Below are positions 1 through 64,000 of a stretch of 64,000 nucleotides of DNA, piece after piece (position 1 is the stretch's first letter; each line of letters opens with the position of its first letter). The DNA lies in the NCBI GenBank assembly GCA_965218795.1, contig OZ244653.1:4512001-4576000 (forward strand), read 5' to 3'. A program made the position numbers and the translations under genes. The notes beneath the pieces were generated by a model. That model worked only from the letters and a program-made list of their open reading frames with translations. It did not search any database and was not told where the DNA came from. Origin of the DNA: a bacterium. Its GTDB lineage: Bacteria; UBA8248; JACPRG01; G963555815.

Positions 1-132
1 CGGGAACTGGCCTCCTTGCTGGAAGACGCCGACCGAAGATGCGCGATGAGCCAGAGGGGCATCGAGGCGGTCGACGGCCAGGGAAGTGGACGGGTCGCAA
101 CGGCGATTGAGGAGTGCCTGCGGGTTGGCTGA
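1..132 (+). CDS. 3' end of a probable PseG/SpsG-family protein (partial)
   Basis: Frame from nt 1 reads RELASLLEDADRRCAMSQRGIEAVDGQGSGRVATAI...*; the vDG.G..Rva ending is typical of PseG/SpsG and the gene sits in a nonulosonate locus. Confidence 0.55.
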   Translation, partial: RELASLLEDADRRCAMSQRGIEAVDGQGSGRVATAIEECLRVG

Positions 133-313
133 GGCCCTGGAAAGGTGCGAATGCCCGTCCGGCAAACGGCCTCATGGGGTGCCGGCAGGTTCAGAACCTC
201 CACGCGCTGGGGGCTGATGGACGGATCCTGCGTTTGCCCCGAGACGCCCGTCTCTCACCCACGGTCCTTGGGGAGCCGCCCGGGGCTCCTCATCCCTATA
301 CCCGGGTTTTGAA

Positions 314-1456
314 ATGCCAATCTGGTCCAAGAAGACTCCTTTGAGGGCAATGGCCGGGCGCGATCACGTGGAGACCTGGTTCTCCCAGGGATCTCCGGAA
401 GACGAGGGCCGCGCTTACCAGGTGAGTGTCCGATTGGGGAAACCCGTCGACATTCTCACCCTGAAATCCAATGTCATCGAAGGATTCGGCTCTTATGTCT
501 CCCACATGAGATCGGCCGGGACCCTGCTGTTTCAGTCGGCGGACTTGGAGGAGGTCTTGGCGTGCCCCGTGTGCAGGTCGGCCAACGTCGCCGACCTGCC
601 CAGCCTCACCGTCTACGGGGGGGGGGGTACTGCCAGTGTGCCGATTGCGACCACTACTTCGTGGGCAAGCGGCCCTCTGAGGAATCTGTCCGGGAGTTCT
701 ATGCGCAGGATACTTTCTATGCGGACACCTACACCGATAAGCGGACCGCCGAGATGAGGGTTCAACAGATTGCGATGTCGAAGGCCGAGTGGATGGCGGA
801 TCAGTTTTCCGCCCTCTACGGCCGGAACCCTGAAACGGTCCTTGATGTGGGAGCGGGTAGCGGACATTTCGTTCATGCCTGCAGGCGGATGGGCATCGAA
901 GCCCGAGGGATCGAGATCAGCGATTCAAGCCGCGAATTTTGTCGGTCACAGTTCGGCTTCGACCTGGAAGACGTCGATTTTCTAGAAGCGTGGCAAGATT
1001 ACTCGCCCGTGGACATTGTTACCTTTTGGGGCGTCATCGAGCATGTTACCGAAGCCCATGGGACTGATGCATACCGCCCGGAAAGCAATCCGTGAGGAGG
1101 AGTCGCTGGTCGTGGCGGAAGTCCCCCGATGGGACTGCCTCGGAACGGCCGTCCAGAGCGCCTACTCGGACTCCATCGTTCGTCATCTGAATCCGATCAG
1201 TCACATCCACTGTTTCACCGACACTTCCCTTGCCACGGTGTTCGAGTCCAGCGGCTTGGCACCAGCGGCCGCCTGGTACTTTGGAATGGACGCGTATGAG
1301 CTGGCCGTGCAGTTGGCCTACCACGCCCAAGAGGACAATATCTTGAGATCCATCGGCCAGCACATCCCCTCTTGGCAGGCTTGCCTCGATGGGGGCCGGC
1401 TGTCCGATGAAATTGTCGTCGCGGGGAGACCAATCGCGGCCGAGGGGTTCGCGTAG
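314..1456 (+). pseudogene. Zn-ribbon class I SAM methyltransferase broken by two frameshifts
   Basis: CPVC in ORF 314, CxxC + VLDVGAGSG + EH motif in ORF 562, and the C-terminus in ORF 1016 join into one protein; shifts at the G11 run (617-627) and an extra base near 1048. Confidence 0.75.
617..627 (+). repeat. G11 homopolymer tract at the frameshift
   Basis: GTCTAC-G11-TACTGCCAG; G9 or G12 would restore the frame. Confidence 0.9.
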
Positions 1457-1468
1457 CGGGAAGTCAAA

Positions 1469-1708
1469 TTGCGCACGGGTCTTCGCCTTTCATTGGATCA
1501 ACTGATTGAGGAAGCCGATGAACTTCTGCATCGCGCTTTTCCGATTGGTCGGGGTATCACGGGGGAGGGCGTTCGAGAGACCCTGTCGATGTGGAGAGAA
1601 GTGGTCGATTTTGAGATTCATAGAGTATTATTTGGATGGTCAATTAACGTCCAAACAACCGACTTTGATTCGGCAGCCCTAGCTGGTTTCGAGTGCGTTT
1701 TGCGTTGA
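1469..1708 (+). pseudogene. N-terminal fragment of a DUF4910/aminopeptidase-like polysaccharide-locus protein
   Basis: LHRAFPIGRGITGEGVRETL resembles the conserved lfPi.RsitG.GvReTL N-terminus; resemblance is lost after about 55 codons. Confidence 0.6.
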
Positions 1709-1877
1709 ACGCCCCTGCCGGTCTTCCCGATTCCTTGCGCCCGCCGGATCCGATATCGACAGCGTTTTCTTCCCGTGACCTTTTGAAGATTCCCTGGCGG
1801 CCCCGGTCAGTTTTCTGGGACCTCCTCCGGTCGATCTCGCCCGGGGAGTCCTCAAGGGCGCCCCGGAGGAGGGACGG

Positions 1878-2552
1878 GTGATCCAGCCCGTTCGCGCCTT
1901 TGTTCAGGCCCGGATGACTTCTCGCCGGTTTCCCGGAAAGGTCCTTGCGCCCTTTCGAGGCGAACCGCTCATCCGGCGCGTCCTGGGGGTCTTGGAAGCA
2001 GCGTTGCCCGGGGTTGCCGTCACCGTCGTCACCAGCACCGATTGTACGGACGACCCTTTGGCCGCCTATCTGGAGACCGCTGGCGCGTCTGTGTTTCGGG
2101 GACCCCTGGAGCGGGTCTTCGATCGCTTCCGCCTGTGCATGGTGAACCATCCCTGCGAGTGGGTCCTTCGGGTCTGCGCCGATAGCCCTTTGCTGAACCC
2201 TCACGTCCTTGAAGCAGTCGTCCACCGCGCCGAGGGCTCCGATGCCGACTTGGTGACGAACATCTTTCCCCGCACCTTTCCCAAAGGGCACAGCGCGGAG
2301 ATGATCCGGGTCAGCCGGTATCTGCAAATTGATGTCAAGGTTCTTTCCGATCAGGATCAAGAGCATGTGACGCCCTATTACTATCGGAACCCGAAACAGT
2401 TTCGGATCGCCAACGTAGCGTCCGGCGATTCCCGTCTTGCCCAGATGAACGTGGCCGTGGAGACCGTCGAAGACCTTTGGCGGCTGGAGCGGCTTTCAGA
2501 AAAAGAGATCCGAGGGCTGTGGAACGAGGCTTTGCCCGCAAGTCGGGGTTGA
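1878..2552 (+). CDS. SpsF-like cytidylyltransferase (CMP-nonulosonate synthetase family)
   Basis: QARMTSRRFPGKVL, RVCADSPL, RTFPKG and EHVTPY motifs. Confidence 0.85.
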   Translation: MIQPVRAFVQARMTSRRFPGKVLAPFRGEPLIRRVLGVLEAALPGVAVTVVTSTDCTDDPLAAYLETAGASVFRGPLERVFDRFRLCMVNHPCEWVLRVCADSPLLNPHVLEAVVHRAEGSDADLVTNIFPRTFPKGHSAEMIRVSRYLQIDVKVLSDQDQEHVTPYYYRNPKQFRIANVASGDSRLAQMNVAVETVEDLWRLERLSEKEIRGLWNEALPASRG

Positions 2553-3562
2553 AGGAGTCCCAAGAGCTGGGCGTTGCCGTGATCGGCCTTGGGGTGGGAG
2601 AGCAGCACGCGCGGGTGTACGCCCGCCTGAAATCGTGCTCGCTGCGATGGCTCTTCGACCTGGATCCCGCCCTCGTGGATCGGGTGGCGCAGGAACTCGG
2701 CGAAGCCCCATCCGCCGAGGACATCGAGACCATCCTTGACGACCCTTCCGTGGACGTTGTATCCGTCGCTTCCTATGACGATGCTCACTTTCGTCAGGTT
2801 CTGGCGGCGCTGCGGGCAGGGAAGCACGTCTTCGTCGAGAAGCCGCTCTGCCGGTCGCGCGATGAATTGCGGGAGATCAAGCGGGCGTGGTCGGAGGGCG
2901 CCGACCGTCACCTTCTCTCCAACCTGGTCCTTCGAGCCGCCCCCCTGTACCGGTGGCTGAAGGAGGCAGTGGAGGGGGGGGAGCTGGGCGAGATTTACGC
3001 TTTTGACGGCGACTATCTCTACGGGCGACTTTGGAAGATCACGGACGGCTGGCGGAAGGACGTAGTGAACTACTCGGTCATGCAGGGAGGCGGCGTCCAC
3101 TTGGTGGACCTGATGCTTTGGATCACCGGCCAGAGGCCCGTCTCTGTCGAGGCTGCCGGCAACCGGATGAGTACGGAGGGCACGGAGTTTCGATACAACG
3201 ATTACATGTCTGCGACCTACCAATTCGCCTCGGGACTGATCGGACGGATCACCGCCAACTTCGGCTCCGTCCACCCTCACCAGCATGTGGTCCGGGTCTT
3301 CGGAACGAAAGGGACGCTCATCTATGACGATCAAGGACCTCGATTGTTCAGCTCTCGGGATCCGGAACTCCCTGCGAAGTTTCTGGACCTGTCCCCCCTG
3401 CCCGCTTCCAAAGGCGACTTGATCCCCGATTTCGTAAAGTCGATTTCGGACGGCAGCGACACCCGAGCGGCAATCCATCACGAGTTTGACCTGATCAGCG
3501 CGTGCACGGCGGCCGATGAGGCCTTGGCCGCAGCGACCCCGGTGGAGATCGAATACGTATGA
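2549..3562 (+). CDS. Gfo/Idh/MocA family oxidoreductase
   Basis: VAVIGLGVG Rossmann motif, HVFVEKP, GGVH; TTG start overlaps the previous stop. Confidence 0.88.
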   Translation: MKESQELGVAVIGLGVGEQHARVYARLKSCSLRWLFDLDPALVDRVAQELGEAPSAEDIETILDDPSVDVVSVASYDDAHFRQVLAALRAGKHVFVEKPLCRSRDELREIKRAWSEGADRHLLSNLVLRAAPLYRWLKEAVEGGELGEIYAFDGDYLYGRLWKITDGWRKDVVNYSVMQGGGVHLVDLMLWITGQRPVSVEAAGNRMSTEGTEFRYNDYMSATYQFASGLIGRITANFGSVHPHQHVVRVFGTKGTLIYDDQGPRLFSSRDPELPAKFLDLSPLPASKGDLIPDFVKSISDGSDTRAAIHHEFDLISACTAADEALAAATPVEIEYV

Positions 3563-4728
3563 GACAAGCCGATCAGGTTCGCGACATCCCATTCGGTCGA
3601 CCCTGGATCACGGAAGAAGACCGCCAGGCGGTGATGGAGGTCCTGCAGGGCCCCATCCTGACCCATGGTCCTCAGGGCAAGGCCTTCGAGGCGGAGTTCG
3701 CGGAGTTCATGGGCGAAGATGTCCATTGCCTGACGGTCAGTTCCTGTATGGCGGCCCTTCATTTGGCCTATCTCCACTTCGGCATTGGCCCGGGGGACGA
3801 CGTGATTGTGCCCGCCCAGACGCATACGGCCACCGCCCACGCCGTGGAGTGGGTCGGAGCCACGCCTGTTTTCGTGGATTGCGAGCCGGCCACCGCCAAC
3901 GTGACCGCAAAGTCCGTGGCCGCTGCTGTCACCCCCCGCACGAAGGCCATCTCTGTCGTGCATTTTGTCGGGATTCCATGCGATATGCCCGGCATCATGA
4001 GAGTAGCCGAGCATCACGGACTCAAGGTGATCGAAGACTGTGCTCTGGCCCTGGGGGCGTGCTGGCAGGGGAAGCACGTGGGCCTTTTTGGCGATGCGGG
4101 ATGTTTTTCCTTCTACCCGGTCAAGCACATCACCACCGGGGAAGGAGGGATGTTCATCACGCGTCACGAGGGGGTCGCCCGGGGAGTGAGGGAGCTTCGG
4201 GCCTTCGGCATCGACCGGACGCACACCGAGCGGAGCCTTCCAGGGATGTACGACGTCCCCGTCCTGGGACTCAATTATCGGATGAGTGAGCTTCAGGCGG
4301 CCCTCGGGAGAAATCAGCTTTCGCGCATCGGGGAAATCCTGGGGAAGCGCAAATCCAATTTTGAGACCTTGAGATCCAGGGTGAACGAGCTGGAGGGGGT
4401 CCATGTCCTCGATGCCGCCGAAGGAGACGCGCAGAGCAGCCACTATTGCCTGACGCTTGTTTTGGAGGGAGAGCTTCGGTCGCGACGTAGTGAAATCCAG
4501 GGCCGACTGAGAGAAGCGGGGGTCGGCACCAGTATTTATTATCCCCGTCCGGTCCCACGAATGACTTATTACCGGGAGAAGTACGGCTACGATTCGGCCG
4601 GCTATCCCTATGCATCGGAGATCAGTGACGGCTCTGTCTCATTCCCGGTGGGACCACACGTCCATGAGAAAGATGTGAGCTACATGGCCGATGTCATCCG
4701 CCAGGTTTTGGGAAAGGATACCCCATGA
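3559..4728 (+). CDS. DegT/DnrJ/EryC1/StrS sugar aminotransferase
   Basis: VIEDCA, FSFYPVKHITTGEGGM (PLP lysine), GLNYRMSELQAALG. Confidence 0.93.
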   Translation: MRQADQVRDIPFGRPWITEEDRQAVMEVLQGPILTHGPQGKAFEAEFAEFMGEDVHCLTVSSCMAALHLAYLHFGIGPGDDVIVPAQTHTATAHAVEWVGATPVFVDCEPATANVTAKSVAAAVTPRTKAISVVHFVGIPCDMPGIMRVAEHHGLKVIEDCALALGACWQGKHVGLFGDAGCFSFYPVKHITTGEGGMFITRHEGVARGVRELRAFGIDRTHTERSLPGMYDVPVLGLNYRMSELQAALGRNQLSRIGEILGKRKSNFETLRSRVNELEGVHVLDAAEGDAQSSHYCLTLVLEGELRSRRSEIQGRLREAGVGTSIYYPRPVPRMTYYREKYGYDSAGYPYASEISDGSVSFPVGPHVHEKDVSYMADVIRQVLGKDTP

Positions 4729-5771
4729 CCATCGAATTACGAGGGCGCAGGGTCGCTATCATCGGCGGGGCGGGGTTTATCGGTCACAATCTGGCCCTGG
4801 GTCTGGCCCGGAGGGGGGCCCAGGTGGAGGTGATCGATAGCCTGCAGGTGAACAACCTGGTCTCGTTCTCCTCCAAGATGCCCGATCTTTACAATCGTGA
4901 CTTATACCTGCGCATCATCCATCAGCGGCTGGATCTTCTCCACAATGAGGGAATCCCGCTTCACGTGCAGGACGCCCGCGAGTATCATGCCCTGGGGGCG
5001 CTGCTCAATCACAAGATCCAGCCCCACGTCATCGTACATTTGGCCGCGGTGGCGCATGCCGGAAGAGCCAACAAGGACCCTTACAGCACGTTCGATCACA
5101 GCTCCCGCACATTGGAGAACGCCCTGGACTGCGCTCGAGGCAATGTCGAGCAGTTCATTTTTTTCTCGTCCAGCATGGTCTACGGAGATTTTCAAACCGA
5201 TGCGGTCGACGAAGAGCACCCCCTGAACCCCATCGGCATCTATGGGGCGCTCAAGGCCGGGGGGGAGAAGCTCGTTATCGCCTACCAGCAGGTGTTTGAT
5301 CTGCCCTACACCATCATCCGGCCCTCGGCCCTGTACGGGCCCCGATGCGTCAGCCGCAGGGTGGGTCAGGTGTTCATCGAGAATGCGATCCAGGGATCCG
5401 GGTTAAGGGTCGAAGGCGATGGCACGGATCGGATTGACTTCACGTTCATTGACGACTTGGTCGAAGGAATTCGTCTCGCCATCCAGATCCCCGCTGCCCG
5501 CAATCAAATTTTCAATATGACCTGTGGCAGCGCTCGTTCGGTCCGGGATCTGGTGGCCATCGTCCAAGAGCACTTCCCTGACGTGGAGGTCGAATTCGCC
5601 GAACGTGACAGACTGATCCCTTCTCGCGGCACCCTGAAAATCGACAAAGCGGCTGAGCTTTTAGGGTACGCGCCCAGGTATCCCTTGGAAACGGGTTTCC
5701 CGAAGTACATCGAGTGGTACAAGGAGCTGACGGCCGAAGGACCGGGGGGCGGGGCCCGAAACGGACCATGA
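4725..5771 (+). CDS. NAD-dependent nucleotide-sugar epimerase/dehydratase
   Basis: GGAGFIG, SSSMVYG, YGALK (YxxxK). Confidence 0.92.
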   Translation: MTIELRGRRVAIIGGAGFIGHNLALGLARRGAQVEVIDSLQVNNLVSFSSKMPDLYNRDLYLRIIHQRLDLLHNEGIPLHVQDAREYHALGALLNHKIQPHVIVHLAAVAHAGRANKDPYSTFDHSSRTLENALDCARGNVEQFIFFSSSMVYGDFQTDAVDEEHPLNPIGIYGALKAGGEKLVIAYQQVFDLPYTIIRPSALYGPRCVSRRVGQVFIENAIQGSGLRVEGDGTDRIDFTFIDDLVEGIRLAIQIPAARNQIFNMTCGSARSVRDLVAIVQEHFPDVEVEFAERDRLIPSRGTLKIDKAAELLGYAPRYPLETGFPKYIEWYKELTAEGPGGGARNGP

Positions 5772-6721
5772 AGATCCTCTTTGCAGGCAACAAGAAGCGG
5801 GGTGTCGTCTGCCTGCAGGCCCTGGCCGGGACTGGCAACGATATTGTCGCTGTGCTCGCCCATCCCTCAGGGAACCACCCTCACCCGCCGGGAAGCGTGG
5901 CGGAGGTCGCCCTTGAGATGGGGCTGCCACTTCTTCAGCCAACCGATGTGAACGTCCTCGAAATGGTCGCTTCTTTAAGAGGGTTCGCTCCCGAACTCAT
6001 GGTGCTTGCGGGCTATGGCCAGATTCTGAAGCGGCAGGTGATCGAGGTGGCCCCTAAGGGCTGCATCAATCTGCACGCCGGGAAGCTTCCCCAATACCGG
6101 GGTTCTTCGCCTCTGAACTGGGCCCTGATCAACGGTGAAAGGGAGTTTGCGTTGTCGTTGATCGAGGTGGATGCGGGCGTGGACAGCGGAAACGTCCTGC
6201 ACGAGAGGTCCTTTCCCATCTCCATCGACGATACGATCGCCGACCTTCACGACACGGCCAACCGCGTCTTTCCGGAGATGTTGATCGAGGTTTTGGAACA
6301 GGTTCGCGCCGGGACGCTCCGTCCGCGGAAGCAGGATGACGCCCTCGCGGGTTACTATCCGCTGCGCTTTCCCGACGATGGTCTGATTTTTTGGGATTTG
6401 TTGACCTCGGAGCAGATTCACAACCGCATTCGGGCTCTGGCCGAACCTTATCCCTGCGCCTTCACCTTCTTCGATGGTCAGCGGGTCAAGCTCTTGGGGT
6501 CCCGACCGTCGAAACGCGCCTACTACGGAGAGCCGGGGCGTATTTATCAGAAGAAAGAAAACGAATTACTCGTCTGCGCGTCCGACCGGTGCCTTTGGAT
6601 TCAGCGGGCTGTCACCGAGGAGACGCAAGAGGATATCTTTGGGACCGTTCAGCGTTACGCCAAGTTCGCAACCGTGCGGGACTTGGCTGTGGCGGCATTC
6701 AGCCATCAGGGGCCGGCGTGA
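5768..6721 (+). CDS. Sugar N-formyltransferase (Fmt-like)
   Basis: INLHAGKLPQYRGSSPLNWALING, VDSG, and a C-terminal IRALAEPYPCAF domain. Confidence 0.88.
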   Translation: MKILFAGNKKRGVVCLQALAGTGNDIVAVLAHPSGNHPHPPGSVAEVALEMGLPLLQPTDVNVLEMVASLRGFAPELMVLAGYGQILKRQVIEVAPKGCINLHAGKLPQYRGSSPLNWALINGEREFALSLIEVDAGVDSGNVLHERSFPISIDDTIADLHDTANRVFPEMLIEVLEQVRAGTLRPRKQDDALAGYYPLRFPDDGLIFWDLLTSEQIHNRIRALAEPYPCAFTFFDGQRVKLLGSRPSKRAYYGEPGRIYQKKENELLVCASDRCLWIQRAVTEETQEDIFGTVQRYAKFATVRDLAVAAFSHQGPA

Positions 6722-7740
6722 TTATTGGGGACTTTGACACTTCTGAGAAGGTCGTGGTCGTTGCCGAGATCGGCAACAACCACGAGGGCGATTTTCAGGT
6801 CGCCCAGGACTTGGTGCGGGCGGCGGCTTCGTGCGGGGTGGACGCCGTCAAGTTCCAGATGTTCCGGACAGAACACTACGTCAGCCGCAGCGACGAAAAG
6901 CGGTTTGCGCAGCTCAAGGCATTCGAACTGAGCGAGGCCCAATTCGCGGATCTGTCTCAGCTGGCGCATGGGTTGGGACTCCTCTGTATCTCGACGCCGT
7001 TTGATCTGGGCAGCGCGGATTTCCTGGAGACGAGGATCGACGCATACAAGGTGGCGTCGGGTGACAACGACTTCTATCCCCTCCTGGATCAAATCGCGCG
7101 CACGGGAAAACCGCTCATCCTTTCCACCGGTTTGAGCGACCTTTCGCAGGCGGATCGCTCGGTGTCGTTTGTGAGAAGGCGCTGGGCGGAGAGCGGGATC
7201 AAAGGACAACTGGCCGTCCTTCATTGCGTGAGTAGCTACCCGGCGCCGGCCGAACAGGCCAGTCTCCTGAGCATCCGGGCCCTGAAGGAGCGGCTGGGTG
7301 TCATCGTGGGATATTCGGACCATACGGTCGGCCTGGACGCCGCCCTACTGGCCGTTGGGGTGGGCGCGCGCATCATCGAAAAGCACTTCACCCTGAGCAA
7401 AGACTTCTCTCCCTTCCGCGACCACCGCCTTTCGGCCGACCCCCCGGAGATGGAAGAGATGGTCCGGCGGATTCGCCTGGCGGAATCAATGCTGGGGGAG
7501 CCGGCGAAAAGGCTCCAGCCGTGCGAGGAGTCGGCGGCCCAGGCGTTGCGGCGGTCGATTGTGGCCGGCCGGGACCTGCCGCGGGGCCATCGGCTGGAAT
7601 GGTCTGACCTCACCTGGGTCCGTCCCGCAGGGGGGCTTCCCCCGGGGGAGGAAGACCGGTTGGTCGGAAAGATCACAAAGCGCGGGGTGGCCTTCGGCGA
7701 GAGACTGGGCGTCGCCGACGTGGAGGAGCCGCCGAGTTGA
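6718..7740 (+). CDS. neuB: N-acetylneuraminate synthase family (nonulosonic acid synthase) with SAF domain
   Basis: AEIGNNHEGD, DAVKFQ, LHCVSSYPAP, GYSDHT, IEKHFTL, C-terminal RRSI..RPAGGLPP. Confidence 0.9.
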   Translation: MIIGDFDTSEKVVVVAEIGNNHEGDFQVAQDLVRAAASCGVDAVKFQMFRTEHYVSRSDEKRFAQLKAFELSEAQFADLSQLAHGLGLLCISTPFDLGSADFLETRIDAYKVASGDNDFYPLLDQIARTGKPLILSTGLSDLSQADRSVSFVRRRWAESGIKGQLAVLHCVSSYPAPAEQASLLSIRALKERLGVIVGYSDHTVGLDAALLAVGVGARIIEKHFTLSKDFSPFRDHRLSADPPEMEEMVRRIRLAESMLGEPAKRLQPCEESAAQALRRSIVAGRDLPRGHRLEWSDLTWVRPAGGLPPGEEDRLVGKITKRGVAFGERLGVADVEEPPS

Positions 7741-8447
7741 AGGTGGTTCTCCTGACGACGGATACGACCCATCACACCTATTTTGCGTGGAGGCTCAACG
7801 CAGAGCTCCCGCTTGCCTGTATTTTCCTGGAGAGCCGAGCCGCAACGGCGTCGTTTGAGACCCATCACCCCTTCGAGGAACAGCGCGACGCCTATGAGCG
7901 GGAGGTTCTGCTCTCGGACTTTCAGGGGGCTTTTACAGACATCGCGGACACCCGAGGCTTCGAATCATGCAACTCCGAGGAATGCCTCTCCGCCATCCAG
8001 GCGATTCGACCGGACGTCGCGATCGTGTTCGGCACGGGTAAGTTGGAGCGTCCTGTCTTGGAGACTCCTTCCACGGCCTGCCTGAACCTCCACGGCGGTA
8101 ACCCGGAGGAGTACCGAGGTCTGGATACCCACCTGTGGGCGATATATCACGAGGACTTCGACAACCTGGTCACCACTCTTCACCATGTGGATGAAGGGCT
8201 GGATACGGGCGAGATTGTCTTCCAATCCCGGCTGGAACTGAGCCGGGAATGCCGATTGCACGAACTCCGGGCCATGAACGCCAAGGTGTGTGTGGACCTC
8301 TCGGTTTTGGCGCTTCGAGCTCTGGCATCCAATGCAGCCCTTCCCTCACGCAAGCAGTTGAGTCGGGGAAGATACTATTCCTTTATCCCTTCTGTTCTGA
8401 AAGAAATCTGCGTCAAGAAGTTTGAGCGATACGTTTCCCGGTTGTGA
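7737..8447 (+). CDS. Formyltransferase (single domain)
   Basis: LNLHGGNPEEYRG and LDTG motifs. Confidence 0.8.
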   Translation: MKVVLLTTDTTHHTYFAWRLNAELPLACIFLESRAATASFETHHPFEEQRDAYEREVLLSDFQGAFTDIADTRGFESCNSEECLSAIQAIRPDVAIVFGTGKLERPVLETPSTACLNLHGGNPEEYRGLDTHLWAIYHEDFDNLVTTLHHVDEGLDTGEIVFQSRLELSRECRLHELRAMNAKVCVDLSVLALRALASNAALPSRKQLSRGRYYSFIPSVLKEICVKKFERYVSRL

Positions 8448-9349
8448 AGAGTTACTCTGGATTCCTCAGCGACGACGGCTTCGCCATCTTCTTGTTTCAC
8501 GGCGTGATTCGGCGCCAGCGTCATGAAGTGCGAAACTACACCCGCAAACACATTTTACTGGATCGGTTCGTTTTCATTTTGCGGGACTTGGTGCAGAACG
8601 GTACGCCGGTCTCGATGCCGGAGATTGTGAAGGCCAGCGCAGAGACTCGCTCGCTGCCCGAACGCGCGTTCGCTGTGACATTCGACGACGGCTTCGAGAA
8701 CAGCTACTCCATCGCCGCGCCCGTCCTGGAGGAATTCAGGGTTCCGGCGACTTTCTACGTCACAACCCGATTTATCGAAGAAGGGGCGTGTTCCTGGATC
8801 GACATGATCGAAAGCGCGGTTGATGGGCAAGAGGAAGTCCGGCTTCGGCTGCCGGCGCTGGATGTCAACGGCCGGTACGCCACGCGGGAAGACAAGCTGG
8901 AGTTGCTCGAGGCTGTACGTCAGTATGTCAAGAATCATCCCCAGGTGGATCCCTACGCCTTCGCGCAAGAGGTCTGGGACCAATCGAGCTTGGAAGCGAT
9001 GGAACTGGATCCGGAGCTCGATGGAAAGATGAGCTGGGAGCAGCTCCGGGAACTCAACGGCAACCCTTCATTCACCGTTGGGGGACACGGGCACACCCAT
9101 CGTATCCTGGAGTTCCTGGATGATTCCGAGATGGAGGACGAGGTGGCCACGAGCCTGGGGAAGTTACGCGGGAACCTCGGCCCGGCCGTCGTTCACTATT
9201 CGTATCCCGAGGGCCTTTGGAACTGCTATTCCCAGCGGGTGATTCGAAGGCTTCGCCGTCACGGCATCGTCTGCGCCCCCAGCGCGGAAAACGGCATCAA
9301 TCATCCGGGGGACGACCTGTTCCACCTCAAACGCATTCTGGTCACCTAA
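8444..9349 (+). CDS. Polysaccharide deacetylase (CE4/NodB-like)
   Basis: TFDDG, GGHGHTH, SYPEG. Confidence 0.85.
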   Translation: MKSYSGFLSDDGFAIFLFHGVIRRQRHEVRNYTRKHILLDRFVFILRDLVQNGTPVSMPEIVKASAETRSLPERAFAVTFDDGFENSYSIAAPVLEEFRVPATFYVTTRFIEEGACSWIDMIESAVDGQEEVRLRLPALDVNGRYATREDKLELLEAVRQYVKNHPQVDPYAFAQEVWDQSSLEAMELDPELDGKMSWEQLRELNGNPSFTVGGHGHTHRILEFLDDSEMEDEVATSLGKLRGNLGPAVVHYSYPEGLWNCYSQRVIRRLRRHGIVCAPSAENGINHPGDDLFHLKRILVT

Positions 9350-9383
9350 GAAGGGCATTGGCGAGAAGGACACCGTCGGTTCG

Positions 9384-11213
9384 ATGTGCGGGATTGCCGG
9401 GTATTTCGGCCCAGAGCAACTCGATGAGGAGCGCGTTCGCGCCTGTCTGGCCCTGATGGGTCGCCGGGGGCCGGACCACGCGGCGCACCGTCACTGGATC
9501 AACGTCGCGGGAAATCATGTCCACCTTCTTCATTCCCGCCTCCGGATCATCGATCTGGACGACCGAGCCAACCAACCCTACAGGGTCGGCTCGAAGTGGC
9601 TGGTCTACAACGGTGAACTCTACAACTACCTGGAGTTACGTCGTGAACTGGCCGCTGCGGGATGCGGGTTCACCACCGAGTCCGACACGGAGGTGTTGCT
9701 CGAAGCCGTGGACAGCGTCGGCTGGTCGGTCCTGGACCGCTTCGAGGGGATGTGGGCCTTCGCGGTCTTTGACGAGGCGGACGGATCGCTCACCTTCTGC
9801 CGCGACCGCTTCGGCGAGAAACCGCTGTGTCTTTTCCGGGAAGGGTCGGGGCTGTACTTCGGCTCGGAGGTCAAGTTCATCGCGGCCCTCCTGGGGCGGA
9901 GGTTGGAGGTCAACGTTGATCACCTCTACCGCTACATGGTCAACGGCTACACGGCCCTCTACAAAGGACAGGAGACGTTCTTCAAAGGATTGCAGGAGCT
10001 CTCCCCGGGTACCGTCCTTCGCCTGGACGCCGACGGAGGGGAGGACCGCCGAAGCTTTTGGAGCCCGCAATTCTGTCCGGATGACACCCTGTCCTACCGG
10101 GATGCCGTGGAGGGAACCCGGGAGCGGCTGGTTCGGTCTATGGAATTGCGCCTGCGGGCCGATGTGCCGCTCGCCTTTTGCATGAGCGGCGGCATCGATT
10201 CGAATTCTCTCATCAGCGTCGCCAAGCGCGTGTGCGGCTATGACGTTCATGGCTTCACCGTCGTCAATTCCGATACCCGGTACGAAGAACAAGACATGGT
10301 CCAGTGCGCCGTCGGCGAGCTGGGGCTGCGGCATACGTCCATTCCGGCGGACACCGCGGGCTTTTTGCCGAAGCTGCGACGGTTGATTCGCTGTCACGAC
10401 GCCCCCGTGTGCACCATTACCTATTTTGCCCACTGGCTCCTGATGGAAAGCATTGCCGAGCACGGTTATCGCATTTCGGTCAGCGGGACCGCGGCCGATG
10501 AGCTGTTTACCGGTTATTACGATCACCACCTGGCCTATCTGTATGAAGTTCGACAAGACGCCGACCTGCATAAGGCCTCCCTCGAGGCGTGGAAGCGGAA
10601 TGTGAGGCCCGTGGTGCGAAACCCGTTTCTGGTCGATCCGGATGTGTTCATCGGGAACCCGGGACTTCGGGATCACATCTTCCTGGACGCCGACGAATTC
10701 GCCCGTTATTTGATGGTGGAATGGCAAGAACCCTTCACGGAGAAGCGCTTCACCGACAGCCTTCTGCGCAACCGGATGCTGAACGAGATGTTTGCGGAGA
10801 ATGTACCCGTTTTCCTCCGCGAGGACGATTTGAACGCCATGTACTTCTCCATTGAAAATCGCTCTCCATTTTTGGATCGGAATCTATTTGAGTTCTCCTT
10901 CCGTATTCCTTCCAAATACCTGATTCGGAGCGGGTTCGCCAAGGCGGTCCTGCGGGACGCTATGCGGGGCATCGTGCCGGACCCGATCTTGGACAATCCC
11001 CGGAAGGTCGGCTTCAACGCGCCCATCTTCTCGTTCCTCGACGTTGGGGACCCCGACGTTCAAGGCGAGATCCTGGATGACAGCCCCATCTACGATCACG
11101 TGCGCCGGGACAAGATGGAACAATTGCTCCAAAAGCCTGACCTCCCCAATAGCGAAAGCAAATTTCTGTTCTACTTCCTGAACTGCAAGAGCTTCCTGGA
11201 GGAGTTTTCGTGA
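9384..11213 (+). CDS. asnB: Glutamine-hydrolysing asparagine synthase-like amidotransferase
   Basis: MCGIAG (catalytic Cys), NGELYNY, RDRFGEKPL, MSGGIDS. Confidence 0.9.
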   Translation: MCGIAGYFGPEQLDEERVRACLALMGRRGPDHAAHRHWINVAGNHVHLLHSRLRIIDLDDRANQPYRVGSKWLVYNGELYNYLELRRELAAAGCGFTTESDTEVLLEAVDSVGWSVLDRFEGMWAFAVFDEADGSLTFCRDRFGEKPLCLFREGSGLYFGSEVKFIAALLGRRLEVNVDHLYRYMVNGYTALYKGQETFFKGLQELSPGTVLRLDADGGEDRRSFWSPQFCPDDTLSYRDAVEGTRERLVRSMELRLRADVPLAFCMSGGIDSNSLISVAKRVCGYDVHGFTVVNSDTRYEEQDMVQCAVGELGLRHTSIPADTAGFLPKLRRLIRCHDAPVCTITYFAHWLLMESIAEHGYRISVSGTAADELFTGYYDHHLAYLYEVRQDADLHKASLEAWKRNVRPVVRNPFLVDPDVFIGNPGLRDHIFLDADEFARYLMVEWQEPFTEKRFTDSLLRNRMLNEMFAENVPVFLREDDLNAMYFSIENRSPFLDRNLFEFSFRIPSKYLIRSGFAKAVLRDAMRGIVPDPILDNPRKVGFNAPIFSFLDVGDPDVQGEILDDSPIYDHVRRDKMEQLLQKPDLPNSESKFLFYFLNCKSFLEEFS

Positions 11214-12331
11214 TGATGTATTGCGCGAAGTGCATCATTCCATCGACCCGGCCCAATATCCAGTTTGACGCCGGGGGCGTGTGCAACGCCTGCACCGCCC
11301 ACGACATGAAGCCCGAGATCGATTGGGATGAACGTGAGCGGGCCTTTGGGGAGACAGTCAGCCATGCGAAATCGCGTAGCCGGGGCTACGATTGCGTCAT
11401 ACCCGCCAGCGGGGGAAAGGACAGTACGTGGCAGGTCGACCTGTGCCTGAAATATGGCCTGAATCCTCTGGTTGTCACCTGGAAGCCTCCGAGTCGAACC
11501 GAGATCGGCGCGCGGAACCTTGCCAATCTGGTGAACCTCGGTGTGGACCACGTCGATTATCAGGTGAATCCCAAGGTCGAAAAAAAGTTTCTGTACCGGG
11601 CGCTCGTCCAGTACGGCGCCGCGGCCATCCCGATGCACATGGCCATGTACAACATCCCGAGGGTGGTCGCGGTGAAGTACGACATTCCTTTGGTGATTTG
11701 GGGGGAGAATTCGGCTTTCGAGTATGGCGGGTCCGGAAAGGAGCGCTACGGCTTTCAGTTGGACAACGAGTGGCTCAAAACGTATGGGGTGACCCATGGG
11801 ACGACGGCCCGGGATTGGATTTGTGAGGAGCTGACTGAGAAGGAGATGACACCGTATTTCGGGCCGACCAATGAGGAGCTGGAGGCGAAAGGGGTCCTGG
11901 CGGTGTTCCTGGGCTACTACTTTTGGTGGGACCCCGAAACCGTTCTTGAAGCGGCCCGCTCCTGCGGGTTTCAGATCCGCGAGGAGGGTCCCAAGACTGG
12001 ATATTACAACTATGCGGACATCGACGACGACTTTATTTCCGTCCACCACTATCTCAAGTGGCACAAATTCGGGCTCACCCGTACCTACGACAACTTGTCC
12101 CTGGAGATTCGAAACGGGAGGATGACCCGCGAAGAGGCCGTTCAGGTCCTTCGCGAACGCGGCGACGAGACCCCTTTGGAGGACATCGAAAAGTTCTGCG
12201 CGTTCATCGGTATTACCCAAAGGCATTTCTTCGAGGTGATCGAGCGGTTCCGTAACCCGGATATCTGGGTCAGACGGAACGGAAAGTGGCGAATCGAAGG
12301 ATTTTTGATTCCGGATTGGGAGTGGACATGA
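11210..12331 (+). CDS. N-acetyl sugar amidotransferase (WbuX/PseA-like)
   Basis: YCAKC..CNAC, SGGKDS PP-loop, WGEN, EIRNGRMTREEA. Confidence 0.88.
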   Translation: MMMYCAKCIIPSTRPNIQFDAGGVCNACTAHDMKPEIDWDERERAFGETVSHAKSRSRGYDCVIPASGGKDSTWQVDLCLKYGLNPLVVTWKPPSRTEIGARNLANLVNLGVDHVDYQVNPKVEKKFLYRALVQYGAAAIPMHMAMYNIPRVVAVKYDIPLVIWGENSAFEYGGSGKERYGFQLDNEWLKTYGVTHGTTARDWICEELTEKEMTPYFGPTNEELEAKGVLAVFLGYYFWWDPETVLEAARSCGFQIREEGPKTGYYNYADIDDDFISVHHYLKWHKFGLTRTYDNLSLEIRNGRMTREEAVQVLRERGDETPLEDIEKFCAFIGITQRHFFEVIERFRNPDIWVRRNGKWRIEGFLIPDWEWT

Positions 12332-13608
12332 GGTTCAAACCCACAGAGCCTCCCCGCGTTTTTTCCGTGGGACGCGGCGAGGTCGTCAACCTGAAAGATT
12401 GCGGGCGGATTGAGCTGGAGGCGGATGAACAGGTCACCTTCGTGACCGAATCCGGAGCCGAATACGACCTGGTCCGCAAGTCTTGGGGGTTTTATGCCAC
12501 CCCCTCGCTCAACGGCCGCCTTCGCCGATTCGGTTTGCGGGCGGTGCTCGTCAAGGCCACTGACGGAAAGTTTTATATCTTTCTGGTCGAAGGCAGTCAA
12601 GAAGACGAATTCCATCGTTACTTGAAGGTCGAGGGCCATCAAGTCGTCTCGTGGCTGGATAGCGACGACGCGCTCGAAGCCCTTGAACGCAAGTTGAACC
12701 TACGTGAGATGAAAGAGATTGATGCGCCTCTCCGGTGCCCGTGTGAAGGAGCGTATTTTTCTCAGCGATTCTCCTATCTCTCTCCTCCGGAGGGCGAAGT
12801 CCGCATCCGCATCGATTCCCTCGGCGCGTATCGGAGAGAGGTCGTTCGCTGCAGCGTGTGCGGCCACTTCGCCTCCAACCATGACATGGACATCCACGAT
12901 CTCTATCGTTCCGACTACGTTACCTCCATTTACGAGGATGCGATCGGAATCCGCCGGGCCTTCGACCGGATCAATTCGCTGGATCCCGCCCTCTCGGACA
13001 ACGTCGGTCGCGTTCGGCGGGTGATCGCATTCGCGAAAGAACATCCGGCCGCCGCCGAGCGGGACAGGCGGCCTCCCTCGGTCCTGGACGTGGGATCGGG
13101 CTTGTGCGTGTTCTTGTACCGGATGAAGTCGGAGGGATGGGACTGCACGGCGGTGGACCCGGACTCCCGGTCGGTTCAACACGCCCGCGATACGGTCGGG
13201 GTGAAGGCGGTCTGTGGTGACTTCCGATCCCTTCAGGAGCTGGGTCGCTTCGACGCCTTGACCTTCAACAAGGTGCTGGAACACGTTGAGGACCCCGTGG
13301 GAATGCTGTCGAAGAGCGCGGAGAATCTCTACGACGGGGGCTTCGTCTACGTGGAGGTTCCAGACGGGGAGAGCGCGGCGGCCGAGGGAGCGGGTCGCCA
13401 AGAGTTCTTCATCGAACATTTGCATGTTTTCAGCAGTGCCTCGTTGACGTTGCTCGCAAGCCGTTCGGGGTTCACCGTCCGTCGACTGGAGCGTCTTCGT
13501 GAGCCAAGTGGGAAGTTCACACTCTGCGCCTTCCTCATTACTGAAAAGAGAGGTCAAGCAGGCGGTGGGTTCCCTCGCCGAGACGGGAGCGTTCCATCGC
13601 CCCCCTGA
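12328..13608 (+). CDS. Conserved hypothetical N-domain fused to a Zn-ribbon class I SAM methyltransferase
   Basis: C-terminal two thirds has CPC..CSVC, VLDVGSG and KVLEHVEDP; internal ATG near 12709. Confidence 0.75.
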   Translation: MRFKPTEPPRVFSVGRGEVVNLKDCGRIELEADEQVTFVTESGAEYDLVRKSWGFYATPSLNGRLRRFGLRAVLVKATDGKFYIFLVEGSQEDEFHRYLKVEGHQVVSWLDSDDALEALERKLNLREMKEIDAPLRCPCEGAYFSQRFSYLSPPEGEVRIRIDSLGAYRREVVRCSVCGHFASNHDMDIHDLYRSDYVTSIYEDAIGIRRAFDRINSLDPALSDNVGRVRRVIAFAKEHPAAAERDRRPPSVLDVGSGLCVFLYRMKSEGWDCTAVDPDSRSVQHARDTVGVKAVCGDFRSLQELGRFDALTFNKVLEHVEDPVGMLSKSAENLYDGGFVYVEVPDGESAAAEGAGRQEFFIEHLHVFSSASLTLLASRSGFTVRRLERLREPSGKFTLCAFLITEKRGQAGGGFPRRDGSVPSPP

Positions 13609-13669
13609 CCCGGCGCGAACACTCCTTCTTGGCGGATGGCCCCCGAAAGTCGATGAATAGGAGCGGAGA

Positions 13670-14419
13670 ATGACCCACGCGCATGAATCGCAGAAGCAAC
13701 TCTGGGAGGAATCCTACCGAGACCGGGCCGTCCAGCAGGCTTATAACACAGCGCCTGTAGAGGCCCTGGTCCGGGTGGTGTCTTACTATTTGCGGGATCG
13801 GTTTGATCCGGGTGAACTGGAAGGCCTTCACTTTCTGGAGATGGGATGCGGGACCGGTCCGAATCTGGTTTGGTTGGCCCAAAAAGGGATTCGTGTCAGC
13901 GGTGTGGATATCTCTGGAGCGTCGTTGCAATTGGCCCGCCAAAACCTCGAGCACGCTGACCTCTCGCATCTTGTCGGGAGATTGGTCGAGGCCCCGGTCG
14001 ACAAGGTGCCTTTCGAGGGGGAGTGCTTCGACGGCATCGTGGAGGCCTGTGTCTTCCAGCATCTGGACCGAGACCAGCGGCGATCCACCTTTCTGGAGGT
14101 GGGTCGAATGCTCAAGCCCGGCGGTCTCTTCGTGGGGTATATGTTGGACGCGGGTCACACCGTGTTTCAGGCGAAGGCCGCCGAGCAGTTGCAGGATGAC
14201 CCGGGCAGCTTGGTTTTGCAGAGCGAAGGCCCGCGCATTCGCCTCGAAAATATGGGGCTGTGCCATTTCTTTCGAAAAGATGAATTCCATGATTTGTTTG
14301 CCGGTTTTTCTGTAGTCGATCCCTGCTTGACGACCTACTGCCTGCCTCAAGAGGAATCCCGAAAACGGGGATTTGACGAATACCTTCAGAGTATGTGGAC
14401 TGTCTATGCGGTCAAGTGA
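13670..14419 (+). CDS. Class I SAM-dependent methyltransferase
   Basis: LEMGCGTG, GVDIS, LKPGG. Confidence 0.88.
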   Translation: MTHAHESQKQLWEESYRDRAVQQAYNTAPVEALVRVVSYYLRDRFDPGELEGLHFLEMGCGTGPNLVWLAQKGIRVSGVDISGASLQLARQNLEHADLSHLVGRLVEAPVDKVPFEGECFDGIVEACVFQHLDRDQRRSTFLEVGRMLKPGGLFVGYMLDAGHTVFQAKAAEQLQDDPGSLVLQSEGPRIRLENMGLCHFFRKDEFHDLFAGFSVVDPCLTTYCLPQEESRKRGFDEYLQSMWTVYAVK

Positions 14420-14422
14420 AAG

Positions 14423-15139
14423 ATGAGCGGCGTTGCGAATCCGATCTGGAATCCCTGGTCGAATGATGGAAGCACGCTGGAGTTGTACCGTCGTCGTTGT
14501 CGTCAGGAGGCGGAGGAGATGACGTGCGCCGCCCAGGCGGGGGAGATCTTGAGCGAGAGGGTTTCCCCGGGGGAGACCCTTCTCGATGCCGGTTGCGGCG
14601 GGGGGTACTACTACTGGTCATTGCAGGATCGATGTGTGGATATCGAGTACTTTGGGTTGGACTACACGCCGGAGATGATTGCCATGGCCCAGGCGGAGAT
14701 GTGTCCCCGGACCGGCCTCCCTCCCGATCGATTCATTCTGGGCTCCATTGAAAATCTCGACCGGGAGTTTGACAACATCATCTGCTTCAATGTCCTGACC
14801 AATAGCCCTCACTACGCTTTGCCGTTGGGTCGTCTGCTGGCTTGTGCCAACAAGCGGATCGTCATCAGGGAGAGTCTGGGGGACGAGCTCGTCACCCGTT
14901 ACACGCCCGATCCCTATCTGGATGAAGGCAAGCGTCACATTCGCGTCTATCACAACATGTATCCCCGTCAGGAAATGGTTCGGTTCATGGAGGAGAACGG
15001 ATTTCAAGTCAGCCGTGTTGTCGATGAGCGCTCGCAGGACGGTATGGAGATGGTTGTTGACATTCCTCATTGGTGGCGGATTCTGATTGGGGAGCGGACA
15101 CCGCATGATCGCGGGGCGAGAAAGGTCAACTGTGTCTAG
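14423..15139 (+). CDS. Class I SAM-dependent methyltransferase
   Basis: LLDAGCGGG, GLDYT. Confidence 0.85.
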   Translation: MSGVANPIWNPWSNDGSTLELYRRRCRQEAEEMTCAAQAGEILSERVSPGETLLDAGCGGGYYYWSLQDRCVDIEYFGLDYTPEMIAMAQAEMCPRTGLPPDRFILGSIENLDREFDNIICFNVLTNSPHYALPLGRLLACANKRIVIRESLGDELVTRYTPDPYLDEGKRHIRVYHNMYPRQEMVRFMEENGFQVSRVVDERSQDGMEMVVDIPHWWRILIGERTPHDRGARKVNCV

Positions 15140-17015
15140 AATCGCGGGCATTTTTCCCGCCGGCAGTACAGAGCGTCGAACATCGCAACTCAACGGTATG
15201 TTGGAGGCCTGCCGAGGGGGCGGGCACTGGGAGTTCCGTCGCCAAGAGGATGGTGTCGTGTCCCTGGGGTGGTGCGGCTGGGGGGAACCGAACGTCGCGT
15301 CGGTCGAGGGGGTCCTGGCGGTCCTGGACGGCGCGATATACAACCGAGAAGAATTAGGGACCGCCCGAAATGACGCCGGGCTGCTGGCCGACCTCTACCA
15401 GCGGTACGGCTTTGCGGCGGCCTTGCAAAAAATCAACGGCGACTTTTCAGCGGCGCTCTTTGACTCGGCGGCGCACACGCTCTGGATCGGCCGGGACCGC
15501 TTCGGCGTCAAGCCGCTCTACTACCTGAAAACGGAGGAGACATTCGCCTTCGCGTCGAGGCCGAGTGCGCTGCTTACGCTTCCAGGGGTCACCCGGGAGG
15601 TGAATCGCCAGTACGTCGGGCTTTTCGCCGCCTCCCACTATCGCTATTTCGACAACGACCCCGGGAGATCGCCCTATCGAGACATAGCCCAGCTTCCGGG
15701 CTCCCATCTGCTTTGTGTGAAGGATACGGGGTGGGAAAAGAAGCCGTATTGGTCCCTCCAGGATGCGCCGGAACTCGCGGATTCCGAGGCAGACCTTGCG
15801 GAGCGTTACCGAGAGTTGGTGTTGGATGCCGTCTCGCTACGGCTCCAGTCGGCCGACCGTCCGGCCTTTACCCTTTCCGGTGGGATGGACTCCTCCTCCG
15901 TCATGGCGTGCGCCGTTCGAGTCACAGGGAAGAAGCAGACCGCCTTCTCGACGATTTATGAGGATCCTACCTACGACGAATCGGCTGAGATTCGGACCAC
16001 GCTGGATCACACGGTGGAGCGATGGCATCCGGTGAACGTGGGAAACCCGGAGATTCCCTCCATGGTTTCCCGGATGATCGATCTCCACGATGAGCCGGTG
16101 GCCACGGCCACGTGGTTATCCCATTACCTGTTATGTCAGGAAGTCCAGAGGGAAGGATTTGACGTACTCTTTGGCGGATTGGGGGGCGACGAACTCAACG
16201 CGGGCGAGTACGAGCACTTTTTGTATTTTTTTGCCGATCTGAGATCGGTCGGATGTGATTCGGACCTGGAGCGTGAGACTCGAAAGTGGATCGAGTACCA
16301 CGATCACCCGGTTTTCCGAAAGAGCCGTGACGTCCTGGAAGATGGGCTTTCCCGTATGACCGATCCTTCCCGTCCGGGTCGATGTCTGCCGGATAGGAAT
16401 CGCCTGCACCGGTATGCCTCGGCGCTGAATCCCGATTACTTCGATCTGAACGGGTTTGACCCCGCCATGGATCACCATTTCACGAGCTATTTGAAGAACC
16501 GTACCTGGCAGGATCTGACCCGCGAAACGATTCCCTGCTGCCTGCGGGCAGAGGACAGAAACTCTATCGCCTTCGATCTCCATCCCTTTCTCCCTTTCTT
16601 CGATCACCGGTTGGTGGAGTTCATGTTTCGGATACCGGGGACTCTGAAAATCCGCGACGGGGTGACAAAGCACCTGCTTCGCGAGGCCATGCGGGGGATC
16701 CTGCCGACGGAGACCCGAACGCGGGTCAAGAAATCCGGTTGGAACGCGCCCGCGCACATGTGGTTCTCGGGTTTCGGCCGGGATTTTCTGCTGGACTTGA
16801 TTGGTTCACAAGATTTCCGGGAAAGGGGTATCTACGAGGTCAAGGAGGTGCGCCGGCTCCTCAATGAGCACGAGACCATCGTTGCCTCGGGCGCTCCAAT
16901 GGAGAACCACATGATGTTCCTTTGGCAGGTTGTGAATCTGGAACTCTGGCTCAGGACACTCGATACTCGCGAATGGGAGATGAGGCCCGTGGAGACCTCG
17001 GAAAAGGAGTACTGA
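15132..17015 (+). CDS. Asparagine synthase-like amidotransferase lacking the N-terminal Cys
   Basis: GTG start gives MSRIAG; RDRFGVKPLYY, LSGGMDS, GGDE, PFFDHRLVE. Confidence 0.88.
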   Translation: MSRIAGIFPAGSTERRTSQLNGMLEACRGGGHWEFRRQEDGVVSLGWCGWGEPNVASVEGVLAVLDGAIYNREELGTARNDAGLLADLYQRYGFAAALQKINGDFSAALFDSAAHTLWIGRDRFGVKPLYYLKTEETFAFASRPSALLTLPGVTREVNRQYVGLFAASHYRYFDNDPGRSPYRDIAQLPGSHLLCVKDTGWEKKPYWSLQDAPELADSEADLAERYRELVLDAVSLRLQSADRPAFTLSGGMDSSSVMACAVRVTGKKQTAFSTIYEDPTYDESAEIRTTLDHTVERWHPVNVGNPEIPSMVSRMIDLHDEPVATATWLSHYLLCQEVQREGFDVLFGGLGGDELNAGEYEHFLYFFADLRSVGCDSDLERETRKWIEYHDHPVFRKSRDVLEDGLSRMTDPSRPGRCLPDRNRLHRYASALNPDYFDLNGFDPAMDHHFTSYLKNRTWQDLTRETIPCCLRAEDRNSIAFDLHPFLPFFDHRLVEFMFRIPGTLKIRDGVTKHLLREAMRGILPTETRTRVKKSGWNAPAHMWFSGFGRDFLLDLIGSQDFRERGIYEVKEVRRLLNEHETIVASGAPMENHMMFLWQVVNLELWLRTLDTREWEMRPVETSEKEY

Positions 17016-17144
17016 GGAACCAAGTGGTGCGCCCGGATTGCGTCCCGGATGATTCGACTCCCCGGACGTCAATCGATGTTCAGGCGGCCTCGCCGTATGG
17101 AAGCTTCCGACGAAACTTCTTCAGAAGAGCGTGGGACACATTCG

Positions 17145-17276
17145 ATGACGTATTCACCGGCAATACTCTCTATGCAATTTGGCGGGCATGACACGGCGGC
17201 CGCCCTCCCGATGAATGGAAAAACCGTGGGGGCCTGTGAGCAAGAAGAGAGAGTAAGAAAGGAAGAAGTTCTTTGA
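17145..17276 (+). pseudogene. N-terminal fragment of a NodU/CmcH carbamoyltransferase
   Basis: HDTAAAL..NGKTVGACEQEER matches hDsAAal..dG.ivaa.eEER; stops after about 43 codons. Confidence 0.7.
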
Positions 17277-17290
17277 CGACCCAAACACCG

Positions 17291-17421
17291 ATGATAGGGC
17301 TTATCGGCTGCGGTCCGTGGGGCCGAATATTGCCCGAAACCTGGTTCACCTGGGCCTTCCGCTCATGGTTCATGATACCTCGCAGGCGGCCATAGAGTGG
17401 GTGAGGGATGAATATCCCTAA
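17291..17421 (+). pseudogene. N-terminal fragment of a Gfo/Idh/MocA oxidoreductase
   Basis: IGLIGCGPWG then, after a 1-nt shift, (N)IARNL; early stop. Confidence 0.55.
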
Positions 17422-18798
17422 TGATGAGTGAATACCGGGGCTTTCATCGCCTTACATTCTGGCTCGTTCTTCTCGGCGTGCTCCACATGGGTTTGAGCCT
17501 CGCCATGTACGAGGTCTCCATGTCCGGTTGGTTTCCAAGCCTTACCACAGGAGATGGTTTCTGGAAATTTTTGCCGGACAGCATAGGGGACCACTTAATT
17601 GCCGCCCGAATGGCCTCCCTGCTGGCTCAGGGAGATTGGGTGTCTTGGTGGCACAGTTTTCCTCGTAATGGGCAGTTTCATGTAAGGATTGTTTCTCTGT
17701 TTTACGCTCTCTTGGGGCATTCGCCCTTGAGCGCCATTCCTTTCAATACGGGGACATACCTCTTGGTCGTCTTTCTGATCTACAAGGTCGGAGAGACGCT
17801 ATTCGATAGGGAATCGGCTTTTTGGTCCTCCGTTGTCGTTGCCCTGTGGCCGTCTTTCCTCCTTCATGGCACTCAAATTGGAAAAGAACTCCTCTATGTC
17901 TTGGGGTATTTGCTCTTTTTGTTCGCCCTGTTGAGGCTGTTATGCAAAACCATCCACTTGCATGAGGCCCACTGGGTTATTCTTCCGGCCCTGGTTGGCT
18001 TTGGGACCGTGCTGGCCATACGCTTCTATATGATTTACTACACCATTGTTATTTGGTTTTTGGGAGCGGCCGTCGTTCTCCTTCGAAGCGGAGTGAGAAG
18101 GGCCATCACATCAGGGGCCTTTCCGGTGGCGATGGGAATCCTGATCTGCTTCGTGGGAATGTCCTACCTGAAGGATAGCTATCTGGATTCCTTTTATCGT
18201 GAAGCAAAGGTCCGGATCGCAGGTGTTCCGAACGCCGGCGACCATTTCTTCGGAGACCGTAGGGACCCGGCCGAAAAACAGTGGACTTTGACCTGGCAGA
18301 TCATCTACTTTCGAAAAAAGGGCCAGGTCGTGGCGAGTGGCCAATCTTATACCAAACCAGTATTCGAGATACCTGAAGGCTCGCCTGAGATTGGAAGCAA
18401 TATCGACACGAAAGTAAATTTGCAAAACGACATGGATATCTTGAGATATCTGCCCCGCGCCCTGCAGATCGGCTTGGGCGCCCCGTTTCCGAGTATGTGG
18501 TTCAACGCCAGCGGCACAGTTGGTTTAATGGGGAGAATGTTGGCCGGTTTGGAAACCGCCCTGATGTATGCGGCCTTTGTGATGGCAGCAATGTGCTTCA
18601 TCCGAAACTGGCGAAATCCGGGCTTGTGGATTCTGGGGGTCTTTGCGCTTGTGAGGGATGCTGCTCCTGGGCTTGGTGGTCATCAATGTGGGGCAGTTGT
18701 TTCGGTTACGATACGTTTTCTGGTTCGCTGCACTCATCCCGGCAGTGAATACCTGCGTCCATTATTACAGGCGACAGATGCGAGGAGGCCATGCCTAG
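17421..18798 (+). CDS. Multi-pass membrane protein (GT-C/Wzy-like) with a frameshift near the 3' end
   Basis: Many hydrophobic segments; an alternative frame from about 18658 reads MLLLGLVVINVGQLFRLRYVF..MRGGHA* and its stop overlaps the next ATG. Confidence 0.65.
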
Positions 18799-19488
18799 CG
18801 ATTCGGACAAATCCTCTGACGCAGTGAGGGAACTTTACGAGGAGATCAAGGCCCCGGGCCTCGACGCCAAACCTGACTTCCACATCGCCCCCGATTGGAA
18901 AAATATATCTCGGGAAAGGCCCGGGTGCTCGATGCCGGTTGCGGGACGGGCCACCTCCTTCTGGGAGTCGCGCTGACTTTCCCCGACGGTGAATTCAGCG
19001 GGATCGACTTCAGCGGATCCTCCATTGAAGTCGCCAGGGCCCTGTTCGCCAAATATGGAAAAAGGGCGACTTTTCAAATGGGGGATTACTCCCGGCCGAT
19101 GCCGTTCGAAGGGAAGTTCGATGTAATCATTCTCAATGGAACGATCCACTGCTCGCCTGATCCGACGCGGGCTTTGAAGAATGTGGCCGATTATTTGGCC
19201 GAGGACGGAATCGTTTACATCATGGTTTACGGGAAAAGGAGCCAGCAACGAAGGCTTGAAGTGAAGGAAATGCTGCATCTCCTCAACCCGGAAGACTCGC
19301 AAGGGCGTTATGCTCACTACTTGGATTATTTGAAGAAAAACAGGAAGACTGTGCGACAGTGGATCCTCGCCCTCTCCCTCGCTGAAATGATTCGCCTTGG
19401 GCGCAATGCGGCTCGCAATCTGCGAAACAGACTGAAGAAGGACCGAACGTCCTCCGGCTTCCGGTCTCCTTCCGACCTCATGTCCTGA
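18791..19488 (+). pseudogene. Class I SAM methyltransferase, frameshifted near 18895 and probably 3'-truncated
   Basis: MPSDSDKSSDAVRELY (after a GGAGG RBS) shifts into VLDAGCGTG, GIDFS, IMVYG. Confidence 0.7.
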
Positions 19489-19690
19489 CGCGGGCGGCCA
19501 ACCCTCGCTACTATGGTCTCCTCGATCATTTCAAGGCGCTGACGGGCCGAGGGGCGGTGCTCAATACCTCATCAACCTCCACGGCCATCCCATCGCCTAT
19601 ACACCCGTGGACGCACTCCGCGTATTCAAGAATTCAGGGTTGAAACACCTTGCGCTCGAAAAGGCCTTTATCTCCAAGCCTGGGGCGTAG
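19488..19690 (+). pseudogene. C-terminal fragment of a NodU/CmcH carbamoyltransferase
   Basis: NPRYYGLLDHFKALTGRGAVLNTS / NLHGHPIAYTPVDALRVFKNSGL with a frameshift inside NTSFN. Confidence 0.75.
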
Positions 19691-19939
19691 TCTGGCCGGA
19701 GACACCGACAGTCGGTGAAGGAGCCCTTGCCGCAAACCACAATGATTTAGAGACCGTCCTTCGTTCCCGCGGGGCCGTCCGCGGAGTCGTTCGGGGATAA
19801 GCCTTCATCCTCGGGATCGCGCCTGCGAAAACAGTCGTGCCAACCGTCCGCCTAAAATATCGGAAGGAAGTGAGGATTCGGCAGCGCAGTGATAACTTCT
19901 GTCAATCCCCGAAACGGACAAATCGTTAAAGAAGCGGGA

Positions 19940-21811
19940 ATGAGCGGTTTTACCGGAATTTTTTCAGCCAAAGCGAACCTGCGAGATATCGATAAAAGTC
20001 TCTTTCAGGCCGCATCCTTGGGGCTTGGCCGGCGTTCCAAGGTCGTAGACGAACCTTGTCTGTTGACCCTTTGCGAATCTCACGAAGCGATGGGGAGCGC
20101 CTCCAAAGTCGCCTCGTCGGCGGATGACAGGGTCCGCCTTTTCCTGGAGGGCGAGATCCTTAATCTGGATGAGCTCGACCCCCCCGGAGCGCGCTCGCAG
20201 GCTGAGAGCTGCTTGACCTTCTACCTGGAAGACCGGCTGGGCGAGCTTGAGAGGGCCAATGGGTCGTTCGCCCTTTTGCTCTCGGACACGCGGGTTTCTC
20301 CAAAGGTGGTCTTGGTGACGGACCGACTTTGTACGCGGCCCATCTATGCCTTCCTCTGTGGGGACCAGTGCTTTTTCTCCACCCACATGGCCTCCCTGTT
20401 GTCGTTCCCTCAGGTGGAGAGACGACTCTCACTCCAGGGTCTCGTGGAGTTCTTTGCCGTCCGGCGCACGTCTCTCGATCACACCCTCTACGAGGACATC
20501 CGCGTCTTACCCGCGGCTTCTGTCTGGTCTTTTGACGGGCGGCGTCCCGCAGTACGGTCCTACTGGTCCATGCGCTGGAAGGGTCCGCCCTGTAGTCGAA
20601 GAGAGGCTCCCGAGGCGCTGGCTGAGGCTCTTCGCGTTGCCGTTCGGCGGCGGACCAAGGACGGAACGAGGTGTGCCCTGTTGCTGAGCGGGGGGCTGGA
20701 CGCACGGGCCGTTCTCGCCGCTGCGGACAGGCCGCTGAAGACCATCACGCTCGCCCCTTTCGAGAACGCAGAGGCGCGGGCGGCGCGCCGCTTGGCTGAA
20801 GCCGCCGGAAGTCAGCATATATTCATTGAAGTCCCTCCCGGACGAGTAGCCGAAGGTTTTGCGGATTCGGTGGCTTTTTGCGGCGGGAATTACGTATCGT
20901 CGTTCAATTTCTTTCCGGCAGCGCCGGAAATTGCAGAACATTGCGACGTGGCGCTCTCCGGGTACGGAATCGATTACACGGTTCGCGGGATGTATATGAA
21001 CAACGCATTTCTCCGGCTTGGAGGCTCGGTCACGCAGCTTCCCCGTCTGCGCAGGGCTTCGAATCACCACCTGGAAGAACAGGTGGCCGCCACACTTCGT
21101 TACCGGCTTCCTGCCAAGAGTCTTCGGCGAATCTTCCGGTCCCGGCTCGCGGTCGAGTGTGAAGCCATGCTCCGATGCTCTATCCGCGAGGCCCTCGCGC
21201 CTCATCAAACCGAAGCGCTCCACCCCCAGAACGGATGGGACTCCTTCACCCTTTCCCCGGTCTCCAAGCACTATACCTTCGGAGACCTTCTCTTTCTTCG
21301 GCATTTCGTCCAGACGCGAACCCCGGCCTATGACCGAGATCTTTTTGATTTTTTTCTGTCCATGCCGCCTGCCTGGCGGTGCTCGGGGAAGGTCTTTCGG
21401 GAGGCGCTTCGACTGCTGAACCCGGAGCTTGCGCGGCTGCGCACCAGCAATACCGGATTTCGGGGGGACATGGGTCGTTGGCCGCAGGTGGCCCTGGTGC
21501 TTGCGCGGGCCGGCCTGCGGAGGGCGCGGGCGCTCCCTCGTCCGTCGGTCCCCGAAGCCGGGGCGACCCAGGGATCCTGGGTGGATTTTCCCGAACTGTT
21601 GCGTACGCATCCTGTCCTCAAGGAGCAGATGGACCATGCCCTCGTGGACCCGGAGGTTCGCCGCCTGGAACTCTTCGACCTGGAAGCGGTCGCGGCCATG
21701 GTCCGAGAGGATCGGAGTCGGACGGCTGATCACGGAAAGGTTCTCACATTATTTTTGACCTTTTGCACCTGGAATCAGCTTTTTCCTTCTTCAGGCTCGC
21801 CGTTGACATAG
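19940..21811 (+). CDS. Asparagine synthase-related protein (no catalytic Cys)
   Basis: MSGFTG start, NGSFA, TDRLCTRPIY, LSGGLDAR. Confidence 0.8.
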   Translation: MSGFTGIFSAKANLRDIDKSLFQAASLGLGRRSKVVDEPCLLTLCESHEAMGSASKVASSADDRVRLFLEGEILNLDELDPPGARSQAESCLTFYLEDRLGELERANGSFALLLSDTRVSPKVVLVTDRLCTRPIYAFLCGDQCFFSTHMASLLSFPQVERRLSLQGLVEFFAVRRTSLDHTLYEDIRVLPAASVWSFDGRRPAVRSYWSMRWKGPPCSRREAPEALAEALRVAVRRRTKDGTRCALLLSGGLDARAVLAAADRPLKTITLAPFENAEARAARRLAEAAGSQHIFIEVPPGRVAEGFADSVAFCGGNYVSSFNFFPAAPEIAEHCDVALSGYGIDYTVRGMYMNNAFLRLGGSVTQLPRLRRASNHHLEEQVAATLRYRLPAKSLRRIFRSRLAVECEAMLRCSIREALAPHQTEALHPQNGWDSFTLSPVSKHYTFGDLLFLRHFVQTRTPAYDRDLFDFFLSMPPAWRCSGKVFREALRLLNPELARLRTSNTGFRGDMGRWPQVALVLARAGLRRARALPRPSVPEAGATQGSWVDFPELLRTHPVLKEQMDHALVDPEVRRLELFDLEAVAAMVREDRSRTADHGKVLTLFLTFCTWNQLFPSSGSPLT

Positions 21812-22145
21812 CACCCAGGAATCGCCGGTTAAGGAACCGCTCCTTGCGCGTTGCTCTTTTCACAACAGAAGTTTCGGCTTTCGAGCTATTTCCATCGGAT
21901 TCTGATGACAAGATTGTTCTCGTCATTTGTCCAGAGAACCACCGCGGAGCTCCTAAAGTTGAAAGTGTCATAAGGCAGGCTGAGACGTTAGGGATCCCGT
22001 TTTTATGGCACGAGAGACAGGGAGAGACCCTTGATTTAGTTCTGGAATTGCAGCGATATGAGGAGTTGGGGGTGACGTTTGGAATCCTCAGGGCTACCCA
22101 AGGGCCACCTCCTGGAAGCGAAGGAATCTGTATGGCTTCTCCCTC

Positions 22146-23108
22146 ATGGTCCTGTGGGTGCCGTCACTGTTGAAGATCCTTCAGCGGGTCCGGCGGCTCC
22201 ATGCGGAGATCCCCATTGGTTGCGTTCACTACAATCATGAGAGCCTTTTTTACATCGCCTGGTGGCTGAAGAAAGCGCTGAAACTGAAGGCTGTGTTCCA
22301 CATTCGGACCAGGCCGATGCCGGGTCCGTGGGCAAGGCTTCAATGGAGGCTGATTCGCGCGGTCGGTGATTATCTCATCTTCATCACAGAGAACGAGTTG
22401 GAGCATGCCCGACAGATAACCGGATCCTGTCGGTTTCCAGATCATTCCGTCATCTTCAATATCGGTGAAAGTATTTTTCGCAATGGCGGGAAGCCCAAGA
22501 ACCGTCAGTTGAGGATCATGTTACTGGGGACAGTCATGCCGTCCAAGGGAGTCGATAGAGTTGTCCAAATCGCTGATTCCCTTCGAGGTCGACAGATACC
22601 CTTCCGAATTGACATCTTTGGTTCCGCGCCGGACCCTCCGAAGTCATTTTTCTCCGTGCGAGATAACTACCTCCAGAGTATTCGGTCTTCCATCGAGTCG
22701 TTGGGTCTCAGCGATTGCGTCCATTTTTGCGGCTACGTAAATGATCCTTTAATGGTGCTGGCCAAGGCGGACATTTTGCTTCGGCTGACACGGGACAACG
22801 ATCCCTAGGGCCGCGATGTGATCGAAGCGATAGCCATGGGCGTTCCCGTGATTGCGACGGGGGAGTACGAGGGTTTCATCAAGAATGGGGAGAACGGATT
22901 TGTGATCCCTGATTATTCGACGGAAGCATTTGTCGACAAGATCCATCTGTTGGCTAATGACCCCTCACTTCGCAAGGAAATATCACAGCGTTGCAGAGAG
23001 AATGCAAAGCATCTGTTTAACGGTCAGGCCAGGGCGAAAGAAGTGGAAGCCATTTATACGAAACTTCTGGACGCGGGGTTCATGTCGAAGCCCGACGGGG
23101 CGCATTGA
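22146..23108 (+). pseudogene. GT4 glycosyltransferase, 5'-truncated, with an in-frame TAG at 22806-22808
   Basis: KGVD..HFCGYV..DNDP*GRDVIEAIAMGVPVIAT; the two ORFs are in the same frame. Confidence 0.75.
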
Positions 23109-24064
23109 AACAAGCCGTCGAGGAAGCCAAAGAACATCCAGTGACGAGGTTGTTCGATCTGCGTGACTATGACCGCCTGCTCCGGACTTTTCTGAAGGCT
23201 GGGTACGAGTTGGTGGACTATGCCGAGGCCAGGTTGCGCCTGGGGCCGGGCCGGGATCGTTTTGCCGTCTGGCGCCACGATGTGGATTTCTGCTTGGGCC
23301 GGGCCCTGGCGTTGGCCCGTGTGGAGGCCGAGCACGGAATCCAGGCGGATTACTTCGTCCTCTTGAGGTCTCAAATGTACAATTTGCTGGATACCCGAGA
23401 GCTCTCCAGGCTGAAAGAGATCCGTAGGCTCGGACATCGAATCGGGCTTTATTTTGACTTTGCCCTGTACAGGGATGCAGGAATGAACTCATTAGAATCT
23501 CGAATCGAAAGAGAGTGCGGGGTCCTGGAGGACTGGATCAAGGAACCGGTTCTGATGGTTTCCTTTCACCGCCCGATCGAATCGCTTTTGGAAACGGAGA
23601 TATCCCTGGGCGATCGGGGACATGCCTACCAGTCGGATTTCTTCAAAGAGATGGCGTATTATTCAGATTCCCGAGGCTACTGGACCCACGGCTCTCCTGT
23701 AGAGGTTGCCGCATTCGCCGAAGGGCGACCCATGCAGATTCTGACTCATCCCATTTGGTGGTGTGGACCTGCCCGGCAGACGCAAACGGAAAGATTGGAA
23801 GATTTTGCAAGGGAGAGACTGGACGCCCTCCGAGTGGGGATTGCCGGGAGCTGCGAAACCTATCATTACGAAGAGAAAGAGCGGAATTTGGAACGCAGGG
23901 AGGATGGGGGGAGCGATGAGCGGCCTGTTCGTCCAAGGGAACATGAGACGGAAAATCCCCGCCAGAAGGACTGTAGGCGAGGATGGAAACCGCGTTGCCG
24001 AGGGGGCCTCCAGAGTGGGGTTGAAGGTGCGAAGCGCCCCGGGAGGGCAAGGCGCATCCGATGA
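23105..24064 (+). CDS. WbmS-like polysaccharide deacetylase-fold protein
   Basis: RHDVDF, SFHRP, YYSDSRG, QILTHPIWW. Confidence 0.7.
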   Translation: MKQAVEEAKEHPVTRLFDLRDYDRLLRTFLKAGYELVDYAEARLRLGPGRDRFAVWRHDVDFCLGRALALARVEAEHGIQADYFVLLRSQMYNLLDTRELSRLKEIRRLGHRIGLYFDFALYRDAGMNSLESRIERECGVLEDWIKEPVLMVSFHRPIESLLETEISLGDRGHAYQSDFFKEMAYYSDSRGYWTHGSPVEVAAFAEGRPMQILTHPIWWCGPARQTQTERLEDFARERLDALRVGIAGSCETYHYEEKERNLERREDGGSDERPVRPREHETENPRQKDCRRGWKPRCRGGLQSGVEGAKRPGRARRIR

Positions 24065-24188
24065 ATGGAGTCCTCGAGGAGTTCCCTCGCGATTCTGAGG
24101 ATACCGATTGTTGCGGGCGAGTTCCGGTTGCCACGGGGATTCGACCTTCTTTCATCCCTTGAGAACGAGAAGGAGAGTTTTTAGGGCA

Positions 24189-25739
24189 ATGTTCGGGAAT
24201 CGGGTCGTCCGAGGGGTGAGGCTGCTGGCGATCGGCCTGCCTCTGGGCTTCGTTCTGGCATGGGCGCCGGGAACCTTCTTTGTATCGACGCTGGCCTTGC
24301 TGACTTGCGCGCTGATCCGTCGGATGGCCCCGAGGAATGACCGGCGATTCCTGCTGATCTTATTTCTGCTGGCCTTGGTGACGCGGTTTACGCTGTCGTG
24401 GGTGTATCAGATGTTTTTTGTGGAAGCGAGGCTGGTTTCCCCCTTGGGACCGGACGGAGAGCTCTATTCGGCGGGAGGCTGGTACATTTCGAGCATCATT
24501 GCAGGCAAGAGATTTGTCCCCCTGGAACCACAAGAATTTCAAATTCTGTTTCCCAAATCGCTCAAGCATCTGGACTTTCAGGAAATTGTGTACCGCTTCC
24601 AAGGAAAATACCTTCCCCCTCTGAATTATCACGCCACCGGTTTCTTCACCTATGCAATCGCCTTTTTTTATTCGATGGTGGGGTATGCCCCACTTGCCTT
24701 CAAATGGTTCAACGGGTTCCTGGGAAGTATTCTGCCTCTTCTCGGCTATGCCATCGGGGGACAGCTTTACGGCCAACGCGCTGGAAGAATTTCCGCAGTA
24801 TTGCTGGCTCTCCATCCGTTTCTTCTGCTCTGGTCCATCACCGCGCTGAGGGATACCGTCGTCATCTTGTGCGTTGCGGTTCTGGTCTTGTCTACCATTC
24901 GAATCCTCAAGGGTCGATGGATCTGGCTGTTGGGATGGGTCGGCGCCGGGGTGGGCCTGTATATGATGCATTGGTGGATCTGGCCAACTTTTTGGGCTTC
25001 TCTGGGAGCGGGCCTCTTGGGGATTCTGGCTTCTCGGTACAGGCGGATGGCCCGATGGATCGGAGGCGGAGTCGCGGCGGCGATTGTGGTGGGATGGGTC
25101 CTGTATTCCCCGGTTGTGAAAGCCGGGTACGATGGGATCATTGCGGAGTTTGTTAAAGTAAACGCTAAACGCTACGGTGGGGCTGGAGCTTTTAGGTACC
25201 AAATCTTCCCCCCGGAGGTCTATCAGAAAGGGATTCGGAGGTCTTTAAACGCGACGCCCCACCCGTTCCCCATCCATGCCTTGAAGGTCATTCCAGTGGC
25301 TCGGGGCGAGCTCACTTGGGGGCTGGTAATGGGTTTGAGTCACTTGACGTTTCTTCCGTTCCCTTGTTGCGCCGAAGGCAGGTGGCAGGCCTTGGCCATC
25401 GCCGCTGGCGTAGGGATCTGGTATCCGCTGATTCCATTCATGGCCCTGGGCTTCCTTCGAAGTTGCGCTCAGGTTCCCCGGGCGACCATTTTCTTGGGAT
25501 CATTCACATTCGCAGTCATCTTGATCATCGGCGCAACGCATACGAACGTCTGGGTGCTGGTGCGTCACAGAGACATCTTGAGTCCTCTCCTGCTGGTGTG
25601 GGCGGGAGGGGGGATGGCGTGGGTCTGGACTCGGTTGACGGAGGCCATCGAGAGAAAAGGTACGGGCGGTCAGGTGTTCGTCCGTCCCGGCAGCCCGCCT
25701 CAAATGCCTTCCGCTGGGGAAAATCTTGGCGATCGTTGA
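24189..25739 (+). CDS. Multi-pass membrane protein (GT-C/PMT-like)
   Basis: About 12 hydrophobic segments, D-x-x-x-Y in the first loop, LRD, C-terminal N.wvl.RHR motif. Confidence 0.65.
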   Translation: MFGNRVVRGVRLLAIGLPLGFVLAWAPGTFFVSTLALLTCALIRRMAPRNDRRFLLILFLLALVTRFTLSWVYQMFFVEARLVSPLGPDGELYSAGGWYISSIIAGKRFVPLEPQEFQILFPKSLKHLDFQEIVYRFQGKYLPPLNYHATGFFTYAIAFFYSMVGYAPLAFKWFNGFLGSILPLLGYAIGGQLYGQRAGRISAVLLALHPFLLLWSITALRDTVVILCVAVLVLSTIRILKGRWIWLLGWVGAGVGLYMMHWWIWPTFWASLGAGLLGILASRYRRMARWIGGGVAAAIVVGWVLYSPVVKAGYDGIIAEFVKVNAKRYGGAGAFRYQIFPPEVYQKGIRRSLNATPHPFPIHALKVIPVARGELTWGLVMGLSHLTFLPFPCCAEGRWQALAIAAGVGIWYPLIPFMALGFLRSCAQVPRATIFLGSFTFAVILIIGATHTNVWVLVRHRDILSPLLLVWAGGGMAWVWTRLTEAIERKGTGGQVFVRPGSPPQMPSAGENLGDR

Positions 25740-26307
25740 TGAAAAAGGGCGACTCTTCGGCCGCATCAATTTGATTGACTTGGCGGCCCTTTGCGCCCTG
25801 GTTCTTTTGGTCCTTCTGTTCCTTTGGGGATATCGGCTGTATTCCTTCAATTATCGGGAGCGCGTCAGGAAGGAAGTCCGGGAGGAGTGGAAGGAGTGGA
25901 AGACGCGCCGTTATCTTCTGGGGGACAAGGTGGTCATCATCCTCTATGCGCGGATTCCCGGGTATCTCCGGAATGTTGTTGCGGTTGGGGATGCCGAAGC
26001 GGTGGATGACAGAGGCCTTGAGCGTCCAATGACCCTCTTGGGCAGGCTGGATGCGAGGAAGACGCCCGATGCGGATTTATTGCTTCTTCGGGGGTTGGCC
26101 CGGAAAAGTCCCCAAGGCGTGTGGTATGCGGGAAAGGACAGGCCGCTACGTCTCGGGGAGTCATTGGCCTTTAAGGCCCGGCAATACAGGATCACGGGCA
26201 AGATCGTCCGGCTTCTGACAGGAAAAGATGCGAATCTGGAAAACGCGTTATCGGTGATGCGCGGAATCCGCGTGGAACTCGAAGGGGAAGGAGAGAGACG
26301 GCCATGA
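25726..26307 (+). CDS. DUF4330-like membrane-anchored protein
   Basis: N-terminus IVDEKGRLFGRINLIDL followed by a TM helix. Confidence 0.65.
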   Translation: MAIVDEKGRLFGRINLIDLAALCALVLLVLLFLWGYRLYSFNYRERVRKEVREEWKEWKTRRYLLGDKVVIILYARIPGYLRNVVAVGDAEAVDDRGLERPMTLLGRLDARKTPDADLLLLRGLARKSPQGVWYAGKDRPLRLGESLAFKARQYRITGKIVRLLTGKDANLENALSVMRGIRVELEGEGERRP

Positions 26308-26693
26308 TAGGGTCCGGTCCGCAAGGGCTCGATCCAGGGAGTTCCCGAGCTCCGAGGGAGATATCAAGAGCCATCGTGGAGGGGAGCTTCGCGGCTCGAA
26401 CGCTACGGCGGGTCGGCCACTCGTTGCGGAGGGCATGGGGACGCTCGATGGTGTTGTCCTTGATGAGGTGGTTGGCCGAATCGGTCCGACAACCCCGGGA
26501 TCTCCTCTTTCAATTTGCCTGGACGGCGGCCTTTACGGTTGTATTCCTGTTCCTCCTGCCGGCCCCGTTCAATCCGCCGCTGAGTCTCATGGGGTGGCTT
26601 TCCCGCATCATGATGTTACTTGGGGCGCTCGTTGCAGTCCGGTGGATATGCCTGCCGGTGGATGAACAGGATGAAGGCCCCGAGAATCGGTGA
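26304..26693 (+). CDS. Small membrane protein
   Basis: ATGA coupling to the previous gene; two C-terminal hydrophobic helices. Confidence 0.5.
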   Translation: MIGSGPQGLDPGSSRAPREISRAIVEGSFAARTLRRVGHSLRRAWGRSMVLSLMRWLAESVRQPRDLLFQFAWTAAFTVVFLFLLPAPFNPPLSLMGWLSRIMMLLGALVAVRWICLPVDEQDEGPENR

Positions 26694-26876
26694 GTCCGAC
26701 GACCGCTCCGGGCGGGCATGGCCTTCGGTCAACGCTACCAGCCCTGGAGCCGTCCCAAGGCCTGGAGGCGGTGCTGTTCGCCACCGCGCAAGAGACCGCC
26801 GCGCTCTCCGGCGTGTTGAGGTGTCGTGCAGTTTTTTCCCATAACTGAGGAGACCTCCGGTCCCGAGGGGGGCAAA

Positions 26877-27974
26877 GTGTGGACTCGGCTGCTGGTCATT
26901 GCGGCTTCACTGGGCGGCGGAGGTGCGGAACGATTTCTAACGTTATTATTGCGCAACCTCGACCGGCGACGTTTCGAGCTCCACTTGGCGCTGGTCGACG
27001 CCTCGGGCCCTCACCTCTCTAGCATCCCCCCGGATGTGGCCGTCCACGACCTGGGGGTGAGGCGCGTTCGTTATTCTTTGCCGGCCGTTATGCGGACAGT
27101 CCGCCGCCTGCGTCCCGCTACGGTGCTTTCCACGCTGGGATATCTGAATGTGGCGGTGATCGCGAGCCGCTTTTTCTGGTCCGCCGGCACGCGGCTCTGG
27201 GTCAGGGAGGCGAATATCCCTTCAGCCTCGCTGGGCAGTGGGGGAAAAAACCGTCTGCTTCGAAGGGTCTACCCTTGGTTATATCCTCGGGCGGATGGCA
27301 TTGTATGCGTCACCGAGGCGATTCGGAGAGAGCTTGCAGAAGACTTTTGCATTCCGGTCTCCCGGTTGAGGGTAATCGCCAACCCCGTCGAGGTTGACGT
27401 CTTGCGTTCACTGGCCGGGCAAGGGGGAAGCCCCTTTGAGGGCGGTGGGCCTCAGGTGATTGCGGCCGGGCGCCTGACGCGACAGAAGGGGTTCGACTTG
27501 TTGCTCCGGGCCATTTCCCCGATCATGCGTGATCGGCCTGATGTCCGATTGACCATACTGGGCACCGGCCCGGAGGCGTCATCGCTTCAGGCGCTTGCGG
27601 AGGGCCTCGGAGTTTCTGGATCAGTATCGATGCCGGGTTTTGTGGACAACCCGTTTCGGTATTTCCGGGCTGCCGACATGTTTGTCCTCTCCTCCCGGTG
27701 GGAGGGGATGCCCAACGTGGTCCTGGAGGCCTTGGCCTGCGGTACGCCCGTGGTGGCCTTTGATTGCGCCGGCGGGGGGGTCAGAGAGATCGCCGAAGAG
27801 ACCGAGAAGGTTGAAGTGGTCCCCCGAGAGGATGTACCGGCCCTGACCGAAGCCATCGCCAGTCATCTGGGCCGCAAAGTCGGGAACGGAAAACCCTTGC
27901 TACCGGACAAATTCCATATCCGGAGGGTCGTAAAGCAATACGAGGATATCCTGGAAGGGGGCGGAATTGCTTGA
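26877..27974 (+). CDS. GT4 glycosyltransferase (PglJ/WabH-like)
   Basis: GGGGAER, GRLTRQKGFD, SSRWEGMPNVVLEALACG. Confidence 0.9.
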   Translation: MWTRLLVIAASLGGGGAERFLTLLLRNLDRRRFELHLALVDASGPHLSSIPPDVAVHDLGVRRVRYSLPAVMRTVRRLRPATVLSTLGYLNVAVIASRFFWSAGTRLWVREANIPSASLGSGGKNRLLRRVYPWLYPRADGIVCVTEAIRRELAEDFCIPVSRLRVIANPVEVDVLRSLAGQGGSPFEGGGPQVIAAGRLTRQKGFDLLLRAISPIMRDRPDVRLTILGTGPEASSLQALAEGLGVSGSVSMPGFVDNPFRYFRAADMFVLSSRWEGMPNVVLEALACGTPVVAFDCAGGGVREIAEETEKVEVVPREDVPALTEAIASHLGRKVGNGKPLLPDKFHIRRVVKQYEDILEGGGIA

Positions 27975-28060
27975 TTTCCCCCCTTGCGACTGGAAGGAGT
28001 CCAACCCTTGCGGCCCCGGTTTTGCAGAGACGCCCCTCCCTTGGAAAGGCTCTTGTATCG

Positions 28061-28283
28061 ATGAAGCATAGGGTGCTCGCCGCGCTGGTCCTCATTTTTC
28101 TAGGGGATCTCTTCATGCGGACGTATCGTCTTTCCGATAGGGGTCTCCTGGTCAGCGACGAAAGCGGATATTACGGGGGCCCGGCGGCCACTGTGACCTC
28201 GCTCATCCACTGGTGGTTGGCCGGAACGGGGGATGGCCTTTCAGCTTCCTCCCGCCGGGAGGTGGGAGGAAGCCGGGTTTCCA
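28061..28283 (+). pseudogene. N-terminal fragment of an ArnT/PMT-like membrane glycosyltransferase
   Basis: TM helix then R.yrL...gl..sDE..Y; similarity ends where an opposite-strand fragment begins. Confidence 0.45.
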
Positions 28284-28538
28284 TCACGTGGCCAAACCTG
28301 GGTACGGTGTCCTGGTTCTCCTGCGTATTCGGAGCAACAGATGAAATCGCGCCGTGTGACACAGCAGGGCTGCTATGTAGAGGAAAGCTCCGCCCACCAC
28401 CGATTGAGGGTTCGCGGAAGTCAGGAGGGAGAAGACCTCTTGCAGGTGGACCCAGGACAGGAGCAGGTAGCACAGCACCGAGGACAGGGCAATGGCCAGA
28501 AGGACGTGTATCCACTTCTTCTTATTGCGGGGGAGCAT
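28284..28538 (-). pseudogene. N-terminal fragment of a lysylphosphatidylglycerol synthase TM/flippase-like protein
   Basis: KKKWIHVLLAIALSSVLCYLLLSWVHLQEVFSLL...ARFHLLL pattern; truncated. Confidence 0.55.
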
Positions 28539-28704
28539 GAATTCGGCCTCGATGTAATGCGGCGGCCTCTCTTTCCCGCCCATCGGGTTATGCGTACGTC
28601 CTTGTCAGCATGGTCGAACAAGACCGGAAAACCCGGGGAGCACCCTTCTTGCCGGTGTTCCTGTGGCCCTCTCTGTGTCTCCCAGGTTCGGTCGGCGGAT
28701 TCGC

Positions 28705-28739
28705 CTTCAGGAGGCTGGCTAGCTTCAGGAGGCTGGCTA
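28705..28739. repeat. Two-copy 18-bp tandem repeat CTTCAGGAGGCTGGCTA(G)
   Basis: Seen directly in the sequence. Confidence 0.85.
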
Positions 28740-28811
28740 AAATGTTACAATACCTCATTTCTTTGAACAAGATACGATCCTGTGGACAACCGAAAAATCT
28801 CTCCCCCAACG

Positions 28812-29448
28812 ATGAGCCTTAACAGACGAATCCTCTTCTTCTTACTGCTCCCTCTCGTTTCCCTGAGTCTGCTCTTGGTCATCATCGAATCGGGGCTGTT
28901 TGTCCTCGAGAAGGTCGGAGTCCTCAGGCGAACGGGTTTTGTCTCCCGCCTCCTCCGTCCCAGCAATATCCCCAACATTGAATACGAGCTCGTCCCCAAC
29001 TCCGCTGACGCTGGGATTCGGATTAACAGTCTCGGATTTCGCTCCGACGAAATACCTCTGAAGAAGGTTGCCGGCGAGTTCCGCATCTTGGTGCTGGGAG
29101 ACTCGGTGACCTTCGGGACCGGAGGAAGGAACGAAGGCACCTATCCTTCAATTCTCCAGGAGCGTCTGCGGAGGTACATTCAAAAAGGGGTTCTCGGCTT
29201 CGGCTGAACGTCGTCACATGGGTATAGGCGGATACAACTCATGCGCCGAGTTACATTCCTCCAGTACAAAGGGATGATGCTGAAGGAAAGATACTGTGGC
29301 GGTCCCAAGGGTTCAATACCTGAATCACGGGCGCTCCATTTCGTTAAAGGACCGAACCCTGGCCTATGACGGAATGCACCTCACGCGAGCCGGCAACGAA
29401 ATCATCGCAGGCCACCTCTTCCCCGTCCTCAAAGATTCCATCCGCTGA
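28812..29448 (+). pseudogene. SGNH/GDSL hydrolase, frameshifted and internally deleted
   Basis: INSLGFR, ILVLGDSVTFG (block I), shifted MGIGGYN (block II), YDGMHLTRAGN (DxxH block V). Confidence 0.72.
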
Positions 29449-29720
29449 CCTTCATCTACATGTGAGTTTTGTTCTGGCGGTGTAAAGATTGGTGATGGAT
29501 GATTGATGCGTTGCGCCTGAAAGCCTACTGAGGATTCCGAATTCACAACAGTTCTGAAGCCTTGGTGAACGGATTTTATCTTGGATCCCTGAATGTAAGA
29601 CCTGACGCGATGATTTCCTTCCCAAAGGTGAGGGCAAGAAAATTTTGGATGGTGCGATGGAAAGCCGGTCGGGGTGGAATGGGGAGGTTGGTTTAGGACC
29701 GGCGGTGATTGTTGGATGAA

Positions 29721-31919
29721 TCAAGATTGAGACAAATTTCCTCGATTTGGGAATTCGATATCGAACAGATCAGGATCCTCCTTGCGTGCGACGTCCAGGC
29801 TGAGAAGCGTTCCGCAGTTGGGGCACGAAAACTCGCGGAGCTCCAGTTTTTCATGCAGGCGAATGAGCGGGCCGGCGGAGTTCGGCGGAAGAACTCCCCT
29901 CGCGGAATGATGCTTCCAGTTCTCAGACGCCGGGCCCAGGACGTGCCTGCATTTGCGGCAACGGACCGCGTTGTCTGCCCCCTGTTGAGTGAGTTCGACC
30001 GAATAGCCCAGCGGTAGAATCACCACGGCATGATCCTCCGACGGGCGATGCTTGAAACCGGCCGGCCGGTTTGTGAGCCTTTTCTGCCGGATCTTTTTGC
30101 GCTCGGCCTCTGTGGCATCGGCGTCCACCTCAAAAGTTCCGTCTTTGAGGACGACGCCGTAGAAGGTGCGGGCCGCTTCGGAAGTCACCCAGCGGCGGGC
30201 CACATCGCGCGCCACCCTCTCGGGTTCGCGATCCAGCGGATCCCCATACCCTCCACCTCCCTGCCAGGTGTACTCCAGCACGTCATCCTTGCAAAGCTGT
30301 ATTCTTCCCGGTTTGGCGCCGAGAGACTCCCATTGCGCGTCCAGCTTGCTGCTGTCCGAGGGGAATCGCCCGTCGCCGAATTGCGCCCTCACGTCCGAAT
30401 CGCGAAACACGCCGTTCACGATGCAGGACGCGGGGAAGCCGCCAAAGATGCCGGCCGAGTTGGGTACTTCGACCCCGTGAGAGACGAGAACCCCGTTCAG
30501 GCTTTCCACGTCGTGCAGAGCGAAAGCGAGGCCGCAGGCCAGGCCGCCGCGATGGTAGCCTGGGCCTCCGGAATCGGGAATCAGTCTCCGGTGCAGATAC
30601 AGGATGGGGGAGAAGTTTTCGTTGGTTTCGACGTTGGCGATGTTGGGCGTCGGGTTGTGGTAGCTCCCGGTCGCGTGCAGCCCGTCCCGGAATGAATGGG
30701 CGCCACCGCCGCCCGCCGACGCGTCGAGCAGGTAGGTGCCAAAGGGTTCCCCGTACTGATCCTTCCCCGACAGCGTGAGTACCGAGACGCCGCCGCGTGA
30801 CACCCCCTGGGCCTCCGAGCGATGTTCCCCTTTTGTTTGTACCAGCTTGGAAAGCGCCGCAATGACGACGTTCTCCACTACATGCGTCCCGGCCACCGAA
30901 GACATGCTGTTCGGCGCGGGCGGAATCGCGTTGCAGAGAGTGCCGGGGGGGGCCACGATCTCCATGGGTTTCAGCAACCCCTCGGTCCAAGGAATCTCGT
31001 AGGCCAAAATGGTGAAAGCCCCCGTCGCGACCCCTCCAATCAGTCCGGACTCCGTACAGTTGATGAAGCCGGGCGCCTGCGCGGAGGTCCCGCTGAAATC
31101 GAAGACCAGGTGGTCCTTCTTTTTTCGAACCTCGAGGGCCACCTTGTAGAGGCGGTTTTCGTGTCCGTCGTGATCGAGAAAATCGACTGCCCGGTAGATG
31201 CCGTCGGGGAGTTCCCGGAGGCGGTCTCTGAACCGCCGCTCCGAAAACCGGATCAGTTCGTCCATGACTCGGCGAACGGTTTCCGCTCCGTACCGTTGGA
31301 TGATCTCGAGAAATTGCCTCTTGGCCACGTTATTGGCGGCGATCATCGCCCGGAGGTCCAGACCCACCATGAAAGGGAGACGGGACATCGAGAGGATCAT
31401 GTTCCAAATGTCATTCCTGACCTTCCCTCCTTCGACCAACTTGACGGGGGGAATGACCATGGCCTCCTGAATTCTTTCGGTCGCCCTCGAGCACCAGCTT
31501 CCCGGGTCCATACCGCCCACATCGATCTGGTGGGCACAGGCCCCCACCCAGGCGAACAGTTCTCCGTCGACGAAGACGGGGGCTACGATGGAGACGTCCG
31601 GCGGGTGAAGGGCGCCCTTGTAGGGGTCATTGACGATGAACATGTCTCCGTCTTCGATCCCCGGATTTTCCGCACAGTCCCGCAAGGTGTACTTGATGAC
31701 TTGGGACATGGAGCCCGCGTGCAGGATGACCTGATGACTCATCTTTACGATGGATCCATCAGCCAGATACAGGCCGGTATTGAAATCGTTGGCTTCGGTC
31801 ACGATGGGGGAGCCGGAGACGGATTTTAGCGTAATGGCCTGCTCTTCCGGCACGGCCCACAGCTTGTGTTTCACGACTTCGAGGGTGACGGGATCGATTG
31901 AAGGATTGACCGTTTCCAT
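29721..31919 (-). CDS. Hydantoinase B/oxoprolinase family protein with a C-terminal acetone-carboxylase-gamma-like Zn domain
   Basis: NDPY..HPPD, AHQIDVGG, DSGGPGYHRGG, GGGGYGDP; tail has CRKC..ENWK..LREFSCPNCG. Confidence 0.88.
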   Translation of the reverse strand: METVNPSIDPVTLEVVKHKLWAVPEEQAITLKSVSGSPIVTEANDFNTGLYLADGSIVKMSHQVILHAGSMSQVIKYTLRDCAENPGIEDGDMFIVNDPYKGALHPPDVSIVAPVFVDGELFAWVGACAHQIDVGGMDPGSWCSRATERIQEAMVIPPVKLVEGGKVRNDIWNMILSMSRLPFMVGLDLRAMIAANNVAKRQFLEIIQRYGAETVRRVMDELIRFSERRFRDRLRELPDGIYRAVDFLDHDGHENRLYKVALEVRKKKDHLVFDFSGTSAQAPGFINCTESGLIGGVATGAFTILAYEIPWTEGLLKPMEIVAPPGTLCNAIPPAPNSMSSVAGTHVVENVVIAALSKLVQTKGEHRSEAQGVSRGGVSVLTLSGKDQYGEPFGTYLLDASAGGGGAHSFRDGLHATGSYHNPTPNIANVETNENFSPILYLHRRLIPDSGGPGYHRGGLACGLAFALHDVESLNGVLVSHGVEVPNSAGIFGGFPASCIVNGVFRDSDVRAQFGDGRFPSDSSKLDAQWESLGAKPGRIQLCKDDVLEYTWQGGGGYGDPLDREPERVARDVARRWVTSEAARTFYGVVLKDGTFEVDADATEAERKKIRQKRLTNRPAGFKHRPSEDHAVVILPLGYSVELTQQGADNAVRCRKCRHVLGPASENWKHHSARGVLPPNSAGPLIRLHEKLELREFSCPNCGTLLSLDVARKEDPDLFDIEFPNRGNLSQS

Positions 31920-31928
31920 GTCTTCCCC

Positions 31929-34040
31929 TCAGAGAGCCTCAATGGCGACGTTGAGGAACTGGTCCAGTGCCGCCTTTTGAGAAGGCCCAACGGCAATCGT
32001 AGTCCCCGGATACTCGATGATGGCCGGACCAGGAACCGTCCACCCGGCCCGGAGCGCTCCGCCCTCATAGATGGGCGTAGGTACGCTTCCGCCCTGTTCC
32101 GGAAAATAGACGTCGCGGGTCTCTTTCCGCGCAGCCTCCGCGTCTCCTTTCTCCATGGGGTATTCCCGGAGTTGACAGGGGTTCATCAGCCCGACCGCTT
32201 CGACCCGGAAGGTCGTGATCTCCACGCCCGCCTCCCGGAAAGCCGATCCGGGGCCGTACCGCTGCTCATATCGCGCCTCGAAGTCCGCTACGAATGAATC
32301 CACAGCCTGTTCATCCAGCTCCCCGTCCAAGATGGGGATCAGCACTTCGTTTGTCTGGCGGCGAAATCGAAAGTCAGCGCTCCGATATAACCGCATGCGA
32401 TCCGGGGGGATATCGTTGGCCTCCAGGGCTTGACGGCCCTGTTCCTCCAGCTTTTCGAAGAGCTCGTTGATCCGCCCGGGAGACAGGTGCTTGGACGCCA
32501 CATCGAAGTGAGCGGGGGTCCGCATCAAGTCTGATATTTCGAAAGTGTAATGAAGGTCTGAGGCCACCGCCCCGAAGGCGGAATGAACCGTCGCGGTCAC
32601 GGGAACCAGGATCTTCTGGACGTGGAGTTCCGCGCCGTAGGCGCTGCAATGGACGGGTCCGGCGCCTCCGTAGGCATACAGCACAAAGTCCCTTGGGTCA
32701 TGACCCTTCTCGAGGGTGAGCCGCCGGAGCAGATCGGCCATCCGGTTGTCGATGACCCTCCGGATCCCCGCCGCGGCCTCCGGCACCGAAATCCCCAGGG
32801 GTTCGGCAACGTACCTCCGGAGCGCCTCTTCCGCCTTTGGCCGGTTGAGGGGGATTCGCCCCCCCAAGAAATAGTCCGGGTTCAGAATTCCGAGAACCAG
32901 GTCGGCGTCGGTGACGGTGGGGCGCTCCCCGCCGCGACCATAGCAAACCGGACCGGGATCGGCCCCAGCGCTTTCCGGACCAACGGTCAAATGTCCCCCT
33001 TCCACGCGGGCAATGGAGCCTCCTCCGGCCCCGATCGTGTCAATGCTGATCATTGGCGTCAGGATGTGATACTTCTCGACGGTCGTGATGGTTGAGAGAA
33101 GCGGCCGCCCATCCACAACGAGACCCGCGTCGAAACTCGTCCCGCCCATATCGGTCGTGATGATGTGGGAATGGCCCAACACCTTTCCCAGGGAAAGAGA
33201 GCCGACGACGCCTCCTGTCGGCCCGGACGTGAGAAGCGTCACCGCCTTGGTGGGGGCTTCGTCCGCGGTGACGACCCCTCCGATGGAATTCATGATGAGG
33301 AAGGGTCCCTTCAGCCCCTTGTCTTGAAGCCCCGTTTGAAGCCGGCCGATATAGGTTCCGATGACGGACCGGAGATATGCGTTGATGGCCGTCGTCGCCG
33401 TCCGTTCGTACTCGCGGATGACGGGAATGACGTCGCTCGACAAGCTGATTTCGATCTCCGGGGCCTCCTGGCGGAGAATCTCCCGAACCCGGCGTTCATG
33501 GGCCGGATTCTTGAAGGACCAAAGGAGACAGACGGCCGCGGTCCGGACGCCGGCGTTCGCCATGGCACGGGCGGCATGCCGGACGTCCTCTTCCTGAAGC
33601 GGCACGATTTCCGCCCCCTTGTAATCCACGCGCTCCGTCACTTCGAAAATCAGTTCCGGTGGGATGATGGGTTCCGGGTACGCTCTCAGGCTGTAGCGGG
33701 ACATTTGCTCCTCGCGAAGCCCGGCCGTCATCCCGAGCATGCGCTGAATCAAGAGCGTATCCCGGAAACCTCGGGTTGTGATGAGGCCCGTCCTGGAGCC
33801 TTTTCGCTCGATGAAGGCGTTGGTCGCCGCGGTGGTTCCATGCCCGAAGTAAGCCGTCTCGGAAAGGAGCTCCTCCAGCGGAAGCCCCAAGTCGGACGCC
33901 CCGAGGCGGAGTCCTTCCACAACCCCCTCGCCCAGGTCTGCCGGTGTGGAGGAGGTCTTATAGGTGCGGAGATTTCCCTCATCGTCCAAGACGACCACAT
34001 CCGTGAACGTGCCGCCGATATCAACACCCACCGAGTACAA
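31929..34040 (-). CDS. Hydantoinase A/oxoprolinase ATP-binding subunit
   Basis: GVDIGGTFTD, HGTT, DMGGTSFD, GAGGGSIA, SAGADPGPVCY. Confidence 0.92.
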   Translation of the reverse strand: MYSVGVDIGGTFTDVVVLDDEGNLRTYKTSSTPADLGEGVVEGLRLGASDLGLPLEELLSETAYFGHGTTAATNAFIERKGSRTGLITTRGFRDTLLIQRMLGMTAGLREEQMSRYSLRAYPEPIIPPELIFEVTERVDYKGAEIVPLQEEDVRHAARAMANAGVRTAAVCLLWSFKNPAHERRVREILRQEAPEIEISLSSDVIPVIREYERTATTAINAYLRSVIGTYIGRLQTGLQDKGLKGPFLIMNSIGGVVTADEAPTKAVTLLTSGPTGGVVGSLSLGKVLGHSHIITTDMGGTSFDAGLVVDGRPLLSTITTVEKYHILTPMISIDTIGAGGGSIARVEGGHLTVGPESAGADPGPVCYGRGGERPTVTDADLVLGILNPDYFLGGRIPLNRPKAEEALRRYVAEPLGISVPEAAAGIRRVIDNRMADLLRRLTLEKGHDPRDFVLYAYGGAGPVHCSAYGAELHVQKILVPVTATVHSAFGAVASDLHYTFEISDLMRTPAHFDVASKHLSPGRINELFEKLEEQGRQALEANDIPPDRMRLYRSADFRFRRQTNEVLIPILDGELDEQAVDSFVADFEARYEQRYGPGSAFREAGVEITTFRVEAVGLMNPCQLREYPMEKGDAEAARKETRDVYFPEQGGSVPTPIYEGGALRAGWTVPGPAIIEYPGTTIAVGPSQKAALDQFLNVAIEAL

Positions 34041-34092
34041 GGGGAGGAACCTCCTCTACACGGATGACTTTTGCGTCATCCAGAAAACAAGA

Positions 34093-35034
34093 TCAGCGGT
34101 TGGATACATTGTAGGGGACTCCTAAAGCCGCGGGAAGCCGAGTCTTGCCAATCAACCCGACCAGGGCCACAACGGTCGCAACGTACGGTAGCATCAACAG
34201 GATTTGATAGGGAATATCCAGCCCTATGGCCTGAAGCCTCAGTTGCAGGGCCTCGGCGGCTCCGAACAGAAGGGCTGCGCCCAGTGCTCCGAACGGATTC
34301 AGACGTCCGAAAATGACCACGGCCAGGGCGATGAACCCTCGGCCCGCGATCATATTGTCGCTGAACAGATTGAGCGGACCCAGAGACAGATAGGCGCCCC
34401 CGAGACCCGCGAAGAGCCCGGCCAGGAGGACCGACAGATATCGAATCGGCGCTACCCTGATTCCCGCAATGTCGGCTGCGAGCGGGTGCTCTCCGAGGCT
34501 TCGCACCTGAAGTCCGATGGTCGTACGGAACAGGATGAACCAAAGCAGGGGCACGAGCGCGAAGGCCACATAAACCAGCGGTACCTGGTTGAAAAAGACA
34601 GGCCCAATGAACGGGAGATCCTCGAGCCAGGGGATCCCCAGGGGAAACATGCGACTCGTCTCCACTTGAGGCGGAGTCAGGCCGAAAATGATGCGATAAA
34701 AAGAGCTCGTCAACCCGACTGCGAAGATGTTGAGGGCAATCCCGCTCACGATTTGATCCACTCCGAGCGTCACGCTCAAATACGCGCTGATGAGAGCCAG
34801 AAAGAGGCCCCCCGCCATTCCGGCCAGGATTCCAGTAGAGAGACTGTCGGTTAGGTGCAATCCGAGAAACCCGCAGAAGGCCCCCATGAGCATCATCCCC
34901 TCAAGCCCGATATTGAAGACCCCGGACCGCTCGCTCACAATCTCGCCGAGAGACGCAAGCAGAAGGGGGGTCGCCATGCGAATGGTGGCGAAGAGAAAAC
35001 TGACCCAGAAGACTTCTTTGAGAAATGCTTCCAC
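34093..35034 (-). CDS. Nucleoside/simple-sugar (CUT2) ABC permease
   Basis: ERSGVFNIGLEGMML, GRGFIALA, MLPYV. Confidence 0.9.
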   Translation of the reverse strand: MEAFLKEVFWVSFLFATIRMATPLLLASLGEIVSERSGVFNIGLEGMMLMGAFCGFLGLHLTDSLSTGILAGMAGGLFLALISAYLSVTLGVDQIVSGIALNIFAVGLTSSFYRIIFGLTPPQVETSRMFPLGIPWLEDLPFIGPVFFNQVPLVYVAFALVPLLWFILFRTTIGLQVRSLGEHPLAADIAGIRVAPIRYLSVLLAGLFAGLGGAYLSLGPLNLFSDNMIAGRGFIALAVVIFGRLNPFGALGAALLFGAAEALQLRLQAIGLDIPYQILLMLPYVATVVALVGLIGKTRLPAALGVPYNVSNR

Positions 35035-35039
35035 GATGA

Positions 35040-36113
35040 CTACGTTCCCGGTGAGGGCTGGAGTCGCGGGAGCTTCCGGATCAGGAAGCTCCGACCGACG
35101 ACGAAGATGACGATCAGGCCCTCGATCACCAACACCATGGCCGCGGGCACTTTGGCCTCATACTGCATGGCGCTGCTGCCGATCTCGAGGGCGCCGAAGA
35201 GAAATGCCGCCAGGATGATCTTCATGGGATGCAGTTCGCCCAGGAGGGCCACGGCAATGGCCGTGTATCCAAATCCCGGGGAGATATGTTCCAGCATTCG
35301 TCGGTGGATCCCCGCCACCTCGTTCATCCCGGCCAGCCCGGCGAATCCGCCACCCAGGATCATTGAGCCCACAATGATTCGCTCGACCGGGATGCGACCG
35401 TATCGGGCCACCCGTTCCCCCTCGCCGACCACACGAATTTCATATCCGATGATCATCCTTCGGAGCAGCAGGTAGACGACGAGGGATGCGGCCAATGCGA
35501 CCAGGGCGCCGGCGTGAAGGCGCGTGCCCGTCAGAAGTTTCGGGAGTTGAGCGGAGGTCGCGAAGATGGGAGTCCACGGAAACGCCCCTTCGGGATCCCG
35601 CAATGGGCCGTTGACGAAAAGCCCCGCCACGTAGATGCCGATGTAATTGAACATGATAGTGGTGATGATTTCATTCGCCCCCCAGCGGGCCTTCAAAAAT
35701 CCGGCCATACCTCCCCAAACCGCCCCGCCGAGAAACCCGCCGGCAATCACGAGGAGGATCGACAAGGGGCCCAGGGTGTCTCCGATCCACAGAGCCGTAA
35801 CGGTGGCCATCAACGCCCCGATGTAGAGCTGACCCTCCGCACCGATGTTGTAGACCTTGGCCCGGAAACAGATTGCGGTCCCCAGCGCGGCGAAGAGGAG
35901 GGGACAGGTCCGGGACACGGTCTCGCTCAGGCCGTATACGCTGCCAAACGCCCCGATAACGAGAGAGCGGTAGGCGAGCAAGGGGTTGGCGCCCGTCGCC
36001 GCGATCAGAAACCCGCCCACGATCAGTGCGGCCAGGACGGCCCACAGTGGGACCAGCGCCTGAACGGCGGTCACAATCCCGTATCGCCATCGCTTCTGAG
36101 AAAGCCGGGCCAT
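35040..36113 (-). CDS. Nucleoside/simple-sugar (CUT2) ABC permease
   Basis: NIGAEGQ, NEIITTIM, GFGYTAIAVALLG. Confidence 0.9.
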   Translation of the reverse strand: MARLSQKRWRYGIVTAVQALVPLWAVLAALIVGGFLIAATGANPLLAYRSLVIGAFGSVYGLSETVSRTCPLLFAALGTAICFRAKVYNIGAEGQLYIGALMATVTALWIGDTLGPLSILLVIAGGFLGGAVWGGMAGFLKARWGANEIITTIMFNYIGIYVAGLFVNGPLRDPEGAFPWTPIFATSAQLPKLLTGTRLHAGALVALAASLVVYLLLRRMIIGYEIRVVGEGERVARYGRIPVERIIVGSMILGGGFAGLAGMNEVAGIHRRMLEHISPGFGYTAIAVALLGELHPMKIILAAFLFGALEIGSSAMQYEAKVPAAMVLVIEGLIVIFVVGRSFLIRKLPRLQPSPGT

Positions 36114-37666
36114 CAGGGTTCCCCGGACCTCTCCGAGTGGGCTGCACGGGAGGATGCCGTCCGCATACCCGCCATCATCAAACCAATCCCATCGAGATGT
36201 TCCTCCGGGCGGGTGACTACATCCATCAACTCCCCTTCGTACAGGACGCCGACCCGGTCGCTCAGGGCGAGGACCTCGGAGAGATCCGTCGAGATCAGGA
36301 GAATCCCGGTGCCCCGTTCCCGCTCCTCGAGCAGGCGGCGATGGACGAACTCGGTGGCCGCGATATCAAGGCCCCGCGTCGGTTGGACGGCGACGATGAA
36401 ATCCGGCCCGGCGTGCAACTCACGGGCGAGAATCATCTTTTGTTGATTTCCCCCGGAGAGAAAACGAATCGGGACTTCCGTGTTCACGGTGGCCACATCG
36501 AACTCGTCAACGAGACGTTCGGCGTGGGGTCGGACCTCTCGGCTGAGAAATCCCCTTCGATTGAAAGGAGGGGACCGATGAAAGCCGAGAATGGAGTTCT
36601 CGGCGACGGAAAGCCCTTTGGCGAGTCCCTGCTCCAAGCGGTCCTCGGGGATGTGGGCCAGGCCGCGATCGGATCGGTCCCGGCCTTTTCGCTCCATGAT
36701 GTTTTCTCCGGCAAGGGAAATTCGTCCTCCGGCCGTCGGGCGCAAGCCCGTAATGACCTCCGCCAGTTCGGTTTGGCCGTTCCCCGCAACGCCCGCGATG
36801 CCGAAGATTTCTCCCGAATGCACGGAAAACGAGACCCGGTCCAGGGCCGGTGTCCCCCGGTCGCTCACGACTTCCAGTTCGTCCACTCGCAGGAGCGGAT
36901 CTCCGGGGTCTCTCGAAGACTTCCGGACCGTCAGCGAGACTTCCCGGCCGACCATCATTTGCGCCAGCGCCTCTCTCGTGGTCTCGCTCGTTTGGACTGT
37001 CCGGATCACCTTCCCGTCCCGAAGGACGGTGATTCGATCGCTGATGTCCATGACCTCGTCCAGCTTATGGCTGATGAAAATGACCGAAAGCCCCCTGTCC
37101 TTGAGCGCGCGCAGTACGCCGAACAGCTCGGTGACCTCCTGAGGGGTGAGAACCGAAGTGGGTTCGTCCAGAATCAGGATACGGGGCTCCCGGTTCAGAG
37201 CCTTGATGATTTCCACCCGTTGCTGCGCCCCGACGGATAACGCTGCGACCGTCGCATGCGGGTCAACCAAAAGGCCGTATTCGCGGGAGAGTGCGGCCAG
37301 CCGTGACTTGACGGCCTTGGCGTCCAGCAGGAGTCCCCGTGACGATCGGACGCCCAACATGATGTTCTCGGCGACGGTGAAGGACTGGATGAGCATGAAG
37401 TGCTGATGGACCATGCCGATCCCGCGGGCCGCGGCATCGTGAGGAGATCGGAACGAGACCGGCTCTCCCTGAAGGGAAATGGTCCCCTCGTCCGGCGGGA
37501 GGAGTCCATACAGAACGCCCATCAGCGTCGTCTTGCCGGCGCCGTTTTCTCCCAGGAGGGCGTGAACTTCTCCGGTGTTCAGGTCAAAGTCCACATGATC
37601 GTTGGCCACCACCCGGCCAAATCGCTTCGTGATTCCCTCAAGACGTACCAGTGGCGTCACGCCCAT
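36113..37666 (-). CDS. CUT2 ABC ATP-binding protein (two fused NBDs)
   Basis: GENGAGKT, LDEPT, LSGGNQQK, PTRGLD. Confidence 0.93.
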   Translation of the reverse strand: MGVTPLVRLEGITKRFGRVVANDHVDFDLNTGEVHALLGENGAGKTTLMGVLYGLLPPDEGTISLQGEPVSFRSPHDAAARGIGMVHQHFMLIQSFTVAENIMLGVRSSRGLLLDAKAVKSRLAALSREYGLLVDPHATVAALSVGAQQRVEIIKALNREPRILILDEPTSVLTPQEVTELFGVLRALKDRGLSVIFISHKLDEVMDISDRITVLRDGKVIRTVQTSETTREALAQMMVGREVSLTVRKSSRDPGDPLLRVDELEVVSDRGTPALDRVSFSVHSGEIFGIAGVAGNGQTELAEVITGLRPTAGGRISLAGENIMERKGRDRSDRGLAHIPEDRLEQGLAKGLSVAENSILGFHRSPPFNRRGFLSREVRPHAERLVDEFDVATVNTEVPIRFLSGGNQQKMILARELHAGPDFIVAVQPTRGLDIAATEFVHRRLLEERERGTGILLISTDLSEVLALSDRVGVLYEGELMDVVTRPEEHLDGIGLMMAGMRTASSRAAHSERSGEP

Positions 37667-37731
37667 CCGTCTCCGCGACTGAGTTTCCGCCAGGGCAGGG
37701 GGCTTTCTAGGGTCTGCCGATTCGAGAGGAT

Positions 37732-38742
37732 TTATTTCGGCGGCTTCTGGTCGAACTTCACCTTGATCTTTCCGCTCAAAATGTCCTGTTTCGCCTTGGC
37801 GAGCCTGCTCTTGATTTCAGCGGAAACCTTGTTTTCATACGCATGGAACGGCGCCAACTCGGCCCCGCCTTCTTTCAGGCTGACTTTGTAGATGAGCTTT
37901 CCGTAAGTGCCTTTCCGCGCATCTTTGATGAATCGCTCGATGATGGGCTCCATCCGCCAGACCACGCTCGTGATGACCACGCCCGGGGCGATTTTGTTTT
38001 TGTCCCGATGAATGCCGACGACGGGAATGTTCCTCTCCTTGCAGGCCTGAATCGTCCCAAGGCCCGTTCCATTTCCGAGGGAAAAGACGACGTCCACGCC
38101 GTTGTCGATCATGGCGAGGGTGGCCTCTTTGGCCTTGACCGGGGCTTCGAAGGATCCAACCCAAGTGACGATGAACCGGGCACTGGGATTGGCGGCCTTG
38201 ACGCCTTGTTTGAATCCGTTGATGTTCTCGTTGAAATCAGGGATCTTCAGGGCGGCCGTCACACCCACCTTATTGTTTTTTGTATAAAGTCCCGCGAGCA
38301 TCCCCGCCAGGAAGGAAGTCTCATGTGCGTCCACGTCGTACACGTTGACGTTTTCGGCATGGTCCTTGGGTCCGGCGGGGCAGCAGCGAGCGAACTTCAC
38401 CTGCGGAAAGTCCTTGGCCACCCCCATCGTGACCTTGGCGTAGGCCTGGGCGTGGGCGACAATCAGATTGAATCCTCGGGAAGCGTAACCTCGGATGACA
38501 CGTTCGGCGTCCGCTGGCGTGACGTTCTCGGAGTACTCAATCTGGAGATTGTACTTGTCCTTCAGATTGACCACGCTTTCGTACATCATCGAATTCCAGC
38601 CCTGATCGGTGATCTTCCCGAACAGGACCATTGCTACTTTGAACTTTTTTCCGGCCCCCCAGCCCTCTTTCAAGCCGGTTCCAAACAAGACCACAATTGC
38701 GGTCACAACCATGAGACAAATGATTTGGCGAACGGCTTTCAT
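37732..38742 (-). CDS. BMP/PnrA-family ABC substrate-binding protein
   Basis: Signal peptide, DQGWN, FLAGMLAG, GSFEAPVKAKE. Confidence 0.88.
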   Translation of the reverse strand: MKAVRQIICLMVVTAIVVLFGTGLKEGWGAGKKFKVAMVLFGKITDQGWNSMMYESVVNLKDKYNLQIEYSENVTPADAERVIRGYASRGFNLIVAHAQAYAKVTMGVAKDFPQVKFARCCPAGPKDHAENVNVYDVDAHETSFLAGMLAGLYTKNNKVGVTAALKIPDFNENINGFKQGVKAANPSARFIVTWVGSFEAPVKAKEATLAMIDNGVDVVFSLGNGTGLGTIQACKERNIPVVGIHRDKNKIAPGVVITSVVWRMEPIIERFIKDARKGTYGKLIYKVSLKEGGAELAPFHAYENKVSAEIKSRLAKAKQDILSGKIKVKFDQKPPK

Positions 38743-39031
38743 CTTTGCGCCTCCCTCTTGGGTGTGGGGCTAACGGATTGCCTTGGGAACACCCTGATTT
38801 TCGCCTTGAAGTCTCGGAAATCAGGGAAATGCAGGGGAAAGGTTCCCCGACTATCATGGTCCGGCTTTTCTCCCCCGATTTCATGAGTTCAGGGGAGAGA
38901 GGTCGTCGATCGGATTTTTACCAATGATGATTCGGATAGCATTTTTCAATTCCGCTTGTCAACAATAAAACAAGGTGTCCGTGGAGAGGCTTAGCTCCCA
39001 TCATTCAACGCATTCTATTAGACGGACAAGC

Positions 39032-39303
39032 ATGTCTGGGCCGCTCAGAGTTGAATTTCCCGGTGCGCCGGGCCCATCATGAACTCGATGACATTGATAT
39101 CAGGCACAAGACGCCCACATAATCCCCCGGTCTCCGCCTTCATCCTTCCAATGCTCCTTCAAGCCCTTCAACAAAACCTCACTCCCCAAGGGCCTGCCGA
39201 TCTTCTCATGATGCCGTATCCGCTCAATCTCCTCCTTATCCCCATTATCGAGATCACTTTTGTTGAGGAACAAGTTCGGACAGGCCCTGAGACCTGCCGC
39301 CAT
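39032..39303. mobile_element. Remnants of REP-associated tyrosine (Y1/RAYT-like) transposase genes
   Basis: + strand 39032 MSGPLRVEFPGA (compare MARPLRIEFPGA); - strand IRHHEKIGRPLGSE (compare the C-terminal ir..t.tGRPlGse); no HUH core remains. Confidence 0.5.
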
Positions 39304-39387
39304 ATCGATTCCATACGGCTATAATGCATAGTGGCTTGAAGTATCCTGATTCGCTCATCACGGATGATTCGTCAGAGGGAGAGAAAT

Positions 39388-40926
39388 TTGCTCGCCAAGG
39401 TATTGTCGGCCGCTGTTCTGGGCATTGATGCCTATGAGGTTGAGGTAGAGGTCGATCTCTCACCCGGCCTGCCCGCATTCACAACCGTCGGTCTTCCCGA
39501 TGCGGCGGTAAAGGAATCGCGCGACCGGGTCGCCGCGGCCGTCAAGAACACGGGCTTTCAGTTTCCCGTCAAGAAGATCACCGTCAATCTTGCGCCGGCC
39601 GACGTGCGGAAGGAAGGCTCGGCCTTCGACCTGCCCATCGCGGTGGGGATCATCCGGGCATCGGGGATGATTGCCGGAGAACAGCTGGCGGGTCATCTGC
39701 TGCTGGGCGAGCTATCGCTGGACGGCCGTATCAAGCCGGTCAAGGGGGCGTTGCCGATCGCCGCGGGCCTGCGAAACCGGAAGGAACTCAACGGTTTGAT
39801 CCTGCCCCGGGAAAACGCGCCCGAGGCGGCGGCTGTTGCGGGGAATCTGCCCGTGCTGGCGGCGGACACGCTGCCTCAGGTGGTGGAATACATGAACGGC
39901 GAGCAGGATCTCGAGCGGGTGGAGGTGGACGCCCGGGCGGAATTCGGCCGCAATCGGAGTCACGATGTGGACCTGGCGGAGATCCGTGGCCAGCAGCACG
40001 CCAAGCGGGCGATGGAGGTGGCCTGCGCGGGTTCTCACAACATTCTGATGATCGGACCTCCGGGCGCGGGAAAATCCATGCTGGCCCAGCGCATCCCGAC
40101 CATCCTCCCCGAGTTGACGCTTGAGGAATCGGTGGAGACGAGCAAGATCCACTCGGTGATGGGCCTCATGGGAGACAACTCGCCGCTGGTGGCCATGCGG
40201 CCCTACCGCCCGCCCCATCACACCATCTCGGATGCGGGGCTGATTGGCGGGGGGAGCTTCCCCATGCCCGGCGAGGTGTCTTTGGCGCACAATGGTGTGC
40301 TCTTCCTCGATGAACTCCCCGAGTTTCGCCGCAACGTTCTGGAGGTCCTCCGTCAGCCGCTGGAAGAAGGGATGGTCACAATCTCTCGCGCCCTCGCCTC
40401 GATTTCCTATCCCGCCCGCTTCATGCTGGCCGCTGCGATGAACCCGTGCCCCTGCGGGTACCTGGGCGACGCGGAGCGGTCGTGTTCGTGCACGCCGCTG
40501 AAGGTGCGGAGTTATCGGTCGCGGGTGTCGGGGCCTCTGCTCGACCGGATCGACATCCACATCGAGGTGCCGCGCGTTCCATACCGGGAGCTTTCAGCGG
40601 ACTCGGGCGGGGAGGACAGCGGGCAGGTGCGGGTGCGGGTCAACCGTGCGCGGGAAGTCCAGCGTTCGCGGTTCAAGGGCAAGAAGATTTTCTGCAACGC
40701 CCACATGGGTCCCCGGCACATCAGTCGCTATTGCGCGATGGGCGAGGAGGAGAGGAAACTCCTGGAGACGGCGATGGAGCGGCTCTCGCTCTCGGCCCGG
40801 GCCTACCACCGCATCATCAAGGTTGCCCGCACCATCGCCGACTTGGCGGGCGACGAGAACATCACCGCTCTCCATCTGGCCGAAGCCATTCAGTACCGCT
40901 CGCTCGACAGGGAAGTGATGGCGTGA
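39388..40926 (+). CDS. comM: YifB/ComM family Mg-chelatase-like AAA+ ATPase
   Basis: VGLPDAAVKESRDRV, NLAPAD, GPPGAGKS, PGEVSLAHNGVLFLDE, NPCPCG, EAIQYR. Confidence 0.93.
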   Translation: MLAKVLSAAVLGIDAYEVEVEVDLSPGLPAFTTVGLPDAAVKESRDRVAAAVKNTGFQFPVKKITVNLAPADVRKEGSAFDLPIAVGIIRASGMIAGEQLAGHLLLGELSLDGRIKPVKGALPIAAGLRNRKELNGLILPRENAPEAAAVAGNLPVLAADTLPQVVEYMNGEQDLERVEVDARAEFGRNRSHDVDLAEIRGQQHAKRAMEVACAGSHNILMIGPPGAGKSMLAQRIPTILPELTLEESVETSKIHSVMGLMGDNSPLVAMRPYRPPHHTISDAGLIGGGSFPMPGEVSLAHNGVLFLDELPEFRRNVLEVLRQPLEEGMVTISRALASISYPARFMLAAAMNPCPCGYLGDAERSCSCTPLKVRSYRSRVSGPLLDRIDIHIEVPRVPYRELSADSGGEDSGQVRVRVNRAREVQRSRFKGKKIFCNAHMGPRHISRYCAMGEEERKLLETAMERLSLSARAYHRIIKVARTIADLAGDENITALHLAEAIQYRSLDREVMA

Positions 40927-40951
40927 AGGTGTCGTGAGAGGAAAGCCGCGC
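40876..40951 (+). repeat. Direct repeat copy 1 (comM 3' end, att-like)
   Basis: 76 bp, 74/76 identical to 42820-42895. Confidence 0.92.
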
Positions 40952-41169
40952 CGCCGCGGCTTGGCCCCGTGTTGGAACGCGACTCCGGCCCCGTTACCTG
41001 AAAGCGGGTCATACGGATCAGGTCTATCATTCGCCAATCAAGGACGTGTCCCCATCGAGACTCCGCTCTGTGGGGATTTCTTTGACCCGACTTCTCGGCG
41101 GAATGCATTCGGGAGACAGCGCCTGGGGGGGCGTGTTTGTCGTGAAGTATTGACAAGGAGAGCCATGGA

Positions 41170-41955
41170 ATGACAGTTCTCGTTGAAAAGAAGGACCGGA
41201 TCCTTACGTTGACCATCAATCGGCCGGAGGCGATGAACTCTCTGGATCCCGAGACGAGGAGCCGGCTGTGCGAGTGCTTCGATGAATATCGAGAGGACAA
41301 TGACTTGTGGGTTGCAATCCTGACCGGGGCCGGCGAGCGATCGTTCTGTGCGGGAGCGGACATCAAGAAGACGATCGGCGCCTCATTGAGTCAGGACGTG
41401 TGGAGCCGGCGAAAACCCTTCGTTCACGCGAAGGATCTGTACACCGTTCTCGAGTCCGTGACCAAACCGGTCATTGCCGCCGTCAACGGCTATGCCCTCG
41501 GCGGTGGGCTGGAGTTGGCCCTTTGCTGTGATATCCGAATCGCTTCGGCAACGGCCGGCTTCGGTCTTCCCGAGGTGGGGCTCGGTATCATTCCCGGCGC
41601 GGGCGGGACCCAGCGTCTCTCGCGGGTCGTCGGGGTCGGCCACGCCTTGAACCTGATCCTGATGGGGAAGCGGATCGATTCACAGGAGGCTTACCGAATC
41701 GGTTTGGTCAGTCGCGTCGTCGCTCCGGGAGCGTTGATGGACGCGGCGCAGGACGCGGCCGAGACGCTCTGCAAGCGCGGACCGCTCGCAGTGCGATTCG
41801 CCAAAGAGGCCGTCCTCAAAGGGGCCGATATGACGCTGCGGGACGGGCTTGTGCTGGAGAACCTTCTGTCGAACCTTCTCCGGGGAACCGAGGACGCCGC
41901 CGAGGCAGCCAAGGCGTTCGCCGAAAAGCGGCCGCCCCAATTCAAGGGAGAATAG
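41170..41955 (+). CDS. Enoyl-CoA hydratase/isomerase family protein
   Basis: FCAGAD, GGGLE, PEVGLG, GGTQRL; both catalytic Glu present. Confidence 0.92.
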   Translation: MTVLVEKKDRILTLTINRPEAMNSLDPETRSRLCECFDEYREDNDLWVAILTGAGERSFCAGADIKKTIGASLSQDVWSRRKPFVHAKDLYTVLESVTKPVIAAVNGYALGGGLELALCCDIRIASATAGFGLPEVGLGIIPGAGGTQRLSRVVGVGHALNLILMGKRIDSQEAYRIGLVSRVVAPGALMDAAQDAAETLCKRGPLAVRFAKEAVLKGADMTLRDGLVLENLLSNLLRGTEDAAEAAKAFAEKRPPQFKGE

Positions 41956-42089
41956 AAGGATTTGACCTGCTTCCGCAGGGTCGGAATGAGCTCGTCTGGA
42001 GATGTCTTCTGGAAGGATGGTGTCCCCAGAATTCACAAAACACTGTCTCTAAGATGTTCTTTTCTGTTTTTGGCACTCCATGGGGCGGA

Positions 42090-42380
42090 TTATATATGCC
42101 GCCCTACATCCATGCTCTGATGCAAAATGCGGATGATCTCCACCATGTCCGATTGCATACGGAAAAACATCACATGCGAACCGACCGCGACCTTGCGGTA
42201 TCCCGCACGGATGTCGTCAGCCGATCGACTGACCAGCATGCCGTTGCTCAACGCCTCACACGCCGCCTGAATATCCCGCGTGTAGTCCTCAGCTTGCACC
42301 TCGCCCCAATGCGTGACGGTGTAGTCCCAGATGTTTTCAAGATCAGCCTGGGCTGCCGGCGATAGCGCATAGCCCGCCAT
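42090..42380 (-). CDS. parE: ParE/RelE family toxin
   Basis: LSPAAQADLENIWDYT..WG..QA, IIRILHQSMD. Confidence 0.9.
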   Translation of the reverse strand: MAGYALSPAAQADLENIWDYTVTHWGEVQAEDYTRDIQAACEALSNGMLVSRSADDIRAGYRKVAVGSHVMFFRMQSDMVEIIRILHQSMDVGRHI

Positions 42381-42385
42381 GCCGC

Positions 42386-42622
42386 TCAGGCGGATTTCTT
42401 GCGGGCGATGAACGCATCAAAATCAAACGGCGTCGCCTGGCCGGATTGCTCACCTTCGAGCAGAGCGCCGCGCAGGGCTTCCACTTTGGTTTCGTGCTCT
42501 TCGAGCAGCCGCAGCCCGGCGCGTACCACGTCACTGGCCGATCTGTAGCGACCGGATTCAATCCGCTCGTTGATGAAATCCGTAAAGTGATCCCCGAGTG
42601 AAACCGATGTATTGCGTGGCAT
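42386..42622 (-). CDS. parD: ParD family RHH antitoxin
   Basis: NTSVSLGDHF, SGRYRSASDVVRAGLRLLEE; GGAGG RBS 7 nt before ATG 42622. Confidence 0.9.
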   Translation of the reverse strand: MPRNTSVSLGDHFTDFINERIESGRYRSASDVVRAGLRLLEEHETKVEALRGALLEGEQSGQATPFDFDAFIARKKSA

Positions 42623-42647
42623 AAGCATGCCTCCTTCACGCGCACTG

Positions 42648-42662
42648 TACCAAAAATTGGTA
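42648..42662. promoter_or_regulatory. Putative parDE autoregulatory operator
   Basis: Inverted repeat TACCAA-AAA-TTGGTA directly upstream of parD. Confidence 0.55.
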
Positions 42663-42819
42663 TATGCGCAAAACTTTCAGTCGGTCACTCGGTCGGTTTC
42701 AAAACAGATATGCGCGATGGGATGCGCGTGCATTGCACTCGGACGCAAGTCCTGACGTTCGCCGCCTCCGAGGGCGGGGCAGTGAAGGATGATGAAACGC
42801 CGCTTTGACTGGCGACCCC

Positions 42820-42895
42820 CTGGCCGAAGCCATTCAGTACCGCTCGCTCGACAGGGAGGTGATGGCGTGAAGGTGTCCTGAGAGGAAAGCCGCGC
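42820..42895 (+). repeat. Direct repeat copy 2 (duplicated comM 3' end, att-like)
   Basis: CTGGCCGAAGCCATTCAGTACCGC...GAAAGCCGCGC repeated with 2 mismatches. Confidence 0.92.
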
Positions 42896-43037
42896 AAGGC
42901 CCGCTGAGCCCCGATCCCCCTTCCTTTGCATCCACCGGGGGCGTTCCCGTGACAGGATGCGCCTTGGCCAAAACCCACCCCAATCGGAAGGCCGTCCCTC
43001 TGGGGAAGCCGTCGGGTTCCATTCGTTCGATTGCGCC

Positions 43038-46000
43038 CTAGAACCGGATTCCGAGATTGATCTGGCCGGCGTATTCCCGCTCATCCGAACCCGGGCCGTC
43101 CGCCGTCGCCTCGACGCCGAGCGAGAAGCGGCCCCGGCGCCAGACCCCGCCCAGGCCCAGCAGAACACGGGTTCTCTCGGACTCCGACCTGAGCTTCTCT
43201 CCCGATACCTCGACGACCGTCTCCCCGCCCCGGAGCGTCCGCTCCACGTCCACCGAACCCCGGAGGGAGAACGACCCGCCGTCCCGGACGCGACCGGTCT
43301 CCGCCGCCAAACCGACGACGCCCTTGAGTTGCTTCGGATCGGTGAGCTTGACCCGCGAGTTCACCGCGTCGGTGAACCTGTCCATGGAAATCCCCGAACG
43401 AACCAGCCGCGCCCGAGGCGTCAGACTCATTCTCGTGCCCAGCGCGATGCGCCGACCCGCCTCGATGCTCAGGGAATGAGCAAGCGCGCCGACGTCCCCC
43501 TTCAGCCGGCCCCGCTTGTCCGAGGAGAGGTCCACCTTGTAGCCGGTCACCGAGAGGCGGCCATCGACATAATAGCCGCTCGCGCCGCCCCAGGACACGC
43601 CCAACCCCGCGCCGAAGCCCTTCGCGTCGACATCCCCGCCCCCGGTCGGCGAGGAAACCTCCGCCGAAGCCTGAACATGCCGCACCGAGACCGTGCCGGT
43701 GATGTCCTTGTTCCAGGGAAACGCGACGTCCACCCCGGCTTCCGCCGCGAGGCGCCTGAAGTCGTACGCCGCGCCGACACTCGCCTCCCCGGACTTGTAA
43801 CTCCCCTTCCCGCCCGAGAGCCGCACCCAGACCGGCGAGCCGCCCAGCCGCAGCCGCTCCCCGGCGGAGCCGCCCAGCCGGAAGACCCCCGGCAGGGACT
43901 CGTAATCCGCCGCGAGGCGCTTGAAGTCGTACGCACTCCTCTGATCGGACCCGTACCTTCTCCTTCCGCCCGAGAGCCGCGCCCCGTCCCGACCCCCGCC
44001 CGTCAGACCGAGCAGCAGACCCGGAAGGGCCTCGTACACGGCCGCGCGCGGCGCGTAGACCTCGATGATGCGGACAGGTGTTTTTGGCTTTTCTGTTGGC
44101 TCTTCCGGCGTTTCCGGTTTGGGGGTTTCGGTGAAGTCGTCCGCGGAGAAATCCCGATCGGCGATGACTCCGGCGGCCCTCTGACTGACGACCCATGCGC
44201 CCGTCGAGCGGTCGACGGTGACGCCCTCGGCCTGGATGATTAAGACGTCCCGCGCCCCGTTCGGGGCCGTGAGGCCGGTGACGCCCGCCGCGCCGTCGTG
44301 GAGCTTCACGTTGTTGACCACGATCGTGGTCTCGCCCCCGTCGTTCACGATCCAGTCGTCGCCGAAGACAGCCGCCACCCGGCGGCCGTCGAGATTCATC
44401 GAGACATGGAGCCTGGGCTTGAGCGGCTCTCCATTTTCGACGGGCGTGTCTCCCGTGGCGAGAATCGCGATGCCCGACGCCGCGCCGACGCTCCCCTTCG
44501 GCCCGATGACGACCCGGCCCCCGCCGGCGAGCCAGACCCCCGCCCCCGCGCCCGTGCCGCCCATCACCGCGCCGTTCACCGTGACCGTCTGCCTCCGGTA
44601 GCCGTCCGCGTCCATACCCGCGGCGCGTATCACTTCTCCCTGGGCGTTGAGGGCGCCCACCCGGACGCCGATCGCGTTCTCCCCGCCGGCGCTGATCGTT
44701 CCCCCGACCGTGACCGCGATGGTCCTAGAGTCCATCGTACCGTAATGATAGGCCACGACCCCGTGGGCGTTGTCGCCCGCCGTGGTGATGGCGTTATCGC
44801 CTGCCGTCGTAATGGTGATGTCGCCGTCGCCGTCGCCTTGATGAACGCCATAGATGCCGTAGGAATACGCGCCCGCCGTCGTGATGGAGCCGCCCTGAAC
44901 GGAGATATCGATGTTTCCGCTGCCTGGGTGATAGCCTAAGACGCCGTGGGCAATAGCGCCAAGACCCAAAGTGATGCCCGTGCTTTCCGTCGTGATGGCG
45001 GCGTCTTGAACGGAGATGCCGATGTCGCCGTTGCCTTGATGTATGCCAGAGACACCGTGGGACTGGGTGCCCTCGGTCGTGATGCTGCCGCCTTGAACGT
45101 CGATGGTGACGCGGCCCGAGCCGCCTCCATCACGCGCACCCAGGATGCCGGGGGAGTTCAAGGAGAGTGAGTCGTAGTCGTTCATCGTCGTGATGGCGAC
45201 GTTTCGAACAACTATATTGACATTGTTGTCCGTGCCGCTGCCGAAATGCGTGGCATCGACGCCCGTTGCACCCGTCATGACGCTGCCCCCCCGGACGTTG
45301 ACGGTGAGAGAACCGGCGCCTTCATGAAGGCCTCTGACGCCGGTGGAGGGACCTGCCGTGCTGATGGCGCTGTCTCGAACGTTGATGGCGAGGGCGCCGT
45401 TGCCTCGATGCCGGCCAAAGACGCTGTGAGCACTACTTGAATCAGGTGATGGCGACGCGATGGCGCTGTCTCGAACGTTGATGGTGAGGGCGCCGTCGCC
45501 TCGATGCTGGCCATTGACGCCAACGGCTCCAGTCGCCTCGATTCTGCCGCCTTGAATGCCGATGGTGACGTCGCCGTCGCGTGTGCCGTCGGCGGCGCTT
45601 CCGTGAAGTGCGAAGACCCCGTGGGACCCATTCGTCGTGATGGTGGGGTCCTGAACGTCGATGACGATATCAGCCGTGGAACCGGCGGACTCTATGCACG
45701 AGACCCGCTGTCCGGCCGCGGGCGCGCCTCCTCTGCACGGCTCGGGGGTCTGGGCCCGCGCCTCTCCGACACTGAGAGTGAACGCGGCGGCCACCGTCAG
45801 GGCGATGGCGCCCATCCGCGCCCGCGCCCCGCCTCTTGCTCTGGAGTCTGGAGTCTGGAGTCTGGAGTCTGGAGTCTGGAGTCTGAAGTCTGAAGTCTGA
45901 AGTCTGAAGTCTGAAGTCTGAAGTCTGAAGTCTGAAGTCTGAAGTCTGAAGTCTGAAGTCTGAAGTCTGAAGTCTGAAGTCTGAAGTCTGAAGTCTGAAG

Positions 46001-46162
46001 TCTGAAGTCTGAAGTCTGAAGTCTGAAGTCTGAAGTCTGAAGTCTGAAGTCTGAAGTCTGAAGTCTGAAGTCTGAAGTCTGAAGTCTGAAGTCTGAAGTC
46101 TGAAGTCTGGATCGTACCACATTCATCAAGTGCAGACAAGCCCATGACGGACGAGCAATCAT
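43038..46162 (-). CDS. Autotransporter (type Va) adhesin-like protein with a repeat-containing leader; phase-variable candidate
   Basis: Signal h/c region ending ARA-Q, G/T/I-rich beta-helix-like passenger, PE/PK linker, beta-barrel with terminal GINLGIRF-type motif (QINLGIRF); the RBS-linked ATG at 46162 is out of frame with the body at the current repeat number. Confidence 0.85.
45840..46111 (-). repeat. Heptanucleotide tandem array: 32x CTTCAGA + 6x CTCCAGA on the coding strand, plus a partial unit
   Basis: + strand TCTGGAG x6 (45840-45881), TCTGAAG x32 (45882-46105), TCTGGA. Confidence 0.95.
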
Positions 46163-46377
46163 TTGGAATATCTCCTCTTCCTTCACTGTCAACACCACTG
46201 CCAACACTCTCCCCTCATTCCTGTCCAATCGACAAGGTGCGCCTCGGAGGGTTCGATGAATCGTAGCGGAATTGTACCGCCAAAAGTGAACGGAATTTTT
46301 AAATGCTTTCTGGGCGAAATACCGCTTGCGCCCGATGCTTTAGTCGAGGGCCTGTTGCTTCACTCCCCGAATGCTCA

Positions 46378-46841
46378 TGGATTCCTGCCTGCGCAGGAAT
46401 GACAGGCAGGTCCCTGTCGAGCTCCGACGAGCCTGGCCCCCCGTGTGTCTCAGGCGGGGGCATTCCCGCAGGCCACGCCCCACTTGTCATTCCCGCGGAA
46501 GCGGGAATCCACAGGACCGCCCAATCCGGCCATGTTCAGGCCGGAGCGGATCCCTCGCGCGGGCCAGCCCACGGCTTCTGGTTCTCAACACCCCGCCTGG
46601 ATTCCCGCTTTCGCGGGAATGACGAACAAGGCTCCCGCGCAACAGCCTGTCATCCCCGCCCTCGAATGTCCCAATCGGGGGCAGGAATGACCGAGAGCCC
46701 GCCCCTGCATGGTTTCAGCAGGGGGCGCGCCAATCCCAAAGTCATTCATCAAGGATGGTGTCCCTGGAATCCAACTGATTTCATCCCCGATTCATCGCCA
46801 TTTCAGGCCCCATTCTGGATTTCCGCCTGCGCGGGAATGAC
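46378..46841. repeat. Cluster of 26-bp REP/dRS3-like palindromes (GTCATTCCCGC-N4-GCGGGAATCCA family)
   Basis: Copies at 46378-46403, 46486-46511, 46598-46623 and 46816-46841, plus an interrupted copy near 46649-46691, in mixed orientation. Confidence 0.85.
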
Positions 46842-46887
46842 GAAATGGGGGCGGGGTACATGGTGACGCCGCGCTTCCACTGAAGCG

Positions 46888-46916
46888 TTGACCGTCCATC
46901 CCGATTCCGGTAAGGT
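46888..46916 (+). promoter_or_regulatory. Putative sigma70 promoter
   Basis: TTGACC-N17-TAAGGT about 120 nt upstream of the LLM gene. Confidence 0.5.
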
Positions 46917-47036
46917 GCTGCACACCTCTCAAACCGGTGAGTGGACAAGAGCCTTTTCCCATCCCGCGAGCGCGCCTTGGGTTCCGTGGAATGATCTGTG
47001 GCTTGTGAAGCCGAAGCCTGAGTGAGGAGGCTGGCG

Positions 47037-48065
47037 ATGTCTCGATTTTCGACCGTTCAGATTGGCTTGAGCAGCGTCCTGCCGGTGTCTGAGACCGTTG
47101 AACTGGCCATGCGCGCCGAGGCCTTGGGGTTTTCCCGATTCTGGATCGCCGAGGAGTATCATTGGCGAAGCGGCACGGCGACCGCGGCGGCCGTGGCCCT
47201 CAACACCCGCTCCATCGGCATCGGCCTGGGCATCGTCAGTCCGTTCACGCGCCACCCCGGGGTTCTGGCCATGGAGGGGGCGACCCTGGGCGAGATGTCG
47301 GGCGGACGGTTTATCCTGGGTCTCGGGGTTTCGGTCATCGGACTTCTGCGCCACGGGCAGTGGGGCCGGGTGCCAATCGCCAGGGGAATGCGGGAGGGCG
47401 TCGGCTTGGTGAAGCGCCTCCTGGCCGGGGAAACAGTCTCATCCGAGGGGGAGGTGTATCACCTGGATCAGGCCGGCATCGGTTTCTCACCGCCAGGAGG
47501 AACCGGCGTGCCGGTGCACGTGGCTGCCCTGAGCCCCCGAAATCTGGAAATGGCCGGAGAACTGGCGGACGGCCTGCTCATCGGCATTTTTTGCCCTCCC
47601 GCATTCGTGAAGACGTGCCTCGAGCACTTCCGCAAGGGCGCGGAACGGGTCGGAAGGGACGTGTCCAACATCGAGGTCGGAATGTACGCATTGATGGCGG
47701 CCGACCGGGACGTGGATGCGGCCCGGGCGGCGGTCAGAGACACCATCGCCAATTACATCGCGTGGGGCGAAATTCCAGAGGACCGGGCCGAGGCCATCGG
47801 CATGACACGGGAGATGTTCGATCGCCTGACCGCAGAGATGTCCGCGGCGTATGCTCGCGGGGACCGGGAGAGCATGCGAAAGGCTGTCCCGGAGGGTCTG
47901 ATCGACACCCTGTCGATCACGGGAACGCCCGAGGCCTGTGTCGAGGCCCTGCGGCCGTTCGCCGAAGCGGGCGTCACCTCGCTGATCCCCTACCATGTCC
48001 TGGGCGCGAGCCGCATGGGGGGACTTGAGACCATTGCCCGGGAGATCGTTCCGCAGGTCACGTAA
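47037..48065 (+). CDS. LLM class flavin/F420-dependent oxidoreductase
   Basis: AEALGFSRFWIAEE, RHP, SGGRFILGLG, LEMAGELADG; GAGGAGG RBS. Confidence 0.88.
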   Translation: MSRFSTVQIGLSSVLPVSETVELAMRAEALGFSRFWIAEEYHWRSGTATAAAVALNTRSIGIGLGIVSPFTRHPGVLAMEGATLGEMSGGRFILGLGVSVIGLLRHGQWGRVPIARGMREGVGLVKRLLAGETVSSEGEVYHLDQAGIGFSPPGGTGVPVHVAALSPRNLEMAGELADGLLIGIFCPPAFVKTCLEHFRKGAERVGRDVSNIEVGMYALMAADRDVDAARAAVRDTIANYIAWGEIPEDRAEAIGMTREMFDRLTAEMSAAYARGDRESMRKAVPEGLIDTLSITGTPEACVEALRPFAEAGVTSLIPYHVLGASRMGGLETIAREIVPQVT

Positions 48066-48101
48066 ACCGCTGTCCGCGAGACAGCCGACGGGAGAGGGAG
48101 G

Positions 48102-48926
48102 ATGCACAACATTCCCTGGCCCAACGGGGCACGGTGCGCCGTGGTTCTCAGCTTCGACGTGGACGGCGAGGCGGGGCTGCTCGGCCCGAAGCGGGAGCAT
48201 CAGACCCGGCTCTCGGCCCTGTCCCACGCGGCGTTCGGTCCGGACGTTGGGGTCCCCCGCATCCTGGACCTGTTAAAGCGCTATGCGTTGTCCGCCTCTT
48301 TTCATATCCCGGGTTACACGGCAGAGCTCTACCCCCACCGCGTTGAAGAAGTCGTGAAGGGCGGCCATGAGGTCGGCCATCACGGTTATCTGCACGAGCG
48401 GCTGGACGAGTTGGGATCCGAAGCGGAAGAGGAGGAGATCCTGCAAAAGGGCATCGAGGCCCTGCGGAAGATTACGGGGGAGGCTCCGGTCGGCTATCGC
48501 GCTCCGTGGTGGGAGATCAACCCCTGGACCCCGGCCCTGCTGAAACGCTGCGGCTTCATTTACGACAGCAGCCTGATGGGAAACGACGCGCCCTACACCA
48601 TCGAGGCAGGGGACGGCCCTCTCTTGGAGCTCCCGGTGTCCTGGCTCATGGACGACTGGGAGCAGTACGCTTATTCCGTGGTTCCCCGGTTCGGCTATGT
48701 GATCGAGGAGCCGGACAAGGCCGTCCGGCTATGGATGGCGGAGTTCGAAGGCTTGTACGAGATCGGGGGCTGTTTCATGCTGACCATGCATCCACAGCTG
48801 ACGGGGCGAATCTCGAGGCTCAAGGCCCTCGAAAAACTCATTCGCCAAATCCAAGGGTATCCCCGCGTCTGGTGGACAACGTCCAAGGCCATCGCGGAGT
48901 TCTGGGCTCGCGAGGGACTGGAGTGA
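48102..48926 (+). CDS. PuuE/PgdA-like CE4 deacetylase/amidohydrolase
   Basis: WPNGARCAVVLSFDVD, GHEVGHHGYLHE, GYRAP, YDSS, MHPQLTGR. Confidence 0.87.
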   Translation: MHNIPWPNGARCAVVLSFDVDGEAGLLGPKREHQTRLSALSHAAFGPDVGVPRILDLLKRYALSASFHIPGYTAELYPHRVEEVVKGGHEVGHHGYLHERLDELGSEAEEEEILQKGIEALRKITGEAPVGYRAPWWEINPWTPALLKRCGFIYDSSLMGNDAPYTIEAGDGPLLELPVSWLMDDWEQYAYSVVPRFGYVIEEPDKAVRLWMAEFEGLYEIGGCFMLTMHPQLTGRISRLKALEKLIRQIQGYPRVWWTTSKAIAEFWAREGLE

Positions 48927-49008
48927 ACTCCGGCTGAGCCGCCATTCCACGGCAGGCTCTTCCGGAGCGGACCCCGAATCTGAACCTGCTCAAAGGAGGC
49001 ATGAACGC

Positions 49009-49974
49009 ATGGAACGGAACTATCCTCGGGACCCGCAGGTCGTACCGAGGTTTGCCAGCGTTACGACGTTTTTCCGCCTTCCGGTCGTGGAGGATTGGAA
49101 GACGCTGGATGTGGTCCTGACGGGACTTCCGTTTGACAGCGGCGCCTCCTATCGTCCCGGGGCGCGATTCGGTCCCAGGGCCGTGCGGGAAGCCAGCTCC
49201 CTGCTCAGGCCCTACAACCCCGTGTTGGACGTGGACCCCTACAAGGAGCTGAACTTCGGAGACGCGGGAGACCTCCCCCTGAGCCCGATGGACCTGAACC
49301 GGACACACGCAATCGTCGAGGAGCGTTTCCGCGAAGTATACCGGAGCGAAGGGATGACTCCGATGACCTTCGGCGGGGACCACAGCCTGACCCTGCCGAT
49401 CCTGCGGGGCGTGAACGAGCGGTATCCTCAGGTCTGCTTTCTTCAGATGGACGCGCATCTGGACACGTGGGACAGCTACTTCGGCAGCCGGTACACCCAC
49501 GGGTCGTTCGCCATGCGCGCCGTCGAGGAGAAGGTGATCGACCCCGAGGGTTCCCTTCAGGTCGGGATCCGGGGACCCCTTTTCGGACCGGAGGACCTCC
49601 AGCGGAACCGGGACTGGGGCTGGGACATCATCCACGCCGAGGAGGTTCATGCGACCGGCCCCTCCGAAGTGATTCGAAAAATCCGGGACAAGGTCGGCAG
49701 CCGTCCGCTCTACGTCTCTTTCGACGTGGACTGTCTGGACCCGGCGTTCGCGCCAGGGACCGGAACCCCCGAGGTCGGCGGGCTGACGAGTGCGCAGGCG
49801 ATCGAGATTCTGCGCGGGTTGAAGGGGCTTCACATCGTCGGGGCCGATGTCGTGGAGGTCTCGCCTCCTTACGATCAAGGGCAGATTACCGCCCTTCTGG
49901 CTGCGCGCGTCGGATTTGAGATGAATTGCCTCATCGCCATCGCTCATCGGGGAAAGGACGGACGGTCAGCCTGA
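49009..49974 (+). CDS. speB: Agmatinase-like ureohydrolase
   Basis: GARFGP, GGDHS, DAHLD, SFDVDCLDPAFAPGTGTPE; exact substrate uncertain. Confidence 0.8.
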   Translation: MERNYPRDPQVVPRFASVTTFFRLPVVEDWKTLDVVLTGLPFDSGASYRPGARFGPRAVREASSLLRPYNPVLDVDPYKELNFGDAGDLPLSPMDLNRTHAIVEERFREVYRSEGMTPMTFGGDHSLTLPILRGVNERYPQVCFLQMDAHLDTWDSYFGSRYTHGSFAMRAVEEKVIDPEGSLQVGIRGPLFGPEDLQRNRDWGWDIIHAEEVHATGPSEVIRKIRDKVGSRPLYVSFDVDCLDPAFAPGTGTPEVGGLTSAQAIEILRGLKGLHIVGADVVEVSPPYDQGQITALLAARVGFEMNCLIAIAHRGKDGRSA

Positions 49975-50099
49975 AACGGAAGAAGGAGTATACGGAGCCT
50001 CGTCCGTCCAGTGCCGTTTCTTTGCGCAGGCCTGCGATACCGGGGAAGAGAGGGAAGAGAAGGTTCATTCAGTCAACGGACTCACGGTTCGGAGAAGTA

Positions 50100-50141
50100 T
50101 TGACAGGGGGCGGAGGCTCCCTCAAAATGGTTTGATATCAA
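50100..50141 (+). promoter_or_regulatory. Putative sigma70 promoter with a downstream palindromic operator
   Basis: TTGACA-N17-CAAAAT followed by the perfect palindrome TTGATATCAA (50132-50141). Confidence 0.6.
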
Positions 50142-50236
50142 GTACATAGAGGGGGGCGGCCGGAAGGCCCGGCGGACGTACCCACTCCCCTTGCAGCCAA
50201 CCATCCGAAAAAAGTTTTTTTGCCGGACATTCACGA

Positions 50237-51421
50237 ATGGCCAGTATTCTCCTGGAGAGGGTTTGGAAGCGGTATGGGTCCGTGGAGGCGGTCAAGGACC
50301 TGAACCTGGAGTGCAGACAGGGTGAGCTTTTGGCTCTGCTGGGACCCTCTGGGTGCGGGAAGACCTCAACCCTGAAGATGGTCGCCGGAATCGAAGACGT
50401 GACCGAAGGAGAGATCTACTTCGACGCCCGGCCCGTCAGTCATCTGGCTCCGGGGGAACGGAACATTGCCATGGTCTTCGAGGATTACGCCCTGTATCCC
50501 CACCTGACCGTGGGCGAGAACATCGCCTTCCCCCTGAAGATCAAGAAGCGGCCCGCCAGTGAAATCCAATCCCGCGTCCAGTCGGCCCTGGAATTGCTGG
50601 GCCTGCAAGAGCTTCAGCACGAGAACGTCAAGTTCATGAGCGGAGGCGCTCAGCAGCGGGTTTCCATCGGTCGGGCGCTCGTCCGGGATCCCGAACTCAT
50701 CCTGTTCGACGAGCCGCTCAGCCACCTGGACGGGGACCACAAGGTCCAGCTCCGGGGCGAGATCAAGCGACTGCAACAAGAGACCGGACTGACCTCCATT
50801 CTGGTGACGCATGACCAGACCGAAGCCGTGGCAATGTCCGACCGGATTGCGGTGATGAACCTGGGGGCTTTACAGCAGGTCGCCTCCCCCAAGGAGCTCT
50901 ACGCCCGCCCGGCCAATCTCTTCGTGGCCAATTTCATCGGTGAGCCGCCGATGAACCTCCTCCTGGGAACGCTGAGGGAGGAATCGGGCGACCTGTTGTT
51001 CGAGGGGGAGGGGTTCGCGTTTTCCTTCCCCGGCGAAATGGCCGCTCGAATCGCCTGGATGGCCAACTCATCCCGGATGGTCCTGGGAGTCCGACCGGAG
51101 CATGTCCGCCTCTCCCCGCGAAATTCGGTCGGGGACGGTCTCAACGGCCCGCCGGGCCGCCTCCACTTCCGAGAGCCCCGGGGGGACGTAGAGGTCATTC
51201 TCGTAAAGATCGAGAGCGCATCGACCTCCACGAGCGCGGATGACATCCTGACCCGGGACATCCTGACCGTGGAGCTTTCCGGGGACCACGAACTTCGGGA
51301 AGACGAGCCCGTCAACTGCCGGTTTCTGGCGAACCATCTCCATCTGTTCGACACGGAGACGGGCCGAAACCTCCTTGCAGCAGAACCCGTCGATGCAGTC
51401 ATGACAGGGAGAGCCTCGTGA
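50237..51421 (+). CDS. CUT1 (MalK-like) ABC ATP-binding protein
   Basis: GPSGCGKT, MSGGAQQR, DEPLSHLD, VTHDQ. Confidence 0.92.
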   Translation: MASILLERVWKRYGSVEAVKDLNLECRQGELLALLGPSGCGKTSTLKMVAGIEDVTEGEIYFDARPVSHLAPGERNIAMVFEDYALYPHLTVGENIAFPLKIKKRPASEIQSRVQSALELLGLQELQHENVKFMSGGAQQRVSIGRALVRDPELILFDEPLSHLDGDHKVQLRGEIKRLQQETGLTSILVTHDQTEAVAMSDRIAVMNLGALQQVASPKELYARPANLFVANFIGEPPMNLLLGTLREESGDLLFEGEGFAFSFPGEMAARIAWMANSSRMVLGVRPEHVRLSPRNSVGDGLNGPPGRLHFREPRGDVEVILVKIESASTSTSADDILTRDILTVELSGDHELREDEPVNCRFLANHLHLFDTETGRNLLAAEPVDAVMTGRAS

Positions 51422-52524
51422 GTCGGTTGGAACTTCGGAAGATCGGAAAAACGTTCGGGGATGTCTGCGCCCTGGACGCGGTCGACCTGGACATCAATCC
51501 GGGCGAGATACTCGGCCTCACGGGACCTTCGGGCGCCGGAAAGACCACAACCTGCCGCGTCGTGGCCGGGATTGAATCCCCGACCGAAGGGCGGGTCGTC
51601 ATTGACGGCCAAGTCGTGAACACCCAATCACCCCAGCAGCGCGGCGTTTCCTTCATGTTTGAATCCTATGCGCTCTACCCCCACTTCACCGTTTTCGACA
51701 ACATCACCTTTCCTCTCCGCGCGCCGGGTCAAAAGAGGCGCTATTCGGCGGACGAATTGCGGCGTCGCGTGCACGAGATGACGAATCTTGTGGAAATCAG
51801 AGGACTGGAGAGGCGTTTTCCGAGTGAGCTGTCGGGCGGGCAGAAGCAGCGAGTGGCCCTGTGCCGGGCCCTGATCCAGGAGCCGGCGGCGTACCTGCTC
51901 GATGAGCCGATCTCCCATCTGGACGCGAAGCTCAGACACAAACTGCGCGGCGAGATCCGGCGGCGACAGGTTCAGCTGAGCGTTCCGACGGTTTGGACCT
52001 CGCCGGACGCCCTGGAAGCGCTGTCCGTATCCGATCGGGTCGCGGTCATGGTCCACGGACGGATTCATCAGGTCGGCTCACCGCGAGAGGTCTATCTTCA
52101 TCCGGCCACCCTCGACGTGGCGCGCCTGGTGGGGGATCCGGCTACGAACCTCCTGAGCGGCCGGCTCGAGACGGAGGAGGGTCGAATGGTCTTTCGCCAT
52201 CCGGCCCTGCGCCTGCCACTGGAGGAATCCTTTCGGCAGAAGCTCCAGGCCAACGGAGATGGGAGAGAAATCATTTTGGGAGTCCGTCCCACCGAGATCA
52301 AGATCCTGGAGGGAGCGCCTGCGGGGGAAGGTCAGCCGGGTGAGGTGTACGTCTACGAGCCCTTCGGCAAGTACGGGATCCTGAGCGTCCGTCTGGGAGA
52401 GGACATTATCAAAGTGAAGACACCGAAGCAGAGGGACTTCCGCGTCGGTGAGAAGGTGAACCTCGACTTCGGACAGGCGGAGTTGCTCGCGTTCGATCCT
52501 GAGCGGGGCCGGGCAATTGTTTAG
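51418..52524 (+). CDS. CUT1 (MalK-like) ABC ATP-binding protein with a degenerate H-loop
   Basis: GPSGAGKT, LSGGQKQR, DEPISHLD, but WTSPD replaces VTHD. Confidence 0.9.
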   Translation: MSRLELRKIGKTFGDVCALDAVDLDINPGEILGLTGPSGAGKTTTCRVVAGIESPTEGRVVIDGQVVNTQSPQQRGVSFMFESYALYPHFTVFDNITFPLRAPGQKRRYSADELRRRVHEMTNLVEIRGLERRFPSELSGGQKQRVALCRALIQEPAAYLLDEPISHLDAKLRHKLRGEIRRRQVQLSVPTVWTSPDALEALSVSDRVAVMVHGRIHQVGSPREVYLHPATLDVARLVGDPATNLLSGRLETEEGRMVFRHPALRLPLEESFRQKLQANGDGREIILGVRPTEIKILEGAPAGEGQPGEVYVYEPFGKYGILSVRLGEDIIKVKTPKQRDFRVGEKVNLDFGQAELLAFDPERGRAIV

Positions 52525-52569
52525 AGGAACCCCCCAATCTTTGCTCCAGTTCCATGAAAGGGAGTCTGG

Positions 52570-53715
52570 ATGATGAAACATCGAAATGCGATCCTGGGGG
52601 GGAGGAAGAGCGTCAAAGTCGCCATCCCACAGTTCCCGCCGGTTTGGATGGACTTGCAAAAGTCAGTGGAACGGGCCTGCGGGCTGATCCGGGAGGCGGG
52701 TCGCGAAGGCGCCGAACTCGTGGCCTTCTCGGAGTCCTGGCTTCCAGGGTATCCCTATTGGTCCGAAGGGTGGGATTCGGACTTGGAGAAGTGGTCTGCG
52801 GCCAGACTTGCCTGGTATGAAAATTCGCTTTCCATCCCGAGCGAGGAACTGGATGCGCTCATTGATTCGGCCCATTCGGCCAACACCTACGTAGTGATGG
52901 CCTGCAACGAAAGGGACGGGCGACCCGGGACCGCCACGGTCTACAACACTCTGCTGTTCATCGGTCGGGAGGGGAAACTCATCGGCAAGCATCGCAAGTT
53001 GGTCCCCGTCGGACTGGAGCGCCTGTTCTACGGACGCGGCGATTCCCGGGACGTGGCGGTTTTTGAGACCGATATCGGCCGGATCGGCGGCCTGATCTGT
53101 TCGGAGAACACGATGACGGCGGTCCGGGCGGCGATGATTGCGATGGGAGAGGACATCCACGTTGCTCCGTGGGGCGGCAACTTCTCCTTCCACACGGGAC
53201 CGAGGATTCACGAAGCCGACCGGGATGGGCTGTTCTATGGACACGCGGTTTCCCGCTGTCACGCGGTCGAGGCAGCGGCCTTCGTCCTGGAGCCGGTCGC
53301 CATTATGGATGAGGCCCACATACCCCCTGATTTCCCCATGAGGGATCGGATGAATTTCTCCTATTCTCAGGGGGACAGCTCGGTCATCGGGCCTCTGGGG
53401 GTGCCGATTGCGGGTCCCGTCGAGGGTCAAAAGATGATCTATGCAACCCTTGAGGCCGACCATCTGAAACTCAAGAGAGCCGTTGTGGATACAGTCGGTC
53501 ACTACGGCCGGCCCGACGTTGTCCAGGTCCTCGTGAAGCCCTATTCGGGGGAGATGCTTCAAGAGGGATCCCACGGGCACCCATCCAGGCGGACGATGCT
53601 GGATTCTGACAGGATCCGCACTACGGCCGACCGATACGACCTGGATAAAGACATCCTGCGCGAGGCGATCGAGGATCTTTTGAGTTCATCCGGAGGGTCT
53701 TTGAGGTCCGGCTGA
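52570..53715 (+). CDS. Nitrilase-family carbon-nitrogen hydrolase (copy 1)
   Basis: FSESWLPGYP (E), HRKL (K), ICSEN (C), D.VGHY.RPDV. Confidence 0.9.
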   Translation: MMKHRNAILGGRKSVKVAIPQFPPVWMDLQKSVERACGLIREAGREGAELVAFSESWLPGYPYWSEGWDSDLEKWSAARLAWYENSLSIPSEELDALIDSAHSANTYVVMACNERDGRPGTATVYNTLLFIGREGKLIGKHRKLVPVGLERLFYGRGDSRDVAVFETDIGRIGGLICSENTMTAVRAAMIAMGEDIHVAPWGGNFSFHTGPRIHEADRDGLFYGHAVSRCHAVEAAAFVLEPVAIMDEAHIPPDFPMRDRMNFSYSQGDSSVIGPLGVPIAGPVEGQKMIYATLEADHLKLKRAVVDTVGHYGRPDVVQVLVKPYSGEMLQEGSHGHPSRRTMLDSDRIRTTADRYDLDKDILREAIEDLLSSSGGSLRSG

Positions 53716-53787
53716 GTCGCCCAAGAGCACTGGGTTCGGTCCTCAAAGTTGTGGTAGGGAAGGGAAATAACAAGAAAAGGAAGAACG

Positions 53788-55185
53788 ATGCAAAACAAAC
53801 GATGGAAGAGCATCCTAGGCGGCTTCGTATCACTGGCCCTGCTATGCGCGCTGTCGGCCATGGCCGGGGCGTGGACGTACGAGGAGGCCGCCAAACCTTA
53901 CCGGGGAATGACGTTATCCATTCTGGATGAGGTCACTCCGTTACAGCAAGCGATGATAACGTACATCCCCAACTTCGAAAAGGAGACGGGGATCAAGGTA
54001 GACTACCAACTCTTGAACCATTTTGAGGTGATCGTCAAGGGGCAGGCCGACATGCTCACCGGGCGGGGGGCCTACGACGCTGTCATGCTCCATTCTCCCC
54101 AGATGGGATTGCTGCTGAAGGCAGGGGTTATACGTCCGATTGACGATCTGATGAAAAACCCGAAACTCAGCAACCCCGACTTGGAACTGAATGACCTGAT
54201 TCAGCCTGCCCATGACACCTTGACCAAATTCAAAGGAAAGAGCTACGGATTCCTGACCTGGAACTACAATTTTGTTTATTGGGCTCGAAGAGACCTAATA
54301 GAACATCCAGCGGAGAAAGCCGCCTTCAAGGAGCGGTACGGCTATGAGCTCGCGCCGGCCAAGACGTTTCAGCAAATGCGGGACATCGCCGAGTTCTTCA
54401 CCCGGAAGAAGGGTCAGATGCTCGCGGGCCAGACGCTGGCAACTGACTTCTACGGCATCGTGATCGAGGGGGTCAAGGGCGGGGTCACGTTCTATGATCT
54501 CTGGTTCAACTACCTGCGGAACTGGGGCGGCGATCTTTTTGATGCCAGCGGCCGACCCACCATAGACCGTAAAGAGAATATCGAGGCGGTCAAGTTCTGG
54601 GCGTCGCTTTGGAAATTCTCACCCCCGGGCACAGCGGAGTATTCGCTCATTGACATTCCCACCGTTATGGGAAACGGAATTGCCGCTCAATGCTTTGCTG
54701 GGGCTGACTTTGTTTGGGGGATCGATAAGCCCGGGAAGTCGAAGCTTCACGGAAAGTTTGTTTATGGGGGGATTCCGAGAAACGCGAACTACTCCGGACG
54801 TCGGTCGGCTCATATGGTGCCTTCGTTTCTCGCTATCAATAAGACCAGCAAGAAGGCCGAAGCGACTTTCTTATTGCTGCAATGGCTGGTGGACAAGAAG
54901 ACCCAAGCCGAGTATATCAAGCAGGCGGGACACGCGGTGCCGATTCGGTACAGCACCTTCGATCTTCCAATGGTCAAGCAGTCAAAAATGGCAAGTCTGT
55001 ACGCGGGAATGAGGGAAACTTATAAACATGGGCGAGGATATCCCATGGTCCCAAAGCTCTATGAAATTTATTCATTAATGGGGGGTATCGTGCAAGAGAT
55101 CGCCCTCGGAAAGAAGTCTGCCGAGGCAGGTATGAAAGAGGGTCAGCGCAAAGTTCTAGCCATTTGCAAGAAGTGCTTGCTGTAA
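53788..55185 (+). CDS. CUT1 ABC substrate-binding protein (copy 1)
   Basis: Signal peptide AGA-W, FEKETGIKV, FKERYGYEL; located in an ABC operon. Confidence 0.87.
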   Translation: MQNKRWKSILGGFVSLALLCALSAMAGAWTYEEAAKPYRGMTLSILDEVTPLQQAMITYIPNFEKETGIKVDYQLLNHFEVIVKGQADMLTGRGAYDAVMLHSPQMGLLLKAGVIRPIDDLMKNPKLSNPDLELNDLIQPAHDTLTKFKGKSYGFLTWNYNFVYWARRDLIEHPAEKAAFKERYGYELAPAKTFQQMRDIAEFFTRKKGQMLAGQTLATDFYGIVIEGVKGGVTFYDLWFNYLRNWGGDLFDASGRPTIDRKENIEAVKFWASLWKFSPPGTAEYSLIDIPTVMGNGIAAQCFAGADFVWGIDKPGKSKLHGKFVYGGIPRNANYSGRRSAHMVPSFLAINKTSKKAEATFLLLQWLVDKKTQAEYIKQAGHAVPIRYSTFDLPMVKQSKMASLYAGMRETYKHGRGYPMVPKLYEIYSLMGGIVQEIALGKKSAEAGMKEGQRKVLAICKKCLL

Positions 55186-55334
55186 TCGTTCACTCGTAAA
55201 ACCGAAGCGTCGGTGAGAAGGTGAACCTCGACTTCGGACAGGCGGAGTTGCTCGCGTTTGATCCTGAGCGGGGCCGGGCGATCGTATAAAGGAGAATCCG
55301 CACCCTTCATTCCAGTGCGATGAGGAGGGCTGGC

Positions 55335-56480
55335 ATGGTGAAACATCCAAATGCGATCCTGGGGGGGAGGAAGAGCGTCAAGGTTGCCATCCCTCAGTTC
55401 CCGCCCTTCTGGATGGACCTGAAGAGGTCAGTGGAACGGGCCTGCGAACTGATCCGGGAGGCGGGTCGCGAAGACGCTGAGCTCGTGGCCTTCTCTGAAG
55501 TCTGGCTTGCGGGATATCCTTTCTGGTCGGAAGGTTGGGATTCGGACCTGGAGAAGTGGTCTGCGGCCAGAGTGATTTGGTATGAAAATTCGATTTCGAT
55601 TCCGAGCGAGGAACTGGATGCGCTCATCGATGCGGCCCGTTCAGCGAACGCTTACGTGGTCATGGGTTGTAACGAACGGGATGAACGGCCCGGCACGGCA
55701 ACCGTTTACAACACCCTCCTGTTTATCGGCAGAGAGGGGAATCTGATCGGCAAGCATCGCAAGTTGATCCCCACGGGAATGGAGCGGATGTACCACGGAC
55801 GCGGCGATTCCCGGGACGTGGCGGTTTTTGAGACCGATATCGGTCGGATCGGCGGCCTGATCTGTTCGGAGAACACGATGACGGCGGTCCGGGCGGCGAT
55901 GATTGCGATGGGGGAGGATATCCACATCTCCGCCTGGCCTGGCAACTTTGCCGTCCACACAGGGCCGAGGGTCCATGAAGCAGATCGAGATGGTCTCTTC
56001 TGGGGGCATGCGGTCTCCCGGTGCCACGCGGTCGAGGCTTCGGCCTTCGTGGTTGAGCCCGTCGGTATTATGGATCAGGCCCACATGCCTTCTGATTTTC
56101 CTCTCGATGAGCGCTTCAACAATTCCTGGTCCCAAGGAGATAGTGAGGTCGTCGGACCGATTGGAGTTCCCGTCGCGGGTCCCGTTGAAGGCCAAAAAAT
56201 GATCTATGCAACACTTGAAGCCGACCTCTTGAAGGTGAAGAGAGGGATGGTGGACGCTGTAGGTCACTATTCACGACCCGATGTTGTCCAGGTCCTTTTG
56301 AAGCGGTTTGGAGGTGAAACTTTGCAGGTGGAACCGCCGCGCGGGCTCTCGGGAGAAAGAACCCTGCATTCCGACAGGGTTCGCTCGGTGGCGGACAAAT
56401 ATGATCTGGATGAAGACATCCTGCGCGAGGCGATCGAGGATCTTTTGAGTTCATCCGGAGGGTCTTTGAGGTCCGGCTGA
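55335..56480 (+). CDS. Nitrilase-family carbon-nitrogen hydrolase (copy 2)
   Basis: FSEVWLAGYP, HRKLIPT, ICSEN; GAGGAGG RBS. Confidence 0.9.
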   Translation: MVKHPNAILGGRKSVKVAIPQFPPFWMDLKRSVERACELIREAGREDAELVAFSEVWLAGYPFWSEGWDSDLEKWSAARVIWYENSISIPSEELDALIDAARSANAYVVMGCNERDERPGTATVYNTLLFIGREGNLIGKHRKLIPTGMERMYHGRGDSRDVAVFETDIGRIGGLICSENTMTAVRAAMIAMGEDIHISAWPGNFAVHTGPRVHEADRDGLFWGHAVSRCHAVEASAFVVEPVGIMDQAHMPSDFPLDERFNNSWSQGDSEVVGPIGVPVAGPVEGQKMIYATLEADLLKVKRGMVDAVGHYSRPDVVQVLLKRFGGETLQVEPPRGLSGERTLHSDRVRSVADKYDLDEDILREAIEDLLSSSGGSLRSG

Positions 56481-56553
56481 GTCGCCAAGAGCGCTGGGTT
56501 CGGGCCTCAAAGTCGTGGAAGGAAGGAAAAGCACAAGAGGAGGAGGAGAAACG

Positions 56554-57951
56554 ATGCGAAACAAACGATGGAAAGGCATCCTAGGCGGCTTTGTATCACT
56601 GGCCCTGCTATGCGCCCTGTCGGCCACGGCCGGAGCATGGACGTACGAGGAGGCCGCCAAACCTTACCGGGGAATGACCATCACGGTCCTGGACGAGATC
56701 ACCCCGATGCAGGAGGCCATGCAGAAGTACGTCCTCAACTTCGAGAAGGAGACGGGCATCAAGGTGGATTACCAGCTCCTGAACCACTTCGAGGTGATCA
56801 GCAAGGGGCAGGCCGACATGCTCACCGGGCGGGGGGCTTACGACGCTGTCATGCTCCATTCTCCCCAGATGGGATTGCTGCTGAAGGCCGGGGTCATCCG
56901 GCCGATCGACGACCTGATGAAAAACCCCAAGGTCGGCAACCCCAATCTCGGCCTGGATGACCTCATCCAGCCGAGCTGGGATTCCCTGGCCAAGTTCAAG
57001 GGAAAGACCTACGGATTCCTGAACTGGAACTACAACTCGGTCTATTGGGCCCGGAAGGACCTCTTCGGCCACCCGGAGGAGAAGGCCGCCTTCAAGAAGC
57101 GCTACGGATACGATCTGGCTCCCGCGGAGACGTTCCAGCAGGTACGGGACATCGCTCAGTTCTTCACAAGGAAGAAAGGGGAAAAGCTGGCCGGGCAGAC
57201 GTTGGCCACCGACTCCTACGGCATCGTGATCGAGGGTATCAAGGGCGGCACCACCCTGTGGGACGTCTGGTACACCTTCGTCTTGAACTGGGGCGGCGAC
57301 TTCTTCGACAAGGAGGGCCGTCCCACCGTCGACCGCAAGGAGAATGTCGAGGCCGTCAAGTTCTGGGCCTCCCTCTGGAAGTACGCCCCTCCCGGGACGG
57401 CGGAATACTCCCTCATCGACGTCCCCACGCTGATGGGCAACGGCATCGCCGCGCAGTCCATCGCCTGGAGCGACTTCGGCCTGGGCGTCGACCAGCCCGG
57501 CAAGTCCAAATACGCCGGCCAGTTCGAATACCGGGGAATCCCGAGGAACGCGAACTATTCCGGACCCCGGGCGGCCGGAATCGAGCCTTCCTTGATCGTG
57601 ATCAGCACACACAGCAAGAAGGTCGAGCCGACGTTCCTGTTCCTGCAGTGGCTCATCGACAAGCGGATCCAGGACGACTTCATCACCAAGACGGGGTGGG
57701 GTGTGCCCGTGCGGAACAGCAGCTTCGATCTGCCGGTCTTGGCCCAGTCGAAGAACGCCTCCCTGTACGCGGCCATGAAGGAGACGCTGCAGTACGGTCA
57801 GGCCAAGCCCAAGGCGCCGAAGCTTTATGAAATCTTCGACGTTTTGAGTGGAATCGTACAGGAGATCGCCCTGGGCAAGAAAACGGCCGAACAGGGTTTG
57901 AAGGACGGCCAAAAGAAGGTCTTGTCGCTTTGCAAGAAGTGCTTCCTGTAA
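56554..57951 (+). CDS. CUT1 ABC substrate-binding protein (copy 2)
   Basis: Paralogue of 53788-55185; AGGAGG RBS. Confidence 0.87.
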   Translation: MRNKRWKGILGGFVSLALLCALSATAGAWTYEEAAKPYRGMTITVLDEITPMQEAMQKYVLNFEKETGIKVDYQLLNHFEVISKGQADMLTGRGAYDAVMLHSPQMGLLLKAGVIRPIDDLMKNPKVGNPNLGLDDLIQPSWDSLAKFKGKTYGFLNWNYNSVYWARKDLFGHPEEKAAFKKRYGYDLAPAETFQQVRDIAQFFTRKKGEKLAGQTLATDSYGIVIEGIKGGTTLWDVWYTFVLNWGGDFFDKEGRPTVDRKENVEAVKFWASLWKYAPPGTAEYSLIDVPTLMGNGIAAQSIAWSDFGLGVDQPGKSKYAGQFEYRGIPRNANYSGPRAAGIEPSLIVISTHSKKVEPTFLFLQWLIDKRIQDDFITKTGWGVPVRNSSFDLPVLAQSKNASLYAAMKETLQYGQAKPKAPKLYEIFDVLSGIVQEIALGKKTAEQGLKDGQKKVLSLCKKCFL

Positions 57952-57973
57952 TCGTTCACTCGTAGAACCGAAG

Positions 57974-58004
57974 CGCCGGGGGGTCCCCCGTGACTCCCCG
58001 GCGC
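57974..58004 (+). promoter_or_regulatory. GC-rich stem-loop after the binding-protein gene (mRNA stabiliser or attenuator)
   Basis: GCGCCGGGGGGTC...GACTCCCCGGCGC with no U-tail. Confidence 0.5.
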
Positions 58005-58020
58005 TGAACGAGGCACGTGC

Positions 58021-58962
58021 ATGCCCGCTGCCGAAGCAGGGTCCCCGACCGTCGGACCGGCCCCTGCGGCACACGCCGAGACGAAGTCACGAAAGCGGAT
58101 TTTCTGGTACCCGTACGCCCTGATCGCCCCCACCATGATCACCCTCGTCGTGGTGAGTCTGATCCCATTCATCTATACGGCCTACCTCAGCTTCCACGAG
58201 ATGAACTACGCCCAGGTGGGGGACTTCGCCGGTTTCGCCAACTACAAGGTCCTGCTCACGGATGGTCGCTTCTGGCACAGCATGTGGATTGCCACGCTGA
58301 TCATACTCATCGCCGTGCCCGTCGAGTTCGCACTGGGTCTGACCGGGGCCTTGATCCTGAACCAGCGGATCCGGCTTCGATCCGTGATCATCCCGATCCT
58401 GTTCGTCCCCACCATGATGGCCCCCATCGTGGTGGCCATCCTCTGGAAGATCATGCTGGCGGGCTCCTGGGGTTTGCTCTCGTACAACATCCTTGAGCGA
58501 TTCGGCATCCTGAAAAAGCTTTCGGTTTTCGCCTCTCCGGACCTGGCCCTGTTCGCCATCATCTTCATCGACATTTGGGAGTGGAGCCCCTTCATGACAT
58601 TGGCGCTGTTCGCGGGCCTCCAGTCCCTGCCGGTCAATCCCTACCGGGCGGCCGCGGTGGACGGCGCCACCCCCTTGCAGACCTTCTTCCGCCTGACGAT
58701 GCCCCTGATGATCCCCCTCATGGCCGTCATCGGTCTGATTCGGTTCATCGACGCGTTCAAGATCTTCGATACGATCTTCATCCTCACGGCCGGCGGTCCG
58801 GGATCCACTACGGAGTCCGTGAGTCTTTTCACCTACAAGATGGTCTTCGATTGGTGGAAGATCGGGCCGGCCACCGCCACGGCGGTCATCATCTGGCTCC
58901 TGTTCTTTGTTTTCTGCAACGTGTTCTACCAGGTGGCCAAGAAGAAGCTCAGGGCCTTTTAA
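58021..58962 (+). CDS. CUT1 ABC permease (MalF-like)
   Basis: 6 TM pattern; EAA-like loop AAAVDGAT. Confidence 0.9.
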   Translation: MPAAEAGSPTVGPAPAAHAETKSRKRIFWYPYALIAPTMITLVVVSLIPFIYTAYLSFHEMNYAQVGDFAGFANYKVLLTDGRFWHSMWIATLIILIAVPVEFALGLTGALILNQRIRLRSVIIPILFVPTMMAPIVVAILWKIMLAGSWGLLSYNILERFGILKKLSVFASPDLALFAIIFIDIWEWSPFMTLALFAGLQSLPVNPYRAAAVDGATPLQTFFRLTMPLMIPLMAVIGLIRFIDAFKIFDTIFILTAGGPGSTTESVSLFTYKMVFDWWKIGPATATAVIIWLLFFVFCNVFYQVAKKKLRAF

Positions 58963-58985
58963 CGGTTTTCGTAGGAGTGACCAGG

Positions 58986-59831
58986 ATGACGACCGGAAGC
59001 GCGATTCGTGGTCAGACCGAGAGACGGAGGGAGCTGGCTTTTACGATCCTATCGATTGCCTATGTGCTGATCGTCGTCTTCCCCGTCATCTGGATGGCGC
59101 TCATGATGTTCAAGGCCGAAAGCGTCATGTTCGCCCGTCCAACGGTCTGGCTCTTCAAGCCCAGCCTGGAGCATTTCTCCTACGTCTGGGAGCAGGGCTT
59201 CGTCCAGAACCTCATCGCGTCCCTGATCGTCGCCGGCCTGAGCACGCTTCTGGTCGTGATCATCGGGACACCCGCCGCCTATGCCTTCGCGCGCTTTTCC
59301 ATGTGGCGCAAGGATGACCTCTTCCTGTTCATCCTGGCGACCCGGATGGCACCGCCCGTGGCTCTGGTGATTCCGTTCTATCTGATTTACGCCAAGGTCG
59401 GATTGCTGGATACCTACCCCGGCCTCATCATCGCCTACCTGACCTTCAACCTCTCGTTTTATGTCTGGGTCCTGAGCAGCTTTTGCCGGGAGTTGCCCGT
59501 CGAGTTGGAAGAGGCGGCCATGGCCGAGGGCTATCCCCGTTGGCAGATCCTGGTCAGGATCATCCTTCCCCTGCTCCGGCCCGGCATCATCGCCACCTCG
59601 GTCCTGTGTTTCATCTTCGCCTGGAACGAGTTCCTGTTCGCCTTCATGCTGGGCGGGAAGATCGTCAAGACACTTCCCGTGGCCATTCCGACGCTGATCA
59701 CCACCCAGGGGGTCAAGTGGGGCGAGCTCTCCATCGCGGGGATCGTGGCCCTCCTTCCGGTCCTGGCGGCGGTGTTCTTCCTCCAGCGCCACATCGTCCG
59801 AGGGCTGACCATGGGTGCGGTGAAAGGGTAG
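58986..59831 (+). CDS. CUT1 ABC permease (MalG-like)
   Basis: LEEAAMAEG, AWNEFLFA, RGLTMGAVKG. Confidence 0.9.
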   Translation: MTTGSAIRGQTERRRELAFTILSIAYVLIVVFPVIWMALMMFKAESVMFARPTVWLFKPSLEHFSYVWEQGFVQNLIASLIVAGLSTLLVVIIGTPAAYAFARFSMWRKDDLFLFILATRMAPPVALVIPFYLIYAKVGLLDTYPGLIIAYLTFNLSFYVWVLSSFCRELPVELEEAAMAEGYPRWQILVRIILPLLRPGIIATSVLCFIFAWNEFLFAFMLGGKIVKTLPVAIPTLITTQGVKWGELSIAGIVALLPVLAAVFFLQRHIVRGLTMGAVKG

Positions 59832-60230
59832 CTTCGCGCCCGAATCATCATGAGCGACGGCCTTCCGGTTCTCCGCCAGGGGATTTCCGAGAGAACGGGT
59901 GTTACAGACCAGGGGCGGGTTTTCTCTGACGAAGCGGCTGCGATGGATGAAAGAGGCTGGGCTTGGTACACCCTCCAAAAAGCCTGCGGGCTCCCTCAAC
60001 TCTCCATAAATCAAAAAAGATGAACAGGACCCCCTGACGCGCGCAGGTCCGGGATTTCGGCCCGGCAGATGGTTTTGTGCCTCTCCCCGTGAGGGGTCTG
60101 CAAAGTTGTTGACAGGGACTATGGAAACAGGATGAAATATTTTTCGGCGAAGGAAATGCAAGATGAACCCTGGTGGTTGCTATGGGAAATCTCCGGTAGC
60201 AGTCGCAAAATCCTATGGGAGTGTCAAGGA

Positions 60231-61250
60231 ATGAGAAACCGCTGGCTCGATTTTTTCCCGGTTCTCTGTCTGGCTACCTTGAGTTTGATAGTTGCAACAA
60301 ACTCTTCGGCCCAAATGCGTCCAATCAAGAGTCTGAAAATAGCCATCGTCATGCCCTGTCCCATCAACGACTTTTCATGGTGTCAGACGGCTCACAAGAA
60401 TTTAATGAAGATGAAGAATAAGTACGGACTCCAGGTTGCTTTTCAGGAGCTTGTGAGCGACGTAGACTCCGAGCGGGTCATTCGGGGATTTGCCGATCAG
60501 GGCTATGACCTCATCCTCGCGGAAAATACCGGCTATCAGGACGCCAATCTCCGCGTTGCCAAAGACTATCCGAAACTCCACTTCGCCACTGTTGCGGGGT
60601 ATATCACCCGTTCACAGGGCGCCAAAAATTCTCCCGCAAACCATGCCGCCTATGACTGGCCTGCCCATCAAGCCGCTTATCTGGGCGGGATCATTGCGGG
60701 CCGAATGACAAAAACTGGAAAGATCGGATTCCTGAGTGCCCAGCCGGTTCCGGACATTGCCCGTCAATATGTCGGTTTTAAAGCCGGTATCGAAGCGACA
60801 AACCCAAACGCCAAGCTCTTTAAGATTCTGACGGGAAGCTGGATTGACTCCGCCAAGGCCAAAGAGGGAGCCAAGGCCCTGATGGAAATCGGCTGTGACG
60901 TCATAATGCAGGCCGCGAGCGCACCAGGGGTGGCCGCCCTCAAAGCCATTGCCGAGTCGGGAAAGTTGGTAATCGGCTATGAGTTGGACCAGAATCCACT
61001 CGCACCCAAACACGTTCTGACCAGCGTGATGCTCAATAAGGGCCTAGCGTACGAAGCCATGCTGAAGGCCGTTTCCAACGGAACGTTCGAAAGCAGGGAA
61101 TACCTGTTCGACATGTTGCAGAAGGGCGTTGATCTGGCCCCTTATCATGGAAACGTGCCTGCCAAGATCGCGGAGGAAGTCGCGGCCGCCCGGAAGAAAA
61201 TTGAGGCCGGAACGATTCAGATTCCCAACGTAACGCGGATGCCCAAATAA
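60231..61250 (+). CDS. BMP/PnrA-family ABC substrate-binding protein
   Basis: Signal peptide SSA-Q, DFSW, YLGGIIAG, GSWIDSAKAKE. Confidence 0.87.
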   Translation: MRNRWLDFFPVLCLATLSLIVATNSSAQMRPIKSLKIAIVMPCPINDFSWCQTAHKNLMKMKNKYGLQVAFQELVSDVDSERVIRGFADQGYDLILAENTGYQDANLRVAKDYPKLHFATVAGYITRSQGAKNSPANHAAYDWPAHQAAYLGGIIAGRMTKTGKIGFLSAQPVPDIARQYVGFKAGIEATNPNAKLFKILTGSWIDSAKAKEGAKALMEIGCDVIMQAASAPGVAALKAIAESGKLVIGYELDQNPLAPKHVLTSVMLNKGLAYEAMLKAVSNGTFESREYLFDMLQKGVDLAPYHGNVPAKIAEEVAAARKKIEAGTIQIPNVTRMPK

Positions 61251-61264
61251 GACGCCTACCCTTC

Positions 61265-61291
61265 GGGCGGGTTCCGTCTGCGAACCCGCCC
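61265..61291 (+). promoter_or_regulatory. Intergenic stem-loop after the binding-protein gene
   Basis: GGGCGGGTTC-N7-GAACCCGCCC, perfect 10-bp stem. Confidence 0.6.
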
Positions 61292-61329
61292 TGTGGGTCT
61301 ATTTCATCCTTTTGCTTCTCCTGCGCTCC

Positions 61330-62850
61330 ATGCTCCAGATGCAAAACATCACCAAGGCCTTTTCCGGCACTCTGGCGAACGACCGGGCCCATTTGGAGGT
61401 TGAATCCGGAGAGGTTCACGCCTTGCTCGGGGAGAACGGTGCAGGCAAATCGACCTTGATGAGCATTCTGTATGGTCTCTACGAGCCCCAGGAGGGAGAA
61501 ATCTTTTTGCGCGGCGAACCGGTCGTGATTCACTCGCCCCGTAAGGCCATTGACTTGGGTATCGGTATGGTCCATCAGCATTTCATGCTGGTTCCGGCCC
61601 TCACAGCGCTTGAAAACATCGTGATGGGCCTGCCCGGGCACCGGGGTATTTTTCTGGACCGCTTCCAAGCGACGGCGCGAATCAAGGAAATTTCCAGCCG
61701 ATACGGGCTGGACGTGGAACCCGCCGTAGAGACTTGGCAATTGTCGGTCGGGGTCCAGCAGCGGGTGGAGATTCTCAAGGCACTCTACCGTGATGCAAGA
61801 CTCCTCATCTTGGATGAACCCACTGCCGTGCTGACGCCCCAGGAGTCAACCAAGCTCTTTTGCGTCCTGCGGACACTGGCCGAGCAGGGGCATTCCATTA
61901 TTTTTGTCACCCACAAGCTCGAGGAGGTCCTCGAGGTCTGTGACCGGGCCACTGTCCTCCGAGATGGAAAAAACATCGCGACGGTCCGATGCACTGACGT
62001 CAGCGCTGAAGCCCTCGCCGAGATGATGGTCGGCCGGGAGGTCATGCTGAAAATGAAGAAGGAGACAGCGCGACCGGGGCGGGTCGTCCTCGACGTGGAG
62101 GGCCTGACAGCAGAGAGCGACCGCGGTGTCCCGGCCCTTCACGGAGTCTCGTTTCACATCCGGGCCGGCGAAATCGTCGGGGTGGCGGGGGTGGACGGCA
62201 ACGGCCAGCTTGAGCTGGTCGAGACCATTGCCGGCCTGCGTTCGCCAGGGACGGGAAAAATCCGGCTACTGGGTCAGGACATCACGCACGAAAAGATCCG
62301 GGTCCGGTCGGAATCGGGCATTGCCTACATTCCCGAAGACAGACACCGTCACGGCCTCATACTCGACTTCGACCTCTCCGACAACCTGATCCTTCGCCAT
62401 TACAACGCCGAATCCTTCTCTCGCCGGGGTTTTTTTCTCCCTTCCTCCGTCCGGGCGTTTAGTGATCGGCTGCTGGAGGAATACGATATCCGGAGCACGG
62501 GGCCGCGAACCCCTGCAAGAACTCTATCCGGCGGAAACCAGCAAAAACTCATCTTGGCGCGTGAAATTCACAATCGCCCATCCCTTCTACTCGCTTCCAA
62601 GCCGACCCGCGGTCTGGACGTCGGGGCCATTGAATTCGTCCGCAAGCGACTCATCGAAGAGCGAGACCGAGGTATGGCAGTCCTCCTCATCTCCACTGAT
62701 CTGGAAGAGATCCTCGCGCTTAGCGACCGCATCCTGATCCTATACGAGGGGCAATTCGTGGGGGAACTGGCCGCCGAAAATGCGGATGCGGGAACCATCG
62801 GGCTTATGATGGCGGGGGGCTCGAATGTTACAGCGGAAGACCGGGAGTGA
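61330..62850 (+). CDS. CUT2 ABC ATP-binding protein (two fused NBDs)
   Basis: GENGAGKS, LDEPT, LSGGNQQK, PTRGLD. Confidence 0.93.
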   Translation: MLQMQNITKAFSGTLANDRAHLEVESGEVHALLGENGAGKSTLMSILYGLYEPQEGEIFLRGEPVVIHSPRKAIDLGIGMVHQHFMLVPALTALENIVMGLPGHRGIFLDRFQATARIKEISSRYGLDVEPAVETWQLSVGVQQRVEILKALYRDARLLILDEPTAVLTPQESTKLFCVLRTLAEQGHSIIFVTHKLEEVLEVCDRATVLRDGKNIATVRCTDVSAEALAEMMVGREVMLKMKKETARPGRVVLDVEGLTAESDRGVPALHGVSFHIRAGEIVGVAGVDGNGQLELVETIAGLRSPGTGKIRLLGQDITHEKIRVRSESGIAYIPEDRHRHGLILDFDLSDNLILRHYNAESFSRRGFFLPSSVRAFSDRLLEEYDIRSTGPRTPARTLSGGNQQKLILAREIHNRPSLLLASKPTRGLDVGAIEFVRKRLIEERDRGMAVLLISTDLEEILALSDRILILYEGQFVGELAAENADAGTIGLMMAGGSNVTAEDRE

Positions 62851-63935
62851 TGGCGAACGATCCGGCTAGAGTGTGGGCCGCCCGTTCCATCGTGAGGGCC
62901 GTCCTCACCCCCATTACCGCAATCCTGCTTTCCCTGCTGATCGGCGCAATTCTAATAACGGCCGTCGATGTAAACCCGCTCATGGCCTACGCCGCTCTCC
63001 TGACGGGTGCCTTCGGTAGCCTCAACGGGTTTTCCGAGACGTTGGTCAAAGCAACCCCTCTCATGCTGGTTGGACTCGGAATCGTTTTCGCTTTCCGGGC
63101 CAGGATCTGGAATATCGGCGGGGAGGGGCAGCTTTTGCTCGGTGCCCTGGGGGCCACCCTGACCGGGCTCTATTTGGGCGGTCTTCCGTCCTGGCTTCTT
63201 CTGCCCGTTACCATCCTCGCGGGCTTCCTGTTCGGAGGGCTCTGGGGGGCGATTGCCGGCTTTCTCAAGGCGCGATACGGCACGAACGAGATCATCGTCA
63301 CCATCATGATGAACTATATCGCCCTTTACGGGGTCAGCTTCATGAACCATGTTCCCCTGCGTGAGGTCATCGGAATCTTTCCTCAGACTGACCTGATCGT
63401 GGAGGGTGCCCAGCTTGGGAGGCTGCTACCCCCGACGAGACTTCATGCGGGAATTCTGGTGGCACTGGGACTTGCTGTTGCTTCCACCGTGATCCTTCAG
63501 AGAACGACCCTGGGATATCGCCTGAAGGCGGTGGGTTTCAGCCCGGACGCCTCTCATTATGCCGGGATCGAGGTCAGGTCCACAATGATCCTTTCGATGG
63601 TCCTGAGCGGAGGCCTGGCCGGAATCGCAGGCATGAGCGAAATCTCGGGCATTCACCATCGCTTGATGGACAATATATCGAGCGGCTACGGGTTTACAGG
63701 GATTGTCGTCGCACTGCTGGGCCGACTCCATCCCCTGGGCGTAGCCGTCACAGCGATTATTTTCGGGGCGCTCAACGTTGGAGCCGACTCCATGGAGCGA
63801 ACCATGGGCATGCCCTCCCCCCTGGCGTTCATCCTCCAGGCCCTCGTAGTTCTCTTCGTCCTGGGAGGAGACATGTTGACGAGAAAGGCGCTCCGAGAGC
63901 GGGTGCGGCGCCTCTGGATGGAGAGACGGCCCTGA
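62850..63935 (+). CDS. CUT2 nucleoside-type ABC permease
   Basis: NIGGEGQ, NEIIVTIMMNY, GYGFTGIVVALLG. Confidence 0.9.
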   Translation: MANDPARVWAARSIVRAVLTPITAILLSLLIGAILITAVDVNPLMAYAALLTGAFGSLNGFSETLVKATPLMLVGLGIVFAFRARIWNIGGEGQLLLGALGATLTGLYLGGLPSWLLLPVTILAGFLFGGLWGAIAGFLKARYGTNEIIVTIMMNYIALYGVSFMNHVPLREVIGIFPQTDLIVEGAQLGRLLPPTRLHAGILVALGLAVASTVILQRTTLGYRLKAVGFSPDASHYAGIEVRSTMILSMVLSGGLAGIAGMSEISGIHHRLMDNISSGYGFTGIVVALLGRLHPLGVAVTAIIFGALNVGADSMERTMGMPSPLAFILQALVVLFVLGGDMLTRKALRERVRRLWMERRP

Positions 63936-64000
63936 TGGAGATTCTCCTACAAGAGGCATTTCTGGTGGGGCTCTTCGCCGCGAGTTTCCGCCTGATGACG
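63935..64000 (+). CDS. Second CUT2 ABC permease (5' partial)
   Basis: TGATG coupling; MEILLQEAFLVGLFAASFRLMT resembles the start of 34093-35034. Confidence 0.7.
   Translation, partial: MEILLQEAFLVGLFAASFRLMT

Follow-up and report, generated by a model that had tools for sequence, protein, structure and literature searches.

Repeat-driven contingency loci are mostly known from host-adapted pathogens (among them Haemophilus, Neisseria, Moraxella, Helicobacter and Campylobacter). In the opa genes of Neisseria, a (CTCTT)n tract lies in the signal-peptide coding region, with the start codon upstream and no start past the tract. The autotransporter gene uspA2 of Moraxella catarrhalis carries (AGAT)n in its 5' untranslated region (UTR), where the repeat number affects expression. 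Heptamers are found at hmw1A and hmw2A of Haemophilus influenzae, where (ATCTTTC)n is transcribed in the 5' UTR and differs in copy number, and where expression falls in a graded way as repeats are added; as excerpts of the source describe, these repeats occupy -175 to -116 from the ATG and pair with a G-rich arm to form a 122-nt hairpin that is cut by RNase III (PMC12721329). The (TAAA)n of Neisseria meningitidis nadA and the T-tract of Helicobacter pylori sabA appear in excerpts of two further papers as intergenic rheostats that grade adhesin expression (PMC2791445, PMC4081817). Excerpts of a study on TAACTGA heptamer repeats in Beggiatoaceae, Cyanobacteria and Bacteroidetes place those arrays in intergenic regions, mostly a few nucleotides upstream of start codons, with up to 43 copies in some taxa and a proposed post-transcriptional role (PMC4679880).

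The locus analyzed here lies on the minus strand of a 64,000-nt stretch of a bacterial genome (the window; contig OZ244653.1, positions 4,512,001 to 4,576,000). We refer to it as locus C, and to its paralogous copies and fragments as A, B, D, E and F. The features around the heptamer tract are, in 5' to 3' order on that strand:

46160..46176, minus strand: AGGAG (46176-46172) and ATG 46162 at 9-nt spacing, opening a leader frame of 19 codons that continues into the tract
46143..46145, minus strand: ATG 46145 (MGLSAL...), specific to locus C, sharing the reading frame of the autotransporter when the tract has 38 units, without a Shine-Dalgarno (SD) sequence
46111..46139, minus strand: sigma-70-like promoter candidate, with -35 TTGTCT (46139-46134), a 17-nt spacer and a TG-extended -10 TACGAT (46116-46111)
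46120..46122, minus strand: ATG 46122 (MWYDP...), in the third frame, without SD, within the promoter-like spacer
46106..46111, minus strand: degenerate first unit tccaga, overlapping the -10-like hexamer by one base, the final T of the hexamer
45840..46105, minus strand: heptamer tract of 32 x CTTCAGA then 6 x CTCCAGA, 38 exact units, 266 nt
45832..45837, minus strand: SD-like AAGAGG, 2 nt past the last unit, -6.8 kcal/mol
45824..45825, minus strand: site of an 8-nt deletion specific to locus C in the alignment with A, B and D, which removed the GTG start of the family and the TGA overlapping it
45813..45815, minus strand: ATG 45815 (MGAIAL...), the first in-frame start remaining after the tract, 16 nt from AAGAGG, a poor spacing
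45797..45799, minus strand: TGA terminating the frame opened by ATG 46162, 13 nt past ATG 45815
45753..45815, minus strand: h- and c-regions of the signal peptide, read by eye as MGAIALTVAAAFTLSVGEARA with Q after them
43038..45815, minus strand: autotransporter open reading frame (ORF), 925 codons from ATG 45815, stop included

The encoded protein carries a PF03797 beta-barrel domain (E = 2.6e-24; approximately 43107-43832, residues 772-1013 of P0001), in agreement with the preliminary description of this DNA, which had named the gene an autotransporter. An N-terminal Sec signal peptide was read by eye, with an Arg-rich n-region, the h-region AIALTVAAAFTLSV, and ARA followed by Q. Judged from its sequence, the gene is an autotransporter with a translocator of the classical type Va, and its product a surface structure. 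Family membership by itself suggests a role as an adhesin, and a PDB sequence search with the autotransporter gave no match to a solved structure. The 3' 2.1 kb of locus C (43002-45126) are 99.6% identical to paralogue B. The neighbourhood of the locus consists of ordinary metabolic genes.

Running TRF on the window reported a repeat at 45840-46109 with period 7, 38.6 copies, 99% matches and a score of 498. With 38 units and 99% matches this is a perfect tandem repeat of the slippage-prone kind, and the origin of a 266-nt perfect heptamer array lies far beyond chance. Only five exact heptamer arrays of at least three copies occur in the whole 5.17-Mb genome. Rfam gave no match at E values up to 1 in 45500-46900. 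Two metagenome scans with leader patterns, aimed at the DNA of other strains, each found no matching stretch. Among the matches listed by a literature search for the exact repeat strings, all were unrelated eukaryotic or primer sequences. As RNA, the tract is predicted to be nearly unstructured: folding of the tract leader gave z = +5.07, 100 of 100 shuffles folded at least as well, and neither the minimum-free-energy fold nor the centroid fold contains a hairpin of the HMW type in which the tract pairs with the G-rich spacer. Since 266 nt exceed the length of a short read, the 38-unit length, or the tract itself, might have come from mis-assembly. We consider this very improbable, as the genome is one closed contig, three paralogous loci have the same kind of tract at different lengths, and closed genomes of relatives carry tracts of 20-52 units.

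The tract is downstream of the SD-bearing ATG 46162 and also lies between the -10-like element and an SD and start codon, a placement in which a change of length can alter expression, here as a candidate effect. The SD/anti-SD duplex energy is -9.0 kcal/mol at ATG 46162, the best in the region, against +0.6 at ATG 46145 and -2.4 at ATG 46122. From ATG 46162 the frame reads MIARPSWACLHLMNVVRSR followed by (LQTSDFR)n and, at 38 units, ends at TGA 45799-45797. Positions 46162 and 45815 are 347 nt apart, a length with remainder 2 on division by 3, so 0, 36 or 39 units would place ATG 46162 in frame with ...ARGGARARMGAIALTVAAAFTLSVGEARA|Q. The 7-nt unit is not divisible by 3 and all three sense frames of the tract are stop-free; past the tract, one wrong frame stops after 43 nt (45797) and the other, that of ATG 46122, after 170 nt (45670). 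An ORF of 1035 aa (43038..46145) begins at ATG 46145. Gene callers chose the equivalent of ATG 46122 in two short-tract alleles (P0028 and P0029), and ATG 45815 in two near-identical proteins from other assemblies (P0004 and P0024). The preliminary description had been right on each of these points: the make-up of the tract (38.0 exact units from 46105 to 45840), its readability in all three frames, ATG 46162 as the sole start with a good ribosome-binding site, the loss of frame at 38 units with a stop at 45797, the restoration of frame by multiples of three units, and the use of the two other frames by the other ATGs.

The genome has four long heptamer tracts. Each precedes a gene for a large surface protein, and three of these are paralogues of the window gene. 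The counts differ among paralogues (11 units in A, 12-13 in B, 38 in C and 2.4 in D) and also between assemblies: a B-like allele elsewhere has about 4 units against 13, a count inferred from its translated N-terminus, and is identical to B at 79 of 81 residues across the signal peptide and N-terminus as counted on the alignment. No homologue was found with the autotransporter query in the same-genus genome G001. The tract is probably a contingency repeat at a surface-protein gene, and this part of the earlier proposal is supported. Its placement of the tract inside the signal-peptide coding sequence is not supported; the tract probably lies outside the coding sequence.

In A, B and D, the tract is followed by (C)AAGAGG-cggggc-GTG-AGY..., with an SD duplex energy of -6.8 kcal/mol and the GTG in frame with the signal peptide. 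This start yields an ordinary MSAR... signal peptide, and in other assemblies four proteins of the cluster (P0006, P0025, P0026 and P0027) are called from MSARALAV.... An SD and in-frame GTG also follow the tract in remnant F and in short-tract alleles. P0028 (about 3 units) and D (2.4 units) are compact: some 27 nt separate the -10 from the SD, and 6 nt separate the SD from the GTG. Locus C lost this GTG to the 8-nt deletion, so its translation may be weak whatever the tract length.

On the other side of the tract, the promoter candidate ends 5 nt ahead of the first full unit, is conserved in A, B and D, and matches the consensus at 8 of 12 positions; a consensus scan of 45600-46700 with a threshold of 9/12 found no site. 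If the TTGTCT-17-TACGAT pair is active, its position places the predicted start of transcription within the first unit. We surveyed 51 species genomes of the bacterial class and found 22 repeat loci in 11 families. Their units, of five or more types, are 7 or 8 nt long and occur in 8 to 52 copies. These arrays adjoin a promoter at a fixed place, ahead of autotransporter, cadherin-like, Calx-beta and fn3 surface proteins, and all eight unit types at the loci are stop-free in the sense direction. The layout was defined as at least 8/12 sigma-70 matches, A2 and T6 in the -10, a spacer of 16-18 nt, and a -10 ending 3-10 nt before the tract; 14 of the 22 loci have it, in comparison with 110 of 8800 random positions (1.25%), and by our own grouping 8 of the 11 independent families show it. 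The sister family has autotransporter homologues with the same arrangement, where an octamer repeated 12-36 times is flanked by TTGnCn-17-CATACT on one side and by an SD with ATG or GTG on the other (AAAGGAG-6-ATG in L198). For other phyla, we rejected (CTTCAGA)n as a general 5'-UTR element, orientations being mixed at 80 loci in a crude neighbour analysis; the commonest left neighbour there is the 3' end of a sense gene (45 of 80).

Our preferred explanation, to which we give a probability of roughly 0.55, is that the tract is a hypermutable repeat forming almost the whole 5' untranslated leader and tuning autotransporter expression, with transcription of the tract inferred. In its favour are the SD and GTG placed past the tract in A, B and D, the MSAR... 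starts of homologues, the compact short-tract alleles, the promoter-like pair and its recurrence across the class and in the sister family, the association with surface proteins, and the differences in unit number. A sigma-70-type promoter, TTGTCT-17-TACGAT, would fire, and the transcript would begin in the first repeat unit. The tract would extend to the ribosome-binding site AAGAGG, and the protein would begin past it, with the GTG (MSAR...) as the start codon of A, B and D and ATG 45815 as that of locus C. Slippage would alter the number of units and with it the length of the leader, and might thereby change the expression level in steps, as a rheostat of the HMW1/HMW2 kind, with the protein unchanged.

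The preliminary description had instead proposed a frameshift switch, with translation from ATG 46162, a tract coding for an extended n-region of the signal peptide, and unit number modulo 3 setting ON or OFF, the gene being ‘currently OFF’ at 38 units. We now regard this as unlikely. The SD and in-frame GTG past the tract in A, B, D, F and the short-tract alleles speak against it, as do the MSAR... gene calls and the promoter-like pair between ATG 46162 and the tract, a layout that is strongly enriched in the class and holds in the sister-family autotransporters as well. None of eight gene calls from other assemblies was judged to start at the equivalent of ATG 46162, and by arithmetic three copies with short tracts (P0028, P0029 and D) could not be in frame under this model. 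The fallback idea in the same description, a dimmer and not a binary switch, comes close to the leader explanation.

The frameshift model does account for several observations. No other start in the region has an SD as good as that of ATG 46162, whose start codon is kept as ATG or GTG in 5/5 copies (GTG in remnant F) and whose 57-nt frame is free of stops and indels in all of them. In A, B, C and F, the frame beyond the tract is rich in Arg and stays open as far as the h-region, and the 8-nt deletion of locus C would do no harm if translation started upstream. At two loci of the relative G045, an SD-bearing ATG, a 50-nt leader, (AACTCCG)20 and the signal peptide follow one another with no ATG, GTG or TTG between, and immediately past the repeat ATTAGATAG closes all but one of the three frames. 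The heptamer tract must be coding at these two loci, and for this reason we retain the frameshift model as a rival. A homologue of the G045 protein has about 40 coding residues ahead of the h-region, and the homologous sister-family autotransporters are extended at the N-terminus by 40-60 residues, likewise ahead of the h-region. The G045 loci with a coding tract are without a tract-adjoining promoter, so the exception is consistent with the leader explanation of locus C.

The third-position G+C of the leader frame is 8/18, low for a genome with 60.5% G+C, and an ESPR was not matched in Pfam at E values up to 10. Variation in the leader frame is about equal over the codon positions (5:6:7, counted on the alignment). 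The pN/pS values in the three frames are 0.67, 0.77 and 0.81, the 19-codon frame being no lower than the other two, in a test without power since its positive control, the signal-peptide region, gave 1.42. A BLASTP alignment extended through the motif xRWLN of the leader and xRLMN of the sister family (residues 10-14), but we rejected homology of the leader peptide to that N-terminal motif, as 30 to 2000 of 2000 shuffles score equally.

Another use of the same start codon would be an upstream ORF (uORF) from ATG 46162 that is translationally coupled to the autotransporter. Depending on units modulo 3, its TGA would fall at ATGA or GTGA, with reinitiation and the gene ON; or it would be in frame, giving an extended fusion; or it would read through and occlude the start, turning the gene OFF. 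A TGA overlaps the autotransporter start in all five sister-family loci (ATGA in L198 and L201, GTGA in L199, L200 and L202), as it does in A, B, D, F and the alleles P0028 and P0029. SD-bearing leader ORFs read into the tract at 14 of the 22 class loci compared with 30.3% of controls (p = 0.0013), and in 8 of the 11 families (p = 0.0046); the stop-free unit types would keep such ORFs open. Among nine loci with adjacent starts, four leader ORFs stop at RTGA (D, L198, L199 and L201), three are fused (A, L200 and L202), that of C stops just past its start, and B alone reads through. The RTGA count is not independent, since an A at +4 is common anyway and the genes are homologous, and one read-through in nine against three expected is not significant (about 0.14 by arithmetic). 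If transcription starts at the tract, the upstream start codon would be off the main mRNA. The TGA overlap is lost at locus C itself, where the stop lies just downstream of ATG 45815 and reinitiation might still be possible, and no precedent was found in a literature search whose terms did not include translational coupling. We find coupling at this locus doubtful. Its class-wide form, in which G-poor 7-/8-nt arrays (up to 52 units, 51 genomes) would span the distance from transcription start to ribosome-binding site and an SD-bearing uORF ending at ATGA/GTGA would make a three-state switch by units modulo 3, is equally speculative. If three-state coupling were true, expression would vary with the protein sequence untouched, and the window gene would be coupled or weakly coupled, not OFF.

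The arrays could also be a neutral by-product, with repeats expanding at transcription starts as a mutational hotspot and locus C decaying, its 38 units reflecting relaxed constraint. Three of five paralogues or fragments are broken (A in three frames, D in five pieces, E a fragment), the C orthologues in two other assemblies (P0004 and P0024) end prematurely, and the family GTG is lost at locus C. Tracts of at least five CTTCAGA units are common in unrelated phyla, 69 of 83 of them outside long ORFs and with mixed neighbour positions. However, the tracts are tied to surface or secreted genes, both here (4/4) and in relatives (autotransporter, cadherin-like and fn3 proteins), and sit at a fixed place beside a promoter. 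The 99% purity of the array argues for ongoing slippage, and the ORF of locus C is intact through all 925 codons. We judge a purely neutral origin to be improbable.

Several observations count against the leader explanation that we prefer: the strength of the SD at ATG 46162 and its retention in every copy, the enrichment of leader ORFs, the stop-free unit types, the coding tract of G045 and the N-terminal extensions of the sister family, together with the 8/12 promoter match, a start past the tract that is weakest at locus C itself, and a tract that, in contrast to HMW, is not predicted to fold against the G-rich spacer. If the arrays are transcribed leaders, they would offer a second, independent system for studying 5'-UTR repeat length against expression, and could also show whether transcription drives repeat instability, as recently proposed for HMW. 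The leader ORF with its overlapping stop and start would also allow a direct test of a new kind of translational switch. A whole small lineage appears to show contingency-repeat logic, with ordinary metabolic genes around the locus.

In comparison with the nadA and sabA rheostats, the tract described here lies downstream of the -10 element. The uspA2 repeat differs in having a tetranucleotide unit, in its trimeric autotransporter and in its human-pathogen host. TAACTGA is a single unit type, spread over loci of mixed function that number about 170 and mostly hold 2-6 copies (PMC4679880); in contrast, the class studied here has several unit types at few loci, in long arrays at surface-protein genes. 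As in opa, the unit length is not divisible by 3, the repeat stands at the 5' end of genes in a surface-protein family, and each paralogue has its own count. Unlike in opa, an SD with GTG or ATG occurs past the tract and a promoter-like pair ahead of it, so that the tract appears not to separate the only usable start from the mature protein; an opa-like heptamer case does seem to exist in G045. HMW proteins use two-partner secretion, whereas the present gene is, judged by its sequence, a classical autotransporter. Its tract begins approximately at the predicted transcription start, abuts the SD, and is predicted to be unstructured and without pairing to the G-rich spacer, all of which differ from HMW. 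What the two have in common is a heptamer ahead of the start codon in a set of paralogous genes for adhesins, here putative ones.

Four heptamer arrays of at least five copies were detected by TRF across the whole of G000, the closed 5.17-Mb genome (60.5% G+C) that contains the window. Three of them belong to paralogues of the window autotransporter gene that share a common leader (loci A, B and C, C being the window locus). An exact search returned five heptamer arrays with at least three copies; at periods 4, 5, 6 and 9 it gave no array with at least four copies, and at period 8 it gave one. This whole-genome scan covered G000 only, among the 51 species genomes of the class in the collection searched. 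The arrays and leader copies of G000 are as follows.

Array A, 690416-690496: 11 units
Array B, 1414362-1414452: 12-13 units, all CTCCAGA
Array C, window locus: 38 units
Leader copy D: 2.4 units only
Remnant F, G000:C1:4597559-4597579, about 21 kb past the window end: decayed leader, 3 units
Fourth array (L191), G000:C1:2932914-2933000, minus strand: (AAGCCTC)12, about 330 nt upstream of a 1772-aa protein

The 1772-aa protein has three Calx-beta stretches, two Big_12 stretches and a weak C-terminal beta-barrel match. The array at this locus is also entered by the reading frame of an ATG that lies 70 nt upstream and has an SD (-10.3 kcal/mol). In remnant F, a GTG replaces ATG 46162 of the window locus, AAGAAG, GTGA and a truncated signal peptide without passenger are present, and the signal peptide is in the frame of the upstream start.

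At the window locus, the tract consists of 32 copies of CTTCAGA and then 6 of CTCCAGA (minus strand, 46105-45840; 38.6 copies with 99% matches by TRF), and the gene encodes an autotransporter (PF03797, E = 2.6e-24). The tract can be entered from three ATGs. For ATG 46162, AGGAG lies 9 nt upstream and gives the strongest SD duplex of the region (-9.0 kcal/mol); with 38 units, the frame from this ATG is not that of the autotransporter and ends at 45797. ATG 46145, presently in frame, opens a 1035-aa ORF and lacks an SD (+0.6 kcal/mol), and ATG 46122 leads into the tract in the third frame. The repeat sequence, the well-placed start that is out of frame, the in-frame start lacking a ribosome-binding site and the entry of other ATGs in the other two frames had all been described beforehand, and all hold. 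Relative to the equivalent of ATG 46162, A is in frame, while B and C are out of frame, each differently. By prediction, the leader RNA of C has almost no structure (z = +5.07). Upstream of this leader, at window 46379-46400 and 46303-46866, there are palindromic REP-like elements (attcctgc...gcaggaat); the ORFs listed there translate to ...WIPACAGMT... and look spurious; similar palindromes flank paralogue A. The passenger-coding region contains imperfect tandem repeats of 30 nt x2.2 (43819-43880) and 24 nt x2.8 (44766-44835).

Downstream of the tract, A, B and D have (C)AAGAGG (SD duplex -6.8 kcal/mol), six bases and a GTG in frame with the signal peptide, which would give products that begin MSAR(G/A)RMGAI.... 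Four homologues from other assemblies (P0006, P0025, P0026 and P0027) have the N-terminus MSARALAV..., the same as this post-tract start. P0028, an allele of the MSARALAV gene called from the upstream MWY ATG, reads MWYGPDSRLQSKRRGVSAR... and therefore carries the shared leader, its tract about 3 units long. An allele of B, P0029, matches B at 79 of 81 residues of the signal peptide and N-terminus (counted from the alignment) and has about 4 units versus 13 in B, so we infer from the translated N-termini that unit number varies between assemblies at homologous loci. Scans of metagenomes for leader patterns gave no matching stretch. In C, an 8-nt deletion took out the family's GTG, and the next in-frame start, ATG 45815, lies 16 nt from the SD. 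In other assemblies, C has two near-identical orthologues, P0004 and P0024, whose calls begin at this ATG and which end prematurely, before the beta-barrel.

Uniform tests were applied to 22 loci of the class; D and F had too few exact units to be included, L185 was excluded as lying at a contig end, and duplicate loci were dropped. A promoter hit had to be a sigma-70-like pair matching at 8 or more of 12 positions, with A2 and T6 in its -10, a spacer of 16-18 and a -10 ending 3-10 nt before the array. Such a pair was found at 14 of the 22 loci, in comparison with 110 of 8800 positions chosen at random from those sequences (8 of 11 families in our own grouping; binomial 9.5e-14), and arrays therefore begin about where transcription should start. 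The candidate at C is TTGTCT-17-TACGAT (8/12), its -10 ending 5 nt before the array. All eight unit types are G-poor, with 1-2 G on the sense strand. Our main reading, to which we give a probability of roughly 0.55, is that the array is a promoter-proximal, transcribed, non-coding repeat leader that would grade expression of the surface autotransporter; in the C copy, loss of the family's GTG would further weaken translation. The lineage-wide, promoter-anchored layout of the arrays is the part most worth following up.

Among the 51 genomes, (GCCTCAA)n arrays of 7-29 units occur in five, at no fewer than 10 loci, of which four are upstream of homologues of the window autotransporter and another is before a cadherin-like protein. 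The longest array seen, (CCGCAGA)52 in G028 (L204 209-572), lies about 340 nt ahead of an autotransporter homologue with the N-terminus MNMTRSRFLRFLN..., and (AACTCCG)n is found in G045 and G026. Octamer arrays are located directly before start codons of autotransporter homologues in G011 (L198, L199, L200, L201) and G028 (L202).

Octamer arrays, L198-L202: CCGACTCA x36, x36, x13; CCGCCTCA x12; CGACTCAC x35

These octamer arrays have TTGnCn-17-CATACT on their upstream side and an SD and start on their downstream side, the SDs being good (e.g. AAAGGAG-6-ATG).

The preliminary description had proposed that unit number modulo 3 acts as a frameshift ON/OFF switch inside the signal peptide, OFF at 38 units. 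For C we do not favor this mechanism and judge it unlikely, since an SD and an in-frame GTG follow the tract in A, B and D and a promoter-like pair adjoins it. The mechanism does gain support from two near-identical loci (L192 1505-1644 and L193) in G045, a genome from another family of the same class, where GGGAGG-7-ATG and a 50-nt leader precede (AACTCCG)20 and a signal peptide. No ATG, GTG or TTG lies between tract and signal peptide at these loci, ATTAGATAG directly after the tract closes two of the three frames, and a distant homologue of the protein has about 40 coding residues before the h-region; judged from sequence, these features argue that the G045 tract must be coding, which is the mechanism of the first proposal. 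The gene, for an fn3-domain secreted protein, is out of frame at 20 units, and each locus forms an apparent heptamer frameshift switch. Both are among the exceptions that have no adjacent promoter-like pair.

Alternatively, the repeat could be part of an upstream ORF in translational coupling with the autotransporter gene. An SD-bearing ATG or GTG at most 120 nt away, with its frame open into the array, was found at 14 of the 22 loci versus 1334 of 4400 controls (p = 0.0013; 8 of 11 families, p = 0.0046), and a TGA overlaps the start (ATGA or GTGA) in all five sister-family loci L198-L202, in A, B, D and F of G000, and in alleles P0028 and P0029. Together, the leader ORFs and the stop/start overlap suggest such coupling, but the statistics are modest and come from homologous genes, C no longer has the overlap, and the main mRNA would not include the upstream ORF if transcription starts at the array. 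Coding-sequence tests of the leader peptide gave nothing from shuffles, a Pfam ESPR search or pN/pS. We hold coupling to be improbable.

Three paralogues of G000 (A, D and E at G000:C1:687756-690550, 2762994-2765419 and 3970903-3972120) are damaged, A being split over 3 frames, D over 5 and E a fragment, and these copies are therefore decaying. This would fit an array that is a neutral by-product in a decaying gene, a reading we consider quite doubtful. In genes B and C, which are intact, the 3' 2.1 kb (window 43002-45126) is 99.6% identical, with 7 mismatches and 2 gaps in 2126 nt, in contrast to only 59% identity over the first 83 residues of the 5' part (first 230 codons); the near-identity points to recent gene conversion between them. 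The octamer GTAAAGGA (coding strand) is present in three copies about 60 nt upstream of D's leader ATG (L023 3055-3078), and the homologous stretch is deleted in C and single-copy in B. An assembly artefact is highly improbable in a closed genome.

Stretches of at least five CTTCAGA units number at least 119 across many unrelated phyla, with hosts that include Pirellulaceae, Dialister, Nostoc, Acidobacteriota, Mucilaginibacter and a Woesearchaeota archaeon. Among the matches listed (80 loci, L028-L107), 69 of 83 tracts lie outside long ORFs and several genomes have many copies. Internal QTSDFR(L/P) repeats, which correspond to the CTTCAGA heptamer family in frame within genes, were seen in the unrelated proteins P0007, P0011, P0012 and P0017; proteins with this repeat are an Fe-S oxidoreductase, a glycoside hydrolase, a GlnE-like protein and a TonB-dependent receptor.

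Our literature search found nothing on these exact repeat strings, nor on heptamer repeats at autotransporters outside known pathogens. Known cases for comparison include opa, uspA2, lic1 and bidirectional reinitiation. In Beggiatoaceae, Cyanobacteria and Bacteroidetes, heptamer direct repeats have been reported to lie just before start codons (PMC4679880). Of the known systems, hmw1A/hmw2A of H. influenzae, with its (ATCTTTC)n repeat, comes closest to the C tract. The hmw repeat is part of the transcribed 5' UTR, and longer repeats mean lower expression; the effect runs through a hairpin that the repeat forms with a G-rich arm and that is cleaved by RNase III (PMC12721329). The two are alike in unit size, in their site upstream of paralogous adhesin-type gene starts and in a copy number that varies, here among paralogues and assemblies, whereas the C tract differs in sitting at the predicted transcription start, in touching the SD and in having no predicted hairpin.
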